A program made the translations under genes and the position numbers. Source: Rhizobiaceae bacterium (GTDB lineage: Bacteria; Pseudomonadota; Alphaproteobacteria; Rhizobiales; Rhizobiaceae). Taken from it: 64,000 nt of DNA. The stretch's first letter is position 1; every line of letters begins with the position of its first letter. Under the pieces are notes generated by a model that did no database searches, was not told the origin of the DNA, and worked only from the letters and a program-made list of their open reading frames with translations. This document shows positions 1-64,000 of this stretch, piece by piece. The stretch lies in contig JBGSOG010000046.1 in NCBI GenBank assembly GCA_041739225.1, forward strand, positions 92,681 through 156,680. The letters run 5' to 3'.

Positions 1-847
1 TGGCTTGCTTGTCGGACTTCCCGGGCTTGCCAAGACCAAACTGGTGGAGACGCTCGGCACGGTACTCGGGCTTGCAGAACAGCGTATCCAGTTCACGCCG
101 GACCTGATGCCATCCGATATTCTGGGCAGTGAAATCCTGCGCACCGATGCTGACGGCACCCGCTCGTTCCATTTTGTCAAGGGCCCGATTTTTGCCCAGC
201 TGCTAATGGCCGATGAAATCAACCGCGCCAGTCCCCGCACACAGGCCGCCCTGCTGCAATCGATGCAGGAATACCATGTGACCATTGCCGGACAGCGCTA
301 TGATTTGCCCGCGCCGTTCCACGTCCTGGCCACGCAAAACCCGCTGGAACAGGAAGGCACCTACCCGTTGCCGGAAGCGCAGCTCGATCGGTTTTTGATG
401 CAGATTGATGTCGATTATCCGAGCCTGGCAGCAGAAAAGCAGATCCTGTTTGAAACCACCGGCTCATCGGAACGGCGTGCCAGCGAAGTCATGACCGCCA
501 AGCGGTTACAGGAATTGCAGGCGCTGGTTCGGCGCATTCCTGCCGGCGAAAGCGTGGTGGACGCCATTCTTGAACTGGTTCGCTCGGCACGGCCAGGCGG
601 TGTCAAGGACGAGCACGATGCCTTCATCGACTGGGGACCAGGACCACGTGCCAGCCAGGCGCTGATGCTGACCGTGCGGGCTAGGGCCATGCTGCAAGGT
701 CGGCTCGCGCCATCGGTCGATGACGTGCTGGCGCTGGCTGAACCTGTGCTTCAGCACCGCATGCAATTGTCGTTCGCAGCGCGTGCTTCGGAAAACCGGG
801 TTACCATCCGCGACGTCATCGCTGCCCGCATGAAGCGGATTGGCTGA
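1..847 (+). CDS. MoxR-family AAA+ ATPase (5' end outside the window)
   Basis: The ORF runs off the left edge (track 5..847). It has a GLPGLAKT Walker-A-like loop, LLMADEINRA Walker B and VLATQNP, the usual MoxR/AAA_3 signature. It is the first gene of a four-gene same-strand cluster. Confidence 0.85.
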   Translation, partial: GLLVGLPGLAKTKLVETLGTVLGLAEQRIQFTPDLMPSDILGSEILRTDADGTRSFHFVKGPIFAQLLMADEINRASPRTQAALLQSMQEYHVTIAGQRYDLPAPFHVLATQNPLEQEGTYPLPEAQLDRFLMQIDVDYPSLAAEKQILFETTGSSERRASEVMTAKRLQELQALVRRIPAGESVVDAILELVRSARPGGVKDEHDAFIDWGPGPRASQALMLTVRARAMLQGRLAPSVDDVLALAEPVLQHRMQLSFAARASENRVTIRDVIAARMKRIG

Positions 848-1787
848 TGGCGACGGCTTTGCTGTTCGTGGAGGCACTGCTTTGAGCCCGACCATTGGCA
901 GTTCGGCCGCGCGCGAGACCGGTCGCGACACGCTTGCCCGGGCCCGGGCGCGGGCTGCCCTGATACCCGATCTTCTGGTTGAGGCGCGCAAGGTGGCCGG
1001 AAATGTTTACGCCGGATGGCACGGGCGTCGCAAACGTGGAATTGGCGAAGATTTCTGGCAATTCCGGCCCTATGTTGCCGGCGAGAACATGGCTGCCATC
1101 GACTGGCGGCGCTCGGCGCGTGATGATCATGTTTATGTGCGTGACCGCGAATGGCAAGCTTCGCACATGGTCTGGTTGTGGGTGGATGAATCCCCCTCGA
1201 TGCTGTTCAAGTCGCAGCAGGCGCGGGTGGCCAAACAGTCGCGCTCGCTGGTGCTGGCCTTCGCCCTTGCCGAATTGCTGGCGCGCAGCGGCGAGCGGTT
1301 GGGCTGGCTTGGCGTTTCGCCGCCCATTGTCAGCCGCCATGCAGCGGAGCGCCTTGGCGAAGCCTTGCTGATTGCCCCGCCGCAAAACGAGTTCCCGACG
1401 GCTGTTGAAATCCGCGGTCATTGCGATGTCATTTTGATCTCTGATTTCCTGCAGCAAACCGACGAGGTCGAGACAAAAATCCGCCAGTTCGCCCGGCAGG
1501 GCGCACGCGGACACCTCGTGCAAATAGCTGATCCGGTCGAGCAGCTCTTTCCCTATTCCGGAAGGGTTGAATTCATGGATCCGGAGACCGGAACCAAGCT
1601 GACCGCCGGCAATGCCAGAAGCCTGAAGCTGGAGTATGAAGCCTTGTTCGGCAGTCATGTTGCACGAATGCGAAGCTTGGCCGCGGGTCTTGGCTGGAGC
1701 CATACGCTGCACCGGACCGATCATCTGGCATCACAGGCGCTGACTGCGCTGCATGTGCATCTGACGCAAGACAGGGGGAATGCATGA
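840..1787 (+). CDS. DUF58 domain protein (MoxR partner, vWA-like)
   Basis: 315-aa ORF. FRPYVAGENMAAIDWRRSARDDHVYVRDREW matches the DUF58 core. The TTG start at 840 overlaps the moxR stop (845-847), so the exact start is uncertain. Confidence 0.8.
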   Translation: MADGDGFAVRGGTALSPTIGSSAARETGRDTLARARARAALIPDLLVEARKVAGNVYAGWHGRRKRGIGEDFWQFRPYVAGENMAAIDWRRSARDDHVYVRDREWQASHMVWLWVDESPSMLFKSQQARVAKQSRSLVLAFALAELLARSGERLGWLGVSPPIVSRHAAERLGEALLIAPPQNEFPTAVEIRGHCDVILISDFLQQTDEVETKIRQFARQGARGHLVQIADPVEQLFPYSGRVEFMDPETGTKLTAGNARSLKLEYEALFGSHVARMRSLAAGLGWSHTLHRTDHLASQALTALHVHLTQDRGNA

Positions 1788-4582
1788 TACCCGGTCTGCC
1801 ACTGGCTTTTGTTTCCCCGGTGATCCTTTCAGCATTGATCCTGCTGCCGGCGATCTGGTGGTTGTTGCGGCTGACCCCTCCAAAGCCGCAAACCGAATTG
1901 TTTCCGCCGCTGGCGATTCTGGCGCGCATCATCAAACGTGAGGAAACGCCTGCCAGAAGCCCCTGGTGGCTGACGCTGTTGCGCCTTGCAATGGCTGCAC
2001 TGGTGATCATCGCCATGGCCGGGCCGGTACTCAATCCGCGTGAGGCGCGGCTCAGCGGCGAGGGACCGTTGGCATTGATCATCGACAATGGCTGGGCTTC
2101 GGCGGCGCAATGGGAAAACCGGCTTGATACGGCCCGCACGTTGATCGACGAAGCAGAGGCTGCCAACCGGCCGGTCATTCTTGTTGAAACGGCCGGCGGC
2201 GCTGGTCAGGACATCAGGCCGGTTTCAGCCAGCCAGGCGCGCAGCCTGCTGGAGAGCCTGCCCGCCCGTCCGCTGAAACCGTCGCACCAACTTGCAGCCG
2301 GGCTTTCGCAAGCATTGGTGCGCGAGCACAATCCAGGTTCGCTGTTCTATCTTTCAGACGGGCTGGCGCGCAACGAGACTGCGGCTTTCGCCTCTGCCTT
2401 CGCCGCCGCGCAGGGGCAGAAAACCATTGTCCAAGCTGAAACCAAAGACCTTGTGGCGCTGGTGGATGTGCGCAACGATCCCGATGCACTCATCGGCACC
2501 ATCGAGCGGGTTGCCAGTTCGTTGCCGGTACAAGTGACAGTCGAGGCCCTTGACAGCAAGGGCTTGCCGCTGGCGCGCCAACCGGTTTCGTTTGCTGCAG
2601 GTTCTTCGCAAGCGCAGTTTCGTCTGGAACAGCCGGTTGAACTTCGCAATCAGATAGCCCGCATCAATGTGGTTGAAAACCGCAGTGCAGGCAGTGTGCA
2701 ATTGCTGGACGACCGCTTTCGCCGACGGTTGGTCGGGTTGTTGTCGGGTGAAGGCGCAGATCAGGCGCAGCCATTGCTGGCTCCGCTGTATTACATTTCC
2801 AAGGCGCTTTCCCCATTCAGTGACATTCGCAATGCAAGCAGCGCCAACATTGCTGAAGCCGTGCCGCAACTTCTGCAACAGAATGTTTCGGCTATCGTTT
2901 TGGCTGATGTCGGCAATCTGCCGGAAGAGGCGCAAAATGCGTTGGGCGACTGGGTGCAAAAGGGCGGCACGTTAATCCGTTTTGCCGGGCCAAGACTGGC
3001 AGCATCGGGCGATGATCCACTGCTCCCGGTGAAGTTGCGTCAGGGCGACCGCAATCTTGGAGGCGCGCTTTCCTGGGAAACGCCGAAGGCTGTGGCGGCA
3101 TTCGAAAGTGGTTCGCCGTTTTTCGGCATCGTGGCCCCCCAGGAGGTTTCGGTGAAGCGGCAGGTGCTGGCGCTGCAGGATGGTGATCTTGACCGCAAGA
3201 CCTGGGCGGTGCTGGAAGACGGGACGCCGCTGGTTACTGCCGAGAAGCGGGCTTCCGGCTGGATTGTGCTATTCCATGTCGGATCGGATGCCGAGTGGTC
3301 GAACTTGCCGATTTCGGGAACGTTTGTAGAAATGCTGCGCCGTGTGGTCAGCCAGTCGCAATCCAGTGGCACGGCCAATGGCGATGCGCCCAATGCATCG
3401 CTGCCGCCGCTCTCCATCCTCGATGGCAATGGTACTTTGCTGCCGCCGGACATTTCGGTGAAGCCGCTGCTGGTCGGGAGCCGGATTGTACCGGTCGCAA
3501 GTACAGACAATCCTCCGGGCCTTTATGGCACCGAGGACGGCTTTGTCTCGCTGAACCTTTTCAAGGAGGGTGAAACGCTGAGCCCGATTGATCTGTCGCT
3601 TTTTGCCAATGGCACTGCGGTTGCTGCCTATGCCAATGACAGTGCATTCAATGTCGCGCCATGGCTGTTGGCGCTTGCGGCTTTGCTGATGACGCTCGAT
3701 TGCCTTGCCGTGTTGTGGATTGCCGGGGTGTTGCGGCCAAGGCTGTCAGGCGCAACGGGATCAGCGGCAATCATCGTTGCCTTTTTGGTTGTCGCACCGA
3801 TGCCTGATGCCGCAGCGCAAACCACTGACACTGGCGTCGATTTTTCCTCCGCCTTGACCACGAGGCTTGCGTACGTGGAAACCGGCGACAGTGAAGTGGA
3901 CCGTATCAGCCGCGCCGGATTGGAGGGTTTGACCCGGTACCTGGCGAGCCGCACAGCGCTTGAGCCGGGGGAACCGGTCGGCCTCGACGTTTCCAAGGAT
4001 GAATTGTCATTCTATCCGGTGATCTATTGGCCGATCAGCATGGGTGCCGCGCTGCCGGACAACTCAACGATGGCACGGGTTGATGCTTTCATGAAACAAG
4101 GCGGCACGGTGCTGTTTGATACGCGCGACCAAGCCACCGGTGTGCTCGGCGGCACCTCCGGATCGCCCGAAGCACAACGCTTGCAGCTTATTCTTTCCGG
4201 CCTCGACATTCCACCGTTGCAACCGGTGCCCCCCGACCACGTTCTGACCAAGGCGTTTTACTTGTTGTCGAGCTTTCCTGGTCGTTACACGGGCGGTGAA
4301 TTGTGGGTGGAACAGCCTGCAAGCGACAACGAAAATGCTGCCGGACGCCCGGCGCGGGCAGGAGACGGGGTATCGGCCATCCTCATCACCTCCAATGACC
4401 TCGCCGCTGCATGGGCGATCGACGCATCCGGCGAGCCGATGTTGCCGGTGGTTTCGCAAGACTTCATGCAGCGCGAATTGAGCTACCGGACCGGCGTCAA
4501 CATCATGATGTATGCGATGACCGGCAACTACAAGGCAGACCAGGTACACATTCCGGCACTTCTGGAACGGTTGGGGCAGTAA
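1784..4582 (+). CDS. Large membrane protein with BatA-like N-terminal double-TM domain and DUF4159-like C-terminus
   Basis: 932-aa ORF whose ATG overlaps the upstream stop (ATGA at 1784-1787). The N-terminus LLPAIWWLLRLTPPKP...WWLTLLRLAMAALVIIAMAGP forms two TM helices. The C-terminal VLTKAFYLLSSFPGRY...ILITSNDLAAAWA...NIMMYAMTGNYKADQVH resembles DUF4159. Confidence 0.7.
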   Translation: MIPGLPLAFVSPVILSALILLPAIWWLLRLTPPKPQTELFPPLAILARIIKREETPARSPWWLTLLRLAMAALVIIAMAGPVLNPREARLSGEGPLALIIDNGWASAAQWENRLDTARTLIDEAEAANRPVILVETAGGAGQDIRPVSASQARSLLESLPARPLKPSHQLAAGLSQALVREHNPGSLFYLSDGLARNETAAFASAFAAAQGQKTIVQAETKDLVALVDVRNDPDALIGTIERVASSLPVQVTVEALDSKGLPLARQPVSFAAGSSQAQFRLEQPVELRNQIARINVVENRSAGSVQLLDDRFRRRLVGLLSGEGADQAQPLLAPLYYISKALSPFSDIRNASSANIAEAVPQLLQQNVSAIVLADVGNLPEEAQNALGDWVQKGGTLIRFAGPRLAASGDDPLLPVKLRQGDRNLGGALSWETPKAVAAFESGSPFFGIVAPQEVSVKRQVLALQDGDLDRKTWAVLEDGTPLVTAEKRASGWIVLFHVGSDAEWSNLPISGTFVEMLRRVVSQSQSSGTANGDAPNASLPPLSILDGNGTLLPPDISVKPLLVGSRIVPVASTDNPPGLYGTEDGFVSLNLFKEGETLSPIDLSLFANGTAVAAYANDSAFNVAPWLLALAALLMTLDCLAVLWIAGVLRPRLSGATGSAAIIVAFLVVAPMPDAAAQTTDTGVDFSSALTTRLAYVETGDSEVDRISRAGLEGLTRYLASRTALEPGEPVGLDVSKDELSFYPVIYWPISMGAALPDNSTMARVDAFMKQGGTVLFDTRDQATGVLGGTSGSPEAQRLQLILSGLDIPPLQPVPPDHVLTKAFYLLSSFPGRYTGGELWVEQPASDNENAAGRPARAGDGVSAILITSNDLAAAWAIDASGEPMLPVVSQDFMQRELSYRTGVNIMMYAMTGNYKADQVHIPALLERLGQ

Positions 4583-4589
4583 GGAAACC

Positions 4590-6656
4590 ATGAATTTCAC
4601 TCTCGCCTTTGACCCGCAATTGCCGCTCTGGCTGATCGCTTTCATCGCAATTGTTTCGGGCGTGATGGTCGTGCGCGGGATTTGGACGGGCTTGCGGGGT
4701 GGCTTCATCCGGGCTGGCGCCTGGGCGCTGATCATGTTTGCGCTGCTCAATCCGTCTGCGGTGTTTGAGGAGCGGGAAGCGCTTAAAAGTATCGTTGTGG
4801 TGGTGAGCGATGCCAGTGCCAGCCAGAAGCTCGACGGCCGGCCGGAGCGCACCGAGGCGATCAGGCAGGCGGTGCTGGAACGGTTTGGCCGGTTGGAAGC
4901 CTTTGAAGTGCGCGACGTAACTGTTGAGGACCAGATTTCGGTGAGTTCAGACGCATCCACTGCGCTGTTCCGCGCTGTTTCCAATGCACTTCAGGATGTT
5001 CCGCCGGACCGTGTTGCGGGTGCGTTGATGATCACTGACGGACAAGTGCATGATGTGCCGCAGTCGCTGGCCCAGATCGGCATCAATGCGCCGGTGCATG
5101 CGCTGATCACCGGGCGCGAGGGAGAACGGGATCGCCGCATCTTCATCGAGCAAGCCCCGCGTTACGGAGTGGTCGGCGAACCCTATGAGATCGATTACCG
5201 GGTAACGCAGAGCGGATTTTCGCCAAATGACGCGCCGGTTGAAGTCAGCGTGTTGCTGGACGGTGAGGTCATTTCGGTTGAAGAAGTGGTTCCCGGACAG
5301 CCTGCCCGCTTTGTTGATGAAATTGCCCATGGCGGCAAGAACATCATCGAATTCAGGGTGACCGCCGACGACGGTGAAATCACCCCGGTCAACAATCAGG
5401 CATTTGTTGAAATCAACGGCATTCGCGAGAACCTTCGTGTCTTGCTGGTTTCGGGCGAGCCGCATCCGGGCGAGCGAACCTGGCGCAACCTGCTGAAAGC
5501 AGATCCTTCGGTCGATCTGGTGCACTTTACAATTCTGCGGCCTCCGGAAAAGCAGGACGGCACACCGATCAACCAGTTGTCACTGATTGCCTTCCCAACG
5601 CGCGAATTGTTCATCCAGAAGATCGACGAGTTCGATCTCATCATTTTCGACCGCTACCGGCATCGTGGCATTCTGCCATTGTTGTATTACGAGAACATCG
5701 CCCGATATGTGCGCGATGGCGGGGCATTGATGATTGCAGCCGGGCCGGAAATTGGCGAACCGGGCAGTATCTCGGGGCCGCTTGGAGATGTGATGCCTGC
5801 CGCCCCCGATGGCACTGCGGTCGAGCAAGGTTTCAAGCCGATGATAGCGCCGGTCGGGCTGAAACATCCGGTTACACGTGATCTGGATGGCTGGAATGAC
5901 GGCAAGCCAACTTGGGGACGGTGGTTCCGGACCGTGGGAGCCAGCGGCGTAAACGGCAATGCCGTGCTTTCAGGCGCCAATGATGCGCCGGTACTGGTGC
6001 TGAACCGTGTCGGCGATGGGCGTGTGGCCTTGTTCCTTTCCGACCATCCGTGGCTATGGGCGCGCGGGTTCGAAGGGGGCGGGCCGCATTTGCAATTGCT
6101 GCGGCGTACTTCACACTGGCTGATGAAAGAGCCCGAACTCGATGAAGAACGGCTGACACTTGTATCCGATGGAAGGCGGGTGACTGTCGAGCGCCAAACG
6201 CTTGGCGATGATCCGGGCGACGCTGTTTTGACCCCGCCTGCAGGTGAAAACTCCAGTCTCAAGCTGATAGAAGCCGGACCAGGGCGATATCGGGCAGAGA
6301 CCGATGTGCAGGCTTTCGGGCTCTATTCAGTCACCAATGGCGATTTGACCGCACTTACCCATGTGGGACCGCCCAATCCACGGGAGTTCTCGGAGGTGCT
6401 AAGCACCAGCGAAGTGCTTCGTCCGGTGCTGGAGGCTTCACGCGGCTCGGTGCGGGTGGCCAGCGCGGCCAACATGCCTCGCATTGTTCCGGTCCGTCCG
6501 GGAGCTGCGGCAACCGGAACAAGCTGGATCGGGTTTGAAAACACACAAGCAAGTGTGCTCAAGGGCGTGAACCGCATCCCGATTTTCACTGGCCTGATTG
6601 GTCTTGGTTTGTTGATACTGGCACTGGCAGGCATGTGGGCTCGCGAAGGCAGGTAG
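4590..6656 (+). CDS. Large membrane-anchored protein, last gene of the MoxR cluster (family not recognised)
   Basis: 688-aa ORF starting 7 nt after the previous stop. It has N-terminal TM helices (LWLIAFIAIVSGVMVV, AWALIMFALL) and a C-terminal TM anchor (IFTGLIGLGLLILALAGMW). Confidence 0.6.
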   Translation: MNFTLAFDPQLPLWLIAFIAIVSGVMVVRGIWTGLRGGFIRAGAWALIMFALLNPSAVFEEREALKSIVVVVSDASASQKLDGRPERTEAIRQAVLERFGRLEAFEVRDVTVEDQISVSSDASTALFRAVSNALQDVPPDRVAGALMITDGQVHDVPQSLAQIGINAPVHALITGREGERDRRIFIEQAPRYGVVGEPYEIDYRVTQSGFSPNDAPVEVSVLLDGEVISVEEVVPGQPARFVDEIAHGGKNIIEFRVTADDGEITPVNNQAFVEINGIRENLRVLLVSGEPHPGERTWRNLLKADPSVDLVHFTILRPPEKQDGTPINQLSLIAFPTRELFIQKIDEFDLIIFDRYRHRGILPLLYYENIARYVRDGGALMIAAGPEIGEPGSISGPLGDVMPAAPDGTAVEQGFKPMIAPVGLKHPVTRDLDGWNDGKPTWGRWFRTVGASGVNGNAVLSGANDAPVLVLNRVGDGRVALFLSDHPWLWARGFEGGGPHLQLLRRTSHWLMKEPELDEERLTLVSDGRRVTVERQTLGDDPGDAVLTPPAGENSSLKLIEAGPGRYRAETDVQAFGLYSVTNGDLTALTHVGPPNPREFSEVLSTSEVLRPVLEASRGSVRVASAANMPRIVPVRPGAAATGTSWIGFENTQASVLKGVNRIPIFTGLIGLGLLILALAGMWAREGR

Positions 6657-6683
6657 GACTGCATCCAAGCCAGTCAGCCAAAT

Positions 6684-6712
6684 AAAAAGGCCGGGCATTG
6701 CGCCCGGCCTTT
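6684..6712. terminator. Bidirectional rho-independent terminator between convergent genes
   Basis: AAAAA-GGCCGGGC-attgc-GCCCGGCC-TTT. This is a perfect 8-bp GC stem (6689-6696 / 6702-6709) flanked by an A-run and a T-run. Confidence 0.75.
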
Positions 6713-6735
6713 GGTACCTTCAACCCGTCAGTGAC

Positions 6736-7866
6736 TTACAAAACCACCACTTCAGCGCCTTTTTCGACCCGCTGATACAGATCAATCACGTGTTCGTTGA
6801 TCATGCGGAAGCAGCCGTTGGAAGAGGCTGTGCCAATCGAGTTTGGCTGGGTCGTTCCATGGATGCGCAGATAGGTGTCCTGCTTGCCCTGATAAAGATA
6901 AATGGCGCGGGCACCGAGCGGGTTGTCCGGTCCGCCGTCCATGCCGTCAGCGTATTTGCCGTATTTCTTTGGTTCGCGCGCGATCATTTCCTTGGTTGGT
7001 ATCCAGCGTGGCCAAGGCTGTTTGGCACCAACGGTGGCTTTGCCGGTAAACAGGAGACCTTCCTTGCCTACGGCAACAGCATAGCGAATGGCGCTGATCG
7101 GCGATTCAACGAAATAGAGGTATTTTTTCTGGGTATCGATGACGATGGTACCCGGCTTGTAACCTTTGAACGGCACGGTCACCGGAACGAACTCTTCCTT
7201 GACCTTGAATTTTTTCTTCTCGGGGACCGAAGCGATCTGCACGTCATGCTGAACCTGTTCTTCGGAAAGAAGTTCTGGTTTTGGCTTTGGTGCATCAAAC
7301 ATGCCGAAGAAGAATTTCGGCGTCTTGCGCTGTACCAACTCACCTGGAACTGCAGAAACTTCAACAACCTTCGCTTCGTCAGCTTTTTTCTTTTGCTTGG
7401 CCAGTTTTTTCTCGTCCTTGGCCTCAGGTGCGGCCTTGGTTTTGGCTTCCGCCCCTGGCTTTTGTGATGCTGCCGGATCGGTTGGCTTGACCAAGGCGTT
7501 GGCGGTTTTGACCGGTTCCAACGGCTTGGATTCAGCCGGTGCTGCCTTTGTTTCGGCTACCACAGGCTTGGCCACAGGCTTTTCCACCGCAATTACCGGC
7601 GCGGTGGCTGGCAATGAAAGCTGCGGAGCGGGCAATTTGAAACTTGTCGCTACCGGCTGGCTTGAAGAAGCAGGAGCGGGAGTTGCTGCACTGACTACCG
7701 GCTGGGAAACCGATTTGGTCGGAGCGGCCGCAGCGGCTGCTGCCGGCTTTTGCTGAACAACCACTGTATCAAGCGCGGGTTTTGCGGTTTCCTGCGCATA
7801 TGAAGCTGTTGCCGCCAGCGAAAACGCCAGTGCCGCAGCCAGTGCCAAACTGTCTTTGTTTCTCAT
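6736..7866 (-). CDS. L,D-transpeptidase (YkuD domain) with long low-complexity linker
   Basis: Signal peptide MRNKDSLALAAALAFSLAATASYAQE, followed by an Ala/Pro/Lys/Val-rich region. The C-terminal YkuD domain carries the catalytic IHGT...SNGCFRM motif. Confidence 0.85.
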   Translation of the reverse strand: MRNKDSLALAAALAFSLAATASYAQETAKPALDTVVVQQKPAAAAAAAPTKSVSQPVVSAATPAPASSSQPVATSFKLPAPQLSLPATAPVIAVEKPVAKPVVAETKAAPAESKPLEPVKTANALVKPTDPAASQKPGAEAKTKAAPEAKDEKKLAKQKKKADEAKVVEVSAVPGELVQRKTPKFFFGMFDAPKPKPELLSEEQVQHDVQIASVPEKKKFKVKEEFVPVTVPFKGYKPGTIVIDTQKKYLYFVESPISAIRYAVAVGKEGLLFTGKATVGAKQPWPRWIPTKEMIAREPKKYGKYADGMDGGPDNPLGARAIYLYQGKQDTYLRIHGTTQPNSIGTASSNGCFRMINEHVIDLYQRVEKGAEVVVL

Positions 7867-8003
7867 GTGTCTTTCCAGCTTACTGTTTCATCGGCACATG
7901 CCGACAGAAATTTCCCGGTGGCATATGGAACAAATCAACAAACACCACTCTGATGGAAGTGTGTAAAACGCCGCACAGCAAAGTCAATGTGAAGCCGTTG
8001 TTC

Positions 8004-8549
8004 TTACGAAAGTTTTGGATCAGCGTTGCATCTTTGCACGTGTCGTGTGGCTTGTCCGCAATAGTGCGACAGAACATTTGCAGAAAGTTCGCGATACAGC
8101 GTGCGGGCAGGGTCGGCCGGTCCGGGCAGGGTTATCTGCCCGTGCGGTACGGTTTTGAAGCCGAACCTGCGATAATATGGCTCATCTCCCACCAGAATCA
8201 CGAACTTGTCGCCCCGGTGGTGCGCGGCAAACAGCGCGCGATCCATCAGTTCACGGCCAATGCCCATGCTTTTGTGCTGCGGTTCGACAATAAGCGGGCC
8301 AAGCACAAGGGCGGGCAACCCGCCTATGTTGATGCGGGTCAGGCGAATGGATCCGGCCAGTGACTCCTGGCCGTTGGCGTCTTCCATCATTGCGACGAAG
8401 CTCAAGTCTGGCTCATGGCGCACGCCTTCGCGCAACCTGAAGGCCGCACGTGCATAACGGCCCGGCCCGAATGCGCGGGCAGACAAGGCCTCAATTGCTG
8501 CATCAAGGTCAGGCGATTCAGGCCTGATTTTCAGGGTGAAGGAAATCAT
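8004..8549 (-). CDS. GNAT family N-acetyltransferase
   Basis: 181-aa ORF. LIVEPQHKSMGIGRELMDRAL fits the acetyl-CoA binding Q/RxxGxG/A segment of GNAT enzymes. Confidence 0.7.
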   Translation of the reverse strand: MISFTLKIRPESPDLDAAIEALSARAFGPGRYARAAFRLREGVRHEPDLSFVAMMEDANGQESLAGSIRLTRINIGGLPALVLGPLIVEPQHKSMGIGRELMDRALFAAHHRGDKFVILVGDEPYYRRFGFKTVPHGQITLPGPADPARTLYRELSANVLSHYCGQATRHVQRCNADPKLS

Positions 8550-8894
8550 GGACGTTTTCCGGCAAACAGAAAGGAAGTTTCTGGCCGGAAAGCGTCTCTT
8601 GCGTCAGCGCTCCAGCCGGATGGACGAGCAAGCGCCATGCGCAAAAAGCGCCGGGCTTTGGCTCATTCGTCGTCGCAAGCTGGACATCGCTTTAGTCTCG
8701 CGTGGGCCGGAATTGCAGGATCATCGTTCCTGCATTCTGCAAGGAACGCGCAGATAACACAAGCTTTGGGTTGCGTCCAATAAAATAACGTCTTGCCCAC
8801 CAGACCTGTCTACGCATTGTTCACCGCAAAGACAGTGAACCAGATCGAAAACAGCCCTAAATGGATTGTTTGAAGCAATCAGGATGAAAACCCC

Positions 8895-9884
8895 ATGGGA
8901 CTACTCGTTGACGGCAACTGGCAAGACCAGTGGTATGATACCTCCAAGAGCGGCGGACGTTTCGTGCGCAAGGATGCTGCATTTCGCAACTGGGTGACAA
9001 AGGACGGGGCTCCGGGTCCCAGCGGGGAAGGCGGCTTCAAGGCGGAGGCCGGGCGATATCATCTGTATGTTTCGCTGGCCTGTCCTTGGGCGCACCGCAC
9101 GTTGATTTTCCGCAGGCTCAAAAAACTTGAAAGCGTGATTGGCGTTTCAGTGACAAATTTTCTGATGGCCGAAAACGGGTGGACATTCCATCCGCAGGAC
9201 GGCGCAATTGCCGACGACGTCAACAATGCGCAATTCATGTGGCAGGTCTACGTTCGTGCGAAATCCGACTTTTCGGGAAGGGTGACCGTGCCGGTACTTT
9301 GGGACCGCGAGAAAAATACAATCGTCAGCAATGAATCGTCGGAAATCATCCGCATGTTCAATTCAGCTTTTGATGAAGTGGGTGCTGTGGGGCCGGATTA
9401 TTATCCGGCTGAACTTCGCACAGAAATCGATGCGGTCAACGCCCGGGTTTATTCCAGCGTCAACAATGGCGTTTATCGCTGCGGCTTCGCCACCAGCCAG
9501 CCAGCTTATGAGGAGGCGTTTTCCGAGCTGTTTACATCGCTGGACTGGCTCGAAGATATTCTCTCGCGTCAGCGCTATCTCGCCGGTGACCGGCTGACCG
9601 AAGCCGACTGGCGGTTGTTCACCACGCTTGTGCGCTTCGACGCGGTTTATGTCGGCCACTTCAAGTGCAACCGCCACCGCATCGAAGACATCCCCAACCT
9701 GTCAAATTACTTGCGCGAATTGTTTCAGGTGCCAGGTGTCGCGCAAACCGTGAACATGCAGCACATCAAGGGTCATTATTACGCAAGCCATCCCACCATC
9801 AACCCGACAGGTATCATTCCCGTCGGCCCGGCGCTGGACTTCTCGCGGCCACATGACCGTGGGCGCTTTTCCGCTCACCAGTAG
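8895..9884 (+). CDS. yqjG: Xi-class glutathione transferase / glutathionyl-hydroquinone reductase (YqjG/ECM4-like)
   Basis: 329-aa ORF with YHLYVSLACPWAHRTLI, the CPWA active-site motif. Length and layout are typical of the family. Confidence 0.8.
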   Translation: MGLLVDGNWQDQWYDTSKSGGRFVRKDAAFRNWVTKDGAPGPSGEGGFKAEAGRYHLYVSLACPWAHRTLIFRRLKKLESVIGVSVTNFLMAENGWTFHPQDGAIADDVNNAQFMWQVYVRAKSDFSGRVTVPVLWDREKNTIVSNESSEIIRMFNSAFDEVGAVGPDYYPAELRTEIDAVNARVYSSVNNGVYRCGFATSQPAYEEAFSELFTSLDWLEDILSRQRYLAGDRLTEADWRLFTTLVRFDAVYVGHFKCNRHRIEDIPNLSNYLRELFQVPGVAQTVNMQHIKGHYYASHPTINPTGIIPVGPALDFSRPHDRGRFSAHQ

Positions 9885-10336
9885 GGTGATTTGTCATACC
9901 CGCCCGACAGCTCATCCAGCCGCCGGCGGGTGCCTCTTGAAACATCCGGCGGCAGGTCGGGTTGTGCGAAAAAGCGGCACTGTGCGATTTCGAAATTCGG
10001 CTGGAAATCGCGAACGCGCTTCCACAGGGGGCAGCGAAACAGCACGACGTGGTCGCGGTTGCCAAGGCTGCGGTTGAGATAGATGCCGACAAGTTGTGGC
10101 CTGCCGGTCAGGCGCAGTCCGGCCTCTTCATCCAGTTCGCGTTCGACGGCTTCCTCAATCGTCTCACCGGGGTCAACGCCGCCTCCGGGGAAATGCCAGC
10201 CCGGCACATAAGTGTGCCTGAGCAGCAAGAGCGCGCCGGTTTCATCTTCCACCATGGCACGAACGCCAATGGAGAGCGGTGACAAGTGGAGGCCGGCGCG
10301 GTGGCGCAACCAGCGGGCAATTCCGGTCAGCCGCAT
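9875..10336 (-). CDS. NUDIX hydrolase
   Basis: Nudix box GGGVDPGETIEEAVERELDEEAGL. I prefer the internal ATG at 10336 (MRLTGIARW...) because the track start at 10453 would overlap the divergent phosphoesterase gene. The 3' end overlaps the yqjG-like gene by 10 nt (convergent). Confidence 0.75.
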   Translation of the reverse strand: MRLTGIARWLRHRAGLHLSPLSIGVRAMVEDETGALLLLRHTYVPGWHFPGGGVDPGETIEEAVERELDEEAGLRLTGRPQLVGIYLNRSLGNRDHVVLFRCPLWKRVRDFQPNFEIAQCRFFAQPDLPPDVSRGTRRRLDELSGGYDKSPYW

Positions 10337-10404
10337 GGTTTGCCTATGCGCATTTTTTTGTGCCACCTTGCTGCCGGGAGGCGAACCGGTTAATCGCGTT
10401 GCGC

Positions 10405-11307
10405 ATGTTCCGCCTTGCCCACATATCCGACATCCATTTGGGACCGCTGCCACCGGTCAGCCGCCGTGACCTCATGTCAAAGCGGATCACCGGCTATGTC
10501 AACTGGCAGCGCAATCGCGGCAACAGCCAGTCGCCCGATGTGCTGCAAAAATTGCTGGCAGATATCAAGGCCCGAGGCCCGGACCACATTGCCGTGACGG
10601 GTGATCTCATCAATTTGGGCCTTGAGCGCGAGACAATCGACGCCGCTGCATGGTTGCAAACGCTCGGAGACCCAGGTGATGTTTCGGTGGTTTGCGGCAA
10701 CCATGATGCGTATGTGCCGGGCGCACTGGGCCGGGTCCTGAAGGCGTGGGCACCGTTCCTGACCGGTGATGGTTTGGTTGCCACCGGAACAAACGAGTTT
10801 CCCTATGTTCGCCGCCGGGACGGGATATCGATCATCGGCTGCAATTCGGCGCGCGCGACCATGCCGTTTCTGGCGACCGGGTTTTTCAAGAAGCGGCAGG
10901 CAGACAGGCTGGCAGAAATACTTGACGGCGAGCGCAAGCAGGGCCGTTGCCGGGTCGTGCTCATTCACCACTCGCCGATCCGGGCCTCCACCGGTGTGAT
11001 GAAGCGCCTGGTCGGGGCGTCGCTGTTTCGAAAGGTGATCGAGCGGCATGGTGCAGAACTTGTGCTGCACGGACACACCCACAATGCTACTGTTCACCGC
11101 ATACCGGGGCTCCCAAACGGCGTTCCGGTGGTCGGTGTTCCTGCTGCCGGGCAGGCAATGGTGGCAAGGATCAACCGACCGGCGGCCCGCTACAATCTGT
11201 TCAGCATTGCTGAAGGCCCGCGAGGCTGGTCAATTGCCATGAATGAATACGGGATCACCGACGCAGGTTTGTCGGTCAGCCTGATCGCCAAACGGCAATT
11301 GCTGTAA
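10405..11307 (+). CDS. Metallophosphoesterase
   Basis: MFRLAHISDIHLG (DxH motif), VTGDLIN (GD), CGNHD (GNH[DE]) and LHGHTH. The start was moved to the ATG at 10405, which gives the canonical N-terminus. Confidence 0.8.
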   Translation: MFRLAHISDIHLGPLPPVSRRDLMSKRITGYVNWQRNRGNSQSPDVLQKLLADIKARGPDHIAVTGDLINLGLERETIDAAAWLQTLGDPGDVSVVCGNHDAYVPGALGRVLKAWAPFLTGDGLVATGTNEFPYVRRRDGISIIGCNSARATMPFLATGFFKKRQADRLAEILDGERKQGRCRVVLIHHSPIRASTGVMKRLVGASLFRKVIERHGAELVLHGHTHNATVHRIPGLPNGVPVVGVPAAGQAMVARINRPAARYNLFSIAEGPRGWSIAMNEYGITDAGLSVSLIAKRQLL

Positions 11308-11311
11308 AAGC

Positions 11312-11950
11312 TCAAAAGCGCGGCAATTCGCCAAACCACGCCCAGGCAACCATGCCGGCAGCGCCCGCGACCAGACCAAGCGCCAACATGCCGATGTGAC
11401 CCCAGCCGAAGGATTTTTGTTTTACCGGAGGGGTTGCGGTCGTCACAAGCGGTTGCGGAACTGACTCGCTTGCAGCCGCTTCAGCGATGGCTTTTCGGTC
11501 GAAATCCCAGGCTTTCATGGCTTGCCAGTCGCCTTCCACGGCACGTTCGCGCTCCAGAATGCGTTCGGCGACGTAGTCGGTGACTGCGCGGGCCATTTCC
11601 TCCCGCCGTTCGGTCTGGGCCAGCACAGCGCGGCCCAACCTTGTATCCTTGATAAATTCGTAGGTGCGTTTGTCGCGGCCCATGCGCACGAACGAGGTCA
11701 TGTCAATCCAAAGGCGCGGCGTATCACCATTGGTGAGGGCGAATTCGAATTGCTCATTGCCTTCTGGAACTTGTGAAAACACGGGTTGCACATCCTGCGC
11801 CAGCAATTCCAGCCGCGCATGTTGCGCCTGCTTCATGTCCACGACCACGTCGTCGCGATCGGCTTGCGCCCGTTTCATGCGTTCCATCGCTTCCTTGAGA
11901 TCAAGTACGCGGGTCTCGATCTGCTTTGGGTCCAAGTCTTGATCAGCCAT
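11312..11950 (-). CDS. Hypothetical tail-anchored protein (charged, probably helical N-terminal part and one C-terminal TM helix)
   Basis: An AGGAG lies about 8 nt upstream of the ATG at 11950 (MADQDLDPKQIE...). The C-terminal helix is IGMLALGLVAGAAGMVAWAWF. No family recognised. Confidence 0.55.
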   Translation of the reverse strand: MADQDLDPKQIETRVLDLKEAMERMKRAQADRDDVVVDMKQAQHARLELLAQDVQPVFSQVPEGNEQFEFALTNGDTPRLWIDMTSFVRMGRDKRTYEFIKDTRLGRAVLAQTERREEMARAVTDYVAERILERERAVEGDWQAMKAWDFDRKAIAEAAASESVPQPLVTTATPPVKQKSFGWGHIGMLALGLVAGAAGMVAWAWFGELPRF

Positions 11951-12034
11951 GATGTCGTCTCCTGGAATTGCCAAATCCTTGCCAATTCCTTAATGCATTG
12001 GATCACAATTTAACGTTTGTGCTTGCTTTGTTCA

Positions 12035-12526
12035 ATGGCTGATGAATCCCAACCCCTTCCAAGGGCCTGCAGACTGGTCGCGGACGCCGCTTCTGCAGCC
12101 GGACTGGCCATCGACATCCAGTTGATGGGAGCAAGCACCCGGACAGCCGAAGAGGCTGCTGCGGCATGCCAAACCAGCGTCGCGCAAATCGTCAAATCCC
12201 TGGTTTTTCGCGGCAAAGTGAGCGGAAAGCCGATCCTTTTGCTTGTCAGCGGCGTCAATCGGGTGAAGGAGACCCTGATGCAACGCGAAATCGGTGAAAA
12301 GATCGAACGGCCTGATGCAGATTTTGTGCGGGAAGCAACCGGTTTTGCCATCGGTGGCATTCCGCCGCTCGGCCATGCCACGCAGATGCTGGTCTATGTC
12401 GACGAAGATTTGCTGCAATACGATACCGTGTTTGCGGCAGCAGGAACCCCCAATGCGATCTTCGCGGTCAATTCAGCCGCGCTGGTTCAGGCAACCGCCG
12501 GCAAGGTGATTGCGGTTCACGACTGA
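12035..12526 (+). CDS. YbaK/EbsC-type aminoacyl-tRNA deacylase-like protein
   Basis: TAEEAAAACQTSVAQIVKSLVFRGK...PILLLVSGVNRV...GGIPPLGH resembles YbaK/ProX editing-domain proteins. ATG at 12035. Confidence 0.65.
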   Translation: MADESQPLPRACRLVADAASAAGLAIDIQLMGASTRTAEEAAAACQTSVAQIVKSLVFRGKVSGKPILLLVSGVNRVKETLMQREIGEKIERPDADFVREATGFAIGGIPPLGHATQMLVYVDEDLLQYDTVFAAAGTPNAIFAVNSAALVQATAGKVIAVHD

Positions 12527-12984
12527 ACTGGAAACATTCCCGTTTGTCTAAGCGCTTCAGCCAACACGATGGCGCCTGAAAGCGCCATGTTGAGAGATCT
12601 GGCACCCTTTGCCATTGGCACCAGCAGTCTTGCATCGGCTGCGGCATGGACTTGCGCCGGAACGCCACCCGATTCGCGACCCAGCAGGATCAGATCGTCC
12701 GGTTCAAACCGGAATTCAGCATAGGCAGAACTGGCTGTTGTGGTCATCAAGATCAGCCTGCGTCCGGTACTGCGGCGCCAGTTTTCAAAGGCTTCCCAAC
12801 CGGAATGCCGTCTTGTTGCCGCGATTTCCAGATAATCCATCCCGGCGCGGCGCAAGGCTGTGTCATCCATTCGAAATCCTGCGGGGCCTATGATGTTGAT
12901 TACCGTGCCCGTGCATGCGGCCAGCCGCATCAGGGAACCGGTGTTTCCCGGGATGTCAGGCTGGTAAAGTGCCAGTTCCGGCAT
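12517..12984 (-). CDS. trmL: tRNA (cytidine/uridine-2'-O)-methyltransferase TrmL (SpoU family)
   Basis: MPELALYQPDIPGNTGSLMRLAACTG...ARSLNMALSGAIVLAEALRQ. The product is about 155 aa from the internal ATG at 12984, the typical TrmL size. The upstream extension in the track is Arg/Lys-rich and not protein-like. Confidence 0.8.
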   Translation of the reverse strand: MPELALYQPDIPGNTGSLMRLAACTGTVINIIGPAGFRMDDTALRRAGMDYLEIAATRRHSGWEAFENWRRSTGRRLILMTTTASSAYAEFRFEPDDLILLGRESGGVPAQVHAAADARLLVPMAKGARSLNMALSGAIVLAEALRQTGMFPVQS

Positions 12985-13071
12985 GTTTTGAACTTTCCCT
13001 TTCAGCGCAAATTGGCCCAGCCGTTGCAGAACACACCCAAAGCGCCATAAACAAGTGGCGGGAGCCTTACA

Positions 13072-14949
13072 ATGTTTGCTTTTTTTGAAAAACGCATCGA
13101 ACCCTTTCCAGCGGCGGAGCCGACCCGCCCGCCGAGCGGATTGTTTGCGTTTTGCTGGCATTACACGAAAGACGCGTTCCCGTGGCTTTTGTTGATGTCA
13201 GTGCTCTCGGCTTTGATCGCGGCATCTGAAGTCATGGTATTTGGCTTCCTGGGCAGCATTGTCGACTGGCTGTCCACCGCCAACAAGGAGACTTTCCTTG
13301 CGCAGGAAGGCGCGACTTTGCTGTGGATGGGGGCTTTCGTTGTTCTGGTGCTCCCAACACTAGTTTTGCTGCATTCGATGATCATCCACCAGACTTTGCT
13401 CGGCAATTATCCGATGATCGCGCGCTGGCAGATGCACCGCTACTTGCTGCGCCAGTCGATGTCGTTCTTTGCCAACGAGTTTGCCGGACGTGTGGCTACC
13501 AAAGTCATGCAGACCTCGCTTTCGATCCGTGAAACGGTGATGAAGCTGATGGACATTCTCGTTTTCGTCTCAGTCTATTTCGCCAGTGTGCTGGTCATCG
13601 TTTCCGGCTCGGATTGGCGCATGGTGCTGCCGCTGGTGTTCTGGCTGGCGGTTTATGCCGGCCTGATTGCGTGGTTTGTACCAAAGCTGCGGGAAGTTTC
13701 CGAAAGGCAGGCCGACGCACGTTCGTTGATGACCGGCCGGATCGTCGACAGCTATACAAACATCAACACAGTCAAGCTGTTCAGCCATGCTGGACGCGAA
13801 TCCGTCTACGCGCGCGAAAGCATGCAAGGGTTTCTCGATACCGTTCACGGCCAGATGCGGCTGGTGACGATGTTCCACGCGTTCATCTATTTCAACAATT
13901 GTCTTGTGGTGTTTCTGGTGGCCGGCACGGCGATCTGGCTGTGGCTGGGATCGGCGGTCAGCATTGGTGCCATCGCTGTTGCAACCGCACTGGCGCTGCG
14001 CCTCAACGGCATGTCCCAATGGATCATGTGGGAAGTTTCGGCGCTGTTTGAAAACATCGGCATCGTGCATGACGGCATGGGCATGCTGACCATTCCGCAA
14101 TCGGTTACCGACAAGCCGGGGGCAGCGGCAATTTCGGTTGCCAAGGGCGGCATCGAGTTTGACGGGATCAGTTTTCACTACGGCAAGGACAGCGGCGTGA
14201 TCGATGATCTGTCACTGACCATCCAGCAGGGCGAAAAGATCGGCCTTATTGGTCGTTCCGGTGCGGGCAAGACGACGCTCGCAAACCTGCTGCTGCGCTT
14301 TTACGATCTGGAGGGCGGCGTCATCCGGATCGACGGGGTGGACATTGCCGGCATCTCGCAGGACAGCCTGCGCTCGCAGATCGGGGTGGTGACGCAAGAC
14401 ACCTCGTTGCTGCACCGTTCCATTCGCGACAACATTGCATATGGCAGGCCGGACGCGACGGATGCGCAGGTGCTGGAAGCAGCACGCCGGGCCAAGGCAT
14501 TGGATTTCATCGAGAAACTCGAAGACCAGAAGGGGCGCAAGGGGCTGGACGCGCATGTCGGCGAGCGCGGGGTCAAGCTTTCCGGCGGACAGAGGCAGCG
14601 CATTGCCATTGCCCGGGTATTTTTGAAAGACGCGCCGGTTCTGGTGCTCGACGAGGCAACTTCGGCACTGGATTCCGAAGTGGAAGCAGCAATTCAGGAA
14701 AATCTTTTCGAATTGATGGAAGGCAAGACGGTTATTGCGATTGCGCATCGGCTTTCAACCATTGCCGCGCTCGACCGGTTGGTGGTGATGGACAATGGCC
14801 GCATCATCGAGACCGGAACACATGCCGAGCTCTCCACCGGTGGCGGGCTTTACTCCGAACTGTGGGCGCGCCAGTCAGGTGGGTTCATTGACGACGGCCT
14901 GCTTCAGCAATTGAAGGAACAGCAAAAGCTGAAGGACGCGGCGGAGTAG
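13072..14949 (+). CDS. ABC exporter, fused permease/ATPase (half-transporter 1)
   Basis: 625 aa with an N-terminal six-helix TM domain. GRSGAGKTT Walker A, LSGGQRQR signature, VLVLDEATS Walker B, AIAHRLS H-loop. Confidence 0.9.
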   Translation: MFAFFEKRIEPFPAAEPTRPPSGLFAFCWHYTKDAFPWLLLMSVLSALIAASEVMVFGFLGSIVDWLSTANKETFLAQEGATLLWMGAFVVLVLPTLVLLHSMIIHQTLLGNYPMIARWQMHRYLLRQSMSFFANEFAGRVATKVMQTSLSIRETVMKLMDILVFVSVYFASVLVIVSGSDWRMVLPLVFWLAVYAGLIAWFVPKLREVSERQADARSLMTGRIVDSYTNINTVKLFSHAGRESVYARESMQGFLDTVHGQMRLVTMFHAFIYFNNCLVVFLVAGTAIWLWLGSAVSIGAIAVATALALRLNGMSQWIMWEVSALFENIGIVHDGMGMLTIPQSVTDKPGAAAISVAKGGIEFDGISFHYGKDSGVIDDLSLTIQQGEKIGLIGRSGAGKTTLANLLLRFYDLEGGVIRIDGVDIAGISQDSLRSQIGVVTQDTSLLHRSIRDNIAYGRPDATDAQVLEAARRAKALDFIEKLEDQKGRKGLDAHVGERGVKLSGGQRQRIAIARVFLKDAPVLVLDEATSALDSEVEAAIQENLFELMEGKTVIAIAHRLSTIAALDRLVVMDNGRIIETGTHAELSTGGGLYSELWARQSGGFIDDGLLQQLKEQQKLKDAAE

Positions 14950-14950
14950 G

Positions 14951-16840
14951 ATGGCAATCCTTGATCCGGTTTACCGCCTGTTTGAAAGCTGGATTGACCC
15001 GTTCAAGCCACGTGCAAACTATCAGCCGCCAGACAGGCTTGCGGCCTTCATCTGGCACTATGTGGGTCAAGCGCGATGGGCGTTTGCAGCCATGCTGGCG
15101 TACGGCTTTCTCAATGCCATTGTCGAAGCTTCGCTGTTCACCTTTGTCGGGTGCCTGGTCGACATTCTGGGATCGGTGGAAACCTCCGGTGAGCGTCAGG
15201 CTGGCTGGTCGGGTCTGGTGTCGGCCCATGGCTACGAATTGCTGTTCATGCTGGCCATTGTTGCCATCGGGCGCGGCCTCGTCATTGCCTGGGGCGCACT
15301 GATCGAAGAGCAGGTGATTGTGCCGGGCTTCTTCACCATGATGCGCTGGCAAAGCCACAAATATGTCATCCGTCAGTCGCTGGCATTTTTCCAAAATGAT
15401 CTTTCAGGCCGCATCAGCCAGAAAGTGTTCCAGTCGGGGCAGGCGGCTGGCGACATGATGATTTCTGCCTTGCAGATCATCTGGTTCATCGCGGTCTACG
15501 CCTTTACCACCATGGCATTGCTGAGTGCACTCGACTGGCGGCTCGGAATGGTCGTTGCCGTGTGGATGGCCATATTTGTGGTGATTGCCCGCATTTTCGT
15601 GCCGGTTATCCGCCAGCGCGGCAAGGATGTCGCGGAAGCAGGTTCCGGCGTGACCGGAAGGCTGGTGGACGGGTATTCCAACATCGCGACGGTAAAGCTC
15701 AACGCCAGCGCGGCGGTGGAAGAAGGCTTTGTCGACGAGGCCATGCGCAACATGCATGGCCAGTTGAAGCAATTTACACGGGCCTTGTCCGGCGTGCGGA
15801 TCGCGCTTTCATCGGCCAGCGGTCTGGTGATGGGGGTGTTGGGGCTGCTGGCCATCGATCTGTGGCTGAAGAGCCAGATCAGCACCGGAGAAGTCGCCTT
15901 TGCCCTTGCTTTGACATTGCGGCTCAACTTGCTGCTTGGCCGCCTGATGGGCAATCTCAACGGATTTTTCCGCGCGCTGGGAACGACCCAAAACTCGATG
16001 GAGACAATCGCCGTGCCGCTGGGGCTGGTGGACATGCCCGGTGCCCGGCCGTTGCAATTTCGCGCTGGCCAAATCAGCGTTGAAAATCTCGGCTTTCACT
16101 ATGGCGCGGGTGAAAATGTCATCAACAATCTGTCGCTCCAAATTCAGCCGGGCGAGAAGCTCGGGCTTGTCGGGCCATCGGGCGCAGGCAAGACCACGCT
16201 TGTGCATTTGATGCTGCGCTTTTTCGATGCGCAGCAAGGGCGCATTCTGGTTGACGGGCAGGATATCACCACGGTGACACAAGACAGTCTGCGCAATGTG
16301 TTCTCAATGGTGCGGCAGGACACAGTGTTGTTTCACCGGTCGGTCCACGAGAACATCGCCTATGGCTGCCCCGGTGCCACGCGTGAGGCGGTGATCGCCG
16401 CGGCAAAAAAGGCCAAGGCACATGATTTCATCATGGGTCTGGTCGATGGAAAGGGGCGTACCGGCTATGACGCGCGGGTTGGCGAACGCGGGGTGAAGCT
16501 CTCTGGCGGCCAGCGCCAGCGTATCGCCATTGCCCAGGTTTTCCTCAAGAATGCACCGATCCTTATCCTTGACGAGGCGACCAGTCAGCTCGATTCCGAG
16601 ATCGAGGCGGCAATTCAGGAAAACCTGTTTGCGCTCATGGAAGGCAAAACCGTCATTGCCATTGCACACAGGCTGTCGACCATTGCCGCGCTTGACCGAC
16701 TGGTGGTGATCGACAGGGGTGCAATTGTCGAATCGGGCTACCATGAAAGCCTGCTCAGGAAAAACGGCTTGTATGCCACTTTGTGGAACCGGCAATCCGG
16801 CGGTTTTCTCGCTGACCGGCTGCAGCCAGTCCAAGGGTGA
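14951..16840 (+). CDS. ABC exporter, fused permease/ATPase (half-transporter 2)
   Basis: 629 aa, starting 1 nt after the previous stop. GPSGAGKTT, LSGGQRQR, ILILDEATS, AIAHRLS. It probably forms a heterodimer with the upstream gene. Confidence 0.9.
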   Translation: MAILDPVYRLFESWIDPFKPRANYQPPDRLAAFIWHYVGQARWAFAAMLAYGFLNAIVEASLFTFVGCLVDILGSVETSGERQAGWSGLVSAHGYELLFMLAIVAIGRGLVIAWGALIEEQVIVPGFFTMMRWQSHKYVIRQSLAFFQNDLSGRISQKVFQSGQAAGDMMISALQIIWFIAVYAFTTMALLSALDWRLGMVVAVWMAIFVVIARIFVPVIRQRGKDVAEAGSGVTGRLVDGYSNIATVKLNASAAVEEGFVDEAMRNMHGQLKQFTRALSGVRIALSSASGLVMGVLGLLAIDLWLKSQISTGEVAFALALTLRLNLLLGRLMGNLNGFFRALGTTQNSMETIAVPLGLVDMPGARPLQFRAGQISVENLGFHYGAGENVINNLSLQIQPGEKLGLVGPSGAGKTTLVHLMLRFFDAQQGRILVDGQDITTVTQDSLRNVFSMVRQDTVLFHRSVHENIAYGCPGATREAVIAAAKKAKAHDFIMGLVDGKGRTGYDARVGERGVKLSGGQRQRIAIAQVFLKNAPILILDEATSQLDSEIEAAIQENLFALMEGKTVIAIAHRLSTIAALDRLVVIDRGAIVESGYHESLLRKNGLYATLWNRQSGGFLADRLQPVQG

Positions 16841-16958
16841 GCGTATTTCAGGATTTTCGCGTTAACCGGGCCGTTTCGTCTTGCAGATCGGCGTTTTGAG
16901 GCCTACCGGGCAATTCAAAATCCGTGTTGCATGATTTCTTTGCGAAACCGGCGCTGTC

Positions 16959-18158
16959 TTGACCTCCTTTGCCCGATCCCCGTTTGTGTTGTCTGTTGCG
17001 CCCGGCCACGCGCCCTGGGCGTTCGCAACGCTTTTTTTCCTTGAATCGGTGGCGCGAGGATCGCTGGCAACTGTCATTCCGCTGCACGCCTATGCGGTGT
17101 TTGGCGACAAGGGCACGGTCAGCCTCGCCTACACGCTGGTCGCCGGTTTTGCTTTCGTGGTGTCGTTCACCATACCATTGATCATTCGCCGGTTTTCGCG
17201 CCGTTGGAGCTACACCGGCGGCGCATTGTCATTGATGGCGGCGGGTTTGCTGCTGTCTGCCGACAGTGTGCCCAGCCAGCTTGGAGCGATGTTCCTGCGC
17301 ACTTTCGGTGCGGCGATGCTCAACATCACGCTCAGCCTGTATATCATGGATCACATCAGCAAATCGCAACTGGTTCACTCCGAGCCTTTGCGATTTGCGG
17401 TCTCAACCTTTGCCTGGATCCTAGCGCCGCTTTCGGGGGTGTTCTTCTACGAGCGCTTTGGTGTTGGCGCTGCCAGCATTGTCCCTGCAATTGGCGCCAT
17501 CGCACTGATTGCAGTGTTCTGGTATTTGCGCATGGGCGAGAAGGCGCCGCTGTTGCCTGCCATATCGCAGGCACACAATCCCCTGGTGTCAATCCGGCGG
17601 TTTGTGATGCAGCCACGTCTGCAACTGGCCTGGATGATCGCATTCGCCCGATCCGCATTCTGGGTGACCTTCTTTGTCTATGTGCCGATCCTGATGATTG
17701 AGGGCGGCCTTGGCCCATATGCTGGCGGCATTGCGGTTGCAGCAGGCAATGCGATGCTGCTCAACAACCTTTTGGCAACACGGTGGGCCAAGCGCCATTC
17801 GGTGCGCGCAATGATCACGCTGGCGTTGTTGGGGGGCGGCGTCCTCGTGTTTTTTTGCGGACTGGCGGGAGCGTCACAGGCGTTCATTGCCGGCTTGCTG
17901 ATGACCAGCGCGGCGTTTTTCATCGCCATGCTTGACGGGCTGGGGCCCATCCCGTTCCTGCGGGCAGTACGCGCGCGCGAACGGGCGCAAATGACAACTG
18001 TTTACCGCACGTATCTTGACGCATCCGAACTCCTGCCGCCATTTGCCTACTACTTTGCCTTTATGCTGTTCGGTATCTCCGGTGCATTTTACGTACTTGC
18101 GCTGCTGCTGTTCGCGACAGCCTGGCTTTCCTGGACCTATTTGCCGAAGGGCATGTGA
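16959..18158 (+). CDS. MFS-type transporter
   Basis: 399-aa ORF that is hydrophobic throughout, with about 12 TM helices. The TTG start at 16959 is uncertain. Confidence 0.6.
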   Translation: MTSFARSPFVLSVAPGHAPWAFATLFFLESVARGSLATVIPLHAYAVFGDKGTVSLAYTLVAGFAFVVSFTIPLIIRRFSRRWSYTGGALSLMAAGLLLSADSVPSQLGAMFLRTFGAAMLNITLSLYIMDHISKSQLVHSEPLRFAVSTFAWILAPLSGVFFYERFGVGAASIVPAIGAIALIAVFWYLRMGEKAPLLPAISQAHNPLVSIRRFVMQPRLQLAWMIAFARSAFWVTFFVYVPILMIEGGLGPYAGGIAVAAGNAMLLNNLLATRWAKRHSVRAMITLALLGGGVLVFFCGLAGASQAFIAGLLMTSAAFFIAMLDGLGPIPFLRAVRARERAQMTTVYRTYLDASELLPPFAYYFAFMLFGISGAFYVLALLLFATAWLSWTYLPKGM

Positions 18159-18162
18159 AGAC

Positions 18163-19056
18163 ATGGACATCTATGAAATAGCGGCACTTGGCGCAGCGCT
18201 TTGCTGGGCGGTAACCGGCGTCATCACGGCGGGTCCTGCACAGCATCTGGGCGCCTTGGCCTTTACCCGCATTCGCATGAGCATGGTGTTTGTCATGCTG
18301 CTGCTGTTTGTCGGGATCAGCGGCGGATGGCGCAGCATTGGCGCAGGGTCCATCGGGCCACTGGTTGCTTCCGGCATCATCGGCATCTTCATCGGGGATT
18401 CGCTGCTGTTTGCCTCCATGAACCGATTGGGGCCGCGCCGCACTTCCATCCTGTTTTCAATGAATGCGCCGCTGGCGGTTATCCTTGGCTGGCTGGTGCT
18501 GGGTGAAAAACTGGATGCGCTGGAGTTGGTGGGCATTGCACTGGCATTTGCCGGAGTGACGCTGGCCATTGTGTTCGGCAAGCGCAAATCACAACTTCAC
18601 CAGTGGGAAAGCGTCAAGGGACCGCTGTTGGTAGGGGTGGCTTTGGGGCTGGGGGCTGCGGTGGCGCAAGCGGTAGGATCGCTGATTGTGCGGCCAGTCA
18701 TGGAATCGGGCATCGACCCGGCTGCTGGATCGCTGGTTCGCGTTGGCACGTCGGTGGGGTGCTTCTATGCCGCGATGATGTTGCCGGGCGGATATCTCAA
18801 GGTGCAAAAACCGATAACGCTTCAAATTGCGGGCGTCACGGCGTTCTCTGGATTCCTTGCCATGGGTGTCGGGATGACGCTGGTGTTGTTTGGGCTGCGC
18901 GGCGGAGAAGTCGGAATTGTCTCGACCCTCTCGGCCACTACGCCCGCGTTGATTTTGCCACTGTTGTGGCTTAAGACCGGTGAAGCTCCGGCAACCTTTG
19001 CATGGGTTGGAGCAGCACTGGTTGTGGTTGGAAGCGCGTTGATTTTCGCGGGTTGA
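18163..19056 (+). CDS. DMT/EamA-family transporter
   Basis: Start moved to the ATG at 18163 (MDIYEIAALGAALCWAVTG...), 4 nt after the MFS stop. It has ten TM helices in two EamA-like halves. Confidence 0.7.
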   Translation: MDIYEIAALGAALCWAVTGVITAGPAQHLGALAFTRIRMSMVFVMLLLFVGISGGWRSIGAGSIGPLVASGIIGIFIGDSLLFASMNRLGPRRTSILFSMNAPLAVILGWLVLGEKLDALELVGIALAFAGVTLAIVFGKRKSQLHQWESVKGPLLVGVALGLGAAVAQAVGSLIVRPVMESGIDPAAGSLVRVGTSVGCFYAAMMLPGGYLKVQKPITLQIAGVTAFSGFLAMGVGMTLVLFGLRGGEVGIVSTLSATTPALILPLLWLKTGEAPATFAWVGAALVVVGSALIFAG

Positions 19057-19064
19057 ACTGGCAG

Positions 19065-20882
19065 CTATCCGCTGACCGCTTCGCGCAGCATTTCCAGTTC
19101 GAGCCACGCCTCTTCTTTCTGCGCGAGTTCTTTTTCGCGAAGGGACAGCGCCGTGGTGGTGGCGTCAAACTTCTTGCGGTCTTTTGCGTAGAGTTTCGGG
19201 TCTTCAAGGATGCGCTTCAGTTTGGCGATTTCGCGCTCCAGCGCCGAAATTTCACCGGGCAGGTTTTCCAGCGCGAATTTCTGTTTGAAGGACAGTTTCC
19301 CAGGTTTTGAGGGGTTTTGGCGGGACCCTGATCCTGACGCTTCGCCCTTGTCTTTTTGGGAGGAACCGTTTGCCGATTTGCGTGCGCCTACGCCGGAGCC
19401 TTTTTGGGTGACCATGTCACTGTAGCCGCCGGCATAGGTTTTCCAAATACCATCGCCATCCGAGGCAATGACAGAGGTGCAGGTACGATCAATGAAGTCG
19501 CGGTCATGGCTGACCAAAAGCACGGTGCCGGAATAGTCGGCAATGAACTCCTGCAACAGATCCAGCGTTTCAAGGTCGAGATCGTTGGTTGGCTCGTCCA
19601 GCACCAGCAAGTTGGACGGTTTGGCAAGACCGCGGGCCAGCAGCAGCCTGCCGCGTTCGCCGCCTGAAAGCACATGCACCGGCGTGCCGGCCTGTTCGGG
19701 CGAGAACAGGAAATCCTTCATGTAGCTCATCACATGCTTGGCTTCACCGCCAACATGGACGGTATCGCCACTGCCGCCGGTCAGCGCTTCACGCAGGGTC
19801 CATTCCGGTTTCAACGCTTCGCGCTTCTGGTCGATGACAAGGGTTTCCAGCCCGATTCCCAGGCGGACATCGCCGCTGTCCTGCCGGATCGTCCCGGTAA
19901 TCAGCCCGATCAGCGTCGTTTTGCCAGCACCGTTGGGGCCAACAATGCCGACGCGGTCGCCTCGGTTGATCATAACCGACAGGTCGCCGACAATTTGCCG
20001 CTCACCAAAGGATTTTGTCACCCTGTCCAGCTTGGCGACGAGCTTGCCGGAAGCGTCGCTGTCGCTGGCCGTGATCTTCACATTGCCTTCGACGTTTCTG
20101 GCGTTGGAAACTTTTCGCCGCAAATCCGACAATTCGTGCACACGCCGCATGTTGCGCTTGCGCCTGCCGGAAACCCCGTGAACAATCCAGTGCTGTTCGC
20201 GCTCGATCTTGCGGCCAAGTTTGTGACGTTCGGCTTCTTCTTCTTCAAGAAACTTGTCGCGCCAGTCTTCAAACTCGCCAAAGCCAAAATCGAGACTGCG
20301 TGACATGCCGCGATCCATCCAGACCGTGCGGCGGGTAAGCCGATCAAGAAACCGGCGATCATGGCTGATCAGCAGCAGGGCAGAGCGAGAGCGCGCCAGC
20401 TCGTTTTCCAACCATTCGATGGCGGGAAGATCAAGGTGGTTGGTCGGTTCATCCAGCAACAGGATATCGGGCTCGGGGGCAAGCGTTCGCGCCAGTGCGG
20501 CGCGTCGCGATTCCCCGCCGGACAGCTTTGCCGGGTCTTCCTCGCCAGTCATGCCAAGCGATTCCAGCAATATTCTGGCCCGGTGCGGATCATCCCCCGG
20601 AGCAAGTCCGGCTTCGACATAAGCCATGACATCGCGGTGTCCGGACAGGTCTGGCTCCTGCGGCAGATAGCGGGTGGTAACGCCCGGCTGCAGGAATCGG
20701 GTGCCCGAATCAGCTTCAATCATGCCGGCAGCAATTTTCATGAGTGTGGATTTGCCTGAGCCATTGCGCCCGACCAATGAAATGCGGTCGCGCGCTTCGA
20801 TTGAAAAGCCAGCGCCCTCAAGCAACGGTGTGCCGCCAAAGGTCAGGCGAATGTCTTCCAGATACAGAATCGGGGGGGCCAT
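19065..20882 (-). CDS. ABC-F family ATPase (Uup/YheS-like)
   Basis: Two cassettes without TM domains: GRNGSGKST...LSGGESRR...LLLDEPTNHLD and GPNGAGKTT...LSGGERGR...LVLDEPTNDLD. There is a C-terminal coiled-coil tail. Confidence 0.9.
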   Translation of the reverse strand: MAPPILYLEDIRLTFGGTPLLEGAGFSIEARDRISLVGRNGSGKSTLMKIAAGMIEADSGTRFLQPGVTTRYLPQEPDLSGHRDVMAYVEAGLAPGDDPHRARILLESLGMTGEEDPAKLSGGESRRAALARTLAPEPDILLLDEPTNHLDLPAIEWLENELARSRSALLLISHDRRFLDRLTRRTVWMDRGMSRSLDFGFGEFEDWRDKFLEEEEAERHKLGRKIEREQHWIVHGVSGRRKRNMRRVHELSDLRRKVSNARNVEGNVKITASDSDASGKLVAKLDRVTKSFGERQIVGDLSVMINRGDRVGIVGPNGAGKTTLIGLITGTIRQDSGDVRLGIGLETLVIDQKREALKPEWTLREALTGGSGDTVHVGGEAKHVMSYMKDFLFSPEQAGTPVHVLSGGERGRLLLARGLAKPSNLLVLDEPTNDLDLETLDLLQEFIADYSGTVLLVSHDRDFIDRTCTSVIASDGDGIWKTYAGGYSDMVTQKGSGVGARKSANGSSQKDKGEASGSGSRQNPSKPGKLSFKQKFALENLPGEISALEREIAKLKRILEDPKLYAKDRKKFDATTTALSLREKELAQKEEAWLELEMLREAVSG

Positions 20883-21032
20883 GGTACGCCGGGTCCAAAT
20901 TTTCAGGATTGTTACGTTGCTCTTTGCCCGACCGTGCGCATGAATTCAATTGCCGATCTGCCAGCAGCAGGCCGGTTGGCATACAAACTGCCAAAATCTC
21001 CGCGACATTGTGCGCAAATTGCCCTGAAACCC

Positions 21033-21061
21033 TTGAAATGGCACAGGGCGGGGAATATGAC
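21033..21061 (+). promoter_or_regulatory. Candidate sigma-70-type promoter for petABC
   Basis: TTGAAA-17 nt-TATGAC, about 90 nt upstream of the petA GTG start. This is a pattern match only. Confidence 0.25.
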
Positions 21062-21149
21062 ACCGGATAGTCGGTCAACATGTGATCGAAAAAAGTGCTT
21101 CCGCTTCCTCCCGCGTGGCGAGCACACCTAACGAACAAGGAAGATTCCC

Positions 21150-21722
21150 GTGAGCGCTGAAAATACGGCCAGCTTGAGCGAACCCACAAGACGCGACTTT
21201 TTGTACATTGCGACCGGTGCCATGGGCGCAGTGGGCGCTGCGGCAACGGTTTGGCCATTCATTGACCAAATGAATCCGGATGCTTCGACACGAGCGCTGG
21301 CCTCAATCGAAGTGGATGTTTCGTCCATTGCGGAAGGGCAGGCGATTACCGTCAAATGGCGCGGAAAACCGGTTTTCATTCGCAACCGGACGGCTGCCGA
21401 GATTGAAGAAGCCAAGGCGACTGCGCTTGCCGATCTCAAGGATCCGCTGGCGGAGAACGCCAATCTGGACCCGACAGCGCAAGCTACTGTTGAAAATCGC
21501 TCGGGTGGAGAAGGCAAGGAAAACTGGGTGGTCATGATCGGTTCCTGCACCCATCTGGGCTGTGTTCCGGTCGGTACAGCCGGTGATTTCGGCGGCTGGT
21601 TCTGCCCGTGCCATGGCTCGCACTACGACACCGCCGGCCGCATCCGCAAAGGACCTGCGCCACGCAATCTGGACATTCCGGTGTTCGCGTTCACATCCGA
21701 CACCACCTTGAAAATTGGCTAA
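21150..21722 (+). CDS. petA: Ubiquinol-cytochrome c reductase Rieske iron-sulfur subunit
   Basis: CTHLGCVP and CPCHGSHYD Rieske boxes, a twin-arginine-like TRRDFLY N-terminus, and a GTG start preceded by AAGGAAG. Confidence 0.95.
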
Positions 21723-21743
21723 GGGCTTAAAGGAAATCTGACG

Positions 21744-23057
21744 ATGAGTGCTGGTCATTCGAGCTACAATCCAAAGTCGGGCGTGATGAAGTGGCTGGAC
21801 GAGCGGCTTCCGCTGCCACGCCTTGTCTATGACAGCTTTGTTTCATATCCGGTGCCTAAGAACCTCAACAGCTGGTACACTTTTGGTGGCATCCTTTCGA
21901 TCATGCTGGTGGTTCAGATACTCACCGGCGTGGTTTTGGCCATGCACTATGTTGCAAATGCCGGCATGGCATTCGAAAGCGTAGAGCACATCATGCGCGA
22001 CGTGAATTATGGCTGGCTGATGCGCCGGCTTCACGCCAACGGTGCCTCGATGTTCTTCATTGCCGTCTACATCCACATTTTCCGTGGCATGTATTACGGC
22101 TCGTACAAGAACCCTCGCGAAGTGCTTTGGATTCTCGGCGTATTGATCTTCTTCCTGATGATGGCGACCGCCTTCATGGGATACGTGCTGCCATGGGGCC
22201 AGATGAGCTTCTGGGGCGCGACCGTCATCACCGGCTTCTTTTCGGCCATTCCGTGGATCGGGACCACCATCCAGGAATTCCTTCTGGGTGGTTATGCGGT
22301 CGACAACGCAACACTCAACCGGTTCTTCTCGCTGCATTACCTGCTGCCGTTCATGATTGCCGGTGTTGTCATTCTGCACGTCTGGGCGCTGCATGTAACC
22401 GGCCAGACCAATCCGACCGGTGTTGAAGTCAAGGACATCAAGAAGGAAACCGTTCCGTTCACGCCATATGCGACCATCAAGGACGCCTTGGCACTGGTCC
22501 TGTTCTTCATGGTTTTCGCGTGGTTCGTGTTCTATCTACCCGACTACATGGGACATCCGGACAATTATGTTCCGGCAAACCCGCTGAAGACTCCGGCCCA
22601 CATTGTGCCAGAATGGTATTTCCTGCCGTTCTACGCAATTCTGCGCGCCATCACGTTCAACATCTCCATCCCGTTCACCGACATTGTGTTGATCGATTCC
22701 AAGCTCGGCGGCGTCATCGCGATGTTTGCCTCGATTGCCGTGCTGTTCGTGTTGCCGTGGCTAGATACTTCGAAAGTACGCTCGGCTGATTACCGCCCGA
22801 TATTCCGCCAGTTTTTCTGGATATTCGCCATCGTGTGCGTGATCCTTGGCTGGCTCGGGTCGCGTCCGGCAGAGGGCATCTATCCAAAGCTGTCGCTGAT
22901 CTTCACAATCTACTACTTCGCGCATTTCTTCGTCATTCTGCCGCTGGTGGGGTGGTTTGAAACGCCGAAGGCACGCCCGGCAAGCATTGCCGATGCGATT
23001 CTTGAACAGAAGAAAAAGAAGTACGGCAAAACGGTTTCGGCTCAGCCGGCGGAATGA
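21744..23057 (+). CDS. petB: Cytochrome b
   Basis: 437 aa with the typical bc1 cytochrome b sequence ([26 protein letters not shown]...[13 protein letters not shown]). Confidence 0.95.
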
Positions 23058-23956
23058 AAAACCAACATCCGGGAAAAAAGAACATGAAACTCATCAAGAT
23101 CATTTCCGGTGTTGGGCTTGCGGCAATCGTCGCTTTTTCCAGCGGAGTGTCTCTCGCGGCAGAAGAGGGCGGGGCTGGCCATGCACCGACCCATTTTCCG
23201 ATGAAGCCGGTCAAGCAGGTAGAATGGAGCTTTGCCGGCCCTTTCGGTCACTGGGACATTGGCCAGCTGCAGCGCGGCCTGAAAGTCTACAAGGAAGTCT
23301 GCTCGGCCTGCCATTCATTGAAGTATGTGGCGTTCCGCAATCTGGCCGATCTTGGTTACGACGAAGGGCAGATCAAGGCATTTGCTGCGGAGTACACGGT
23401 GACCGACGGTCCGAACGCCGACGGTGAAATGTTTGAACGCCCGGCAGTGCCGAGCGACCGCTTCCCTTCGCCTTTCGCCAATGATGAAGCGGCGGCGGCG
23501 GCAAACAACGGTGCGGCTCCGCCGGATATGTCGTTGCTTGCCAAGGCACGCGCAGTTGAACGAGGCTTTCCATGGTTCATATTCGACGTTTTCACGCTCT
23601 ATGCAGAAAACGGACCGGACTACATCTACTCATTGCTGACCGGATATGAAGAAGCTCCGGCGGGAATGGAAATGCCGGAAGGCGGCAATTACAATCCGCA
23701 CTTCATCAGCGGGATGTCGATTGCGATGTCCAACCCGCTGTCGGACGGTGTTGTGGAATATGATGACGGTTCGCCAGCAACCGTTGATCAGTATTCGAGA
23801 GATGTCTCGGCTTTCCTGATGTGGGCGGCAGAACCGAACCTTGTCGAGCGCAAGGCGCTTGGTTTCCGGGTTTTCGTGTTTCTGTCGATCTTTGCCGCGC
23901 TGCTGTATTTTGCCCGCCAGGCGGTCTGGTCAGACGTCAAAGGCAAGACGGCCTGA
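23054..23956 (+). CDS. petC: Cytochrome c1
   Basis: CSACHSLKY heme-binding motif and a C-terminal TM anchor. The ATG at 23054 overlaps the petB stop (ATGA). The alternative start is 23084 (MKLIKIISG...). Confidence 0.9.
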
Positions 23957-23981
23957 TCTGACTATCCATTGACGAAACGAC

Positions 23982-24016
23982 AAAAAAGGCCTTGCTGTGC
24001 GAGGCCTTTTTTATTT
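23982..24016 (+). terminator. Rho-independent terminator after petC
   Basis: AAAAAAGGCCT-tgctgtgcg-AGGCCTTTTTTATTT. Confidence 0.8.
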
Positions 24017-24059
24017 CTTTGTATCCGAACTTAAAGTGGCCCAAGGGGATTGTAGCATC

Positions 24060-24605
24060 GTGGACAAATCGGTTGATCAAACATTGCGCGATTCAATCCG
24101 CACCATCGCCGACTACCCCAAGCCCGGGATCATGTTCCGCGACATCACGACGTTGTTGAACCAGCCAAGGGCGTTTCGACGGGCAGTGGACGAATTGGTC
24201 CATCCCTATTCCGGCACCGGGATTGAGCAGGTTGCCGGCATAGAGGCACGCGGGTTCATTCTTGGTGGCGCTATCGCCCACCAGCTTTCAGCCGGGTTCG
24301 TGCCGATCCGCAAGAAGGGAAAGCTTCCGCACGAGACAGTGCGCATTGCCTACAGCCTCGAATATGGCGTTGACGAAATGGAAATGCACCGCGATGCTAT
24401 CCGGCCTGGCGAAAAAGTGCTGCTGGTTGACGATCTGATTGCCACCGGCGGAACTGCGCAAGGCGCAGTGAAGCTGCTGCAGCAGATGGGTGCCAATGTG
24501 GTTGCGGCCTGTTTCGTGATCGACTTGCCGGAACTGGGTGGCAGGGCAAAGATCGAGGCACTGGGTGTTCCGGTTCGCACGCTGATAGCGTTTGACGGGC
24601 ATTGA
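24060..24605 (+). CDS. apt: Adenine phosphoribosyltransferase
   Basis: [18 protein letters not shown] and [14 protein letters not shown] (PRPP-binding). The start is set at GTG 24060 because the track ATG at 23997 lies inside the petC terminator hairpin. Confidence 0.9.
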
Positions 24606-24698
24606 CCAAAGCCCCTGCGACACTTGACCTGTATCAAGTCGTCTTCTGGCAACCTATACTATATTAGCGATACCTTAATTAATGATTGGAGAATTCCC

Positions 24699-24905
24699 AT
24701 GTTCAAGACCAATGAAGGCACCATCGACCGCGCCCTTCGCATCATTGCAGGCGTTGTACTGCTTGCCCTGTTCTTCATCTATCCAAACGCCAGCTGGCGC
24801 TATTTCACGCTGATCGGCATCGTGCCGCTGGCGACCGGATTGCTGGGCAGCTGCCCTGTCTATTCACTGCTTGGCATGTCGACCTGCCCGATGAAAAAGG
24901 CCTGA
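24699..24905 (+). CDS. DUF2892 (YgaP-like) small membrane protein
   Basis: MFKTNEGTIDRALRIIAGVVLLAL...GLLGSCPVYSLLGMSTC. GGAG lies upstream of the ATG at 24699. Confidence 0.7.
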   Translation: MFKTNEGTIDRALRIIAGVVLLALFFIYPNASWRYFTLIGIVPLATGLLGSCPVYSLLGMSTCPMKKA

Positions 24906-25047
24906 ACCTTTAGTGGTTGATTGAGAAAATGAAAAATGCCGGTACCGCAAGGTAGAGCACCGAGGCAAAAGCCAATGCCAGGCGGAGCCACAAATTGCGG
25001 TATCGGCGAAACAAAACCACGACAAGCATCAGTCCGATAGCCGCTTC

Positions 25048-25545
25048 TTAAAGTCCGAACCAGTTGCCAAAATGGTTGGGGTCCCAATAGGACACCGGCG
25101 AGCGAAACCGCCATTGTGTGAGCGGCCACAAGTGCATGTGGGCGTCATTTCGGTGGCACAGAAAATCAATGACAGAGTGCAGCAGCGCGGACCCGGAAAA
25201 CGCAAAAACCAGCGCTGCATCCGGGCGGACCGGGCGTTTGCCCGGAAAACTCGTTGGGTCATATGAACGAAACGGGTTGGCTGAAAGCATCAAACCGCTC
25301 ACCACGGTCAAAACACCCCAAAGCAGGAAATTGTGGCCGATTGCATTGGCGACCTGCCACCAATGCTCCCAATAGAGCTTGCCGAAAATCTGCTCGAAAT
25401 CGTAGCCAGCCATTCGCAATCCACCGACAATGGCAAACATCGGCAAATCTGGCACAATGCCGCCCAAAGCCCCGGCGACTGCAAAACGGGGTAGGGGGCG
25501 GCCGAAAAGCGCTGCACCCATCAGCATGTGCGTTTGTGTGTTCAT
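25048..25545 (-). CDS. Membrane-bound metal-dependent hydrolase (YdjM/DUF457-like)
   Basis: 165 aa. MNTQTHMLMGAALFG..., hydrophobic with conserved His residues. This is family-level recognition only. Confidence 0.5.
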   Translation of the reverse strand: MNTQTHMLMGAALFGRPLPRFAVAGALGGIVPDLPMFAIVGGLRMAGYDFEQIFGKLYWEHWWQVANAIGHNFLLWGVLTVVSGLMLSANPFRSYDPTSFPGKRPVRPDAALVFAFSGSALLHSVIDFLCHRNDAHMHLWPLTQWRFRSPVSYWDPNHFGNWFGL

Positions 25546-25633
25546 GGCCTTGACGTTGCCTGGGGTTGAAAGGGCGAACTACCTCCACCTTGCGCAATTG
25601 CAGGCACAGCCACAACCGCTCGGCAGATGAAAT

Positions 25634-26875
25634 TTAGTTCATCAAGCCGAAGCGCGCGGAAATGTCGATTGCCAGAACTGCAAGGCAGGCGATGAAGGCA
25701 GCAAGACCCCAGTAGCGCCATTTGCGAGCGAGAGGATGGCCGCCCTGATTGCCAAGTCGCCACAGTGACAGGTTTACCAGTGCAAAAACTGCGATAACAA
25801 CCGAACTGGTTGCCCCCGCCAATGCGGCAATAGGGAACAGCAACGCCAGTGCGAGGACGACGCCAGCAACTCCAAAGGTGGCGAGGGCAGGGGTCCGGCG
25901 AACTTTGTTCACCTTGCCGAATATGGTTGGAGCCAGGCCTTCATTGGCCATGCCGTAGAGAACACGGGCTGCCATCACGATCTGCACCAAAATGCCGTTG
26001 GTCATCGCCAATGCCGCAATCACCGACACCGGCGCGCTATCCATCCCGGTCAACCGATTGAACAGCAAGGCGACCGGTGCTTGCGCCCCAGCGATTTCAT
26101 CACGGGCCGGGGATGATACGGCAACCAGGGCCAGCAGCACATAAAGCACCAGCGTGATCGCAAGCGTCCACAGGATTGCAAGGGGAATGGTGCGCTCTGG
26201 GTCAATGGTTTCCTCGGCCATGTTTTCGATGTCTTCAAAGCCGATGAACGCGAAAAACGCCAGCAGAGCCGCCCCGATGACAGGCATGAACGGCAGGCCT
26301 GACGTGCCGAGAATTGCTTGCGGGAACTCAAGCGTCGCTAGTCCGGGCAGCCCTGCCGCAATGATGAAAATCAGGGTTGCGACCTCGACGAAGGTGATTG
26401 CAGCGGCAAAGGTGACGCTCTCGCGAATGCCACGGGCTGCAATCAGCGCCAAAAACAGCAGCAAACCAGCCAAGAGCACCGGTTGCGGCAAGGTTGTAAA
26501 TTGCCGCGCATACCCGGTGAAAGCGATGGAGATGGCAGCGCTCGATACGATCGCGATGGTGACAACAGCGTACCCCACCAACTTTGCCCATACCGGGCCG
26601 AGCCCGTGGTGAACGAAAACCGCCTCGCCGCCCGCCTTGGGATATATGCGAACCAGCAAGGCATAGGACAAGCCGGTTGCGCCGGCGATGGCCCCGGCAA
26701 AAAGAAACGCCAGTGGCGCGCGATCACCGGCCAAAGCAATAACTTCGCCGATCAACGCGAAAATGCCCGCGCCGACCGTCACGCCAAGGCCGTAGAAAAC
26801 CAGCCAAGGCAAGGTCAGGGTTCGGTTAAGGCGGGGATTTGCAAGTTTTTCCAGCATGGCAGGAGCATTGCCCAA
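25634..26875 (-). CDS. APC-family amino acid permease
   Basis: 413 aa with 12 TM helices. The N-terminal LPWLVFYGLGVTVGAGIFALIGEV is typical of APC transporters. Confidence 0.8.
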   Translation of the reverse strand: MGNAPAMLEKLANPRLNRTLTLPWLVFYGLGVTVGAGIFALIGEVIALAGDRAPLAFLFAGAIAGATGLSYALLVRIYPKAGGEAVFVHHGLGPVWAKLVGYAVVTIAIVSSAAISIAFTGYARQFTTLPQPVLLAGLLLFLALIAARGIRESVTFAAAITFVEVATLIFIIAAGLPGLATLEFPQAILGTSGLPFMPVIGAALLAFFAFIGFEDIENMAEETIDPERTIPLAILWTLAITLVLYVLLALVAVSSPARDEIAGAQAPVALLFNRLTGMDSAPVSVIAALAMTNGILVQIVMAARVLYGMANEGLAPTIFGKVNKVRRTPALATFGVAGVVLALALLFPIAALAGATSSVVIAVFALVNLSLWRLGNQGGHPLARKWRYWGLAAFIACLAVLAIDISARFGLMN

Positions 26876-26986
26876 ATTTCACTGCAAGGATGTGATCGGT
26901 ATCAACCATCCGGGCTTTTATTGGTGTGCAATGGTCCGGCAATGTGCTTCAAGGTCGAAGCTTGAATTGAAATCCCGGAGGCAGGA

Positions 26987-28078
26987 ATGTCGGCAGCATA
27001 TCGCGCAGTTGATGAAGCGCTTAGCGAGGGCATCTTGTCCAATGAACAGGCAGGGCGGCTCAAGATCCTGTTTGCCAGCCATGGCGTGGTTGAAGCAGCC
27101 GGGCGCGCTGCATCGCCTGAAATCGACACCGACAGCGAAGCGCCGCGTTTCCTGCGCGGTTTTCACGACATCCTTATCACCATTGGCGTGGTTGCGGCGC
27201 TGGCCGGTTTGTGGGGCGTTGCTTCGGCAGGCGCGATGGGATCGTTCATTGGTCCGGTGGTCACGTTGATTGCGATCATACCACTGGCAGAATTTCTGGT
27301 GTTCCGCCAAAGGCTGGCGTTGCCAGCCTTTGTGCTGACCGTGTTCACGGTTGTTGCCGCCGGTTATCTGGGCGAAGCATTGTCCGGCGACATCAAGTTC
27401 CGCTTTGGTGAGGAGGCCGGCGGCGCGTTGGCCGCGCTGCTTGCGTTCGGCGCACTTGTGCCATTTTACTGGCGCTACAAAGTCCCGGTCGCGCTGGCGG
27501 CGATGATTGCGGCAGCGGCAGGAACGGCATTCCTGACGGTACTCACCTTGGTTGCCGGATCGAGCGAGGCACCATCGCCGCGCCTCGTTGGTCTGCTTGG
27601 TTTTGTGTTTGCCGCCGGGCTGTTTGCTGCAGCCATGTGGTTTGACCTGTCCGACCGGCTGCGCCGCACCCGACGCTCCGATGTGGCGTTCTGGCTGCAC
27701 ATGATTGCCGCTCCGTCGCTGCTCTATTCGGCCTTTGCCATGGTGTTCGGCATCAGCGGCTTCAACAACAGCGATGCGCCTGCGCCACAGATGGAAACCG
27801 CGCTGATGGCACTTGGCATCATCGTGGTCTTGATGCTGGTCGGCGTTATCATCGATCGCCGGGCTTTCGTGACATCCGGCCTGATCTCGCTGGGCGTGGC
27901 GCTGTATGCGCTGTTTTACCAGGTCGGCATTTCGGCAAGCGGATTGACGCCATTTGTGGTGCTGATGGTGGGTGTCACGGTGTTGTTGCTCGGGACGGGC
28001 TGGGTGCGGCTGCGCTCTTTGATGCTCACGGCATTTCCGGCATCGCTGCGCGAAAAACTACCCCCGGCCAAGCGCTGA
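26987..28078 (+). CDS. Polytopic membrane protein (DUF2157-like N-terminus)
   Basis: 363 aa. A soluble N-terminal segment (EGILSNEQAGRLKILF) is followed by about 9 TM helices. The family assignment is tentative. Confidence 0.5.
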   Translation: MSAAYRAVDEALSEGILSNEQAGRLKILFASHGVVEAAGRAASPEIDTDSEAPRFLRGFHDILITIGVVAALAGLWGVASAGAMGSFIGPVVTLIAIIPLAEFLVFRQRLALPAFVLTVFTVVAAGYLGEALSGDIKFRFGEEAGGALAALLAFGALVPFYWRYKVPVALAAMIAAAAGTAFLTVLTLVAGSSEAPSPRLVGLLGFVFAAGLFAAAMWFDLSDRLRRTRRSDVAFWLHMIAAPSLLYSAFAMVFGISGFNNSDAPAPQMETALMALGIIVVLMLVGVIIDRRAFVTSGLISLGVALYALFYQVGISASGLTPFVVLMVGVTVLLLGTGWVRLRSLMLTAFPASLREKLPPAKR

Positions 28079-28094
28079 CAAGGCCGCATGAATC

Positions 28095-29123
28095 ATGGCG
28101 AGGATCTTTCATCCAACCGATTTCACGCAGGCCAGCCTCACAGCGTTCCACCATGCGCTGCGGCTTTCGTTTGATGGCGAACTGACGCTGATTCATGTTC
28201 ATCCAAGAGGCAACGACGGCGACCTTGCTGATTTCCCCAAGGTGCGCGACACGCTGGAGCACTGGAAGTCCGGTGGCCTGGCCATGGCGAACTTGCCAAA
28301 AGTGCTCAAGGTCAAGGCTGAAGGGAACCATGTGGCCGCTGCCCTCGATGCGGACCTGCGCCGCCATCCGGCAGAACTGGTGGTTCTGGCCTGTCACCCG
28401 CGCGAGGGTATTTCGGCCTGGCTGAAACCGTCAATCTCGCAGGAATTCGTTCGCCGCACGCGCGCACCGGCGCTGTTCGTGCCGGAGGGCGTTTCCGGCT
28501 TTGTGCGCGCTGATGGCTCGATCAAACTCGATACCGTCCTTGTTCCGGTGGCTGGTGAACCTGATCCGCAAATAGCATTGGATGCGGCACATGCGCTGTT
28601 TGCCGCGCTCGGGCATCAACCGAAACTGGTGGTGCTGGTCCATGCCGGGCTGGAGCTGCTGTCGCCGCTTCCGGCGATGCCGCACAATGCCAATCATGGT
28701 CTGGAATCCGTGACGATCGAAGCTGAACCGGTCGAGGCGATCTCGCAGGCATCTGCCGAATTCCGGCCCGATCTCATCGTCATGACCAGTGCCGGCCATG
28801 ACGGCTTTCTCGACGCGCTGCGCGGCTCGACCACAGAACAGGTGATCCGTCGCGCGCCATGCCCGGTATTGGTGGAACCCGCACCGGATTATGGCGCGGC
28901 ATCGGCGGTGCAGGAAATTTCGCCCCATCAACAGGTTGCAAGCCTGGGGCAAGTCTCCTTATGTATGCAAGGGGAAAAGGGGCCGGGGCATGGAAAGCGA
29001 GACTGCGAAAACGATTGTGGAGATTTGGGGCTGGAAGTTCGGGCTGTCGGAACTGTTGGCGGTCGCCGGATTGGTCGCTGCCGTTCTGGTTCCCTATCAT
29101 CTATTCTACAAGCAACGGCCTAG
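28095..29123 (+). CDS. Tandem universal stress protein (UspA-family); 3' end uncertain
   Basis: There are two USP-like halves (...ELTLIHVHP...ALFVPEG and ...LVVLVHAG...MTSAGHDGFLDALRGSTTEQVIRRAPCPVLVEP). USP domains normally end soon after the PVLV motif. Here the frame stays open to 29123. The last 44 codons have only 17/44 G/C at third positions and overlap a better-looking frame. Confidence 0.65.
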   Translation: MARIFHPTDFTQASLTAFHHALRLSFDGELTLIHVHPRGNDGDLADFPKVRDTLEHWKSGGLAMANLPKVLKVKAEGNHVAAALDADLRRHPAELVVLACHPREGISAWLKPSISQEFVRRTRAPALFVPEGVSGFVRADGSIKLDTVLVPVAGEPDPQIALDAAHALFAALGHQPKLVVLVHAGLELLSPLPAMPHNANHGLESVTIEAEPVEAISQASAEFRPDLIVMTSAGHDGFLDALRGSTTEQVIRRAPCPVLVEPAPDYGAASAVQEISPHQQVASLGQVSLCMQGEKGPGHGKRDCENDCGDLGLEVRAVGTVGGRRIGRCRSGSLSSILQATA

Positions 29124-30520
29124 ACGCTCTTGAACGCGTTCTCGCCGATCCGGCATCGCGGCGAGATCTTTTCGAACGGTATTCGGCCAAGACCGCGCAT
29201 GAAGCATATTTCAATGCAATACGCAGATTAGAAATTTGGACCGACGAATATTTTGAAGTCTACATGAATGGAAAAAATAGGAAATATCTCTCGTTTTACA
29301 CGTTGCAGCGCTGTTTAAAAATTTCAATTATATATCCAATATTTTTTCTATTTTTGAGTTGGCTATTTGGTGCACCAACTAATTTTGGATATTTTTCTCT
29401 TCTCCCAGAAGAAGCAAATTTAACATTACGAATTTCTACAACGTTTTTATCTGCATTGATATTTTTAATGATTTATCATATATTATCTGCGAATTCACGT
29501 GTTGAGAAAAATATAAATATATGTATGAATAAAATACAGGAGAAATATAATATAATTAAAATTAACAGTTATACGGTTTTTATAATAAATATGTTTTTTA
29601 TAACTTTGATTACTTGTTTTTTATTGTATCCAATATTAATTATATTTGGAGTATTTGGAGTTATATTATTTGTAATTTTCATAGTTAATGTTTATTCGGA
29701 AATGATTGTATTTTTGGTTTTTTTGCTGATTTTCAGTTCTTTGTTTTTCGAGTTTCTGCCAATTTTATGCTTAAGTGCATTTTTAGTTGCCGTTTATTTT
29801 GGGCTCTTTGAGCACGCAGTTTTTATTTCATGTGTTGCGATTTTTTCTTCTTTTGTTTTATCCGAAAGCGAACAAATTAACGTAAGTGATGCTGCATTTT
29901 TAATAATAGTAATTTTCATTCTTATTCTCCCTGTTTTCAATGCAATTTTCGATTGGCTTTCGGTCGCTGCTACACGGTACTTTATACATCGGATAGTGAT
30001 TGAGGAAAATATTTCATTGATGATATTTAACATGCTTATTGACTTCGCATTGGCTGTTATTTTCTTGGTTGCACTGGCTTTTCTTTTGCCGCTAGCAACT
30101 GAGTTTTCAGTTCGTCTACTGGACCTCGAATTCGACTGGAGGGCATGGATTGCTAGGGCGCATTTGAAGCCTTGGCCGGACAGCATTCCTCTGCTGGCAA
30201 TGCTGGTGACGACGCTGGTTCCCACCATCATTCACCTGGGTGCCGGGATTGGCGCTGTGGTCGCCAATTTCTTCGGCTCGTACAAGCGCATTGCCGACCA
30301 GATCGCTGCCTATGAAAATGACGGCAAGAGCTTTCATGCCAGCCGACAACAGGAAATCGCCGGGAAGATCATGGCCGCCGACATCTGGTACATTCCGGCA
30401 TTTGTGCTGGCGGGCGGGTTTGTTGGCGGTGCTGCTTGGGCGCTATTCCACTTTTTGGCCGGTTTTGGACTGACGCTTGCCAATCTGGCGCTATGGGCAG
30501 GTGATCTCGTCCGGTTCTGA
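28859..30520 (+). CDS. Orphan polytopic membrane protein (about 12 TM) with an extremely AT-rich central block; start unresolved
   Basis: This is the only open frame across 29134-30520. Before about 29110 the translation is Arg/Gly/Trp-rich and not protein-like. From NGLDALERVLADPASRRDLFERYSAKTAHEAYF onward it looks real. The first in-frame ATG after that point is 29264. The central part uses ATA, TTA, AAT and AAA codons heavily. No family recognised. Confidence 0.7.
   Translation: MPGIGGTRTGLWRGIGGAGNFAPSTGCKPGASLLMYARGKGAGAWKARLRKRLWRFGAGSSGCRNCWRSPDWSLPFWFPIIYSTSNGLDALERVLADPASRRDLFERYSAKTAHEAYFNAIRRLEIWTDEYFEVYMNGKNRKYLSFYTLQRCLKISIIYPIFFLFLSWLFGAPTNFGYFSLLPEEANLTLRISTTFLSALIFLMIYHILSANSRVEKNINICMNKIQEKYNIIKINSYTVFIINMFFITLITCFLLYPILIIFGVFGVILFVIFIVNVYSEMIVFLVFLLIFSSLFFEFLPILCLSAFLVAVYFGLFEHAVFISCVAIFSSFVLSESEQINVSDAAFLIIVIFILILPVFNAIFDWLSVAATRYFIHRIVIEENISLMIFNMLIDFALAVIFLVALAFLLPLATEFSVRLLDLEFDWRAWIARAHLKPWPDSIPLLAMLVTTLVPTIIHLGAGIGAVVANFFGSYKRIADQIAAYENDGKSFHASRQQEIAGKIMAADIWYIPAFVLAGGFVGGAAWALFHFLAGFGLTLANLALWAGDLVRF
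28990..29133 (+). CDS. 47-codon ORF with one TM helix; possible true N-terminus of the downstream membrane protein (frameshift?)
   Basis: MESETAKTIVEIWGWKFGLSELLAVAGLVAAVLVPYHLFYKQRPRRS. Third-position G/C is 30/47 by my count, which is host-like. It stops at 29131-29133, exactly where the long downstream frame begins to look protein-like. Confidence 0.4.
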   Translation: MESETAKTIVEIWGWKFGLSELLAVAGLVAAVLVPYHLFYKQRPRRS

Positions 30521-30524
30521 CCGC

Positions 30525-31628
30525 TCACGTGTTGAACTTGAACAGCAAAACGTCGCCGTCCTGCACCACATATTCCTTGCCTTCGTCGCGCGCCTTGCCA
30601 GCTTCCTTGGCCGGGACTTCGCCGCCGAGCGTCACGTAGTCGTTGTAGGCAATGGTCTGTGCGCGGATGAAGCCGCGTTCAAAATCGGTGTGGATGACAC
30701 CGGCGGCGCCGGGGGCCTTGGTGCCCTTGGTAATGGTCCAGGCCCGCGTTTCCTTTGGCCCGGCGGTGAAATAGGTGATGAGGTGCAAGAGGTCATAGCC
30801 CGAGCGGATCAACCGGTCGAGGCCGGGTTCCTTGAGGCCCATCGCCTCCATGTATTCGCTGGCTTCAGCGTCCGGCAGTTGCGCCAGTTGCGCTTCAATG
30901 GCTGCTGAAATGACGATGGTGGACGCGCCTTGTTCCTTGGCCATGGCTTCGACGCGTTTGGTGTGCTCGTTGCCGGTGGCGGCGTCTTCTTCCGACACGT
31001 TGCAGACGTAGAGGACCGGGTGCGAGGTCAGCAGGTTCAAACCATCGAGAATCGCGATTTCGATTGGGTCGGATGTTTTGCGCAGGATGCGGGCGGGCTT
31101 GCCCTCCTGCAGCAGCGCAAGGGCGGCTTCCATCACCGGCAGCTGCTCCATGCTTTCCTTGTCCTTGCCTTGCGCCCGCTTGCGGGTATTGGCAATGCGG
31201 CGCTCAAGGCTGTCGAGATCGGCAAGCATCAATTCGGTCTCGACCGTGTCGGCGTCGGCGACCGGGTCGATGCGGCCCTCGACATGGGTGATGTCGTCGT
31301 TTTCAAAGCAGCGCAGCACGTGAACGATAGCGTCGACCTCGCGGATGTTGGCAAGGAACTGGTTGCCCAAGCCTTCGCCCTTTGACGCGCCGCGCACCAG
31401 CCCGGCAATGTCGACAAAGGAAATGCGGGTGGGGATCAGCTCCTTGGAGCCAGCGATGTTGGCAATGGCGCGCATGCGCGGATCGGGAACCGCAACTTCG
31501 CCGGTGTTCGGCTCGATGGTGCAGAACGGATAGTTTGCCGCCTGCGCCGCAGCTGTGCGGGTGAGCGCATTGAAAAGGGTGGACTTGCCGACATTGGGCA
31601 GTCCGACGATACCGCATTTGAAGCCCAT
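30525..31628 (-). CDS. ychF: Redox-regulated ribosome-binding ATPase YchF
   Basis: MGFKCGIVGLPNVGKSTLFNALT, 367 aa, with a C-terminal TGS-like ...VVQDGDVLLFKFN. Confidence 0.95.
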   Translation of the reverse strand: MGFKCGIVGLPNVGKSTLFNALTRTAAAQAANYPFCTIEPNTGEVAVPDPRMRAIANIAGSKELIPTRISFVDIAGLVRGASKGEGLGNQFLANIREVDAIVHVLRCFENDDITHVEGRIDPVADADTVETELMLADLDSLERRIANTRKRAQGKDKESMEQLPVMEAALALLQEGKPARILRKTSDPIEIAILDGLNLLTSHPVLYVCNVSEEDAATGNEHTKRVEAMAKEQGASTIVISAAIEAQLAQLPDAEASEYMEAMGLKEPGLDRLIRSGYDLLHLITYFTAGPKETRAWTITKGTKAPGAAGVIHTDFERGFIRAQTIAYNDYVTLGGEVPAKEAGKARDEGKEYVVQDGDVLLFKFNT

Positions 31629-31700
31629 GGGGGAACAGCTTTCGATTGTTGTTAAGCCCGGCTTAGAAGATTGGCACGACCAAGGTCAAGCCCGCTGCAC

Positions 31701-32423
31701 TCACTCCTTGCCGAAGAGCTTTTTCAGCATGTCGGCCATCGGGCCGGAAGAGGGGATTTTCACATCCGGTTTGGCCGTTCGCGCCTGCCGGACGTGGCTT
31801 TGCGCCTTGGGCGCAGGTTTTTCGGCCCTTGCCGGTTTATCGCCGGTGGCCAGCTTTTCGCCAGTGGCAAGCGCAATCTTGTTCATGAAGGTCGAATCCT
31901 CGCCCTTTACCAGCAGCCCGAAGTTTTCGGCGATGGCGTCCAGCAATGGCTCCAGCCAAATCCTGTCGGTCTTGGCGAAATCTCCGAGCACATGGCGCTG
32001 CACGAGTTCCTTGACGCCGGGATGGCCGATGCCGAGGCGAACGCGGCGGTAACTGGCTCCGCAATGGGCGTCAATCGAGCGGATGCCGTTGTGGCCGCCA
32101 GCCCCGCCGCCGGTTTTCACCCGCAACTTGCCAGGGGCGAGGTCGAGTTCGTCATAAAGTACGAGGAGGTTTTCCGGCACCAACTTGTGAAAACGCAATG
32201 CTTCGCCTACTGCCTCGCCGGATAGGTTCATGAAAGTTTGCGGCTTCAGCAGAAGAACCTTTTCGCCGCCGATCTCGCCTTCAGCGAAATCAGACTTGAA
32301 CTTCTTGCGCCAGGGAGAAAAGGAATGGTGGCGCGCGATCGCGTCAGCGGCCATGAAGCCAATGTTGTGGCGGTTGCCGGCATAAGATGCGCCGGGATTG
32401 CCAAGGCCTGCCACCACCAGCAT
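31701..32423 (-). CDS. pth: Peptidyl-tRNA hydrolase
   Basis: [24 protein letters not shown]...GGHNGIRSI, with a Lys/Ala-rich C-terminal extension. Confidence 0.95.
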
Positions 32424-32444
32424 GCACTCTCTCCCGGGTTGGAA

Positions 32445-32468
32445 CAGGCCCGCCTTTCAGCGGGCCTG
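32445..32468 (-). terminator. Intercistronic hairpin between rplY and pth (weak terminator or attenuator)
   Basis: CAGGCCCGC-ctttca-GCGGGCCTG is a perfect 9-bp stem. No strong T-run follows on the coding (minus) strand. Confidence 0.35.
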
Positions 32469-32473
32469 ATCAT

Positions 32474-33076
32474 TTATGCCTTGGATGCGTCTTCATCCGA
32501 CTTTGACGCCGAAGAACCGGCGATCGTCGCGACAGTGAAGTCGCGGTCGGTGATGGTCGGGCGCACACCATCGGGAAGTTTGACATGGCTGATGTGGATC
32601 GAATGACCGATTTCGATACCGGTCAGGTCGACCTCAACGTATTCAGGAATGGCCATTGCCGGGCATTCCAGTTCGACTTCGTGGCGAACGATGTTGAGAA
32701 CACCGCCGCGCTTGAGGCCGGGGCTGGCTTCCTGGTTGAGGAAATGCACCGGCACCTCGACGATCACCTTGGAATCCTTCGTGATGCGAAGGAAATCGAC
32801 ATGGGTGATGAAATCACGGACCGGATCGGTCTGGTAGTCTTTCGGCAGGACCTGGTGCTTCTCGCCATCAACAACGATAGTGGCAAGCGTGGTCAGGAAA
32901 CCACCGGCATGGATGCGTTTCGACAGCTCCTTGTTGGGAAGCGCGATTGGCAGGGGATCTTTCTTGTCGCCGTAAATTACGGCTGGCACCATTGCATTGC
33001 GTCGCAGGTCTCGAGCGGCCCCCTTGCCGGTCTTGTTGCGCGACTGTGCCAAGAGCTCGTACGTATCGTGGCTCAT
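32474..33076 (-). CDS. rplY: 50S ribosomal protein L25 / general stress protein Ctc
   Basis: 200 aa. ...[20 protein letters not shown]...[18 protein letters not shown]. Confidence 0.9.
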
Positions 33077-33364
33077 TGTTTAGCCTTTCTGGGTTGCTGG
33101 GGCATCCGGATGGCATCGACCAATCCGGATTTTGCCGGGTCTGTGCATGGGATGCACAAACGCAACAAGCCCGCGCTGCCTCCAAGGGTGTCTGCGCGGG
33201 TGGTGGGTCTATAGGCGAGGAGGGGCAAAATGGCAAGCCATTGTGCATCCACGCTCACGAACACGATTGCGGCGAACAATTCTGCTTGAAAGCCGGCGTG
33301 ATGCCCTTTGCGAACCTTGGTGACGCTGCATAGTGCGCAAGTCCAACCGCAAAGGGTCATTGCG

Positions 33365-34741
33365 ATGCGTGCACACATCAAATTCATTGCGGCCCTGGCG
33401 GTTTGCATGGCTTGGACGGCCCCGGTGAGCGGCCAGACAGCGCCGGTGCCGGATGCCGATGAAGCGCTGATCATCGATGCCGTGTTTGGCGAAGCCTCGG
33501 TCCAGGCCAACGCCACGGCAAAGCTGATTGTGAGAAAAAATCTGGATGCAATTGCGCCGTTGCTTTTGACCATGCGGTTTCGCGGACCGCAAGGAGGTGT
33601 TGGAGAGGCGTTGCAGGCATTGACCGGCGTCCAGTCACTTGACTGGAACGAGATCATGCTGTGGCAGGAAGCCCATCCGGAAGTTGTTCCCCATCCGGCA
33701 TACCGGCAAGCGAAGTTGACGATCTACAACCAGATTGATCCGCAGTTCATGCGCTTCATTGGGCAAGACCGAAGCAAGCGCGAAAACATGCGGATACGAT
33801 TTGAAGAAATCGAGTGGGGCGGCGTCGGCGTTGACGGCATTCCGTCGCTCGACAATCCGCAGTTGGTGGATGCTTCTGCCGCTGACTATCTGGCCGATGA
33901 CAGCCTGGTCTTTGGCGTTTCAATCAATGGCGACGGTCGGGCCTATCCGTTGCGGATCATGGGTTGGCACGAAATGTTCAACGAGGTGATTGGCGGTGTT
34001 CCTGTCGCGTTGGCCTATTGTACGCTGTGTGGCTCCGGCATCTTGTACGAGACAAAGGTTGAAGGGCGCGGAAAGCCGTTCGTTTTTGGCTCGTCCGGGT
34101 TCTTGTACAGATCGAACAAATTGATGTTTGACCGCGAAACCGACAGTCTGTGGAACCAGTTCACCGGTGAGCCGGTTGTCGGGCCTTTGGCTTTCAGCGG
34201 CATTAAACTGAAAGTGCGCCCGGTAGCGATCACTTCCTGGGGGAAATGGAAAGCGGAAAATCCGGCCACGAAGGTGTTGTCGCTGAAAACCGGACACAAC
34301 CGCGACTATGGCGAAGGCGTGGTTTACGAAAGCTATTTTGGCAGCCCGGACTTGATGTTTCCTGCCATTGTTGGCGATGAAAGCATTGTGAAAAAGAAGG
34401 ATTATGTGTTTGGCATGCGCGAGGTCGGCGTTCAGAAGGCCTGGCCGCTGTCTGCCTTCAACAAGGAGCCGGTTATCAATGACAAGCTTGGCGAAATAAA
34501 CATTGTCCTGATCGGCGACGAGGCGACGCGAACTGTTCGGGCCTATGAGCGAAAGGAATTGTCGTTCCAATATGCCGCTGACGGGAAGGTTGCCGGACCC
34601 GGCGGCGCCTGGACTTTGTCCGAAGATGCGCTTGAAGGGCCTGCGGGTGAGAAGCTTTCGCGTCTTCCCGGGCACATTGCCTATTGGTTTGCCTGGAACA
34701 ATTATTTCGGTGTCCAAAGCGAACTGTACGTCGCAAAATAG
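33365..34741 (+). CDS. DUF3179 domain protein (secreted)
   Basis: Start moved to the ATG at 33365, giving the signal peptide MRAHIKFIAALAVCMAWTAPVSGQ. GVDGIPSLDNPQ...AYPLRIMGWHEMFNEVIGGVPVALAYCTLCGSG is the DUF3179 core. Confidence 0.8.
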   Translation: MRAHIKFIAALAVCMAWTAPVSGQTAPVPDADEALIIDAVFGEASVQANATAKLIVRKNLDAIAPLLLTMRFRGPQGGVGEALQALTGVQSLDWNEIMLWQEAHPEVVPHPAYRQAKLTIYNQIDPQFMRFIGQDRSKRENMRIRFEEIEWGGVGVDGIPSLDNPQLVDASAADYLADDSLVFGVSINGDGRAYPLRIMGWHEMFNEVIGGVPVALAYCTLCGSGILYETKVEGRGKPFVFGSSGFLYRSNKLMFDRETDSLWNQFTGEPVVGPLAFSGIKLKVRPVAITSWGKWKAENPATKVLSLKTGHNRDYGEGVVYESYFGSPDLMFPAIVGDESIVKKKDYVFGMREVGVQKAWPLSAFNKEPVINDKLGEINIVLIGDEATRTVRAYERKELSFQYAADGKVAGPGGAWTLSEDALEGPAGEKLSRLPGHIAYWFAWNNYFGVQSELYVAK

Positions 34742-34887
34742 TCCATAATCGCGGTGCGATTGACTCTCGCCTCTGAAAATTGCAAATCTGCTGCATGGGG
34801 CCAGCGAGCGCCCCGTGAGGCGTAAGCCCAAGTTCGCGTCCATTTCCTTGAGCCCATCAGCTTTCATTCAAAAGGAGTGAGGACGCC

Positions 34888-35703
34888 ATGACGTCTCCAT
34901 CACAAATTACAGTATCCCAATTGTCACGTCTGGTTGGTTTGCCGGATTGTCCGACAATCATCGATGTTTGCACCGACGAAGATTTTGCCGCCGACCCGAG
35001 GCTGATACCAGGTTCAATGCGTTATTCGTTTCGTGAAATTGGCGAGCTTTCGCCAGGCCTTGCCGGGAAGCGGGCTGTCGTGGTTTGCCACAAAGGCTTC
35101 AAGCTCAGCCAGGGAGCGGCGGCAATCCTGCGCGACAGCGGTATCGCTGCTGAAAGCCTTGAAGGCGGCATTGTTGCATGGCGGGAAGCAGGTGAGCCGC
35201 TTGTCCCTGTTGCGAAAGGTCCCATCCCGAACAATCAGGGCAGGACAGTTTGGGTGACGAGGCACAGGCCCAAAATTGACCGCATAGCCTGTCCCTGGCT
35301 TATTCGCCGCTTTGTTGATGCGCGCGCCCAGTTCTTGTTTGTCGAGCCTTCGGAAGTGCTCAATGTGGCCGACCGTTTTGACGCAACGCCGTTTGATGTG
35401 GATGGCGTGTTCTGGAGCCATCGCGGCGAGCAATGCACATTTGACACGATGCTCGAAGAATTTTGCCTGAAAACACCAAGCCTGTTGCGGGTGGCGTCCA
35501 TTGTCCGCGGGGCTGACACCGACCGGCACGATCTGGCGCCGCAGGCGGCGGGGCTTCTTGCTGTTTCGTTGGGCCTTTCACGCATGTATCGCGATGATCT
35601 GAAGCAACTGGATGCAGGGATGTTGATCTATGACGCCCTCTACCGTTGGGCGCGTGACGCCCACGAGGAAAGTCATGACTGGCCGGTCGTCTCAAAGAAA
35701 TGA
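34888..35703 (+). CDS. Rhodanese-domain / ChrB C-terminal-domain fusion protein
   Basis: The N-terminal rhodanese-like fold has the CHKGFKLS active-site loop. The C-terminal VWVTRHRPKIDRIACPWLIRRFVD... is typical of the ChrB_C domain. Its stop overlaps the chrA start. Confidence 0.7.
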   Translation: MTSPSQITVSQLSRLVGLPDCPTIIDVCTDEDFAADPRLIPGSMRYSFREIGELSPGLAGKRAVVVCHKGFKLSQGAAAILRDSGIAAESLEGGIVAWREAGEPLVPVAKGPIPNNQGRTVWVTRHRPKIDRIACPWLIRRFVDARAQFLFVEPSEVLNVADRFDATPFDVDGVFWSHRGEQCTFDTMLEEFCLKTPSLLRVASIVRGADTDRHDLAPQAAGLLAVSLGLSRMYRDDLKQLDAGMLIYDALYRWARDAHEESHDWPVVSKK

Positions 35704-37031
35704 CAGGTGGCGCGATGAGCAATCAGCATTACAGCATCGCCGGTGCAGCACCAACGCTGCGCGACCTTTTCCTTGTTTTCGCACGCATCGGCCTGTTGTC
35801 ATTCGGCGGACCGGCCGGACAGATCGCGCTCATGCACAAGGTGCTGGTTGAGGAAAAGGCGTGGCTTGAGGAAAAGCAGTTTCTGCATGCGCTGAATTTC
35901 TGCATGCTGCTGCCTGGGCCGGAAGCAATGCAGCTGGCCGTTTATGCAGGCTGGCTCAAACGTGGCGTTGCCGGCGGATTGATTGCCGGAACATTGTTCG
36001 TGCTGCCCGGCTTTGCGGTATTGCTGGCGTTGTCGGCGGTGTTTGCAATGTATGGTGAAGTACCGTTGGTGGCCGGGCTGCTGTTTGGCCTTCAAGCGGC
36101 TGTTCTGGCAATCGTGCTTCAAGCGCTGGTCAAGGTTGCAAAGCGGGCTTTGCACGGGCCGCCAAGTTATCTGGTTGCCATTGCCGCATTCGTCGCCATT
36201 GCGCTGCTGAAGCTGCCGTTTCCACTGGTCATTTTGAGCGCCGGGCTGGTCGGCGCCGCATTCAGCAGCCGGTTTGCCAAGTTGGGCAGCGAGGCGGAAA
36301 ATTCTGCCAGGCCCGTACGGGCGTGGCGCCACCTGGCTGCGATGGCGATCTCGGCAATTCTTCTGTGGGTCCTGCCGTTGGCGCTGATGTTGGCTCTTCT
36401 GGGACCAACCAACATCTACACCACCCAGGCCGTGTTCTTTTCGCAAACGGCGCTGGTGACATTTGGGGGCGCCTATGCAGTGCTGGCACATGTCGGCCAA
36501 CAGGCCGTGGAAACCCATCAATGGCTCTCAACGCCTGAAATGATGACGGGGCTTGGCCTTGCCGAAACCACGCCGGGCCCCTTGATCCTTGTGCTGGTGT
36601 TTGTCGGTTTTTTGGGTGGGTTTCGTGATCCTGGCTCGCTGTCGCCGCTGCTGGCCGGCAGCCTTGGCGGGCTGGTCACAGTTTGGTTCACCTTCCTGCC
36701 GAGCTTTTTGTTCGTGTTTTTGGGTGCGCCGTTCATTGAGCACTTGCGCAAGGTGCGCTGGCTTTCAGGTGCTCTGGCTGCGATCACGGCAGCAGTGGTT
36801 GGGGTTATTGGCAATTTGTCGGTCTGGTTTGCGTTGCATGTGCTTTTCGCGCGGGTGAGCACAGTCAATTTCGGGCCGGTTTCAATCTGGTCGCCGGAAT
36901 GGTCGGGCTTTAACCTTGCTGCAGCCGTGATTGCGGCAACTGCGGGAATTGCGCTTTGGCGCGGTTTTCCGTTTGGCTGGATGCTGACCAGTGCAGCACT
37001 GGCTGGAATGTTTGTCAGGTTTGCGGCCTGA
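35700..37031 (+). CDS. chrA: Chromate efflux transporter ChrA
   Basis: 443 aa with two CHR halves (LLSFGGPAGQIALMHKVLVEEKAWL... and ...TFGGAYAVLAHVGQQAVETHQWLS). ATGA overlap with the upstream gene. Confidence 0.85.
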   Translation: MTGGAMSNQHYSIAGAAPTLRDLFLVFARIGLLSFGGPAGQIALMHKVLVEEKAWLEEKQFLHALNFCMLLPGPEAMQLAVYAGWLKRGVAGGLIAGTLFVLPGFAVLLALSAVFAMYGEVPLVAGLLFGLQAAVLAIVLQALVKVAKRALHGPPSYLVAIAAFVAIALLKLPFPLVILSAGLVGAAFSSRFAKLGSEAENSARPVRAWRHLAAMAISAILLWVLPLALMLALLGPTNIYTTQAVFFSQTALVTFGGAYAVLAHVGQQAVETHQWLSTPEMMTGLGLAETTPGPLILVLVFVGFLGGFRDPGSLSPLLAGSLGGLVTVWFTFLPSFLFVFLGAPFIEHLRKVRWLSGALAAITAAVVGVIGNLSVWFALHVLFARVSTVNFGPVSIWSPEWSGFNLAAAVIAATAGIALWRGFPFGWMLTSAALAGMFVRFAA

Positions 37032-37964
37032 TCAATCAAACAGGCTGGAGACCGATTTTTCAAACGCGATGCGCTGAATGGCTTCGCCGACCAGTTCGGC
37101 AACGGAAACCACCCGGATATTGGGAGCGGTCTCGGTTGCGGAAGTGGGCTGGATGGAATTGGTGATAACCAGTTCGCGCAGTTTGGAAGCGGTGATGCGG
37201 GCAACCGCGCCGCCTGAAAGAACACCGTGCGTGATGTAGGCGGTGACAGAGGTTGCGCCCATGTTGAGCAGTGCGTCGGCAGCGTTGCACAGGGTGCCGC
37301 CGGAATCGATGATGTCATCCACCAGCAAGCAATCCCTGCCGCGTACATCGCCGATGACATTCATGACTTCAGATTCGCCCGGCCGGTCACGGCGTTTGTC
37401 GACGATGGCCAGCGGTGCCTCGATGCGCTTGGCGAGCGAACGGGCACGAACCACACCGCCGACATCGGGGGAAACCACCATGATATTTTCAAGGCCGTAG
37501 TTCTCGCGCACATCTGCGGCGAGGACCGGGACCGAGAACAAATTGTCGGTGGGAATGTCGAAGAAGCCCTGAATCTGCGCAGCATGCAGGTCGAGTGTCA
37601 AAACGCGGTCGGCGCCTGCCTTGGTGATCATGTTGGCAACCAGCTTGGCTGAAATCGGTGTGCGCGGGCCGGGTTTTCGATCTTGGCGGGCGTAACCGAA
37701 ATAGGGAAGCACGGCAGTGATGCGTTTGGCCGATGAGCGCATCAGCGCATCGATCATGATCAGCAATTCCATCAGATTGTCGTTTGCCGGATAAGCTGTG
37801 GATTGCAGTACGAAGCAGTCTTCGCCGCGGACATTTTCGAGGATTTCGACGAAAACTTCCTGGTCAGCGAAGCGGCGGACATTGGCCTTGCCAAGGGGAA
37901 TGTTCAGATATTTCGTGATCTGCTCTGCGAGGACCCTGTTGGAATTGCCTGCGAAGAGTTTCAT
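37032..37964 (-). CDS. prs: Ribose-phosphate pyrophosphokinase
   Basis: [20 protein letters not shown]...[11 protein letters not shown]...[13 protein letters not shown]. Its stop codon directly abuts the chrA stop (convergent). Confidence 0.95.
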
Positions 37965-38056
37965 TTGCGACCAGCCGGGATGTGAGCGATGGCCGGTGTA
38001 TAGGGGATGCCAAGGAACCTATCAATGGCGAATGGCGGATTTCAACACTTCGAATG

Positions 38057-38728
38057 TCAACCTGCGCTGCGCGTCGACATCCATGTCCGCAGGCTGTTCA
38101 TGGTGATGCCGGCCACACGCTCAAGGATGGAAGGCGTTATGCCAGCCCAAGGGTCACCTGGACTGGATGAGCCACGTTCCTGCCCGGAAATGCGATGAAC
38201 GCGCGCGCCGTTCTGGTCGAGCACGTCCCAAACATAAACCAGAATTGTGCCTGTGCCATCGTTCAATGCGGAGAAGTAGCCCTTGATCTGGTAGCGCGCA
38301 CCTTGCTCCACCGAGACCACGACGGGTACCGATTCAGTTTTTGCCGATGCTCGCATCGAATTTGCAAGGCTGCTGACGGCTGATTGCGGCGCCCCGGTGA
38401 CCGGCAAAAAGGCGACTGGTGATATCGAGCCGCTCAATGAAGCAGTCTTGGACTGGCCAACCGGCTGCGTTGTGGGCAGTTGTGTCGATGGCGTAGCCCC
38501 GGTTTGCGGGGCGAGTGCGCCCTCCGGTGCAATGCCGAGTGGCTGTTGGGCGGCGAGGGCGGTTTCATTTCCGATGGCGGCTGACGGGGTCTGGCGCATT
38601 TGCGCAGTCGGGGCAATTCCATCCGTGAGCGAGCCGGTGTTGCACCCTGTAATCCCCAGGATCACCACTGCGAGCACAACTGGGGCTGAGCGGTTCGTTC
38701 GCTTCGGCACTGCTGCAACCTTGGTCAT
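38057..38728 (-). CDS. Lipoprotein, function unknown
   Basis: Lipobox VVILGITGC. There is a Pro/Ala/Thr/Gln-rich linker and then a compact C-terminal domain (...YQIKGYFSALNDGTGTILVYVWDVLD...). Confidence 0.6.
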   Translation of the reverse strand: MTKVAAVPKRTNRSAPVVLAVVILGITGCNTGSLTDGIAPTAQMRQTPSAAIGNETALAAQQPLGIAPEGALAPQTGATPSTQLPTTQPVGQSKTASLSGSISPVAFLPVTGAPQSAVSSLANSMRASAKTESVPVVVSVEQGARYQIKGYFSALNDGTGTILVYVWDVLDQNGARVHRISGQERGSSSPGDPWAGITPSILERVAGITMNSLRTWMSTRSAG

Positions 38729-38848
38729 GGGCTATCCTTGAATTGCAGAATTCATCCACTCTTGTGGCGGGATGGTTGCAGGCACCAAATCAGGCGATAT
38801 TACCGCCATGCCAACCCGCCGGTCAAATGCCGCCAATCTTTTCCTTCG

Positions 38849-40000
38849 CTATCGGATGATCAGGTCGATTTCGTGTCTGGAAAGGGATTGCGGACCCGTT
38901 GAATGGGTAATGAAGCTTTGCCCCAAGGTCATCGCGGTTTGGGTCTCGCTATCGGCGATGATCATGTGCAGAAACATGACCATGTTTTCACCAATGATGG
39001 TGGAATTGTCGGCATAGATCATCGGCTTGTCCATCCAGGATGGCGAGAATGTAGCTCCGAGGGAATAGCCGCAGGCATTGAGTCTGTGACGGGCCAGTCC
39101 GGCATCATCCAGCACACGGGCATGTGCATCAAAAACGGCAGAAACCGGGCTGCCGATCTGCAGGGCGTTGCGGCATTCGACAAGTGCGGCGCGCGATGCC
39201 TCGTACAACGCCAAGTGCCGTGAGTTCGGTTTGCCGATGATGATCGTGCGCATCATGGCAGCATGGTAGTGCGCCCAAACACCGGCCCATTCCAGCGTCA
39301 ACTGGTCATCTGTATCGAGTTTGCGACGACCCGCCTTGTATCGGCAAAGCAAGGCATCGGGGCCGGAACCTATGATGAATTCATTGCCGGGATAATCGCC
39401 GCCCGCTTCGAATATCGCCGAATGCATGGCTGCAAGGATGCGGCCCTCGTCAGCTCCAGCCTTGGCCACAGAGATTGCGGCATCAAGGGCAAGATCGGCC
39501 AGTTCACCAGCCTTGCGCACATGCACGAGTTCAGCTTCCGACTTGAAAACGCGAAGTTCGGGGATGAGGTCGGTTGCATCGCGCAGCTCACCAAAGCCCT
39601 TCAGCCGCGCTTCCAGCGCATTGCCGTTCTTGGCATTCAAGCCGAATGCGCCGTACTCAATGCCGATGCTGGCACCCACAAGGTCCAGGTCCGACATCAC
39701 CTTGTGCAGATCGCCGGTCGGATCATGGCCCTCGCGGTCGGTCCAGACCACGATGTTGGATATGATGGAAGTATGCTGGGCCTGTCGCAGATCCGGTGCG
39801 CGCGTGACCAGCGCCATTTCACCGTCTTTTTTCACAACCAGGCACTGGAAAAAGCAAAAACCGAAGGTGTCATAGCCGGTCAGCCAATACATGCTTTCCT
39901 GTGAAAACAGCAGCATGCAGTCAAGTTTGCGCGCTGCCATCCCGTCGAGCAACCTGTCCATGCGTGTGGCAAATTCCGATGTGGAAAAGTGAAGGGCCAT
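38849..40000 (-). CDS. M24-family metallopeptidase (Xaa-Pro peptidase / creatinase-like)
   Basis: 383 aa with an N-terminal creatinase_N-like part and a C-terminal pita-bread region (...DDQLTLEWAGVWAHYHAAMMRT...GENMVMFLHMII). Confidence 0.7.
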   Translation of the reverse strand: MALHFSTSEFATRMDRLLDGMAARKLDCMLLFSQESMYWLTGYDTFGFCFFQCLVVKKDGEMALVTRAPDLRQAQHTSIISNIVVWTDREGHDPTGDLHKVMSDLDLVGASIGIEYGAFGLNAKNGNALEARLKGFGELRDATDLIPELRVFKSEAELVHVRKAGELADLALDAAISVAKAGADEGRILAAMHSAIFEAGGDYPGNEFIIGSGPDALLCRYKAGRRKLDTDDQLTLEWAGVWAHYHAAMMRTIIIGKPNSRHLALYEASRAALVECRNALQIGSPVSAVFDAHARVLDDAGLARHRLNACGYSLGATFSPSWMDKPMIYADNSTIIGENMVMFLHMIIADSETQTAMTLGQSFITHSTGPQSLSRHEIDLIIR

Positions 40001-40003
40001 GAA

Positions 40004-40828
40004 TTACTCCCGAACGAGAATGCAGGAAATCTGGCGACCATAGTCCGGTTCGCCGCGGTGGGTGGTGCGCCGGTAGGAGAAGAACCTCGCTGCATCGGCA
40101 TAAGTGCACTGGCCTGTCCAGCGGGCTTGTGTTCCTGCCTTTTCCAGACGGTTTACGATATATCCAGGAAGGTCGAACTGCGCGTGGCCGGATTTGGGTG
40201 ACGGCATCAGATAGCGCTGGTTTTCGCCATCCAGTGCCAACAGGCGCTCAACAAATTCCGGCCCCACTTCGTAGTTGCGCTGACAAATTGTCGGTCCCAG
40301 CGTTGCCACGATGCGCTCGCGGCGTGCACCCAGCTTTTCCATGGCAAGAATTGTGTTCTCCAGCACGCCGCTGGTGGCGCCTTTCCAGCCTGCATGTGCT
40401 GCACCAATCACGCCTGCCCCGTTGTCGGCAAAAAGCACCGGGCCGCAATCGGCGGTAAGGATGCCCAACGCAAGACCGGGTGTTGAAGTCACGACTGCGT
40501 CTGCAACGGGGCGTTCATTTTTCGCCCAAGGCTCGTCTACAACCAGCACGTCGGAGGAGTGTACCTGGTGCGGCGTTGCAAGAAAACCGTCCTTCACGCC
40601 GAGATGGCGGGTAACCAAGGCCCGATTTGCCAGCACCGGCTCGCGGTCGTCTGCCGAACCAAGACCGCAATTGAGACTTTCATACAAGCCGATGGACTTG
40701 CCGCCCGTCCGGGTGAAAAATCCGTGAACGATGTTCGGTGCCAATGCTCCGAGCCCGAAACAGAGGATCGGGGCAAGCGTCGTCATCGGAGTTTCCGTCT
40801 GGTGATTGAGCTGGTCTGCATCTGGCAA
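40004..40828 (-). CDS. pgeF: Peptidoglycan editing factor PgeF (YfiH/laccase-domain protein)
   Basis: HGFFTRTGG...HQVHSSDV...LTADCGPVLF...AAHAGWKG motifs. The start could instead be the ATG at 40786 (MTTLAPI...). Confidence 0.85.
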   Translation of the reverse strand: MPDADQLNHQTETPMTTLAPILCFGLGALAPNIVHGFFTRTGGKSIGLYESLNCGLGSADDREPVLANRALVTRHLGVKDGFLATPHQVHSSDVLVVDEPWAKNERPVADAVVTSTPGLALGILTADCGPVLFADNGAGVIGAAHAGWKGATSGVLENTILAMEKLGARRERIVATLGPTICQRNYEVGPEFVERLLALDGENQRYLMPSPKSGHAQFDLPGYIVNRLEKAGTQARWTGQCTYADAARFFSYRRTTHRGEPDYGRQISCILVRE

Positions 40829-40852
40829 GAGTGCGTTGAGCGATGTTCAGTG

Positions 40853-41983
40853 TCAACCATTGCGGGATGCGTCATTTGGTTTTGCGCCTGCAACAAAAGG
40901 CGGCAAACGGGTCATTGCGGAAGCGTTTTGGTTTGCACAAAGTGCCAAAACCTTGAAAAGCGCACCCATTTCCTCCGGCAAAACCAGTCGCTCGGCTTCT
41001 TTCCGGATTTTGGATTGCGCCAGTTGGTCTTTTCCGGCTCCCAGACGTCCGGCCCGCTCGGCAAGGCCCATGGCAACCAGAAAATCGCCCTGGGTAGCTA
41101 TCCGCGAAGTATGGCACCCGGCTTCGACTGCCGTTTGCCGCAATACGGCAAAATCCACGTGGCTTGTGAGATCGGCCTTGCCAGGATCGCTGAACGGATC
41201 GGCAAAAGCGTGGTTTTGAACTGCCTGGAATGTGTCACCAAAGCCCTGTTGGTCATGCCCGTAGTCAATCAGCAATGCCGCGCCGCCATTTGCACCAAGT
41301 CTTTCCGAAATTTGCGCAACGAAGGCTTCGCGAGTTGGCGCATGTTCAAACACCGAGCCGTCGGGTTCACTTTGGTGGCCGGGGGGCAGGATTGGCATTG
41401 ATGCAAATGCGGGACCCAGCACTGCACACAGATCTCCGTTGGCGTCGGTTGCAACCATCCGCTCGCGCCAAGCACCTCCAGCCTTGACGTATTGGCGAAA
41501 AGGAAGCGCATCAAGAAACTCGTTTGCGATCAAAATCATCGGCAAGTCTTCTGCCTGATCGAGCCGTGCCAGCCATTTTGTCGATTTTTTATGTGCTGCC
41601 AATTGCTGGCGCTGCACGGCAATCATGGCCGGGCTGGTTTCGACCAGACTGATTCTGACGGCTTCCATAAAGCCGGGGACACTGGCAGCTGCGCGCAAGG
41701 CATCTGCCATCATCACGCCGCGTCCGGGACCTGCTTCGACCAGCAGGAAAGGCGAGGGCGAACCCAAAGCCAACCAGGCGGATGCAGCCCAGACGCCGAC
41801 CAATTCGCCAAACATCTGGCTGACTTCCGGTGCTGTGATGAAATCGCCGCCCGCGCCAATCGCTTCCTGGCGCTGGTAGTAGCCGTGTTGCGGGTCAGCG
41901 AGCGCCAGTTGCATGTATTGCGCCAGGCTGATCGGGCCTGTTTCCTCTATGATGGAGCAAATGCGTTGCTTGAGGGAACGCAT
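40853..41983 (-). CDS. Class I SAM-dependent methyltransferase (DUF185 / NDUFAF7-MidA-like)
   Basis: ...YYQRQEAIGAGGDFITAPEVSQMFGELVG...LVEAGPGRGVMM... is typical of the family. Confidence 0.75.
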   Translation of the reverse strand: MRSLKQRICSIIEETGPISLAQYMQLALADPQHGYYQRQEAIGAGGDFITAPEVSQMFGELVGVWAASAWLALGSPSPFLLVEAGPGRGVMMADALRAAASVPGFMEAVRISLVETSPAMIAVQRQQLAAHKKSTKWLARLDQAEDLPMILIANEFLDALPFRQYVKAGGAWRERMVATDANGDLCAVLGPAFASMPILPPGHQSEPDGSVFEHAPTREAFVAQISERLGANGGAALLIDYGHDQQGFGDTFQAVQNHAFADPFSDPGKADLTSHVDFAVLRQTAVEAGCHTSRIATQGDFLVAMGLAERAGRLGAGKDQLAQSKIRKEAERLVLPEEMGALFKVLALCANQNASAMTRLPPFVAGAKPNDASRNG

Positions 41984-41988
41984 GATGC

Positions 41989-42822
41989 TCAGGCTTTAAC
42001 GACGGCTTTGGCCCGCGAAGCCGCAGTTGCCATTGCCCATACGCCAAGCGCCAGCATGGGCAACGACAGCACCATGCCCATGGTCAGCCAACCGCCGAAA
42101 AGATAGCCAATTTGAGCATCCGGCAAGCGGAAAAACTCGATGAAAATCCGCGCAATCGCATACCAGGCAACGAACGCACCCGCGACAAACCCCGGTTGGG
42201 CAAGCTTGTCAAACCGGTGCGTCAATACCCGCAACAACAACAACAACACGAGCCCTTCAAGCACGGCCTCGTATAACTGGCTGGGGTGGCGCGGTTCGGG
42301 GCCGGCATCGGGGAAAATCACCCCCCATGCCACGTCAGTGGGCTTGCCCCACAGTTCCTGATTGATGAAATTGGCGATGCGCCCGAAAAAAATACCAAAG
42401 CCGACACTGGCCGCAATCACATCGAACAGGCTGAAAGGGGTGAATCCGCGCGAACGTGCGTAGAGCACCATGGCGATGACGGTCCCGGTGAGGCCGCCAT
42501 GAAAGCTCATGCCGCCAGTCCAAAGCTTGACGATGCGGCTTGGGTCCTCAAGGAAAACCGGCAGGTCGTAAAACAGCACATAGCCGATACGTCCACCAAG
42601 AATGATTCCGGCGACGGCCCAAACCAGAAAATCGTCAATGGCCTCGACGCTGATGGGTGAACGGCCACCCCACAATGCAGCATTTGTCACCAGCCGACGG
42701 GCATACCACCAACCGAGCAGGATGCCGGCGACGTAGGCCATTCCGTACCAGTGAATGGCAAGAGGGCCAATTTCGATCATCACCGGGTCGATCATCGGGA
42801 ACGGAATGGCAAACAACGGCAT
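41989..42822 (-). CDS. lgt: Prolipoprotein diacylglyceryl transferase
   Basis: 277 aa. [16 protein letters not shown]...[10 protein letters not shown]...MSFHGGLTG...[14 protein letters not shown]...RHPSQLYEA. Confidence 0.95.
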
Positions 42823-42889
42823 GGGTTTATCCGGTTTGAGATTGTGCCCTCATGCCACAGGGGCAATTGCGCCGAAAGGGTTTGTATCC

Positions 42890-44398
42890 TTAAAACTTCA
42901 CGTTGAAACTGCGCACCGGTGACTGCGAGCCGTCGTAATAAGTCAATTGCACCTGCATGGTTTTGGTGGTGCCGGGTACCTTGCGAAACAATTTGGAGTT
43001 GTCGGTAATGCCATTGGGGTTTGCCGGGTCGCATGCCTCAAGTGGCCATTCTTCGGTTTTGCCATTGTCGAGCGTGTATTCGATTTTGGAAATTCCGCAG
43101 CGATAGCTGACCAGATGGGAGAAATAGACGAGGTTTCCATTGTATTCGCGGAACGAGACCCAAGCCGTCCACAATTGCTCCAATATCTGCTTCTGGCCAC
43201 TGCGCAACTGGTCGTCAGGGCTGAATGATATTGGGAACACACCCGCTTCCTCGCCGCGCTTGTCGCGCCAGGTGACATAAAGTGTGCCGGCTGGTTGGTC
43301 CCCTGGCAAGGAGAACCACGTCACCGGCATCGGCTGTCCGGTTTGCTGGTCGAGGGTCGGCATGGTGCCGGTATCGGTAAATTCGCCATTCTCGCCGATG
43401 CGGTAGCCGAACTGGACGGCCGGCTCGGGCAATGAAATTGTTACTTGCCATCCGGCATTGGAACGCTGGAAATTGGCAATCGGCTTGCCCTTTCCGGCCT
43501 TCGGCTTGGGGTCAACGCGCGGCAACATGGCGACCGTCGTGCCTTCTTCGAAGGTTTTGGATGTCCCGCGCAATGCAAGGTCGCCTGTTGCGGGATACAG
43601 CAATACCGTACCGATGATCTGGTCGTAATAGGCAGGCGTCTGCACATGGCCAACCTGCGCTGCCAAATCGCGTACTGCAACCTGGGTCGCCTTTGCCATG
43701 TCGACAATCGATGTGTTGGGATTGGCAAGCTGGTTCAAAAACTGGCGGGTGAATACCGAGTTGGGGTCGGTGTCGTTGGCTCCAAGCCCGTCCAATGCCG
43801 CTTGACCGATGCCGGCAGAAAACAGGACGAACACACCCTCGGAAGGCGCCATGCGGGCAAGACCTGCCTGTCCGCCAAGCGAGCGTTTGCCGGCTTGCTC
43901 AAAAGGATTGTTTCGGCAGGCATCGAGGACCAGCACGATGGTGGTTGCGCCCGCCCGCTGGAAACGTTCTGACAGATCATCGGCGAGAAATGCCTCATCG
44001 CGAACCATCGATTCCTCGCCCGAGCCTGCGGCTGGAATGTCGACCGGCAACAGAAAATTTTGCCCCGAAACAGCAAATCCGTGCCCGGCATAATAAAACA
44101 GAACGAGATCGCCCGGTTTGACCTGCTTTTCAAACTCGACCACGGCGCGGCTCATGGCGCGGCGCCCGATATCGGTGGCAGTGGTTACGGAAAAACCGAT
44201 CTCGGTGAGGCGTTTGGATACGGCCACTGCGTCATTGACTGCTTTTTCAAGCGGAGATACCGATTCGTAGGCGTCGTTGCCGATGACCAAGGCCAACCGC
44301 CTTTGTTCCTGCGCGAAAGCGGCTGGCAAAAAAATTGTCAGCGCCGAAAGGGCAATCAGCAAAATTGCAAACAGGTGAAGGCTTTGCTTGGGTTTCAT
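42890..44398 (-). CDS. Secreted caspase-family (peptidase C14) protein with uncharacterised beta-rich C-terminal domain
   Basis: Start moved to the ATG at 44398, giving the signal peptide MKPKQSLHLFAILLIALSALTIFLPAAFAQE. LALVIGNDAY...LFYYAGHG...VLVLDACRNNPF provide the His/Cys dyad context. Confidence 0.8.
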   Translation of the reverse strand: MKPKQSLHLFAILLIALSALTIFLPAAFAQEQRRLALVIGNDAYESVSPLEKAVNDAVAVSKRLTEIGFSVTTATDIGRRAMSRAVVEFEKQVKPGDLVLFYYAGHGFAVSGQNFLLPVDIPAAGSGEESMVRDEAFLADDLSERFQRAGATTIVLVLDACRNNPFEQAGKRSLGGQAGLARMAPSEGVFVLFSAGIGQAALDGLGANDTDPNSVFTRQFLNQLANPNTSIVDMAKATQVAVRDLAAQVGHVQTPAYYDQIIGTVLLYPATGDLALRGTSKTFEEGTTVAMLPRVDPKPKAGKGKPIANFQRSNAGWQVTISLPEPAVQFGYRIGENGEFTDTGTMPTLDQQTGQPMPVTWFSLPGDQPAGTLYVTWRDKRGEEAGVFPISFSPDDQLRSGQKQILEQLWTAWVSFREYNGNLVYFSHLVSYRCGISKIEYTLDNGKTEEWPLEACDPANPNGITDNSKLFRKVPGTTKTMQVQLTYYDGSQSPVRSFNVKF

Positions 44399-44577
44399 GG
44401 CGACGGCTTTGCTCGGCTGCGGTTTTTCGATAAATGCTGACACTAGCAGAAAGCAGGCCAAACGGTGTGACGATGTGCACGTCTGGAACTTTTTCCAAAA
44501 GACCAACCGCTGCAACAGGCCGCATTGCAAAGCGCAACTATCGGCATTAGCTGTCAGTCAAACGGAGACCAAGCAGC

Positions 44578-44856
44578 ATGACCCAGGGACCCAACCGGAT
44601 TTTCGACGAATTTGCCAAGCTGATGACCGATGCGGCTGGCGCTGCGCAAGGCCTCAAGCGCGAGGCGGAAACTGCCTTCAAAAGCCAGGCAGAACGCTTC
44701 ATGTCGGAAATGGACATCGTGAGGCGCGACGAACTTGATGTCGTGCGTGAGTTGGCGGTGCGTGCGCGCGATGAAAACGAGGCATTGAAGGCTCGTCTTG
44801 AAGCGCTGGAAGCGCGCATTGCCGGCAGCAAAAGCACCGGACAGCAACAGGGCTGA
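44578..44856 (+). CDS. ubiK: UbiK/YqiC (BMFP) family accessory protein
   Basis: 92 aa. NRIFDEFAKLMTDAAGAAQGLKREAE...VRRDELDVVRELAVRARDENEALKARLEALE. Confidence 0.75.
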   Translation: MTQGPNRIFDEFAKLMTDAAGAAQGLKREAETAFKSQAERFMSEMDIVRRDELDVVRELAVRARDENEALKARLEALEARIAGSKSTGQQQG

Positions 44857-45209
44857 AAATTTTCCGGAAATATTTTTCCACAGGCTGCCTTGCCAAAAAC
44901 AAGAGTCGGCAGAATCACTTGGCGTGTTTCGTGAATCTGCCGCGACAGGTTTTCCCCACCCCACAAGGCCCGCTGGATCTGTGCACCACTGGCGCCGGGA
45001 ATCCCCGCCTATACACTGAAATTGCAGGATGATTCGCGGTGCTGCGCCAGAACGCGCAAACACCGGTTGCTTGTCAAAGCCGCAAACGCCTTGTCCAAAG
45101 GTACGTTTGTCCAAGCGCAAATCCTGTGGGTAAAGCGTTCGTGCTGTTGCTTGCGTTGCGTCGATTCACCGAGACAGGCAGTGCCGCATGCCGGCAGAAG
45201 CGAGGAAGA

Positions 45210-45710
45210 ATGAGCCTTCTGGAAATCGAATTGGAACGGGACGTCAATCCGGTCGACATGATCGAGCAGGTTGCAGCAGTCAATGAATGGGAGTTCGAGC
45301 GCTCCGGTGATGACGAAATCAACATCACCGTCTCGGGAACCTGGGCCGATTACACTGTTTCCTTTTCCTGGATGGAAGATTTTGAAGCGCTGCACCTTGC
45401 GTGCGCGTTTGATCTGAAAGTTCCGGCCCGCCGCATTCCGGAAACCATGAAGCTGCTTTCACTGGTCAACGAGCAATTGCTGATCGGGCATTTCGATTTG
45501 TGGATGAAAGAAGGCACCGTGATGTATCGCCAGGCATTGCTGCTCAATGGTGGTGCAGAACCGACCAGCGAACAGCTTGAATGCCTGCTGATGAGTGCGC
45601 TGGATGCTTGCGAGCGTTATTTCCAGGCATTCCAGTTTGTCGTTTGGGCGGGCAAGCCGGCGCAGGAAGCCATTGATGCTTCGCTGTTTGAAACCATGGG
45701 CAATGCCTGA
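45210..45710 (+). CDS. YbjN domain protein
   Basis: Start moved to the ATG at 45210 (MSLLEIELERDVNPVDMIEQVAAVNEWEFERSGDDEI...). Confidence 0.7.
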   Translation: MSLLEIELERDVNPVDMIEQVAAVNEWEFERSGDDEINITVSGTWADYTVSFSWMEDFEALHLACAFDLKVPARRIPETMKLLSLVNEQLLIGHFDLWMKEGTVMYRQALLLNGGAEPTSEQLECLLMSALDACERYFQAFQFVVWAGKPAQEAIDASLFETMGNA

Positions 45711-45763
45711 GTGCAGCCAATGCGCCGCTTGAGTGGGCGGCGATTCAGTGGCAATCATCTGCA

Positions 45764-46573
45764 ATGGACAATCTCGACATAATCAAACTGACTTTGGTGG
45801 GTGCCGGCAACATGGGCGGCGCGCTGCTTTCCGGCTGGCTGGCCCGCGGCATGCCGGCGACCAACATCACTGCCATTGATCCCAATCCGCCGGAAGCGGC
45901 AAAGACGAGCGGGGTGAAGCTGGCAAATTCGGCTAACGGCCTTGCGCCCTGTGACGTGCTTGTGCTGGCCATCAAGCCGCAGCTTTTCAAGGCAGTCCTG
46001 CCGACCCTGGGCCCGGTAGTGTCCCGCGCAACTGTTGTGGTTTCTGTTGCGGCAGGTCAGACCGTCGCAACCATTGCTGCTGGCCTTGGCCATGCGGGGG
46101 GTATTGTTCGCACCATGCCCAACACACCAGCGCTGGTGGGGCGCGGTGTTACCGGAGCGTTTGCAAACCCTGCGGTCAACCCAAGCCAACGCAGCCAGGT
46201 CGATGCGCTGCTGCATGCCGTGGGCAAGGTTGCCTGGGTTGACGACGAAAATCTGATCGATTCAGTCACCGCGGTTTCAGGCAGTGGCCCGGCCTATGTT
46301 TTTCATCTCGCCGAGGCGATGACACAGGCAGGCATTGCTGCCGGTTTGCCTGAGGACTTGGCCGCGATGTTGGCGCGCGAAACAGTTTGCGGCGCTGGCG
46401 AACTGCTGTACCGCTCGCCGGACAGCGCTGCCAGACTGCGGCAGAATGTGACCTCGCCATACGGCACCACGGCTGCCGCACTGGAAGTGTTGATGGGTGA
46501 AAATGGTCTCACGCCGCTGATGGAACGTGCGGTGGCGGCCGCCAAAAAACGCTCGCAGGAGCTGTCTGCATGA
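45764..46573 (+). CDS. proC: Pyrroline-5-carboxylate reductase
   Basis: 269 aa. [15 protein letters not shown]...AIKPQ...[11 protein letters not shown]...SGSGPAYVF...[12 protein letters not shown]. Confidence 0.95.
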
Positions 46574-46914
46574 GCGATGAAACCATCAGCATTGATGATT
46601 TCCTCAAGGTGGATATCCGGGTTGGCACGGTGATTGCCGCCGAGCCGTTTCCCGAAGCCCGCAAGCCTGCATACAAGCTGACGATCGATTTTGGCGAGCA
46701 CATCGGCGTCAAGAAGAGTTCGGCCCAGATCACGGTGCACTACAGCCTCGAAGAGCTGGTCGGGCGGCAGGTGCTGGCGGTGGTCAATTTTCCGCCCCGC
46801 CAGATCGGCCCGATGAAATCGGAAGTGTTGACGCTGGGCTTTGCCGACGAAGCAGGCGCGGTGGTGCTGGCCGCCACCGACAAGCGTGTTCCCAACGGGT
46901 CACGGCTGCATTAG
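46570..46914 (+). CDS. tRNA-binding domain protein (CsaA/YgjH-like)
   Basis: 114 aa. [38 protein letters not shown]...[21 protein letters not shown] overlap with proC. Confidence 0.85.
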
Positions 46915-46946
46915 GGTTTTGTCGAGGCACAATACGGGAGCCTGCC

Positions 46947-47264
46947 ATGCGCATCATCTGTTTTGCTTTGTTCACGGTTTTTGCCGCGCAAGCTTCCGCG
47001 CAAACCTCCCCTGTCGTCACCGGCGACCCGTCGGTGAGCGTGGAAGGAAAATCCGCAGCTACCGGCGGAGACACCACAGCATCGGGCGCGGTGGTTCAAG
47101 GCGGTTCGTCAAATGTGTTCATTGGCGGCAAACCGGCGGCAACAGTCGGCGACAAGACCAATTGCGGCGGAACGGTCGTGACCGGATCATCCAGCGTTTT
47201 CATCAATGGCAAGCCGATGGTTACCAGTGGCAGCGCGACTACCGATTGCCCCGTCGCCAATTGA
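46947..47264 (+). CDS. PAAR-like repeat protein with a Sec signal peptide
   Basis: The signal peptide MRIICFALFTVFAAQASA is followed by two PAAR-type repeats, GGSSNVFIGGKPAATVGDKTNCGG and TGSSSVFINGKPMVTSGSATTDCP. Confidence 0.55.
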   Translation: MRIICFALFTVFAAQASAQTSPVVTGDPSVSVEGKSAATGGDTTASGAVVQGGSSNVFIGGKPAATVGDKTNCGGTVVTGSSSVFINGKPMVTSGSATTDCPVAN

Positions 47265-47266
47265 AA

Positions 47267-48652
47267 TCAGTGCGGAATCCGGACTACCGCCCGCAAGCCC
47301 CCGAGCGGGCTCAAATGCAGATTGATGTCGCCGCCGTGATTCCTGGCAATGTCGCGGGCAATCGACAAGCCCAGACCGGTGCCGCCTTCGTCCTGGTTGC
47401 GCGATTCATCAAGGCGCAGGAACGGTTTGAATACTTCCTCGCGCTGGTTTTCCGGTATGCCCGGGCCGTCGTCATCAAAGGTGATGGTCACGAACCCGGC
47501 CCCTTCAGAGGCGCGTATCGACAATTTGTCGGCGTGCCGGAATGCATTTGATACCAGATTTGCAATGAGACGGGCCATGGCGGTTTTTCGCACGCGGACG
47601 ATGAGACCGGGCGGGCAGCGTATTTCCAGTTCCTTGCCTTTGACCCTTGCTTCGCTCTCGTGCCGTACCAGCAATTCAAGCATGTCGACTTCTTCTACAG
47701 CCTCACGGCCTTCACCTCTTGCAAAATCGAGGTAGCCCTGGAGCATTTTCTGCATTTCATCGACGTCTGCCTGCATTTCCTCGACGTCTTCGCTTTCTCC
47801 AACCAAAGCCAGTTGCAGTTTGAATCTTGTAAGAATGGTTCGAAGATCATGGCTGACGCCGGTCAACATGCTGGTCCGCTGTTGCATCTGCCGCTCGATG
47901 CGATCGCGCATTTGCAGGAAAGCCAGTGCTGCCTGACGCACTTCCCTGGCACCGCGAATGCGGAAGTCGGTGGCAAACTGGCGACCCTTGCCAAAGCTGT
48001 CGGCAGCCTGCGCGAGTTGCTGGATTGGACGGATCTGGTTGCGCAGAAAAATCACTGAAACAATGATCAGGAACAGCGATGTTCCCACCATCCACACAAG
48101 GAAAATGTGGCTGTTGGAAGCATAGGCCGAATTGCGCTTTGCAAAAACACGCAGAACCGCATCGGGTTTCTCCAGCCGGATGCGGATTTCCAGAAGGCTG
48201 GATTCGCCAACTGTGTCGATCCAGAACGGGCGGTTGATCTGGCTGGCGATCTCGTCCCGCATGACATTGTCAAGGATTGAGAAAAACGGTTTGGGGCCTG
48301 CATCGGGAAACGGGTCCGGCGGCAAAATGGCAATGTTCAGCGCCAGCCTTTCGCGGGCGATGCGGGTTATCCCGGCAAAGTCACCGTCTTGTGGATAGGT
48401 CTCGAGCACATCGATGATTGCAGCGATATCAGCCGTCACCGCCTTGGAGAGCCGTTGTGTTACCGATTGCCAATGGCGCTCCATGAAAACAAAAGCCAGA
48501 ACACCCTGCAACAATATCATCGGCGCTATGATGATCAGGAGCGACCGCCCAAACAGGCTTTTGGGCATCTGTCGCGAAACAAAACGGGCGAAAATCCGCC
48601 ATGGATTGCGCCGGAAACGCAGGCTCGGAATTTCGTCGGTGCTGATCGCCAA
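47267..48652 (-). CDS. Sensor histidine kinase (EnvZ-like architecture: 2 TM, HAMP, HisKA, HATPase)
   Basis: H-box MLTGVSHDLRTILT, N-box LVSNAFRHA, DDDGPGIP, GGTGLGLSIARDIARNHGG. Confidence 0.9.
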   Translation of the reverse strand: MAISTDEIPSLRFRRNPWRIFARFVSRQMPKSLFGRSLLIIIAPMILLQGVLAFVFMERHWQSVTQRLSKAVTADIAAIIDVLETYPQDGDFAGITRIARERLALNIAILPPDPFPDAGPKPFFSILDNVMRDEIASQINRPFWIDTVGESSLLEIRIRLEKPDAVLRVFAKRNSAYASNSHIFLVWMVGTSLFLIIVSVIFLRNQIRPIQQLAQAADSFGKGRQFATDFRIRGAREVRQAALAFLQMRDRIERQMQQRTSMLTGVSHDLRTILTRFKLQLALVGESEDVEEMQADVDEMQKMLQGYLDFARGEGREAVEEVDMLELLVRHESEARVKGKELEIRCPPGLIVRVRKTAMARLIANLVSNAFRHADKLSIRASEGAGFVTITFDDDGPGIPENQREEVFKPFLRLDESRNQDEGGTGLGLSIARDIARNHGGDINLHLSPLGGLRAVVRIPH

Positions 48653-48691
48653 GAAGGGTCTGTCCAGTTGTGCGGTTCACGGGCGCGGTTG

Positions 48692-49426
48692 TCAGTCTAC
48701 ACAAAGCTTGTAACCGATGCCACGCACTGTCTGCAGCCATTTGGGATTGGCCGGGTCTTCCTCGATCTTGCGGCGCAGGCGATTGATCTGCACGTCGATC
48801 TTGCGCTCGCCAGCCAATGTTTCGCTGCCCAGCAGTTCATGACGGGCGACCGTATCGCCGGGACGGGCGGCAAATGCCAACATTATTTCCTGCTCGCGCT
48901 CTGTCAGGCGGACATCTTCACCATTGCGGCGCAGTTCACGCTTTTTGACTGAGAACTGCCAGGGACCGAAACTGACCTGTTCAAAGGTCGGGGTCAGCGG
49001 CTTGGCCACCCGTTTCAAAATGGAATTGATGCGCAACAGCAATTCGCGCGGCTCAAACGGCTTGCCCAGATAGTCATCGGCTCCAGCTTCCAACCCGTCG
49101 ATCCGGCTTTCGGTCTCGGCAAGTGCGGTAAGCATGAGTACCGGTACTGTGCTGCTGCGGCGCAGCGACCGGGTGAACAGCACACCGGTCTCGCCTGGCA
49201 TCATCACGTCAACGATCAACAGGTCGAATTGCAGTGATTCAAGTTTGATGCGCGCTTCGGCGGCATCGGCTGCAACCGAAACCCGAAATCCGTGGTCCGC
49301 CAGATAGCGCGACAGCAATTCACGAATACGCCTGTCGTCGTCGATCACCAGCAAATGTGGAGCGTCGTCAGGCAGGGGTTTTGGGCTGCGTGGTTTTGCC
49401 AGCGAAGAGGAACTGCCAATGGTCAT
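48692..49426 (-). CDS. OmpR-family response regulator (possibly PetR/CenR-type)
   Basis: Receiver domain HLLVIDDDRRIRELL...DLLIVDVMMPG and a winged-helix output ...LRRKIEEDPANPKWLQTVRGIGYKL. The PetR/CenR label is an inference from the MarR-RR-HK gene order. Confidence 0.85.
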   Translation of the reverse strand: MTIGSSSSLAKPRSPKPLPDDAPHLLVIDDDRRIRELLSRYLADHGFRVSVAADAAEARIKLESLQFDLLIVDVMMPGETGVLFTRSLRRSSTVPVLMLTALAETESRIDGLEAGADDYLGKPFEPRELLLRINSILKRVAKPLTPTFEQVSFGPWQFSVKKRELRRNGEDVRLTEREQEIMLAFAARPGDTVARHELLGSETLAGERKIDVQINRLRRKIEEDPANPKWLQTVRGIGYKLCVD

Positions 49427-49968
49427 TTCCGATCTCCCGATTCTTCACTTCGAGCTGCACCGATCATGTCGTCTGCGGGGCTTTTGTCCGATGGGTTGAC
49501 CATGGCTCGCATGAAATCTGAAATTGTTGCATCGTTTTGAAAACCGCTGCTTTTCAATGCGGCATCGATACGGCGGGACTGTGGCCACGAAAGTTCCAGA
49601 ATGAGCTCGCGCCCGGCAGGCGTTGGGTACAACAAGCGCTGCCGGCGATCGCTTTGTCCCTCGACCTGGGCAATGTGGCGTGAATCGATCAATTGCCGCA
49701 GAACGCGCGACAGGCTCTGCTTGGTGATTCCCAAAATGCCGAGCAAGTCAGCCACAGTCATTCCAGGCTTGCGATTGACGAAATAAAGGGCGCGGTGGTG
49801 CGCGCGTCCGTAGCCCAGGTTTTGCAGGATGCGGTCAGGATCTGCGGTAAAGTCGCGATAGGCAAAAAAGAACAACTCGATGTTGGCAATTTGCGGAATG
49901 TCGCGATCGGTAATGGGTTCGTCGATGATTTCCTGCCGGGAAGCGGTGGTATCATTCATGGCTGCCAT
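49423..49968 (-). CDS. MarR-family transcriptional regulator
   Basis: 181 aa. ...HHRALYFVNRKPGMTVADLLGILGITKQSLSRVLRQLIDSRHIAQVEGQSDRRQRLLYPTPAGREL. Its stop overlaps the start of the response regulator gene. Confidence 0.85.
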   Translation of the reverse strand: MAAMNDTTASRQEIIDEPITDRDIPQIANIELFFFAYRDFTADPDRILQNLGYGRAHHRALYFVNRKPGMTVADLLGILGITKQSLSRVLRQLIDSRHIAQVEGQSDRRQRLLYPTPAGRELILELSWPQSRRIDAALKSSGFQNDATISDFMRAMVNPSDKSPADDMIGAARSEESGDRK

Positions 49969-50003
49969 CTCTTTTTCACAGCGTATTGTTGCATGGTTTG
50001 CAA

Positions 50004-50028
50004 TTTATGTCAGTACTATTGACATAAA
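50004..50028. promoter_or_regulatory. Perfect palindrome (candidate MarR operator) in the marR/ilvE divergent region
   Basis: TTTATGTCA-gtactat-TGACATAAA has 9-bp arms and a 7-nt spacer. It lies 36 nt upstream of the marR ATG and about 75 nt upstream of ilvE. Confidence 0.45.
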
Positions 50029-50102
50029 ATTTGGTTGCGCTTAGATTTTGAGCATTGGGGTGGTTTTGGCGCTTTTTGAGCGCTTTTTTCGGGAGAGAGA
50101 GC

Positions 50103-50996
50103 ATGGCGAGCGTTCCATATGACCGTTTGGGAGGCCAGATCTGGTTCAATGGCGAGTTCATCCCGTGGGAAGATGCGAAGATCCACGTGCTGACACACGG
50201 GCTGCACTATGCCAGTTCCGTATTTGAAGGCGAGCGGGCCTATGACGGACGGATTTTCAAGCTGGCTGAGCATACCGACAGGCTTTTCTATTCGGCGGAA
50301 ACGCTGGGCTTCGAGATCCCGTACAGCAAGGAAACCATCAATCAGGCTTGTCAGGAGGAGGTTGAACGCAAGGGGCTTCGCGATGCCTATGTGCGGCCGA
50401 TTGCCTGGCGTGGCAGCGAAATGATGGGCGTTTCTGCACAGAACAACCGGATCAATGTTGCCATCGCTGCATGGGAATGGCCAAGTTATTTCAAACCGGA
50501 AGAAAAGCTGAAGGGCATTCGTCTCGACCTATCCGATTGGCGCAGACCGGACCCGCGTACAATCCCCTCTTTTGCCAAGGCCGCCGGCCTTTACATGATT
50601 TGCACGCTTTCGAAGCACACCGCTGAGCGCAAAGGCTATGCGGACGCCTTGATGCTCAATTGGCGCGATCAGGTGGCCGAGGCCACAGGCGCGAATGTCT
50701 TCTTCACCAAAAGCGGCGTAATTCACACGCCAAAGCCCGATTGCTTCCTCGACGGGATCACCCGGCGCACCGTCATCGATTTGGCCAAGCGCCGCGGATA
50801 TGAAATTGTCGAGCGGGCGATTTTGCCAGAGGAAATGTCAAATTTCGAGGAATGTTTCCTGACCGGGACTGCCGCAGAGGTGACCCCGGTTTCGGAAATC
50901 GCCCAGTACCGCTTCACGCCGGGTGCCATCTGCAAGACCCTGATGGCCGACTATGAAGACGAAGTGCGCGGACGCAGGGCCGTCAAGGCGGCCTGA
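50103..50996 (+). CDS. ilvE: Branched-chain amino acid aminotransferase
   Basis: Start moved to the ATG at 50103 (MASVPYDRLGGQIWFNGEFIPWEDAKIHVLTHGLHYASSVFEGERAY...), a class IV aminotransferase pattern. Confidence 0.9.
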   Translation: MASVPYDRLGGQIWFNGEFIPWEDAKIHVLTHGLHYASSVFEGERAYDGRIFKLAEHTDRLFYSAETLGFEIPYSKETINQACQEEVERKGLRDAYVRPIAWRGSEMMGVSAQNNRINVAIAAWEWPSYFKPEEKLKGIRLDLSDWRRPDPRTIPSFAKAAGLYMICTLSKHTAERKGYADALMLNWRDQVAEATGANVFFTKSGVIHTPKPDCFLDGITRRTVIDLAKRRGYEIVERAILPEEMSNFEECFLTGTAAEVTPVSEIAQYRFTPGAICKTLMADYEDEVRGRRAVKAA

Positions 50997-51163
50997 GATT
51001 TGGCAAATCGTGTTGCCGTAGCGGAAAACATTCTCGCGGCAGTGGTGTCGGGCCTGATTCCCTTTGAACTTTAGTTCTAGAAAGGTTAACGGTTTTGCGC
51101 GGGCCCGTTTCGGGGTCGGGATTGAAGTTCCGGTCATCGACCGGGCAATGGGGAGTTACCAAC

Positions 51164-51472
51164 ATGGAATCAATGATCGTAAACCTGGTGGTCCAGGCGA
51201 TTTCGGGCATGGTCGGCGGCGGCGTTGTCGGCGCAGTTGTAAAGCAGGCTGCCATGGCACTTCTGCCCCGCCTTTTGGCTGGCGCAGTGGGTGGCGTCGG
51301 CGGCGGCATGGCACTTGGACCGCTTCTGGGCGGGTTGCTTGGTGGTGCCACAACCGGTGATCCGGCTGGCGGCATGGACATGGGTGCCATCCTCAGCAAC
51401 ATCATTGGCGGAGCGGCTGGCGGCGGCGTTTTGACCGGTCTTGCCGGCGCGCTGCTGGGCGGCAAAAAGTAA
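51164..51472 (+). CDS. Glycine-rich (glycine-zipper-like) small membrane protein
   Basis: MESMIVNLVVQAISGMVGGGVVGAVV...GGVGGGMALGPLLGGLLGG...GGAAGGGVLTGLAGALLGGKK. GGGGAG lies upstream, and a strong terminator follows. Confidence 0.55.
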   Translation: MESMIVNLVVQAISGMVGGGVVGAVVKQAAMALLPRLLAGAVGGVGGGMALGPLLGGLLGGATTGDPAGGMDMGAILSNIIGGAAGGGVLTGLAGALLGGKK

Positions 51473-51491
51473 TCATTTCAACTCGATTGGA

Positions 51492-51523
51492 GGGCGGCGC
51501 TGCTTGTCTGCGCCGCCCTTTTT
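51492..51523 (+). terminator. Rho-independent terminator
   Basis: GGGCGGCGC-tgcttgtct-GCGCCGCCC-TTTTT. Confidence 0.85.
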
Positions 51524-51547
51524 CATGCCAAATGTCAGGAGGCCAGA

Positions 51548-52201
51548 ATGGCAAATCCGAAGAATTTGCGCGCAGGAATCGTGCAGGTTACGCCTTTCCA
51601 GCAAAATTGTACCTTGATCTGGGACGATGAAAGCAAACGGGGCGCGGTCATCGATCCGGGCGGCGATGTAGACCTCATTGCAGAGGCCATTTCACAAACC
51701 GGCATCACGGTGGAAAAAATCCTGATCACGCATGGCCATATCGACCATGCTGGTGGGGCGGAGGAATTGAAAGCAAGGCTTTCGGTGCCCATCCACGGTC
51801 CGCACATTGCTGACCGGGCTTTGATCGAGGGCATAGAGCGGCAAGCTGAAATGTTTGGCGTTGCCGGGCAATTCCGCAACGCCTACCCAGATCTATGGCT
51901 CGATGAAGGGGACAAGGTTGATATCGGCGGTCATGTTTTCGAGGTGTTTCACTGTCCGGGCCATGCACCGGGGCACATTGTGATCTACAACGCCGCAGCC
52001 AGGTTTGCCCATGTCGGGGACGTGTTGTTCAAGGGCTCGGTTGGTCGCACCGACCTGCCGGGCGGAAGCCATGCGGCACTGATCGCTTCGGTCAAAGAGA
52101 AATTGTTGCCGCTGGGTGATGATGTGGCCTTCATCTGCGGGCATGGTCCGGGAAGCACGTTCGGCGAAGAGCGAGCTACCAATCCGTATCTGACAGACTA
52201 A
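51548..52201 (+). CDS. MBL-fold metallo-hydrolase (glyoxalase II-like)
   Basis: ILITHGHIDHAGG (HxHxDH)...HCPGHAPGH...GDVLF...GRTDLPGG. Confidence 0.85.
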   Translation: MANPKNLRAGIVQVTPFQQNCTLIWDDESKRGAVIDPGGDVDLIAEAISQTGITVEKILITHGHIDHAGGAEELKARLSVPIHGPHIADRALIEGIERQAEMFGVAGQFRNAYPDLWLDEGDKVDIGGHVFEVFHCPGHAPGHIVIYNAAARFAHVGDVLFKGSVGRTDLPGGSHAALIASVKEKLLPLGDDVAFICGHGPGSTFGEERATNPYLTD

Positions 52202-52211
52202 AATGTCCGGT

Positions 52212-52325
52212 GTGAGGGATCGGTATGATTCCAAGAGGCGTCTCACGCCAGGAAACATACCGGCTTGGGTCCGGTGGGGTCGTCGCCGGCACTTCGGGTT
52301 TGGGGGAGAAGCGCCGATCCCTCAC
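52212..52325. repeat. 12-bp perfect inverted repeat enclosing about 90 nt
   Basis: GTGAGGGATCGG (52212-52223) and CCGATCCCTCAC (52314-52325). The pair lies between the convergent MBL hydrolase and cspA genes. Confidence 0.5.
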
Positions 52326-52429
52326 CCATTTTAGATACAACCAACATGCTTTCCGGAACGTTAACCGGAAATGCCAACACGTCAGGCAAAGGCTGGCGCA
52401 AACGGGCGCGCCAGCCGAAAATGCCGAAT

Positions 52430-52642
52430 TCAGCCTGCGCGCAGGTTTACGGCCTTGGGGCCTTTGCCGCGCTTGTCCGGCTCGGTTTCGTAGCTGACCT
52501 TCTGGTTTTCAGCCAGGCCATTGAGTCCGGATGCCTGAACAGCAGAAATGTGGACGAAGATGTCCGGGCCGCCATTGTCCGGCTTGATGAAGCCGAAACC
52601 CTTGTCGGTGTTGAAGAATTTTACGGTGCCAGTCTGGCTCAT
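52430..52642 (-). CDS. cspA: Cold-shock protein (CspA family)
   Basis: MSQTGTVKFFNTDKGFGFIKPDNGGPDIFVHISAV carries the RNP1/RNP2 motifs. A non-coding region of about 440 nt lies upstream. Confidence 0.95.
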   Translation of the reverse strand: MSQTGTVKFFNTDKGFGFIKPDNGGPDIFVHISAVQASGLNGLAENQKVSYETEPDKRGKGPKAVNLRAG

Positions 52643-53085
52643 GCGATGCTTTCCGTCATTTCGGCCTGTTTGGCCGGACCATCAAAACGCCTGACCATTG
52701 GCGATGCGAAAGTTACCCGCAATGCGCCGCCGGGGGCAGGTTATGACCTATGTCCGGGCAGGACTTCGGTCGGGGCAGGCACATCTTGACGTCGAGGAAA
52801 GGATCCATTTACACCGCTTCCACGCCCCACAAACTGCCTTCGACAGGTTGTGTGCCGTGTTTGCCCGAAATTTTCCTGGCGCTTCCGGTTCGCCTTTTCG
52901 CGTGCCTTCCAGCGGGTTCCCCCAACCCCAATAGGGGCAAACTTGAAGGCATTCGAAACTCTACGGTCTTTCAGTCGAGTTCGCAAAATGCCCGAACGAC
53001 CCAAATCCTGAAGTTTTTCAGAATAAATGACAAGCGAAACTTTTGTGACGGGCTGCCCAAATAATTGCCACTGCTTCAACAAGCG

Positions 53086-53373
53086 TCAGCCGAATAGTTT
53101 CTCGCCCTGTTCCTTGATCAGTTGCTTTGCCTTGCGGATAGCAGCTTCGCTGGCTTCTTCACGCGAGGAAAACATGTCGGCACGTATCAGCCGATGCTGC
53201 TTGCGCACGCCGTCAATATCGCGGCTTACCGTCGCCGCCAGCCTGAATTGACCACCTTCGGCAATTGGATCGGGGGTGATCTGGAAGCCTTCGTGTTCGA
53301 CGCTGGCCATTTGTTGCGACGACTGGTTGGAGCTGTCAGTGCCGATGCCGAACAATTTGCGCAAGAATGACAT
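53086..53373 (-). CDS. HlyU-family small protein (alphaproteobacterial PF10115-type)
   Basis: 95 aa. MSFLRKLFG...EHEGFQITPDPIAEGGQFRLAATVSRDIDGVRKQHRLIRADMFSSREEASEAAIRKAKQLIKEQGEKLFG matches my recollection of this family's layout. Confidence 0.55.
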   Translation of the reverse strand: MSFLRKLFGIGTDSSNQSSQQMASVEHEGFQITPDPIAEGGQFRLAATVSRDIDGVRKQHRLIRADMFSSREEASEAAIRKAKQLIKEQGEKLFG

Positions 53374-53434
53374 CGGATTCTCCTGGTTGCCAAACCCCGA
53401 TAATACATAATTGCATGCGTGCTGCGAAGAAGGT

Positions 53435-53683
53435 TCAAACCTGACTTCGAATGGCAGGGGCAGCCAGTTTTGCAGCAGCTACTAAAAATGGCGCGGCGTG
53501 CATGAGCAGGTCAAAAATGTCGATTGGCCGCGCAAGTGATCCCGACATCAGCATCCTGAGCTTTTCCCATATGTGGGGTTCAGGGAAAAACGGTGCCAGA
53601 CCCAGGGTCAGGCAGGCAATGATGGTAAGGTTCCACGGAATGGTATCGAGGAAATTGGCAAAGGCCGTCACGGCAGCATCCAT
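53435..53683 (-). CDS. Small membrane protein, unknown function
   Basis: 82 aa with two hydrophobic helices (WNLTIIACLTLGLAPFF, LLMHAAPFLVAAAKLAA). Confidence 0.45.
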   Translation of the reverse strand: MDAAVTAFANFLDTIPWNLTIIACLTLGLAPFFPEPHIWEKLRMLMSGSLARPIDIFDLLMHAAPFLVAAAKLAAPAIRSQV

Positions 53684-53765
53684 TATATTAGCGAAAACTA
53701 ATATTACGGATAGCAGCAGCCCGTTGCCAACACAAGCCCGCTGCCAAGACAGTTTATGCCCGCGC

Positions 53766-54050
53766 TCACATCAGCTTTTGGAGGCAGGGGCCGGCTTTTT
53801 TGGCATTCGTCTCTGCCGTGTCCTTGGCAATATTGCCGCCCATCACAAGGTTCGTGACCGCTTCAGTGACAACGGCCTTGAGATCGGTACCCGGTTGCAC
53901 CAGTGGCGAGGTGGCTTCGTAAATGAGCTTTGCTTCGCCTTCCAACTTGGCTGCGCAGGCGTCTGCCTCCGGTTTGCCGGCAAATGCTGCGCCGGATATG
54001 GCAAGGCCGGGCAGGGCGACGAGCAGTACCAAAAGGGTCGATTTCTTCAT
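53766..54050 (-). CDS. Small secreted protein, unknown function
   Basis: Start moved to the ATG at 54050, giving the signal peptide MKKSTLLVLLVALPGLAISGAAFA. The mature part has two Cys residues. Confidence 0.5.
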   Translation of the reverse strand: MKKSTLLVLLVALPGLAISGAAFAGKPEADACAAKLEGEAKLIYEATSPLVQPGTDLKAVVTEAVTNLVMGGNIAKDTAETNAKKAGPCLQKLM

Positions 54051-54332
54051 GGGAACAAGCCTTTCTTGTTTTGGGCATTTATCTGTTGGCCATTGAAGCA
54101 GGATCGATGCGGCTTGGCCGGCGGACTGTTTTCGCTGACCTGCGTCACATCCAATTGGATTGCGCAAACGCGCGGCGTTTAAAGCCTGATTCCTGCGGCA
54201 GGGTATTCAGCACCTCAGGCCGGATACCCTCTGGTAGGATCGGTACGATCTCCCCGCTTTTCAATTCAGAGCGTTCATGTCGGGTAATTTACCATCTGGC
54301 GCTGGCAAGGCCAAGTGCCACACAGAGCGCAC

Positions 54333-54953
54333 CTATTTTGCGGCAATTGGCTGCCGCAGGATGGTTCGCAATTTCTCGGGCGGTGATTTGCGAGGGTCTG
54401 ACAGGTATATTTCGTGGTGGTTGCCATTGAACGTGAAACCAAGGGAAGGCATCAACTCGTGGTGCAATTGCGCAAGGACTGGTGCCTCGTCTGCAAAAGG
54501 ACCGACATGTAACTTTTGCAGGCAGCGGCCTTCGTGGAATTTCTCAAGGCGAAGTGATGGCGGCTTGTCATCCCGCTTTTCCAGGGTTTTCTGGATTGCC
54601 CTATTGAGCATGTCCAACGTGATCCAGTCCGGTTGCAGGATCATCAACGTCCATTGCCACTCATCGCGCCGGCCGGGTTGCGTAAAGGCATCCATGTCTT
54701 CGGCCCACCAGATGCCTTCCAGAGGCATGACCGTGTAATCGCGCTCAAGTTCCTTTTTTGACATGAATTTGAGCGGGTATGAAAGCGAATAGAGCCACTC
54801 AACCGCGCGGAAATATTCAGGTGCTTCCCCCGGACTACCAGCGCCATCGACCATCAAATATTGCTGTGGCGGGACATTTATTTCGACCCACTTGTCCTTT
54901 GGCGGAGCGTAGTGAGATTTGAAGGTTTTCTTGAGGTCGATCTTGAGCATCAT
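54333..54953 (-). CDS. GyrI-like small-molecule-binding domain protein
   Basis: 206 aa. ...FHEGRCLQKLHVGPFADEAPVLAQLHHELM...NGNHHEIYLSDPRKSPPEKLRTILRQPI is characteristic of the GyrI-like family. Confidence 0.65.
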   Translation of the reverse strand: MMLKIDLKKTFKSHYAPPKDKWVEINVPPQQYLMVDGAGSPGEAPEYFRAVEWLYSLSYPLKFMSKKELERDYTVMPLEGIWWAEDMDAFTQPGRRDEWQWTLMILQPDWITLDMLNRAIQKTLEKRDDKPPSLRLEKFHEGRCLQKLHVGPFADEAPVLAQLHHELMPSLGFTFNGNHHEIYLSDPRKSPPEKLRTILRQPIAAK

Positions 54954-54989
54954 GGTTCCAGGGGAGGCTGGTGCAATGGGCCGTCTGCT

Positions 54990-55322
54990 TCAGTAATGAT
55001 ACCTGCACTGAGCGATGAACAAGTCACCATTTAGAACCCGGTAGACCAGCCGATGTTCGCGGTCGATGCGACGCGACCACCAGCCGGGGTAGTCCCCGCG
55101 CAGAGGTTCCGGCTTTCGAACATAGGCAAGTACCCAGCAATCATTTGGAATCGCGGCAATGCAGTAATCCTTGCCCCGACGAACCCTCAAGGAGTTCAGG
55201 AACTCCTTCTTATATGCTTCGATGGAGAAACCAGGAGTTCTTGAAAATCCTTCCATCAGCACGTCGAAAGCTGCTTGCGCATCAAAAGAAACAATATCAC
55301 TGCGCAAATCGGAAACTTCCAT
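54990..55322 (-). CDS. YoeB/Txe-like toxin ORF with an internal insertion of about 36 aa; no antitoxin gene adjacent
   Basis: The C-terminus KPEPLRGDYPGWWSRRIDREHRLVYRVLNGDLFIAQCRYHY matches the YoeB core and terminal HY. The N-terminal ...LMEGFSRTPGFS resembles YoeB ...IKDTRRTPFEG. The ATG lies 7 nt after the rpoD stop. Confidence 0.6.
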   Translation of the reverse strand: MEVSDLRSDIVSFDAQAAFDVLMEGFSRTPGFSIEAYKKEFLNSLRVRRGKDYCIAAIPNDCWVLAYVRKPEPLRGDYPGWWSRRIDREHRLVYRVLNGDLFIAQCRYHY

Positions 55323-55329
55323 ACCCCCC

Positions 55330-57336
<2,007 letters not shown>

Positions 57337-57701
57337 GCGCCGGATGTTCCTTCGACTGTGCGAGCCTTGCTGGCAGGCTTCGCTGAGGGATTTCACCCGT
57401 GCCAAGCCCGCAAATTTGTTTTTCGGGTAACCGCGCTCCATGGAGCGGATACGCCCGCAATTCCCCAGAATTTCCTTTTGCGCCGATTCGGGTCTTTTTC
57501 CGAATCAGTCAGGTCCCGTTCCGAACCCGTTTGTCCTTTTGCGGTTAAGCACTGCTTAACCCTTGCTGCTGCAGCCCCAATCCCGAGCTTGATGGCACTA
57601 AACCGGCAAGAAGACGCTGGGACAGGTGGTAATTCCGGCAATTTCAAGCCGCGTCAAGCTAAAACAGCGTTTTGCTGGACTTCGCTGCCGAAGCTGTCCG
57701 C

Positions 57702-59651
57702 TCAAAACCCCCTGGCCGGACGTCCCGATGACAAGCCGAAGCCTTCGATCAGCGCCTCGGTTCCAGCTTCTTTTTCCAGTTCATTGCGAAGTTCAATAAG
57801 GCGCGAAAAGTTTTGCTCGGTATTTTCCGACGCAAGTGCACGTTCTGCGACCTTGAGCTCTGTAGATAGGGTGTGCGAGCGCAGGTGCAAGAGGTGGGCT
57901 TGCTGCCAGCCATCGAGTGCGTCTTCAAATGCGGCTTGAGGCAAGGCCTGCCAGACGCGGTTTGCTGCCAGCAGCTGGTCCATTTGCGCAAGGGTTTCCC
58001 CATAACCTACGGATTCAAGATGGTCGCGCAGGGCCACGGCGCTGGGCCATGGCTGTTCACCTTCCCACTGCGCTGAAAAGTCGATAATTGCGCCATGTAC
58101 CTTGCGGGCAAGCGGGCTGGCCAAAGGCAATTGGGCAAAGTCATCAAACCACCTGCCAAGGATAGCCGGATGGTGGACGACACCCACGACAAGCGCTGCC
58201 TCACGCAATGGAATGCGTGCCGATCCGCGTTTCACCATTGAGGAATTGAGCAAAGACGGACTGGCAGCTACCGGCGAATGGCGGTGTGCCTCGCTTTTCC
58301 TGTCTTTGCGGGCAAGGCCGCGCGATCCGTTCTGGCGCCACTCTCCATTGGCGGCGCGGCGGCCTTGGGGCGCAAAGAAACTGGCCATGCGGTCAGCCAT
58401 GTCCTGCGCATAGTGTCGGCGGACATTTTCATCCTTGATTTGCGAGACCACCAGTTTGAGGCGCGATTCCAATTCAGCTCGCTTTTCCGGCGTGTCGAAG
58501 GTCTGAGTCGCGGTTTCCCGGCTCCAGACCATGTCCGCAAGGCCGATTGCATCTCGCAGAACCGAGGCAAAGGCCGAAGGCCCTTCATCGCGAACCAGGT
58601 CATCAGGGTCCTTGCCTTCCGGCAGCAGGGCAAAACGCACGGTCCTGCCGGGCTTCAGGCCAGCAAGCGCAAGGTCTGCGGCGCGCCACGCGGCCTTGAC
58701 GCCCGCCTTGTCGCCGTCAAAGCAAAGGATCGGCGTTTCGGCCATCCGCCACAAAAGTTCCAGCTGGTTTTCAGTCAAAGCCGTGCCGAGCGGGGCGACA
58801 GCGTTTTCAAATCCGGCCTGGTGAAGGGCAATCACGTCCATGTAGCCTTCGGCCGCCACGACCTGCGACAGTTCATGGGCAGGCTTTCTTGCCCTGGCAA
58901 AATTGAACAGCACGTTGGATTTGTGAAACAGATCGGTTTCAGGCGAATTCATGTACTTGGCAGGCACATCGGCACGCATGGCCCTGCCGCCGAATGCGAT
59001 CACCTTGCCAAGGGAATCTGGAATTGGGAACATGATGCGGTCGCGGAACCAGTCGTAAGAAACCGGGATGTCGGGGCCAGCACGAACCAGGCCGCAAGCC
59101 TGCATCTGTTCCGCAGTGACGCCTTTGCCTGCAAGATGCTCCTTGAGACCGTTGCGGCTGTCTGGGGCGAACCCGAGGCGGAAAACCTGTTGGGTTTTTG
59201 CCGAAAGACCCCTTTCGCGCAAATAGGCGCGGGCTTTTGCTCCCATGCCAGACTGCAGCTGCTCTTCAAACCAGAGCGTGGCCATTTCCATGACATCGTG
59301 CAGGCTGGCACGCTGCTGGTCACGGCGCTGCTCTTCGGGGCTGTAGACCGGCATCGGCACGCCGGCCTGTGCGGCGAGCTTCTCCACTGCCTCGGGGAAC
59401 GACAAGCCATCAAGCTCCACCAGAAAGCGAAAATGATCGCCTGAAACACCGCAGCCGAAACAATGGTAGCGGCCCTTGCGGTTTTCTGCGTGAAAGCTTG
59501 GTGATTTTTCGCCATGGAAGGGGCAACAGGCCCAGTAATCACCGCGTGCCGCATTGGTCTTCCGCTTGTCGAAGGACACACGCTGCCCGACGACTTCCGA
59601 GATCGGAATTCGGTTGCGAATCTCGTCGAGGAAAGCAGGCGCAAAGCGCAT
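57702..59651 (-). CDS. dnaG: DNA primase DnaG
   Basis: CHC2 zinc finger CCPFHGEKSPSFHAENRKGRYHCFGCGVSGD and TOPRIM region EGYMDVIAL...FDGDKAG. I prefer the ATG at 59651 (MRFAPAFLDEIR...) over the GTG at 59672. Confidence 0.95.
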   Translation of the reverse strand: MRFAPAFLDEIRNRIPISEVVGQRVSFDKRKTNAARGDYWACCPFHGEKSPSFHAENRKGRYHCFGCGVSGDHFRFLVELDGLSFPEAVEKLAAQAGVPMPVYSPEEQRRDQQRASLHDVMEMATLWFEEQLQSGMGAKARAYLRERGLSAKTQQVFRLGFAPDSRNGLKEHLAGKGVTAEQMQACGLVRAGPDIPVSYDWFRDRIMFPIPDSLGKVIAFGGRAMRADVPAKYMNSPETDLFHKSNVLFNFARARKPAHELSQVVAAEGYMDVIALHQAGFENAVAPLGTALTENQLELLWRMAETPILCFDGDKAGVKAAWRAADLALAGLKPGRTVRFALLPEGKDPDDLVRDEGPSAFASVLRDAIGLADMVWSRETATQTFDTPEKRAELESRLKLVVSQIKDENVRRHYAQDMADRMASFFAPQGRRAANGEWRQNGSRGLARKDRKSEAHRHSPVAASPSLLNSSMVKRGSARIPLREAALVVGVVHHPAILGRWFDDFAQLPLASPLARKVHGAIIDFSAQWEGEQPWPSAVALRDHLESVGYGETLAQMDQLLAANRVWQALPQAAFEDALDGWQQAHLLHLRSHTLSTELKVAERALASENTEQNFSRLIELRNELEKEAGTEALIEGFGLSSGRPARGF

Positions 59652-59936
59652 GGCAAAAGACCGGTTGGACACAATCTCTATATGGGTTCGCCTGTCGATT
59701 GGCCAAATGGCCTTTGTTCACAGGGGGGTGGAAAACTTTTCCATCAAGTGTTCGTGATGAAGAGCACTATTTTGCGAGCGCTGGGCAATCAATGCCTGAG
59801 CAGTTTGCCCATGGTGTTCGATTCCCTTGCTATTTGGTATTTTATTCCCGCATATGACGTTCAGGAATGGTGGAAGGTTTGGGGATGAATGTTGGCAGCA
59901 GGCGCCGTTTGATTGGTGCCAGACTGCCTTCCCTTT

Positions 59937-59958
59937 GTAATCCGGTTGGGCGGATTAC
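59937..59958. promoter_or_regulatory. Perfect 8-bp-arm palindrome upstream of the luxR-type gene
   Basis: GTAATCCG-gttggg-CGGATTAC ends 31 nt before the ATG at 59989. It could be an operator or a 5' UTR hairpin. Confidence 0.35.
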
Positions 59959-59988
59959 GGGGCAGGACATTCAAACACAAAGACAGAT

Positions 59989-60711
59989 ATGAACGAACAA
60001 GAGGCAAAGGACCTCGAAAACCTCAAAATTGGTCTTGCCGCGGAGACCGATTTTGCCAAGTCGCTCAAGGCGATTTGCACCGTGCTCGAAATGGGGCATG
60101 CGGTGTATCATCTTGCGCCTACCGCAAGCCCGGGACTCGAAATTCCGTTTGTGCAGACCACGTACAGCCCTGCGTGGATCATGCAGTACATTGCCAGCAA
60201 CTACCTCAACTCAGATCCGGTGCTGGAGCGTGGACTGAACGGCGGCAAGCCGTTCTTCTGGTCTGAGATTGCCCGCGAAGACGATGGCATCAAGGCCTTT
60301 TTTGCGGATGCGGCGAACCATGGCGTGGGGAATTGTGGCTATACCGTGCCCATAGCCAATCGTGGCGGCCGAAGGGCAATGTTCACCGTCAACAAGATGG
60401 ACGATGAAACGGATTTCAAAAACACCATCAAAGGCAAAGAAAAGCACCTGAGCGACATTTCGCTCATACTCCATCGCCGCGCCCTTACCGCAATTGGGGA
60501 CAGCGGGGATGTTCCAACCCTCAGCCGCCGTGAAATCGAATGCCTGAACTGGACGGCACAAGGGAAAGACGGTGCCTCCATCGCCAAGATCCTGAAGATT
60601 TCCGAGTTCACAGTCCGGGACTACCTCAAATCCGCGCGTAACAAGCTTGGCTGCACGACCATCGCACAGGCTGTCTATGAGGCAACCCGCTTGCGGCTGA
60701 TCAAACCCTGA
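59989..60711 (+). CDS. LuxR-family regulator with autoinducer-binding domain (LuxR solo)
   Basis: Y59, W63, Y67, D76, P77 and W91 have exactly the spacing of TraR Y53, W57, Y61, D70, P71 and W85. The C-terminal HTH is LSRREIECLNWTAQGKDGASIAKILKISEFTVRDYLKSARNKLG. There is no luxI-type gene in the window. Confidence 0.85.
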   Translation: MNEQEAKDLENLKIGLAAETDFAKSLKAICTVLEMGHAVYHLAPTASPGLEIPFVQTTYSPAWIMQYIASNYLNSDPVLERGLNGGKPFFWSEIAREDDGIKAFFADAANHGVGNCGYTVPIANRGGRRAMFTVNKMDDETDFKNTIKGKEKHLSDISLILHRRALTAIGDSGDVPTLSRREIECLNWTAQGKDGASIAKILKISEFTVRDYLKSARNKLGCTTIAQAVYEATRLRLIKP

Positions 60712-60720
60712 CTGGTGGCA

Positions 60721-62853
60721 TCAAGCGCCCGAGAACATCAGATCGCGCAACATCTCGGGAATTATTTGTATCTTTCCGAAGGCCTCCTTCAGTTCCGATT
60801 TTTGCGCACGATCCAGTGCGGCTAGGTCAATGTCATTGTCGGGTTTGAGGCCGTCCTCAACGGCTTGTGCCTGTTGTGAGAGCACAAGCTGAAGCCCCAG
60901 CCGGTGTGCATCTGCAAGGGCGTTGAAGTCGCGCTCCGACCCCATGCCCATGTCACGCGCTGCTTCCAGACGCTCACGGGTGGAGCGAAGCTGCAGGTTG
61001 TGGCGAATGGCCACCGTCCGGGCGGCTGACGACACCGGGAAAAGAATGTACCGCTTCAAATCAAGCCGGTTACCCTCTGCGCGAAAGCCGCCAAACATGG
61101 TCACAGGGTTTGGAACGGAAAAAGCGCTTTCTCCCAGCAGTTTTGCAAAACCGGTATTCTGGCTGCCTGCCTCGTAGGCATAGGTGAACAATTCATGGCC
61201 CAGTGACAAATCGCCATGCACCGGCATCAGATCGTAGAAAATGTCGACATTGAGCAGGTCCTGCGGGCTGGATTGGCCGATCCAGTCGGTCACCCTCTCT
61301 TTCCAGGTCGTGAGCGAGCCGCGCCATTGTGGATTTCGTGCCATCACCCCGCCCTTGCAAAGGGGAATGCCTGCACGGTCAAGAATGGTCGAAAAGCGGG
61401 TTGCCAATTCGGCAAACCATTTGTCCTCAACTCCGTCCGGCTCGCCTTGCGCAAATACAATGGCATTGTCCTGATCAGGCACCAGCATGCTTTCGCCGCG
61501 CCCTCCCGACCCAAGTACCAGCACTGAAAACGGGCAGGGCGGTTCGCCGAGGCCATCCTTGCGCATATCAGCCTGTGCCAGCACAGCGGCGCGCCGGGTC
61601 ATTGAGCGTATTTCCTCGCTGACAATCCGGCACACGGTACGTGCATCCGATTCGCCCGCAAAAAGTGCATTCACCGCTGTTGGAAGCATTGCCCATGCAG
61701 TGCCCAACTCCCTGGCGTCGGCTGCCGCTTCGATCCCGTCGTCCAGCACCATCGCCGGCCCAGCGCGAACCTTGAGCAGATCCCTTGCGGAAACGATCCC
61801 GGTCAGAACGCCTTCTTCGTTTCGCACTGCCAGATGCCGGTATTTCAAGCGCGCCATTCGTCCGACAGCGCGATAGACAAACGCATTTTCGCGGATTGTC
61901 TGGAGAGGCCTTGAGGCCACGGTTCCAGCTTCGAGCGTGAATGCATCCGCGCCGAGCGCCGAAATTTTTCGCATCAGGTCGCGTTCGGTCAAAATTCCAT
62001 AGGCATCAATTCGCTGACCGGGCGATGCTTCATCCGCCACGAACACGGATGAAATTGCGCGTGAAACCATGAGGTTCATCGCTTCTCTCAGCGTTGTCTT
62101 GCTTGAAACGATGGCAACAGGACTGGCCATGACCTCGCCGACAGTGTGGCGGTATGCAAGCTGGTCGATGCTGGAAACCGGATTGCGCGCTTCCAATTGC
62201 CCTGGGCCCATGCCGGGCATTGCCCATCCGGCGCTCTCCTGTCCGGCAAATTGCGGCCCCAGCCTGGAGATGGCACGTTCTGCTTCTGCAAGGGTCTGAA
62301 TGCCGCGTTCGTGCAGTTTTGGCAAAAGGGCCAGGAAAACATGTCCGGCTGCCAGCGCGTCTCCAAGCGCTTGATGACGGTTTTCGATCGGCACACCCAG
62401 CCATCCGGCCAGTGCATCCAGCGAATGGTCCGCCAAAGACGGTGCCACAAGCACAGCCAGCATCCGCACACACAAGGCTCGTGGCCGCTTGAACGGGAGC
62501 GAATGGCGCTTGGCCTCCGCTTCCATGACCGCAATGTCAAAACCGATGGAATGGCCAATCACCAGGCGGGTACCGATTGCATCGGAAATTGATTTCCATG
62601 CCTTTGGCAAACTGGGTGCCAAGGCCGCCTGGGCATCGTCAATGCCATGGATATTGCTGGATTGCGGCGGAATGGGAATGCCCGGATTGACCACGATTTC
62701 AAAAGAGCTCTCGTTTGCGAGCCTGCCGCCGGACATCAGCACCGTGCCAAATTGAACAATTCTCGCCGACAATGGGTCAAGTCCGGTGGTTTCGGTATCG
62801 AGAGCAACCGCTTCAATGACGTTCAGCGGCGAGGCGCCGGTTGGTGCTTTCAT
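60721..62853 (-). CDS. DEDD exonuclease / CBS pair / DUF294 nucleotidyltransferase fusion protein
   Basis: Start moved to the ATG at 62853 (MKAPTGASPLNVIEAVALDTETTGLD, Exo I). GHSIGFDIAVM is Exo II and HQALGDALAAGHVF is Exo III. The CBS-like segment is followed by LVLGSGGRGESMLVPDQDNAIVF, the nucleotidyltransferase motif. Confidence 0.8.
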   Translation of the reverse strand: MKAPTGASPLNVIEAVALDTETTGLDPLSARIVQFGTVLMSGGRLANESSFEIVVNPGIPIPPQSSNIHGIDDAQAALAPSLPKAWKSISDAIGTRLVIGHSIGFDIAVMEAEAKRHSLPFKRPRALCVRMLAVLVAPSLADHSLDALAGWLGVPIENRHQALGDALAAGHVFLALLPKLHERGIQTLAEAERAISRLGPQFAGQESAGWAMPGMGPGQLEARNPVSSIDQLAYRHTVGEVMASPVAIVSSKTTLREAMNLMVSRAISSVFVADEASPGQRIDAYGILTERDLMRKISALGADAFTLEAGTVASRPLQTIRENAFVYRAVGRMARLKYRHLAVRNEEGVLTGIVSARDLLKVRAGPAMVLDDGIEAAADARELGTAWAMLPTAVNALFAGESDARTVCRIVSEEIRSMTRRAAVLAQADMRKDGLGEPPCPFSVLVLGSGGRGESMLVPDQDNAIVFAQGEPDGVEDKWFAELATRFSTILDRAGIPLCKGGVMARNPQWRGSLTTWKERVTDWIGQSSPQDLLNVDIFYDLMPVHGDLSLGHELFTYAYEAGSQNTGFAKLLGESAFSVPNPVTMFGGFRAEGNRLDLKRYILFPVSSAARTVAIRHNLQLRSTRERLEAARDMGMGSERDFNALADAHRLGLQLVLSQQAQAVEDGLKPDNDIDLAALDRAQKSELKEAFGKIQIIPEMLRDLMFSGA

Positions 62854-63065
62854 TTTCCCCTCCCGAAATTGGCATTTGCTGCCAAAAGTAACCAAGCGTA
62901 AACCATGCCACAAACGAACCGGGCCGCATTGACCGGTATCAATCGAAATTGCGGCTTTTGACGTCTTGTCGGCACCCTTCATGCTTGTTTGAGAACCATC
63001 AGCGGGGCAAGAATGAATGTGTCCCGAAACGGGATTTAGCCGCGAAATCGCGGGTTTGGTGTCAA

Positions 63066-64000
63066 ATGGCAGTCGAAAGATCAAAGCTCGATACAATTCA
63101 GGTTCTGCGGGCGATTGCTGTCGCTGCGGTTGTGCTCAGTCACAGCTTTCATGAACTTGCGCAGCTTTTTGAGGGAAAGGTCGCAGGTTTCCAGGAAAAG
63201 GCTTTCCCGGGCGATTTTGGCGTTGACCTGTTCTTTGTCATATCCGGCTTCATCATGGTGTTCGTGTCGTACAATGCCTTTGGCACTCCGGGTGCCTCGG
63301 TCAGGTTTGCGTTGCGCCGGATTGTCCGAATTGTTCCGCTGTACTGGATAATGACCAGCGTGATGATAGCGGTTGTCGTCTTGCTGCCGGGGAGTGTTGA
63401 CACTGCAACCAGCGATCCGAAGCAGTGGCTGGCATCTTATCTTTTCGTACCTTATGCGCGCGCTTCCGACGGGCTATTCCGGCCGGTGCTGGGGCTTGGC
63501 TGGTCGTTGAATTACGAGATGTTTTTTTATGCGCTGTTTTCAATCGGCCTTCTGTTTAGACGACGATTTGCAATCCCTGCGGTAATTGCTGCCCTCGTTG
63601 TCGCCTGGCTTGCAGGGCGACTGATACCGGGGCTGCCTGGAGCGGTCGCCTTCCTTACCCAGCCAATCATCTTGGAGTTTGCTGTCGGCATGGTTCTTGG
63701 AACCATTTACATGCAGGGTTTTCGCATTCCCCGATGGGTGGCATTTGCCCTGCTTGGCGTGGGCACACTGCTGCTGTTTCGTGCGCCTGCCTTCAATTCG
63801 ATGGTCGAAGAGACCCGGCACCTTTATTACGGCATTCCGGCGATGCTGATGGTTGCGGGCGCCATTCTTGGCATGATCCCTGAACATACAGCCGGCATTA
63901 CATTGGCCGTTGGGGCCGGTGATGCCTCCTATTCCACCTATCTGACTCACCCCTTTGTCCTGGGGGCATTGACGTTGATCGCAGGCAAGACCGGTCTGGC
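63066..64000 (+). CDS. Acyltransferase-3 family membrane protein (ExoZ/OafA-like), 3' end outside the window
   Basis: It is not in the ORF track because no stop is reached. My own translation from the ATG at 63066 is MAVERSKLDTIQVLRAIAVAAVVLSHSF...GVDLFFVISGFIMVF...RFALRRIVRIVPLYW...WSLNYEMFFY...DASYSTYLTHPFVL, which are classic acyltransferase_3 motifs. Confidence 0.8.
   Translation, partial: MAVERSKLDTIQVLRAIAVAAVVLSHSFHELAQLFEGKVAGFQEKAFPGDFGVDLFFVISGFIMVFVSYNAFGTPGASVRFALRRIVRIVPLYWIMTSVMIAVVVLLPGSVDTATSDPKQWLASYLFVPYARASDGLFRPVLGLGWSLNYEMFFYALFSIGLLFRRRFAIPAVIAALVVAWLAGRLIPGLPGAVAFLTQPIILEFAVGMVLGTIYMQGFRIPRWVAFALLGVGTLLLFRAPAFNSMVEETRHLYYGIPAMLMVAGAILGMIPEHTAGITLAVGAGDASYSTYLTHPFVLGALTLIAGKTGL

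Follow-up and report, generated by a model that had tools for sequence, protein, structure and literature searches.

A chromosomal membrane-protein gene on the plus strand of the 64-kb window, as we call the whole stretch of alphaproteobacterial DNA analyzed here, carries an in-frame core of extremely AT-rich sequence (about 29207-30087), across which the G+C content falls from about 0.59 to 0.28, with a lowest value of 0.13. This trough is recurrent, graded and specific to one protein family: because distant relatives within the family, in other GC-rich genomes, show it as well, to a varying extent, it points to a repeated process rather than a single foreign insertion. Extremely AT-rich tracts in GC-rich bacteria are nearly always taken as foreign DNA. 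The trough described here stands in contrast to that rule, since it lies in a native and syntenic gene, retains its reading frame and motifs, recurs at one place and has no detected donor. We consider it probable that the AT-rich recoding happened in situ rather than by import.

The best two-breakpoint step model places the trough at 29207-30087, with a G+C content of 0.281 inside and 0.590 outside. For the span 29200-30115, given in a preliminary description of this DNA, the G+C content is 0.289, and the six 60-nt G+C counts listed there (40, 17, 11, 8, 13 and 35) proved exact on recount. Across 200-nt windows in the rest of the 64 kb, the G+C content averages 0.575 (sd 0.037) and never drops below 0.44, so that the trough minimum of 0.13-0.175 lies more than 10 standard deviations below the background; no other region of the window has such low G+C. 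The transition into the trough is gradual on the left (29160-29340) and abrupt on the right (about 30090-30120). G+C is lowered at each of the three codon positions, with the third-position value (GC3) at 0.10-0.45. The spacers between the genes of the window have a G+C content of 0.47-0.62, as compared with 0.28 in the trough, a difference that we count as support for more than neutral drift. A promoter scan was uninformative, with 4 sites as compared with 2.7 expected.

The trough is coding sequence, as the preliminary description had proposed from the drop in composition and the open frame. Its frame contains no stops in 305 codons, the five other frames contain 7-32 stops each, and an open patch frame arose in none of 20,000 mononucleotide shuffles and in none of 20,000 shuffles that preserved codon position. 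The patch is touched by a single further ORF of 60 aa or more, again as described earlier; this antisense ORF of 145 aa (29794-30231, minus strand; from the ORF list) has no Pfam match and is probably spurious. The codons of the patch are indeed rare elsewhere: TTA accounts for 34% of its Leu codons vs 0% (0/326) in a reference set of eight genes from the window, ATA for 45% vs 4% of Ile codons, and AAA for 100% vs 35% of Lys codons. An extreme jump in composition, in what seems to be a draft assembly, might suggest an assembly or binning chimera of a GC-rich and an AT-rich organism, but this is scarcely conceivable, as an independent contig from Logan (L019) matches the window at 100% identity across both junctions, a single frame and the family homology run continuously through them, and the same architecture occurs in the isolate genome of Rhodobium gokarnense and in replicate assembly pairs. 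The misassembly for which the preliminary description had allowed is thus contradicted by an independent assembly.

The main body of the gene spans about 468 codons (29117-30520, stop codon at 30518-30520), as delimited by the ORF, a profile search, an AF2 model and hydropathy. Its 5' end, identified by translation, homology and hydropathy, consists of an ATG and a conserved N-terminal TM helix, MESETAKTIVEIWGWKFGLSELLAVAGLVAAVLVPYHLFYKQ (TM1; 28990-29115, plus strand), read in another frame than the remainder of the gene. The hydropathy maximum falls at residues 15-40, and an N-terminal TM helix likewise starts the family members P0001, P0002, P0008, P0025 and P0029. Because the conserved TM1 (ATG at 28990) stands in another frame, we place a 1-nt frameshift, apparently an insertion, near 29116 (29113-29119, plus strand). 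This assignment is based on homology in two frames: P0007, the closest homologue, reads '...GGYHLFYKGRAIDRVERRLADP', which matches YHLFYKQ of the window in the TM1 frame and then GLDALERVLADP in the main frame. The TM1 frame as written ends at a TGA (29131-29133), and the N-terminal TM helix and the subsequent L-x-D-P-x-x-R helix, which family members are expected to carry in one frame, are parted in the window gene by the frameshift at 29113-29119. The inserted base is also present in L019 (100% identity across 4,432 nt), and it may represent either a real mutation, by which this copy of the gene would recently have been inactivated, or a read error shared by both assemblies. Neither the ORF start (28859) nor the soluble N-terminal segment of the preliminary description corresponds to the real N-terminus, which is that of TM1 in the other frame; the first 81 codons of that ORF are out-of-frame sequence overlapping the ORF of the upstream Usp protein.

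Within the main body, the trough encloses the family motif RCLKISIIYP (29309-29338), the mid-core (aa 126-258 of the main frame, 29477-29875), a TM block with the deepest AT-richness and low AF2 confidence, and the family signature LPVFNAIFDWLSVAATRY (29927-29980), both motifs being read from the translation. It is followed by a C-terminal part of normal composition (30088-30517; G+C about 0.57, GC3 0.5-0.8). Hydropathy indicates about 10 hydrophobic segments, and the AF2 model has a pLDDT of 78 and a pTM of 0.75, with pLDDT values of 41-60 over aa 150-260. The product is thus predicted to be a polytopic, all-helical membrane protein of an uncharacterized family. Gene callers split or truncate the gene, as observed for P0011 (166 aa) and P0152 (331 aa).

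A family profile built from the window protein, P0001 and P0002 retrieved 1,422 cluster representatives at E<=1e-3, of which 108 reach E<=1e-30. The window protein is 26% identical to P0001 over 95% of the query (E 2e-26) and 40-50% identical to P0007 (MEZ5873137.1), and judged by this homology the window gene is a full-length member of a family of ~470-aa membrane proteins of the P0001/P0007/WP_264600708.1 type. Both R-C-[LI]-x-I-x-x-x-Y-P and L-P-x-x-N-A-x-x-D-W-x-S-x-x-x-T-R are found in it, together with the later family motifs D-W, T-T-L-x-P-T-x-x-H and W-Y-I-P-A. Across a 30-sequence alignment, C71, Y78 and P79 of the first motif are nearly invariant, whereas in the second P277, N280 and R292 are invariant and L276, A281, D284, S287 and T291 nearly so. 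Because these motifs sit within the patch, the patch is family sequence.

The family itself is uncharacterized, with 1,422 cluster representatives, no Pfam model and no known fold. The preliminary description had recognized no protein family, and our searches agree: Pfam, NCBIfam and PADLOC models gave no match for the window protein or the family members scanned, a PDB sequence profile search with the window protein yielded nothing below E 0.28, and in a Foldseek comparison of the AF2 model with PDB and BFVD no match reached E<=1e-3 and no TM-score exceeded 0.19. A Wzy or O-antigen polymerase or ligase was considered and rejected, as neither Pfam nor NCBIfam gave a family at E<=0.1 and there was no fold match and, as noted earlier, no glycan gene nearby; by no test was the protein Wzy-like. 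Nor is this a well-known family that is uniformly AT-rich, since most relatives in GC-rich hosts are GC-rich throughout. A reading in which the center always opposes the composition of the host was discarded at the DNA level, given P0087, from a low-GC host, whose Gly/Val-rich center has a GC3 of 0.00.

The gene occupies a conserved locus. Upstream lies a tandem Usp protein (28095-29123, plus strand; Pfam PF00582, last domain ending at about aa 260), whose ORF extends about 80 codons beyond the Usp domain, reaching into the first part of the membrane gene, and downstream lies the convergent ychF (30525-31628, minus strand), followed by pth and rplY as synteny anchors. The closest homologue, P0007, is situated in the same petABC-apt … ychF-pth-rplY interval, and the housekeeping neighbors at the two loci are 70-90% identical, so that the window gene, judged by sequence and position, is a native family member in its syntenic place. 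The comparison with relatives suggested in the preliminary description thus finds the positional orthologue, P0007, present and its gene uniformly GC-rich.

Signs of mobile DNA were sought at the patch and around it. There is no tRNA in the 64-kb window, no Rfam match, no further copy of the patch within the window, and no flanking direct repeat, inverted or terminal repeat or tandem array at the patch. The neighbors are Usp, permease, ychF and pth genes, and both trough boundaries lie within one ORF; the patch is thus no classical island, in line with the first impression. An in-frame mobile insertion (RPE, MITE or intein) was likewise rejected, with residue counts per profile bin like those of the homologues, no terminal repeats and no other copy, as was the target of a diversity-generating retroelement, with no second patch copy, no repeats and symmetric enrichment of A and T. 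No reverse transcriptase was present among the scanned ORFs within about 10 kb of the patch.

Beyond the window, deep troughs were seen at the DNA level in L020 (Rhodobium gokarnense WP_264600708.1, an isolate), L021/L022, L023/L024, L030 and L031, with flanks of 0.60-0.72 G+C and minima of 0.13-0.23. Replicate assemblies agree (99.97% for L021/L022 and 100% for L023/L024; also P0129/P0154). These five family members are only 25-33% identical, and in every case the trough occupies the same profile bins (positions about 100-280). Two further family members have shallow troughs at the same profile positions, the trough of P0115 is intermediate in depth, and the profiles of the other five deep troughs are a mix of box-like and V-shaped. 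By contrast, there is no trough in P0007 or in 14 Hyphomicrobiaceae relatives, and elsewhere in the GC-rich DNA of these loci (277 kb) no 300-nt window falls below 0.42 G+C. The nearest relative of each trough member lacks a deep trough, and the trough members are therefore polyphyletic. Compared with each other, the AT-rich cores have no similarity beyond the family background, which eliminates a shared AT-rich cassette.

These observations also bear on a decaying pseudogene, in which the frameshift near 29116 would have inactivated the gene and the AT-richness would reflect relaxed selection. The displaced frame of TM1 and the split or truncated gene calls would fit such a history, which is nonetheless highly improbable, because the 305 AT-rich codons contain 0 stops where 13-22 are expected, the family motifs are intact, and the AT-core genes P0008, P0025, P0029, P0116 and P0129 are intact, TM1 included. 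With frame and motifs preserved here and other AT-core genes intact, the trough is older than any inactivation.

A replacement of the central block by recombination with a low-GC donor, offered in the preliminary description as a one-off event, is difficult to reconcile with a trough in at least five other distant members whose cores are unrelated. In its repeated form, with low-GC homologues recombining into the family again and again, import has several observations in its favor and is still, in our estimate, unlikely. The four-fold sites of all six troughs (A and T each about 0.24-0.44, C about 0.05-0.13, G 0.10-0.28) resemble a genome of about 30% G+C; low-GC hosts do have family members (L027, with a G+C content of 0.28, and P0093, P0109 and P0111, rich in FYMINK, that is, in the AT-rich-codon residues Phe, Tyr, Met, Ile, Asn and Lys); one member (L032) lies inside an integrative element, and an IS110 element adjoins the AT-core gene on L021; and conserved ends around a variable center recall mosaics of the flagellin type. 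No donor, however, was found among the best 150 of the 1,422 family representatives, by tblastn in plasmids or phages, or in a viral-contig scan, and there was no close relative in two scans of JGI metagenomes. A word-seeded search of 5.8 billion proteins, whose candidate list becomes crowded with hydrophobic words and which for that reason recovered no more than 2-3 relatives, gave none with the patch alone as query.

Comparison with the orthologues further argues against import. The mid-core (aa 126-258) could not be aligned to P0007, which an imported block would explain, but the alignable trough segments are nearest to GC-rich orthologues: the left and right trough segments of the window are closest to P0007 (identity 0.35 and 0.41; the lead is marginal, at 0.41 vs 0.38 for other members), and the next-best matches come mostly from members in GC-rich hosts. 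The C-terminal part (30088-30517) is 55% identical to P0007. The right trough segment of P0008 (Rhodobium) is as near to its positional orthologue P0014 (0.53) as is its GC-rich C-terminus (0.53), the next-best match being 0.43. Recombination would also have had to join DNA of ~28% and ~60% G+C encoding proteins that are 30-40% identical, which leaves no nucleotide homology to recombine on, and nevertheless to keep the frame at both joints and to place them at corresponding sites in six genes. Some trough edges are sharp, as import would predict, whereas composition changes gradually at the left edge in the window and on both sides of the L020 trough, and shallow troughs exist. Sharp edges (L023; the window and L021 on their right sides) also fit recombination breakpoints, and this speaks against recoding in situ.

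The order of the changes may also be read from these comparisons. Trough residues that are identical in the two proteins have a GC3 of 0.28 in the window vs 0.79 in P0007, while identical residues outside the trough have 0.67 vs 0.78; we count this gap at conserved residues as support for a pressure that would have acted at the DNA level. The clade-specific SAKTAHEAYFxAIRRLExW straddles the GC-to-AT transition and is written with ATA, AGA and TTA. At the trough position P0014 has a V-shaped GC3 dip (0.50-0.55 vs 0.70-0.88) without a shift to FYMINK residues, a pattern expected, in this one gene, if DNA composition leads and the protein follows, and the opposite of amelioration after import.

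The same dip of GC3 ahead of the amino acids would fit a neutral or self-reinforcing decay, in which a weakly constrained core escapes the restoration of G+C by GC-biased gene conversion (gBGC) or weak selection and slides to an AT-biased mutational equilibrium, the AT-richness being functionless; it may, as a variant, feed back on local mutation. Both a universal AT bias of mutation in bacteria and the gBGC hypothesis are well established in the literature. Such a decay would be consistent with graded, V-shaped profiles centered where the protein is least conserved, with shallow, intermediate and deep stages that are all seen, with symmetric enrichment of A and T and similar numbers of transitions and transversions, and with a mid-core that diverges quickly at depth throughout the family (identity 0.13 on profile columns). 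We regard it as somewhat unlikely, given that the spacers of the window have kept their G+C, that the 277 kb of neighboring DNA holds nothing comparable, and that decay gives no reason for the restriction to one family. Moreover, in the Dichotomicrobium-like close relatives the core is conserved as well as the ends and GC3 is flat, and thus the core is not generally exempt from constraint or recombination. These same relatives leave a hypervariable center under diversifying selection unsupported. Between orthologue pairs synonymous sites are saturated, with transitions about as frequent as transversions, so that no mutational signature survives. Hypermutation of the deaminase type was rejected, since A and T are symmetric at four-fold sites and transitions and transversions are similar in number.

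Our preferred reading, held tentatively and at a little under an even chance, is that the patch is the native, fast-evolving TM core of a stand-alone chromosomal gene and was recoded in place to AT-rich codons, with a brake on output. The core DNA would have been rewritten into codons that are rare in the host while the reading frame and family motifs were kept, the weakly constrained hydrophobic core tolerating the shift to Phe, Ile, Leu, Asn, Lys and Tyr, and profile positions about 100-280 would have turned AT-rich independently on several unrelated branches in GC-rich genomes. The broader proposition is a convergent compositional collapse within one protein family of GC-rich alphaproteobacteria: the G+C content of the TM core would have been lowered in situ, more than once and by degrees, from about 60-65% to 20-30%, with the neighboring DNA, the intergenic spacers and the gene's own ends remaining GC-rich. 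The odds on this proposition seem to us almost even.

The AT-rich, rare-codon core would constitute a built-in brake on the output of the gene. A regulatory reason for the AT-richness had been offered in the preliminary description as a second option, with MucR among the silencers named, and it is still viable. In alphaproteobacteria, AT-rich DNA is silenced by MucR (PMC9410896), and this H-NS-like protein could be recruited by a tract of 0.28 G+C over ~880 bp against a background of 0.575, a composition typical of MucR/H-NS-type targets. About 300 codons rich in TTA, ATA, AGA and AAA could in addition slow translation. That a silencer or rare-codon brake is the purpose of the core is a conjecture from base composition and codon usage, possible but less likely than not. 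Intragenic AT-rich tracts are usually costly, through spurious promoters and titration of silencers, and the selective reason for building one in situ is therefore not obvious. It also speaks against a brake that the frameshifted copy in the window is possibly non-functional.

What sustains the G+C content of bacterial genomes is a long-standing question, and if the troughs arose in situ, the family would be a natural experiment on the forces (selection, biased gene conversion or local effects) that hold G+C against AT-biased mutation. A collapse in situ would imply either selection for AT-rich DNA or rare codons in a native gene, as a self-imposed silencer and translation brake, or a local regime of mutation or recombination hitherto undescribed in bacteria, such as escape from gBGC or a self-reinforcing AT nucleus. 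If the brake was selected, a native gene would have found a new route into control by xenogeneic silencers and rare codons. Because the cultured Rhodobium gokarnense has an intact AT-core gene, and a relative with a shallow dip, the test case is tractable. Both family and phenomenon are under-recorded in databases because gene callers truncate such genes, giving products of 166, 208 and 331 aa instead of the expected length of about 500 aa.

Several known systems share part of this pattern. Like Rickettsia palindromic elements, MITEs and inteins, the trough is a deviant segment within an ORF whose frame is kept; unlike them, it adds no length, has no terminal repeats and no copies, and contains the motifs of its own family. 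Xenogeneic AT-rich islands are silenced by MucR in alphaproteobacteria (PMC9410896, PMC8857273). The trough resembles these islands in composition only, being AT-rich DNA of the kind preferred by MucR in a GC-rich alphaproteobacterial chromosome, and differs from them as a 0.9-kb patch inside one native gene, with no integrase, tRNA or direct repeats. The enteric Wzy, Wzx and O-antigen ligase genes likewise encode polytopic products rich in Phe, Ile, Leu, Asn, Lys and Tyr at a G+C content far below that of the genome, and rare codons may limit their expression. There, however, the whole gene and its cluster are AT-rich and regarded as horizontally acquired, whereas here only the center of a native syntenic gene is AT-rich. 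Mosaic genes, such as those with the central region of the flagellin fliC or the C-terminal modules of CdiA/Rhs toxins, combine conserved ends with a variable center of lower G+C, and the window gene is like them in its conserved N- and C-terminal parts, its divergent and compositionally deviant center and its preserved frame. The variable part of those mosaics passes from allele to allele, and its donors or related cassettes can be identified; the AT-rich cores described here are mutually unrelated, with no donor in the collections searched, and unlike the mosaics their trough segments track the orthologue, their depth is graded, and the variable part consists of membrane helices rather than a surface domain.

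The AT-rich trough inside the membrane-protein gene is real, striking and reproducible. G+C content is 0.289 across 29200-30115, and a two-breakpoint likelihood fit delimits the trough to 29207..30087 (G+C 0.281 inside versus 0.590 outside); the six 60-nt G+C counts of the preliminary description were all reproduced exactly. The profile is V-shaped, with a left edge that ramps from ~29160 to 29340, a sharp right edge at ~30090-30120, and a minimum of 0.13 at 29582-29641, more than 10 sd below the mean of the rest of the window. Because 200-nt windows outside the patch (mean G+C 0.575, sd 0.037) all stay at or above 0.44, the patch is the sole such region in the window. The only further dip (0.44, at 49861-50081) falls in the spacer that separates ORF 49423..49968 (-) from the divergent ORF 50055..50996 (+), and is probably an ordinary promoter region. 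Both junctions of the patch are spanned by an independent Logan contig (L019, SRR28170464) that is 100% identical to positions 26148..30579, showing that the patch is not an assembly artefact.

GC1, GC2 and GC3 are all lowered within the patch. As had been claimed from the sequence, the frame is open, with no stop in 305 codons as against 7-32 stops in each of the remaining five frames, and none of 40,000 shuffled patch sequences retained an open frame. The codons described as rare elsewhere are indeed far commoner here than in eight genes taken as the host reference: TTA makes up 34% of Leu codons (0/326 in the reference), ATA 45% of Ile (4%), TTT 80% of Phe (35%) and AAA 100% of Lys (35%). 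The genes surrounding the patch are ordinary chromosomal genes, and the initial judgement that this is not a classical island stands: the 64-kb window holds no tRNA, the patch occurs in it only once, and the flanks carry no repeats, tandem arrays or mobility genes. An Rfam scan gave no match; a sub-threshold hit to the archaeal snoRNA sR-tMet at 29117-29188 (-) (24 bits, with the gathering score at 50; E 0.39) is almost certainly due to chance. Elsewhere in the neighbourhood, a gene immediately upstream of the Usp ORF (26987-28078, +) encodes a 363-aa polytopic membrane protein with no match in Pfam, NCBIfam or PADLOC, found on L019 too and missing from the syntenic interval of L018 (the locus of the homologue P0007). 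Downstream of rplY, the gene of a DUF3179 protein precedes a chrB-chrA pair for chromate resistance (33308-37031), which is ordinary context.

A TM helix opens the proteins of the family, and the helix after it bears L-x-D-P-x-x-R. In the window this N-terminal TM helix starts at ATG 28990, in a frame other than that of the main body, reads MESETAKTIVEIWGWKFGLSELLAVAGLVAAVLVPYHLFYKQ… and runs into a stop at 29131-29133. The closest homologue, P0007, reads YHLFYKGRAIDRVERRLADP, equivalent to the window's 'YHLFYKQ' in one frame plus GLDALERVLADP in the other; since the homology runs over two frames, the window gene has a 1-nt insertion near 29113-29119. Skipping one base yields a 509-aa protein with approximately ten hydrophobic segments. 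The start originally assigned at 28859 is not the true one, as the first 81 codons of that ORF are out of frame and overlap the 3' part of the Usp ORF that lies upstream. L019 carries the same extra base, which would be either a genuine mutation that recently inactivated the gene, or an error that both assemblies took over from the same reads. The tandem-Usp ORF (28095-29123, +) runs on for ~80 codons after its last Usp domain, which ends at ~aa 260, and overlaps the real start of the membrane gene (28990) by ~130 nt, and all three forward frames are open from ~28890 to 29120; its annotated stop may not be native, or a further indel may lie at 28880-29123. The window gene is recorded only as pieces of 166 aa (P0011, NCBI) and 331 aa (P0152, Logan), and another AT-core member, P0129, has a sibling call of 208 aa (P0153, ENA), all three shortened by gene callers at internal ATGs within or just past the trough; P0061, P0114, P0120, P0128 and P0138 are possibly shortened as well. 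Owing to such shortening, AT-core members are probably under-counted among full-length proteins.

The protein belongs to a family that is large and real, and without a name. A word-seeded search of 5.8 billion proteins returned only two relatives, and an exhaustive profile search recovered 1,422 cluster representatives at E<=1e-3, of which 669 passed E<=1e-10 and 108 passed E<=1e-30. That no family had been recognised initially agrees with these searches: no Pfam, NCBIfam or PADLOC model matched the window protein or five relatives scanned, Foldseek found nothing in PDB or BFVD at E<=1e-3, and a sequence-profile search of PDB gave no match. An alignment of 30 sequences revealed invariant P277, N280, R292, L325 and P357 and the motifs RC[LI]xIxxxYP and LPxxNAxxDWxSxxxTR, and the AlphaFold2 model is all-helical (pLDDT 78, pTM 0.75), with low confidence in the centre (aa 150-260). 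Surroundings of the family genes vary between loci, the gene being stand-alone. Many C-termini carry a Cys-x-[ST]-x-W-x-H-G-x-C-like motif (…CASSWSHGQCPI, …CSTWWSHGECTSPW; seen in P0002, P0025 and the A2 consensus) that is missing from the window protein and P0007. In five members from low-GC hosts (P0087, P0056, P0117, P0124, P0151), a Gly/Val/Ala low-complexity centre (GVGVGVLGVGV…) occupies the place of the variable core of GC-rich-host members; in P0087 (L032, 4001-5362), whose gene lies amid integrase, ArdC-like and MerR genes of an integrative element, GC3 there is 0.00, so that this centre is an amino-acid effect rather than one of DNA composition.

The closest full-length homologue, P0007 (MEZ5873137.1, from a MAG labelled Nitratireductor sp.), occupies the same chromosomal interval as the window gene, with petABC-apt on one side and ychF-pth-rplY on the other, and the housekeeping genes next to it share 70-90% identity across the two genomes. 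Its gene is GC-rich throughout (0.64), with no AT-rich centre. The two proteins agree best where the DNA is GC-rich, with 58% identical residues in the N-terminal stretch and 55% in the C-terminus; in those flanks of the trough that can be aligned the figure drops to 35-41%, and the mid-core (aa 126-258) is unalignable. Since both family motifs sit within the trough, the patch is part of the family's own sequence rather than an unrelated insert. The P0007 gene shows a single 100-nt dip (G+C 0.48; L018 8501-8600) and, for the Leu that corresponds to residue 116 of the window protein, shares with the window a rare TTA; together these may faintly reflect the same AT tendency.

The trough recurs in the family. 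A scan for proteins with a centre rich in Phe, Tyr, Met, Ile, Asn and Lys (FYMINK, the residues whose codons are AT-rich), flanked by ends enriched in Gly, Ala, Arg and Pro, whose codons are GC-rich, flagged P0008, P0025, P0029, P0116, P0126 and P0129, and DNA look-ups confirmed a deep trough in five of these: P0008 of a Rhodobium gokarnense isolate (WP_264600708.1; L020 6301-7080, flank G+C 0.67, minimum 0.20), P0029 in two ENA metagenomes (L021/L022, 1657-2196, 0.60, 0.13), P0025 in two Logan runs (L023/L024, 241-1080, 0.665, 0.23), P0129 in an ENA metagenome (L030, 490-1089, 0.63, 0.22) and P0116 in a Logan run (L031, 638-1117, 0.72, 0.23). Replicate assemblies were concordant, and each trough spans profile positions ~100-280 plus variable extensions. 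Shallow troughs occur at the same place in P0014 (L033; GC3 0.50-0.55 vs 0.70-0.88) and P0115 (L034; 0.30-0.55 vs 0.65-0.80), and GC3 is flat (~0.73-0.83) in L018 and in fourteen Hyphomicrobiaceae or other alphaproteobacterial loci. Among the fetched loci deep troughs were seen only in this family's gene, and no 300-nt window fell below 0.42 in 277 kb of their other GC-rich DNA. Because deep troughs are confined to the family gene and shallow ones fall at the same place, the trough is family-specific, recurrent and graded; sampling near the window's own lineage is thin. As a trait that recurs within an unnamed family, and not a single event, it is of more interest than the preliminary description could show. 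In L021, an IS110-family transposase (182-1120) lies directly upstream of P0029; the second assembly, L022, begins 251 nt upstream of the gene, short of that position.

We consider it fairly likely that the AT-rich core was recoded in situ. Import from elsewhere is a live alternative, as four-fold sites resemble those of a ~30% G+C genome, some troughs have sharp edges and the family is present in low-GC hosts; synonymous sites are saturated, such that a directional signature is not recoverable. However, trough members are not mutual relatives, the nearest neighbour of each having no deep trough, and their AT-rich cores are alike only at family-background level, indicating no common cassette. 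The low-GC donor originally proposed was not found among the top 150 family representatives, plasmids and phages, viral contigs or JGI metagenomes, nor by querying 5.8 billion proteins with the patch by itself, and the signal is that of the native lineage. Both trough segments of the window that can be aligned are still closest to P0007 (runners-up come mostly from GC-rich hosts), and the clade-specific SAKTAHEAYFxAIRRLExW crosses the composition transition, spelled gca-ata-cgc-aga-tta-gaa. Where the window protein and P0007 have the same residue, GC3 is 0.28 in the window vs 0.79 in P0007 within the trough, and 0.67 vs 0.78 outside. P0008 and P0014 are positional orthologues, both adjoining a hydantoinase and a MarR-like gene; the AT-rich right part of the P0008 trough is as close to P0014 (0.53 identity; next best match 0.43) as its GC-rich C-terminus, and therefore encodes a native-lineage protein. 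In P0014, GC3 dips without FYMINK enrichment, as would be expected if DNA composition led the change, and the reverse of the order in post-import amelioration.

As to why a core recoded in situ would be AT-rich, neutral decay by itself looks insufficient, because the window's spacers keep a G+C of 0.47-0.62, neighbouring DNA shows no comparable decay, and the core of the Dichotomicrobium-like clade is as well conserved as the ends, with flat GC3. A strand-specific deaminase was rejected, its signature being absent. In our preferred reading, the AT-rich, rare-codon core would be retained for a limiting or conditioning effect on expression: a run of ~300 codons with abundant TTA, ATA, AGA and AAA should translate slowly in a host where such codons are hardly ever used. 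MucR, an H-NS-like silencer of alphaproteobacteria, prefers AT-rich DNA (PMC9410896). The main rival, a local and possibly self-reinforcing escape from GC-restoring forces, would account for the V shape and gradation, but not for the specificity to this family.

Compared with known systems, the gene is not part of a genomic island, as the patch boundaries fall inside one ORF and mobility genes are absent. Nor does the patch fit an in-frame mobile insertion (no extra length, no repeats and no other copies in the window) or a diversity-generating retroelement (DGR) target, with no template repeat in the window; a donor-derived mosaic is not supported, no donor having been found in the collections searched and the signal being that of the native lineage. 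Wzy/Wzx genes resemble the patch in composition, but no model of Wzy-like families matches and there is no glycan context. As DNA, the patch resembles a MucR target, and the window gene shares with flagellin- and toxin-type mosaics its conserved ends and deviant centre. The patch is thus of the compositional-mosaic kind, with a mechanism that is possibly new.
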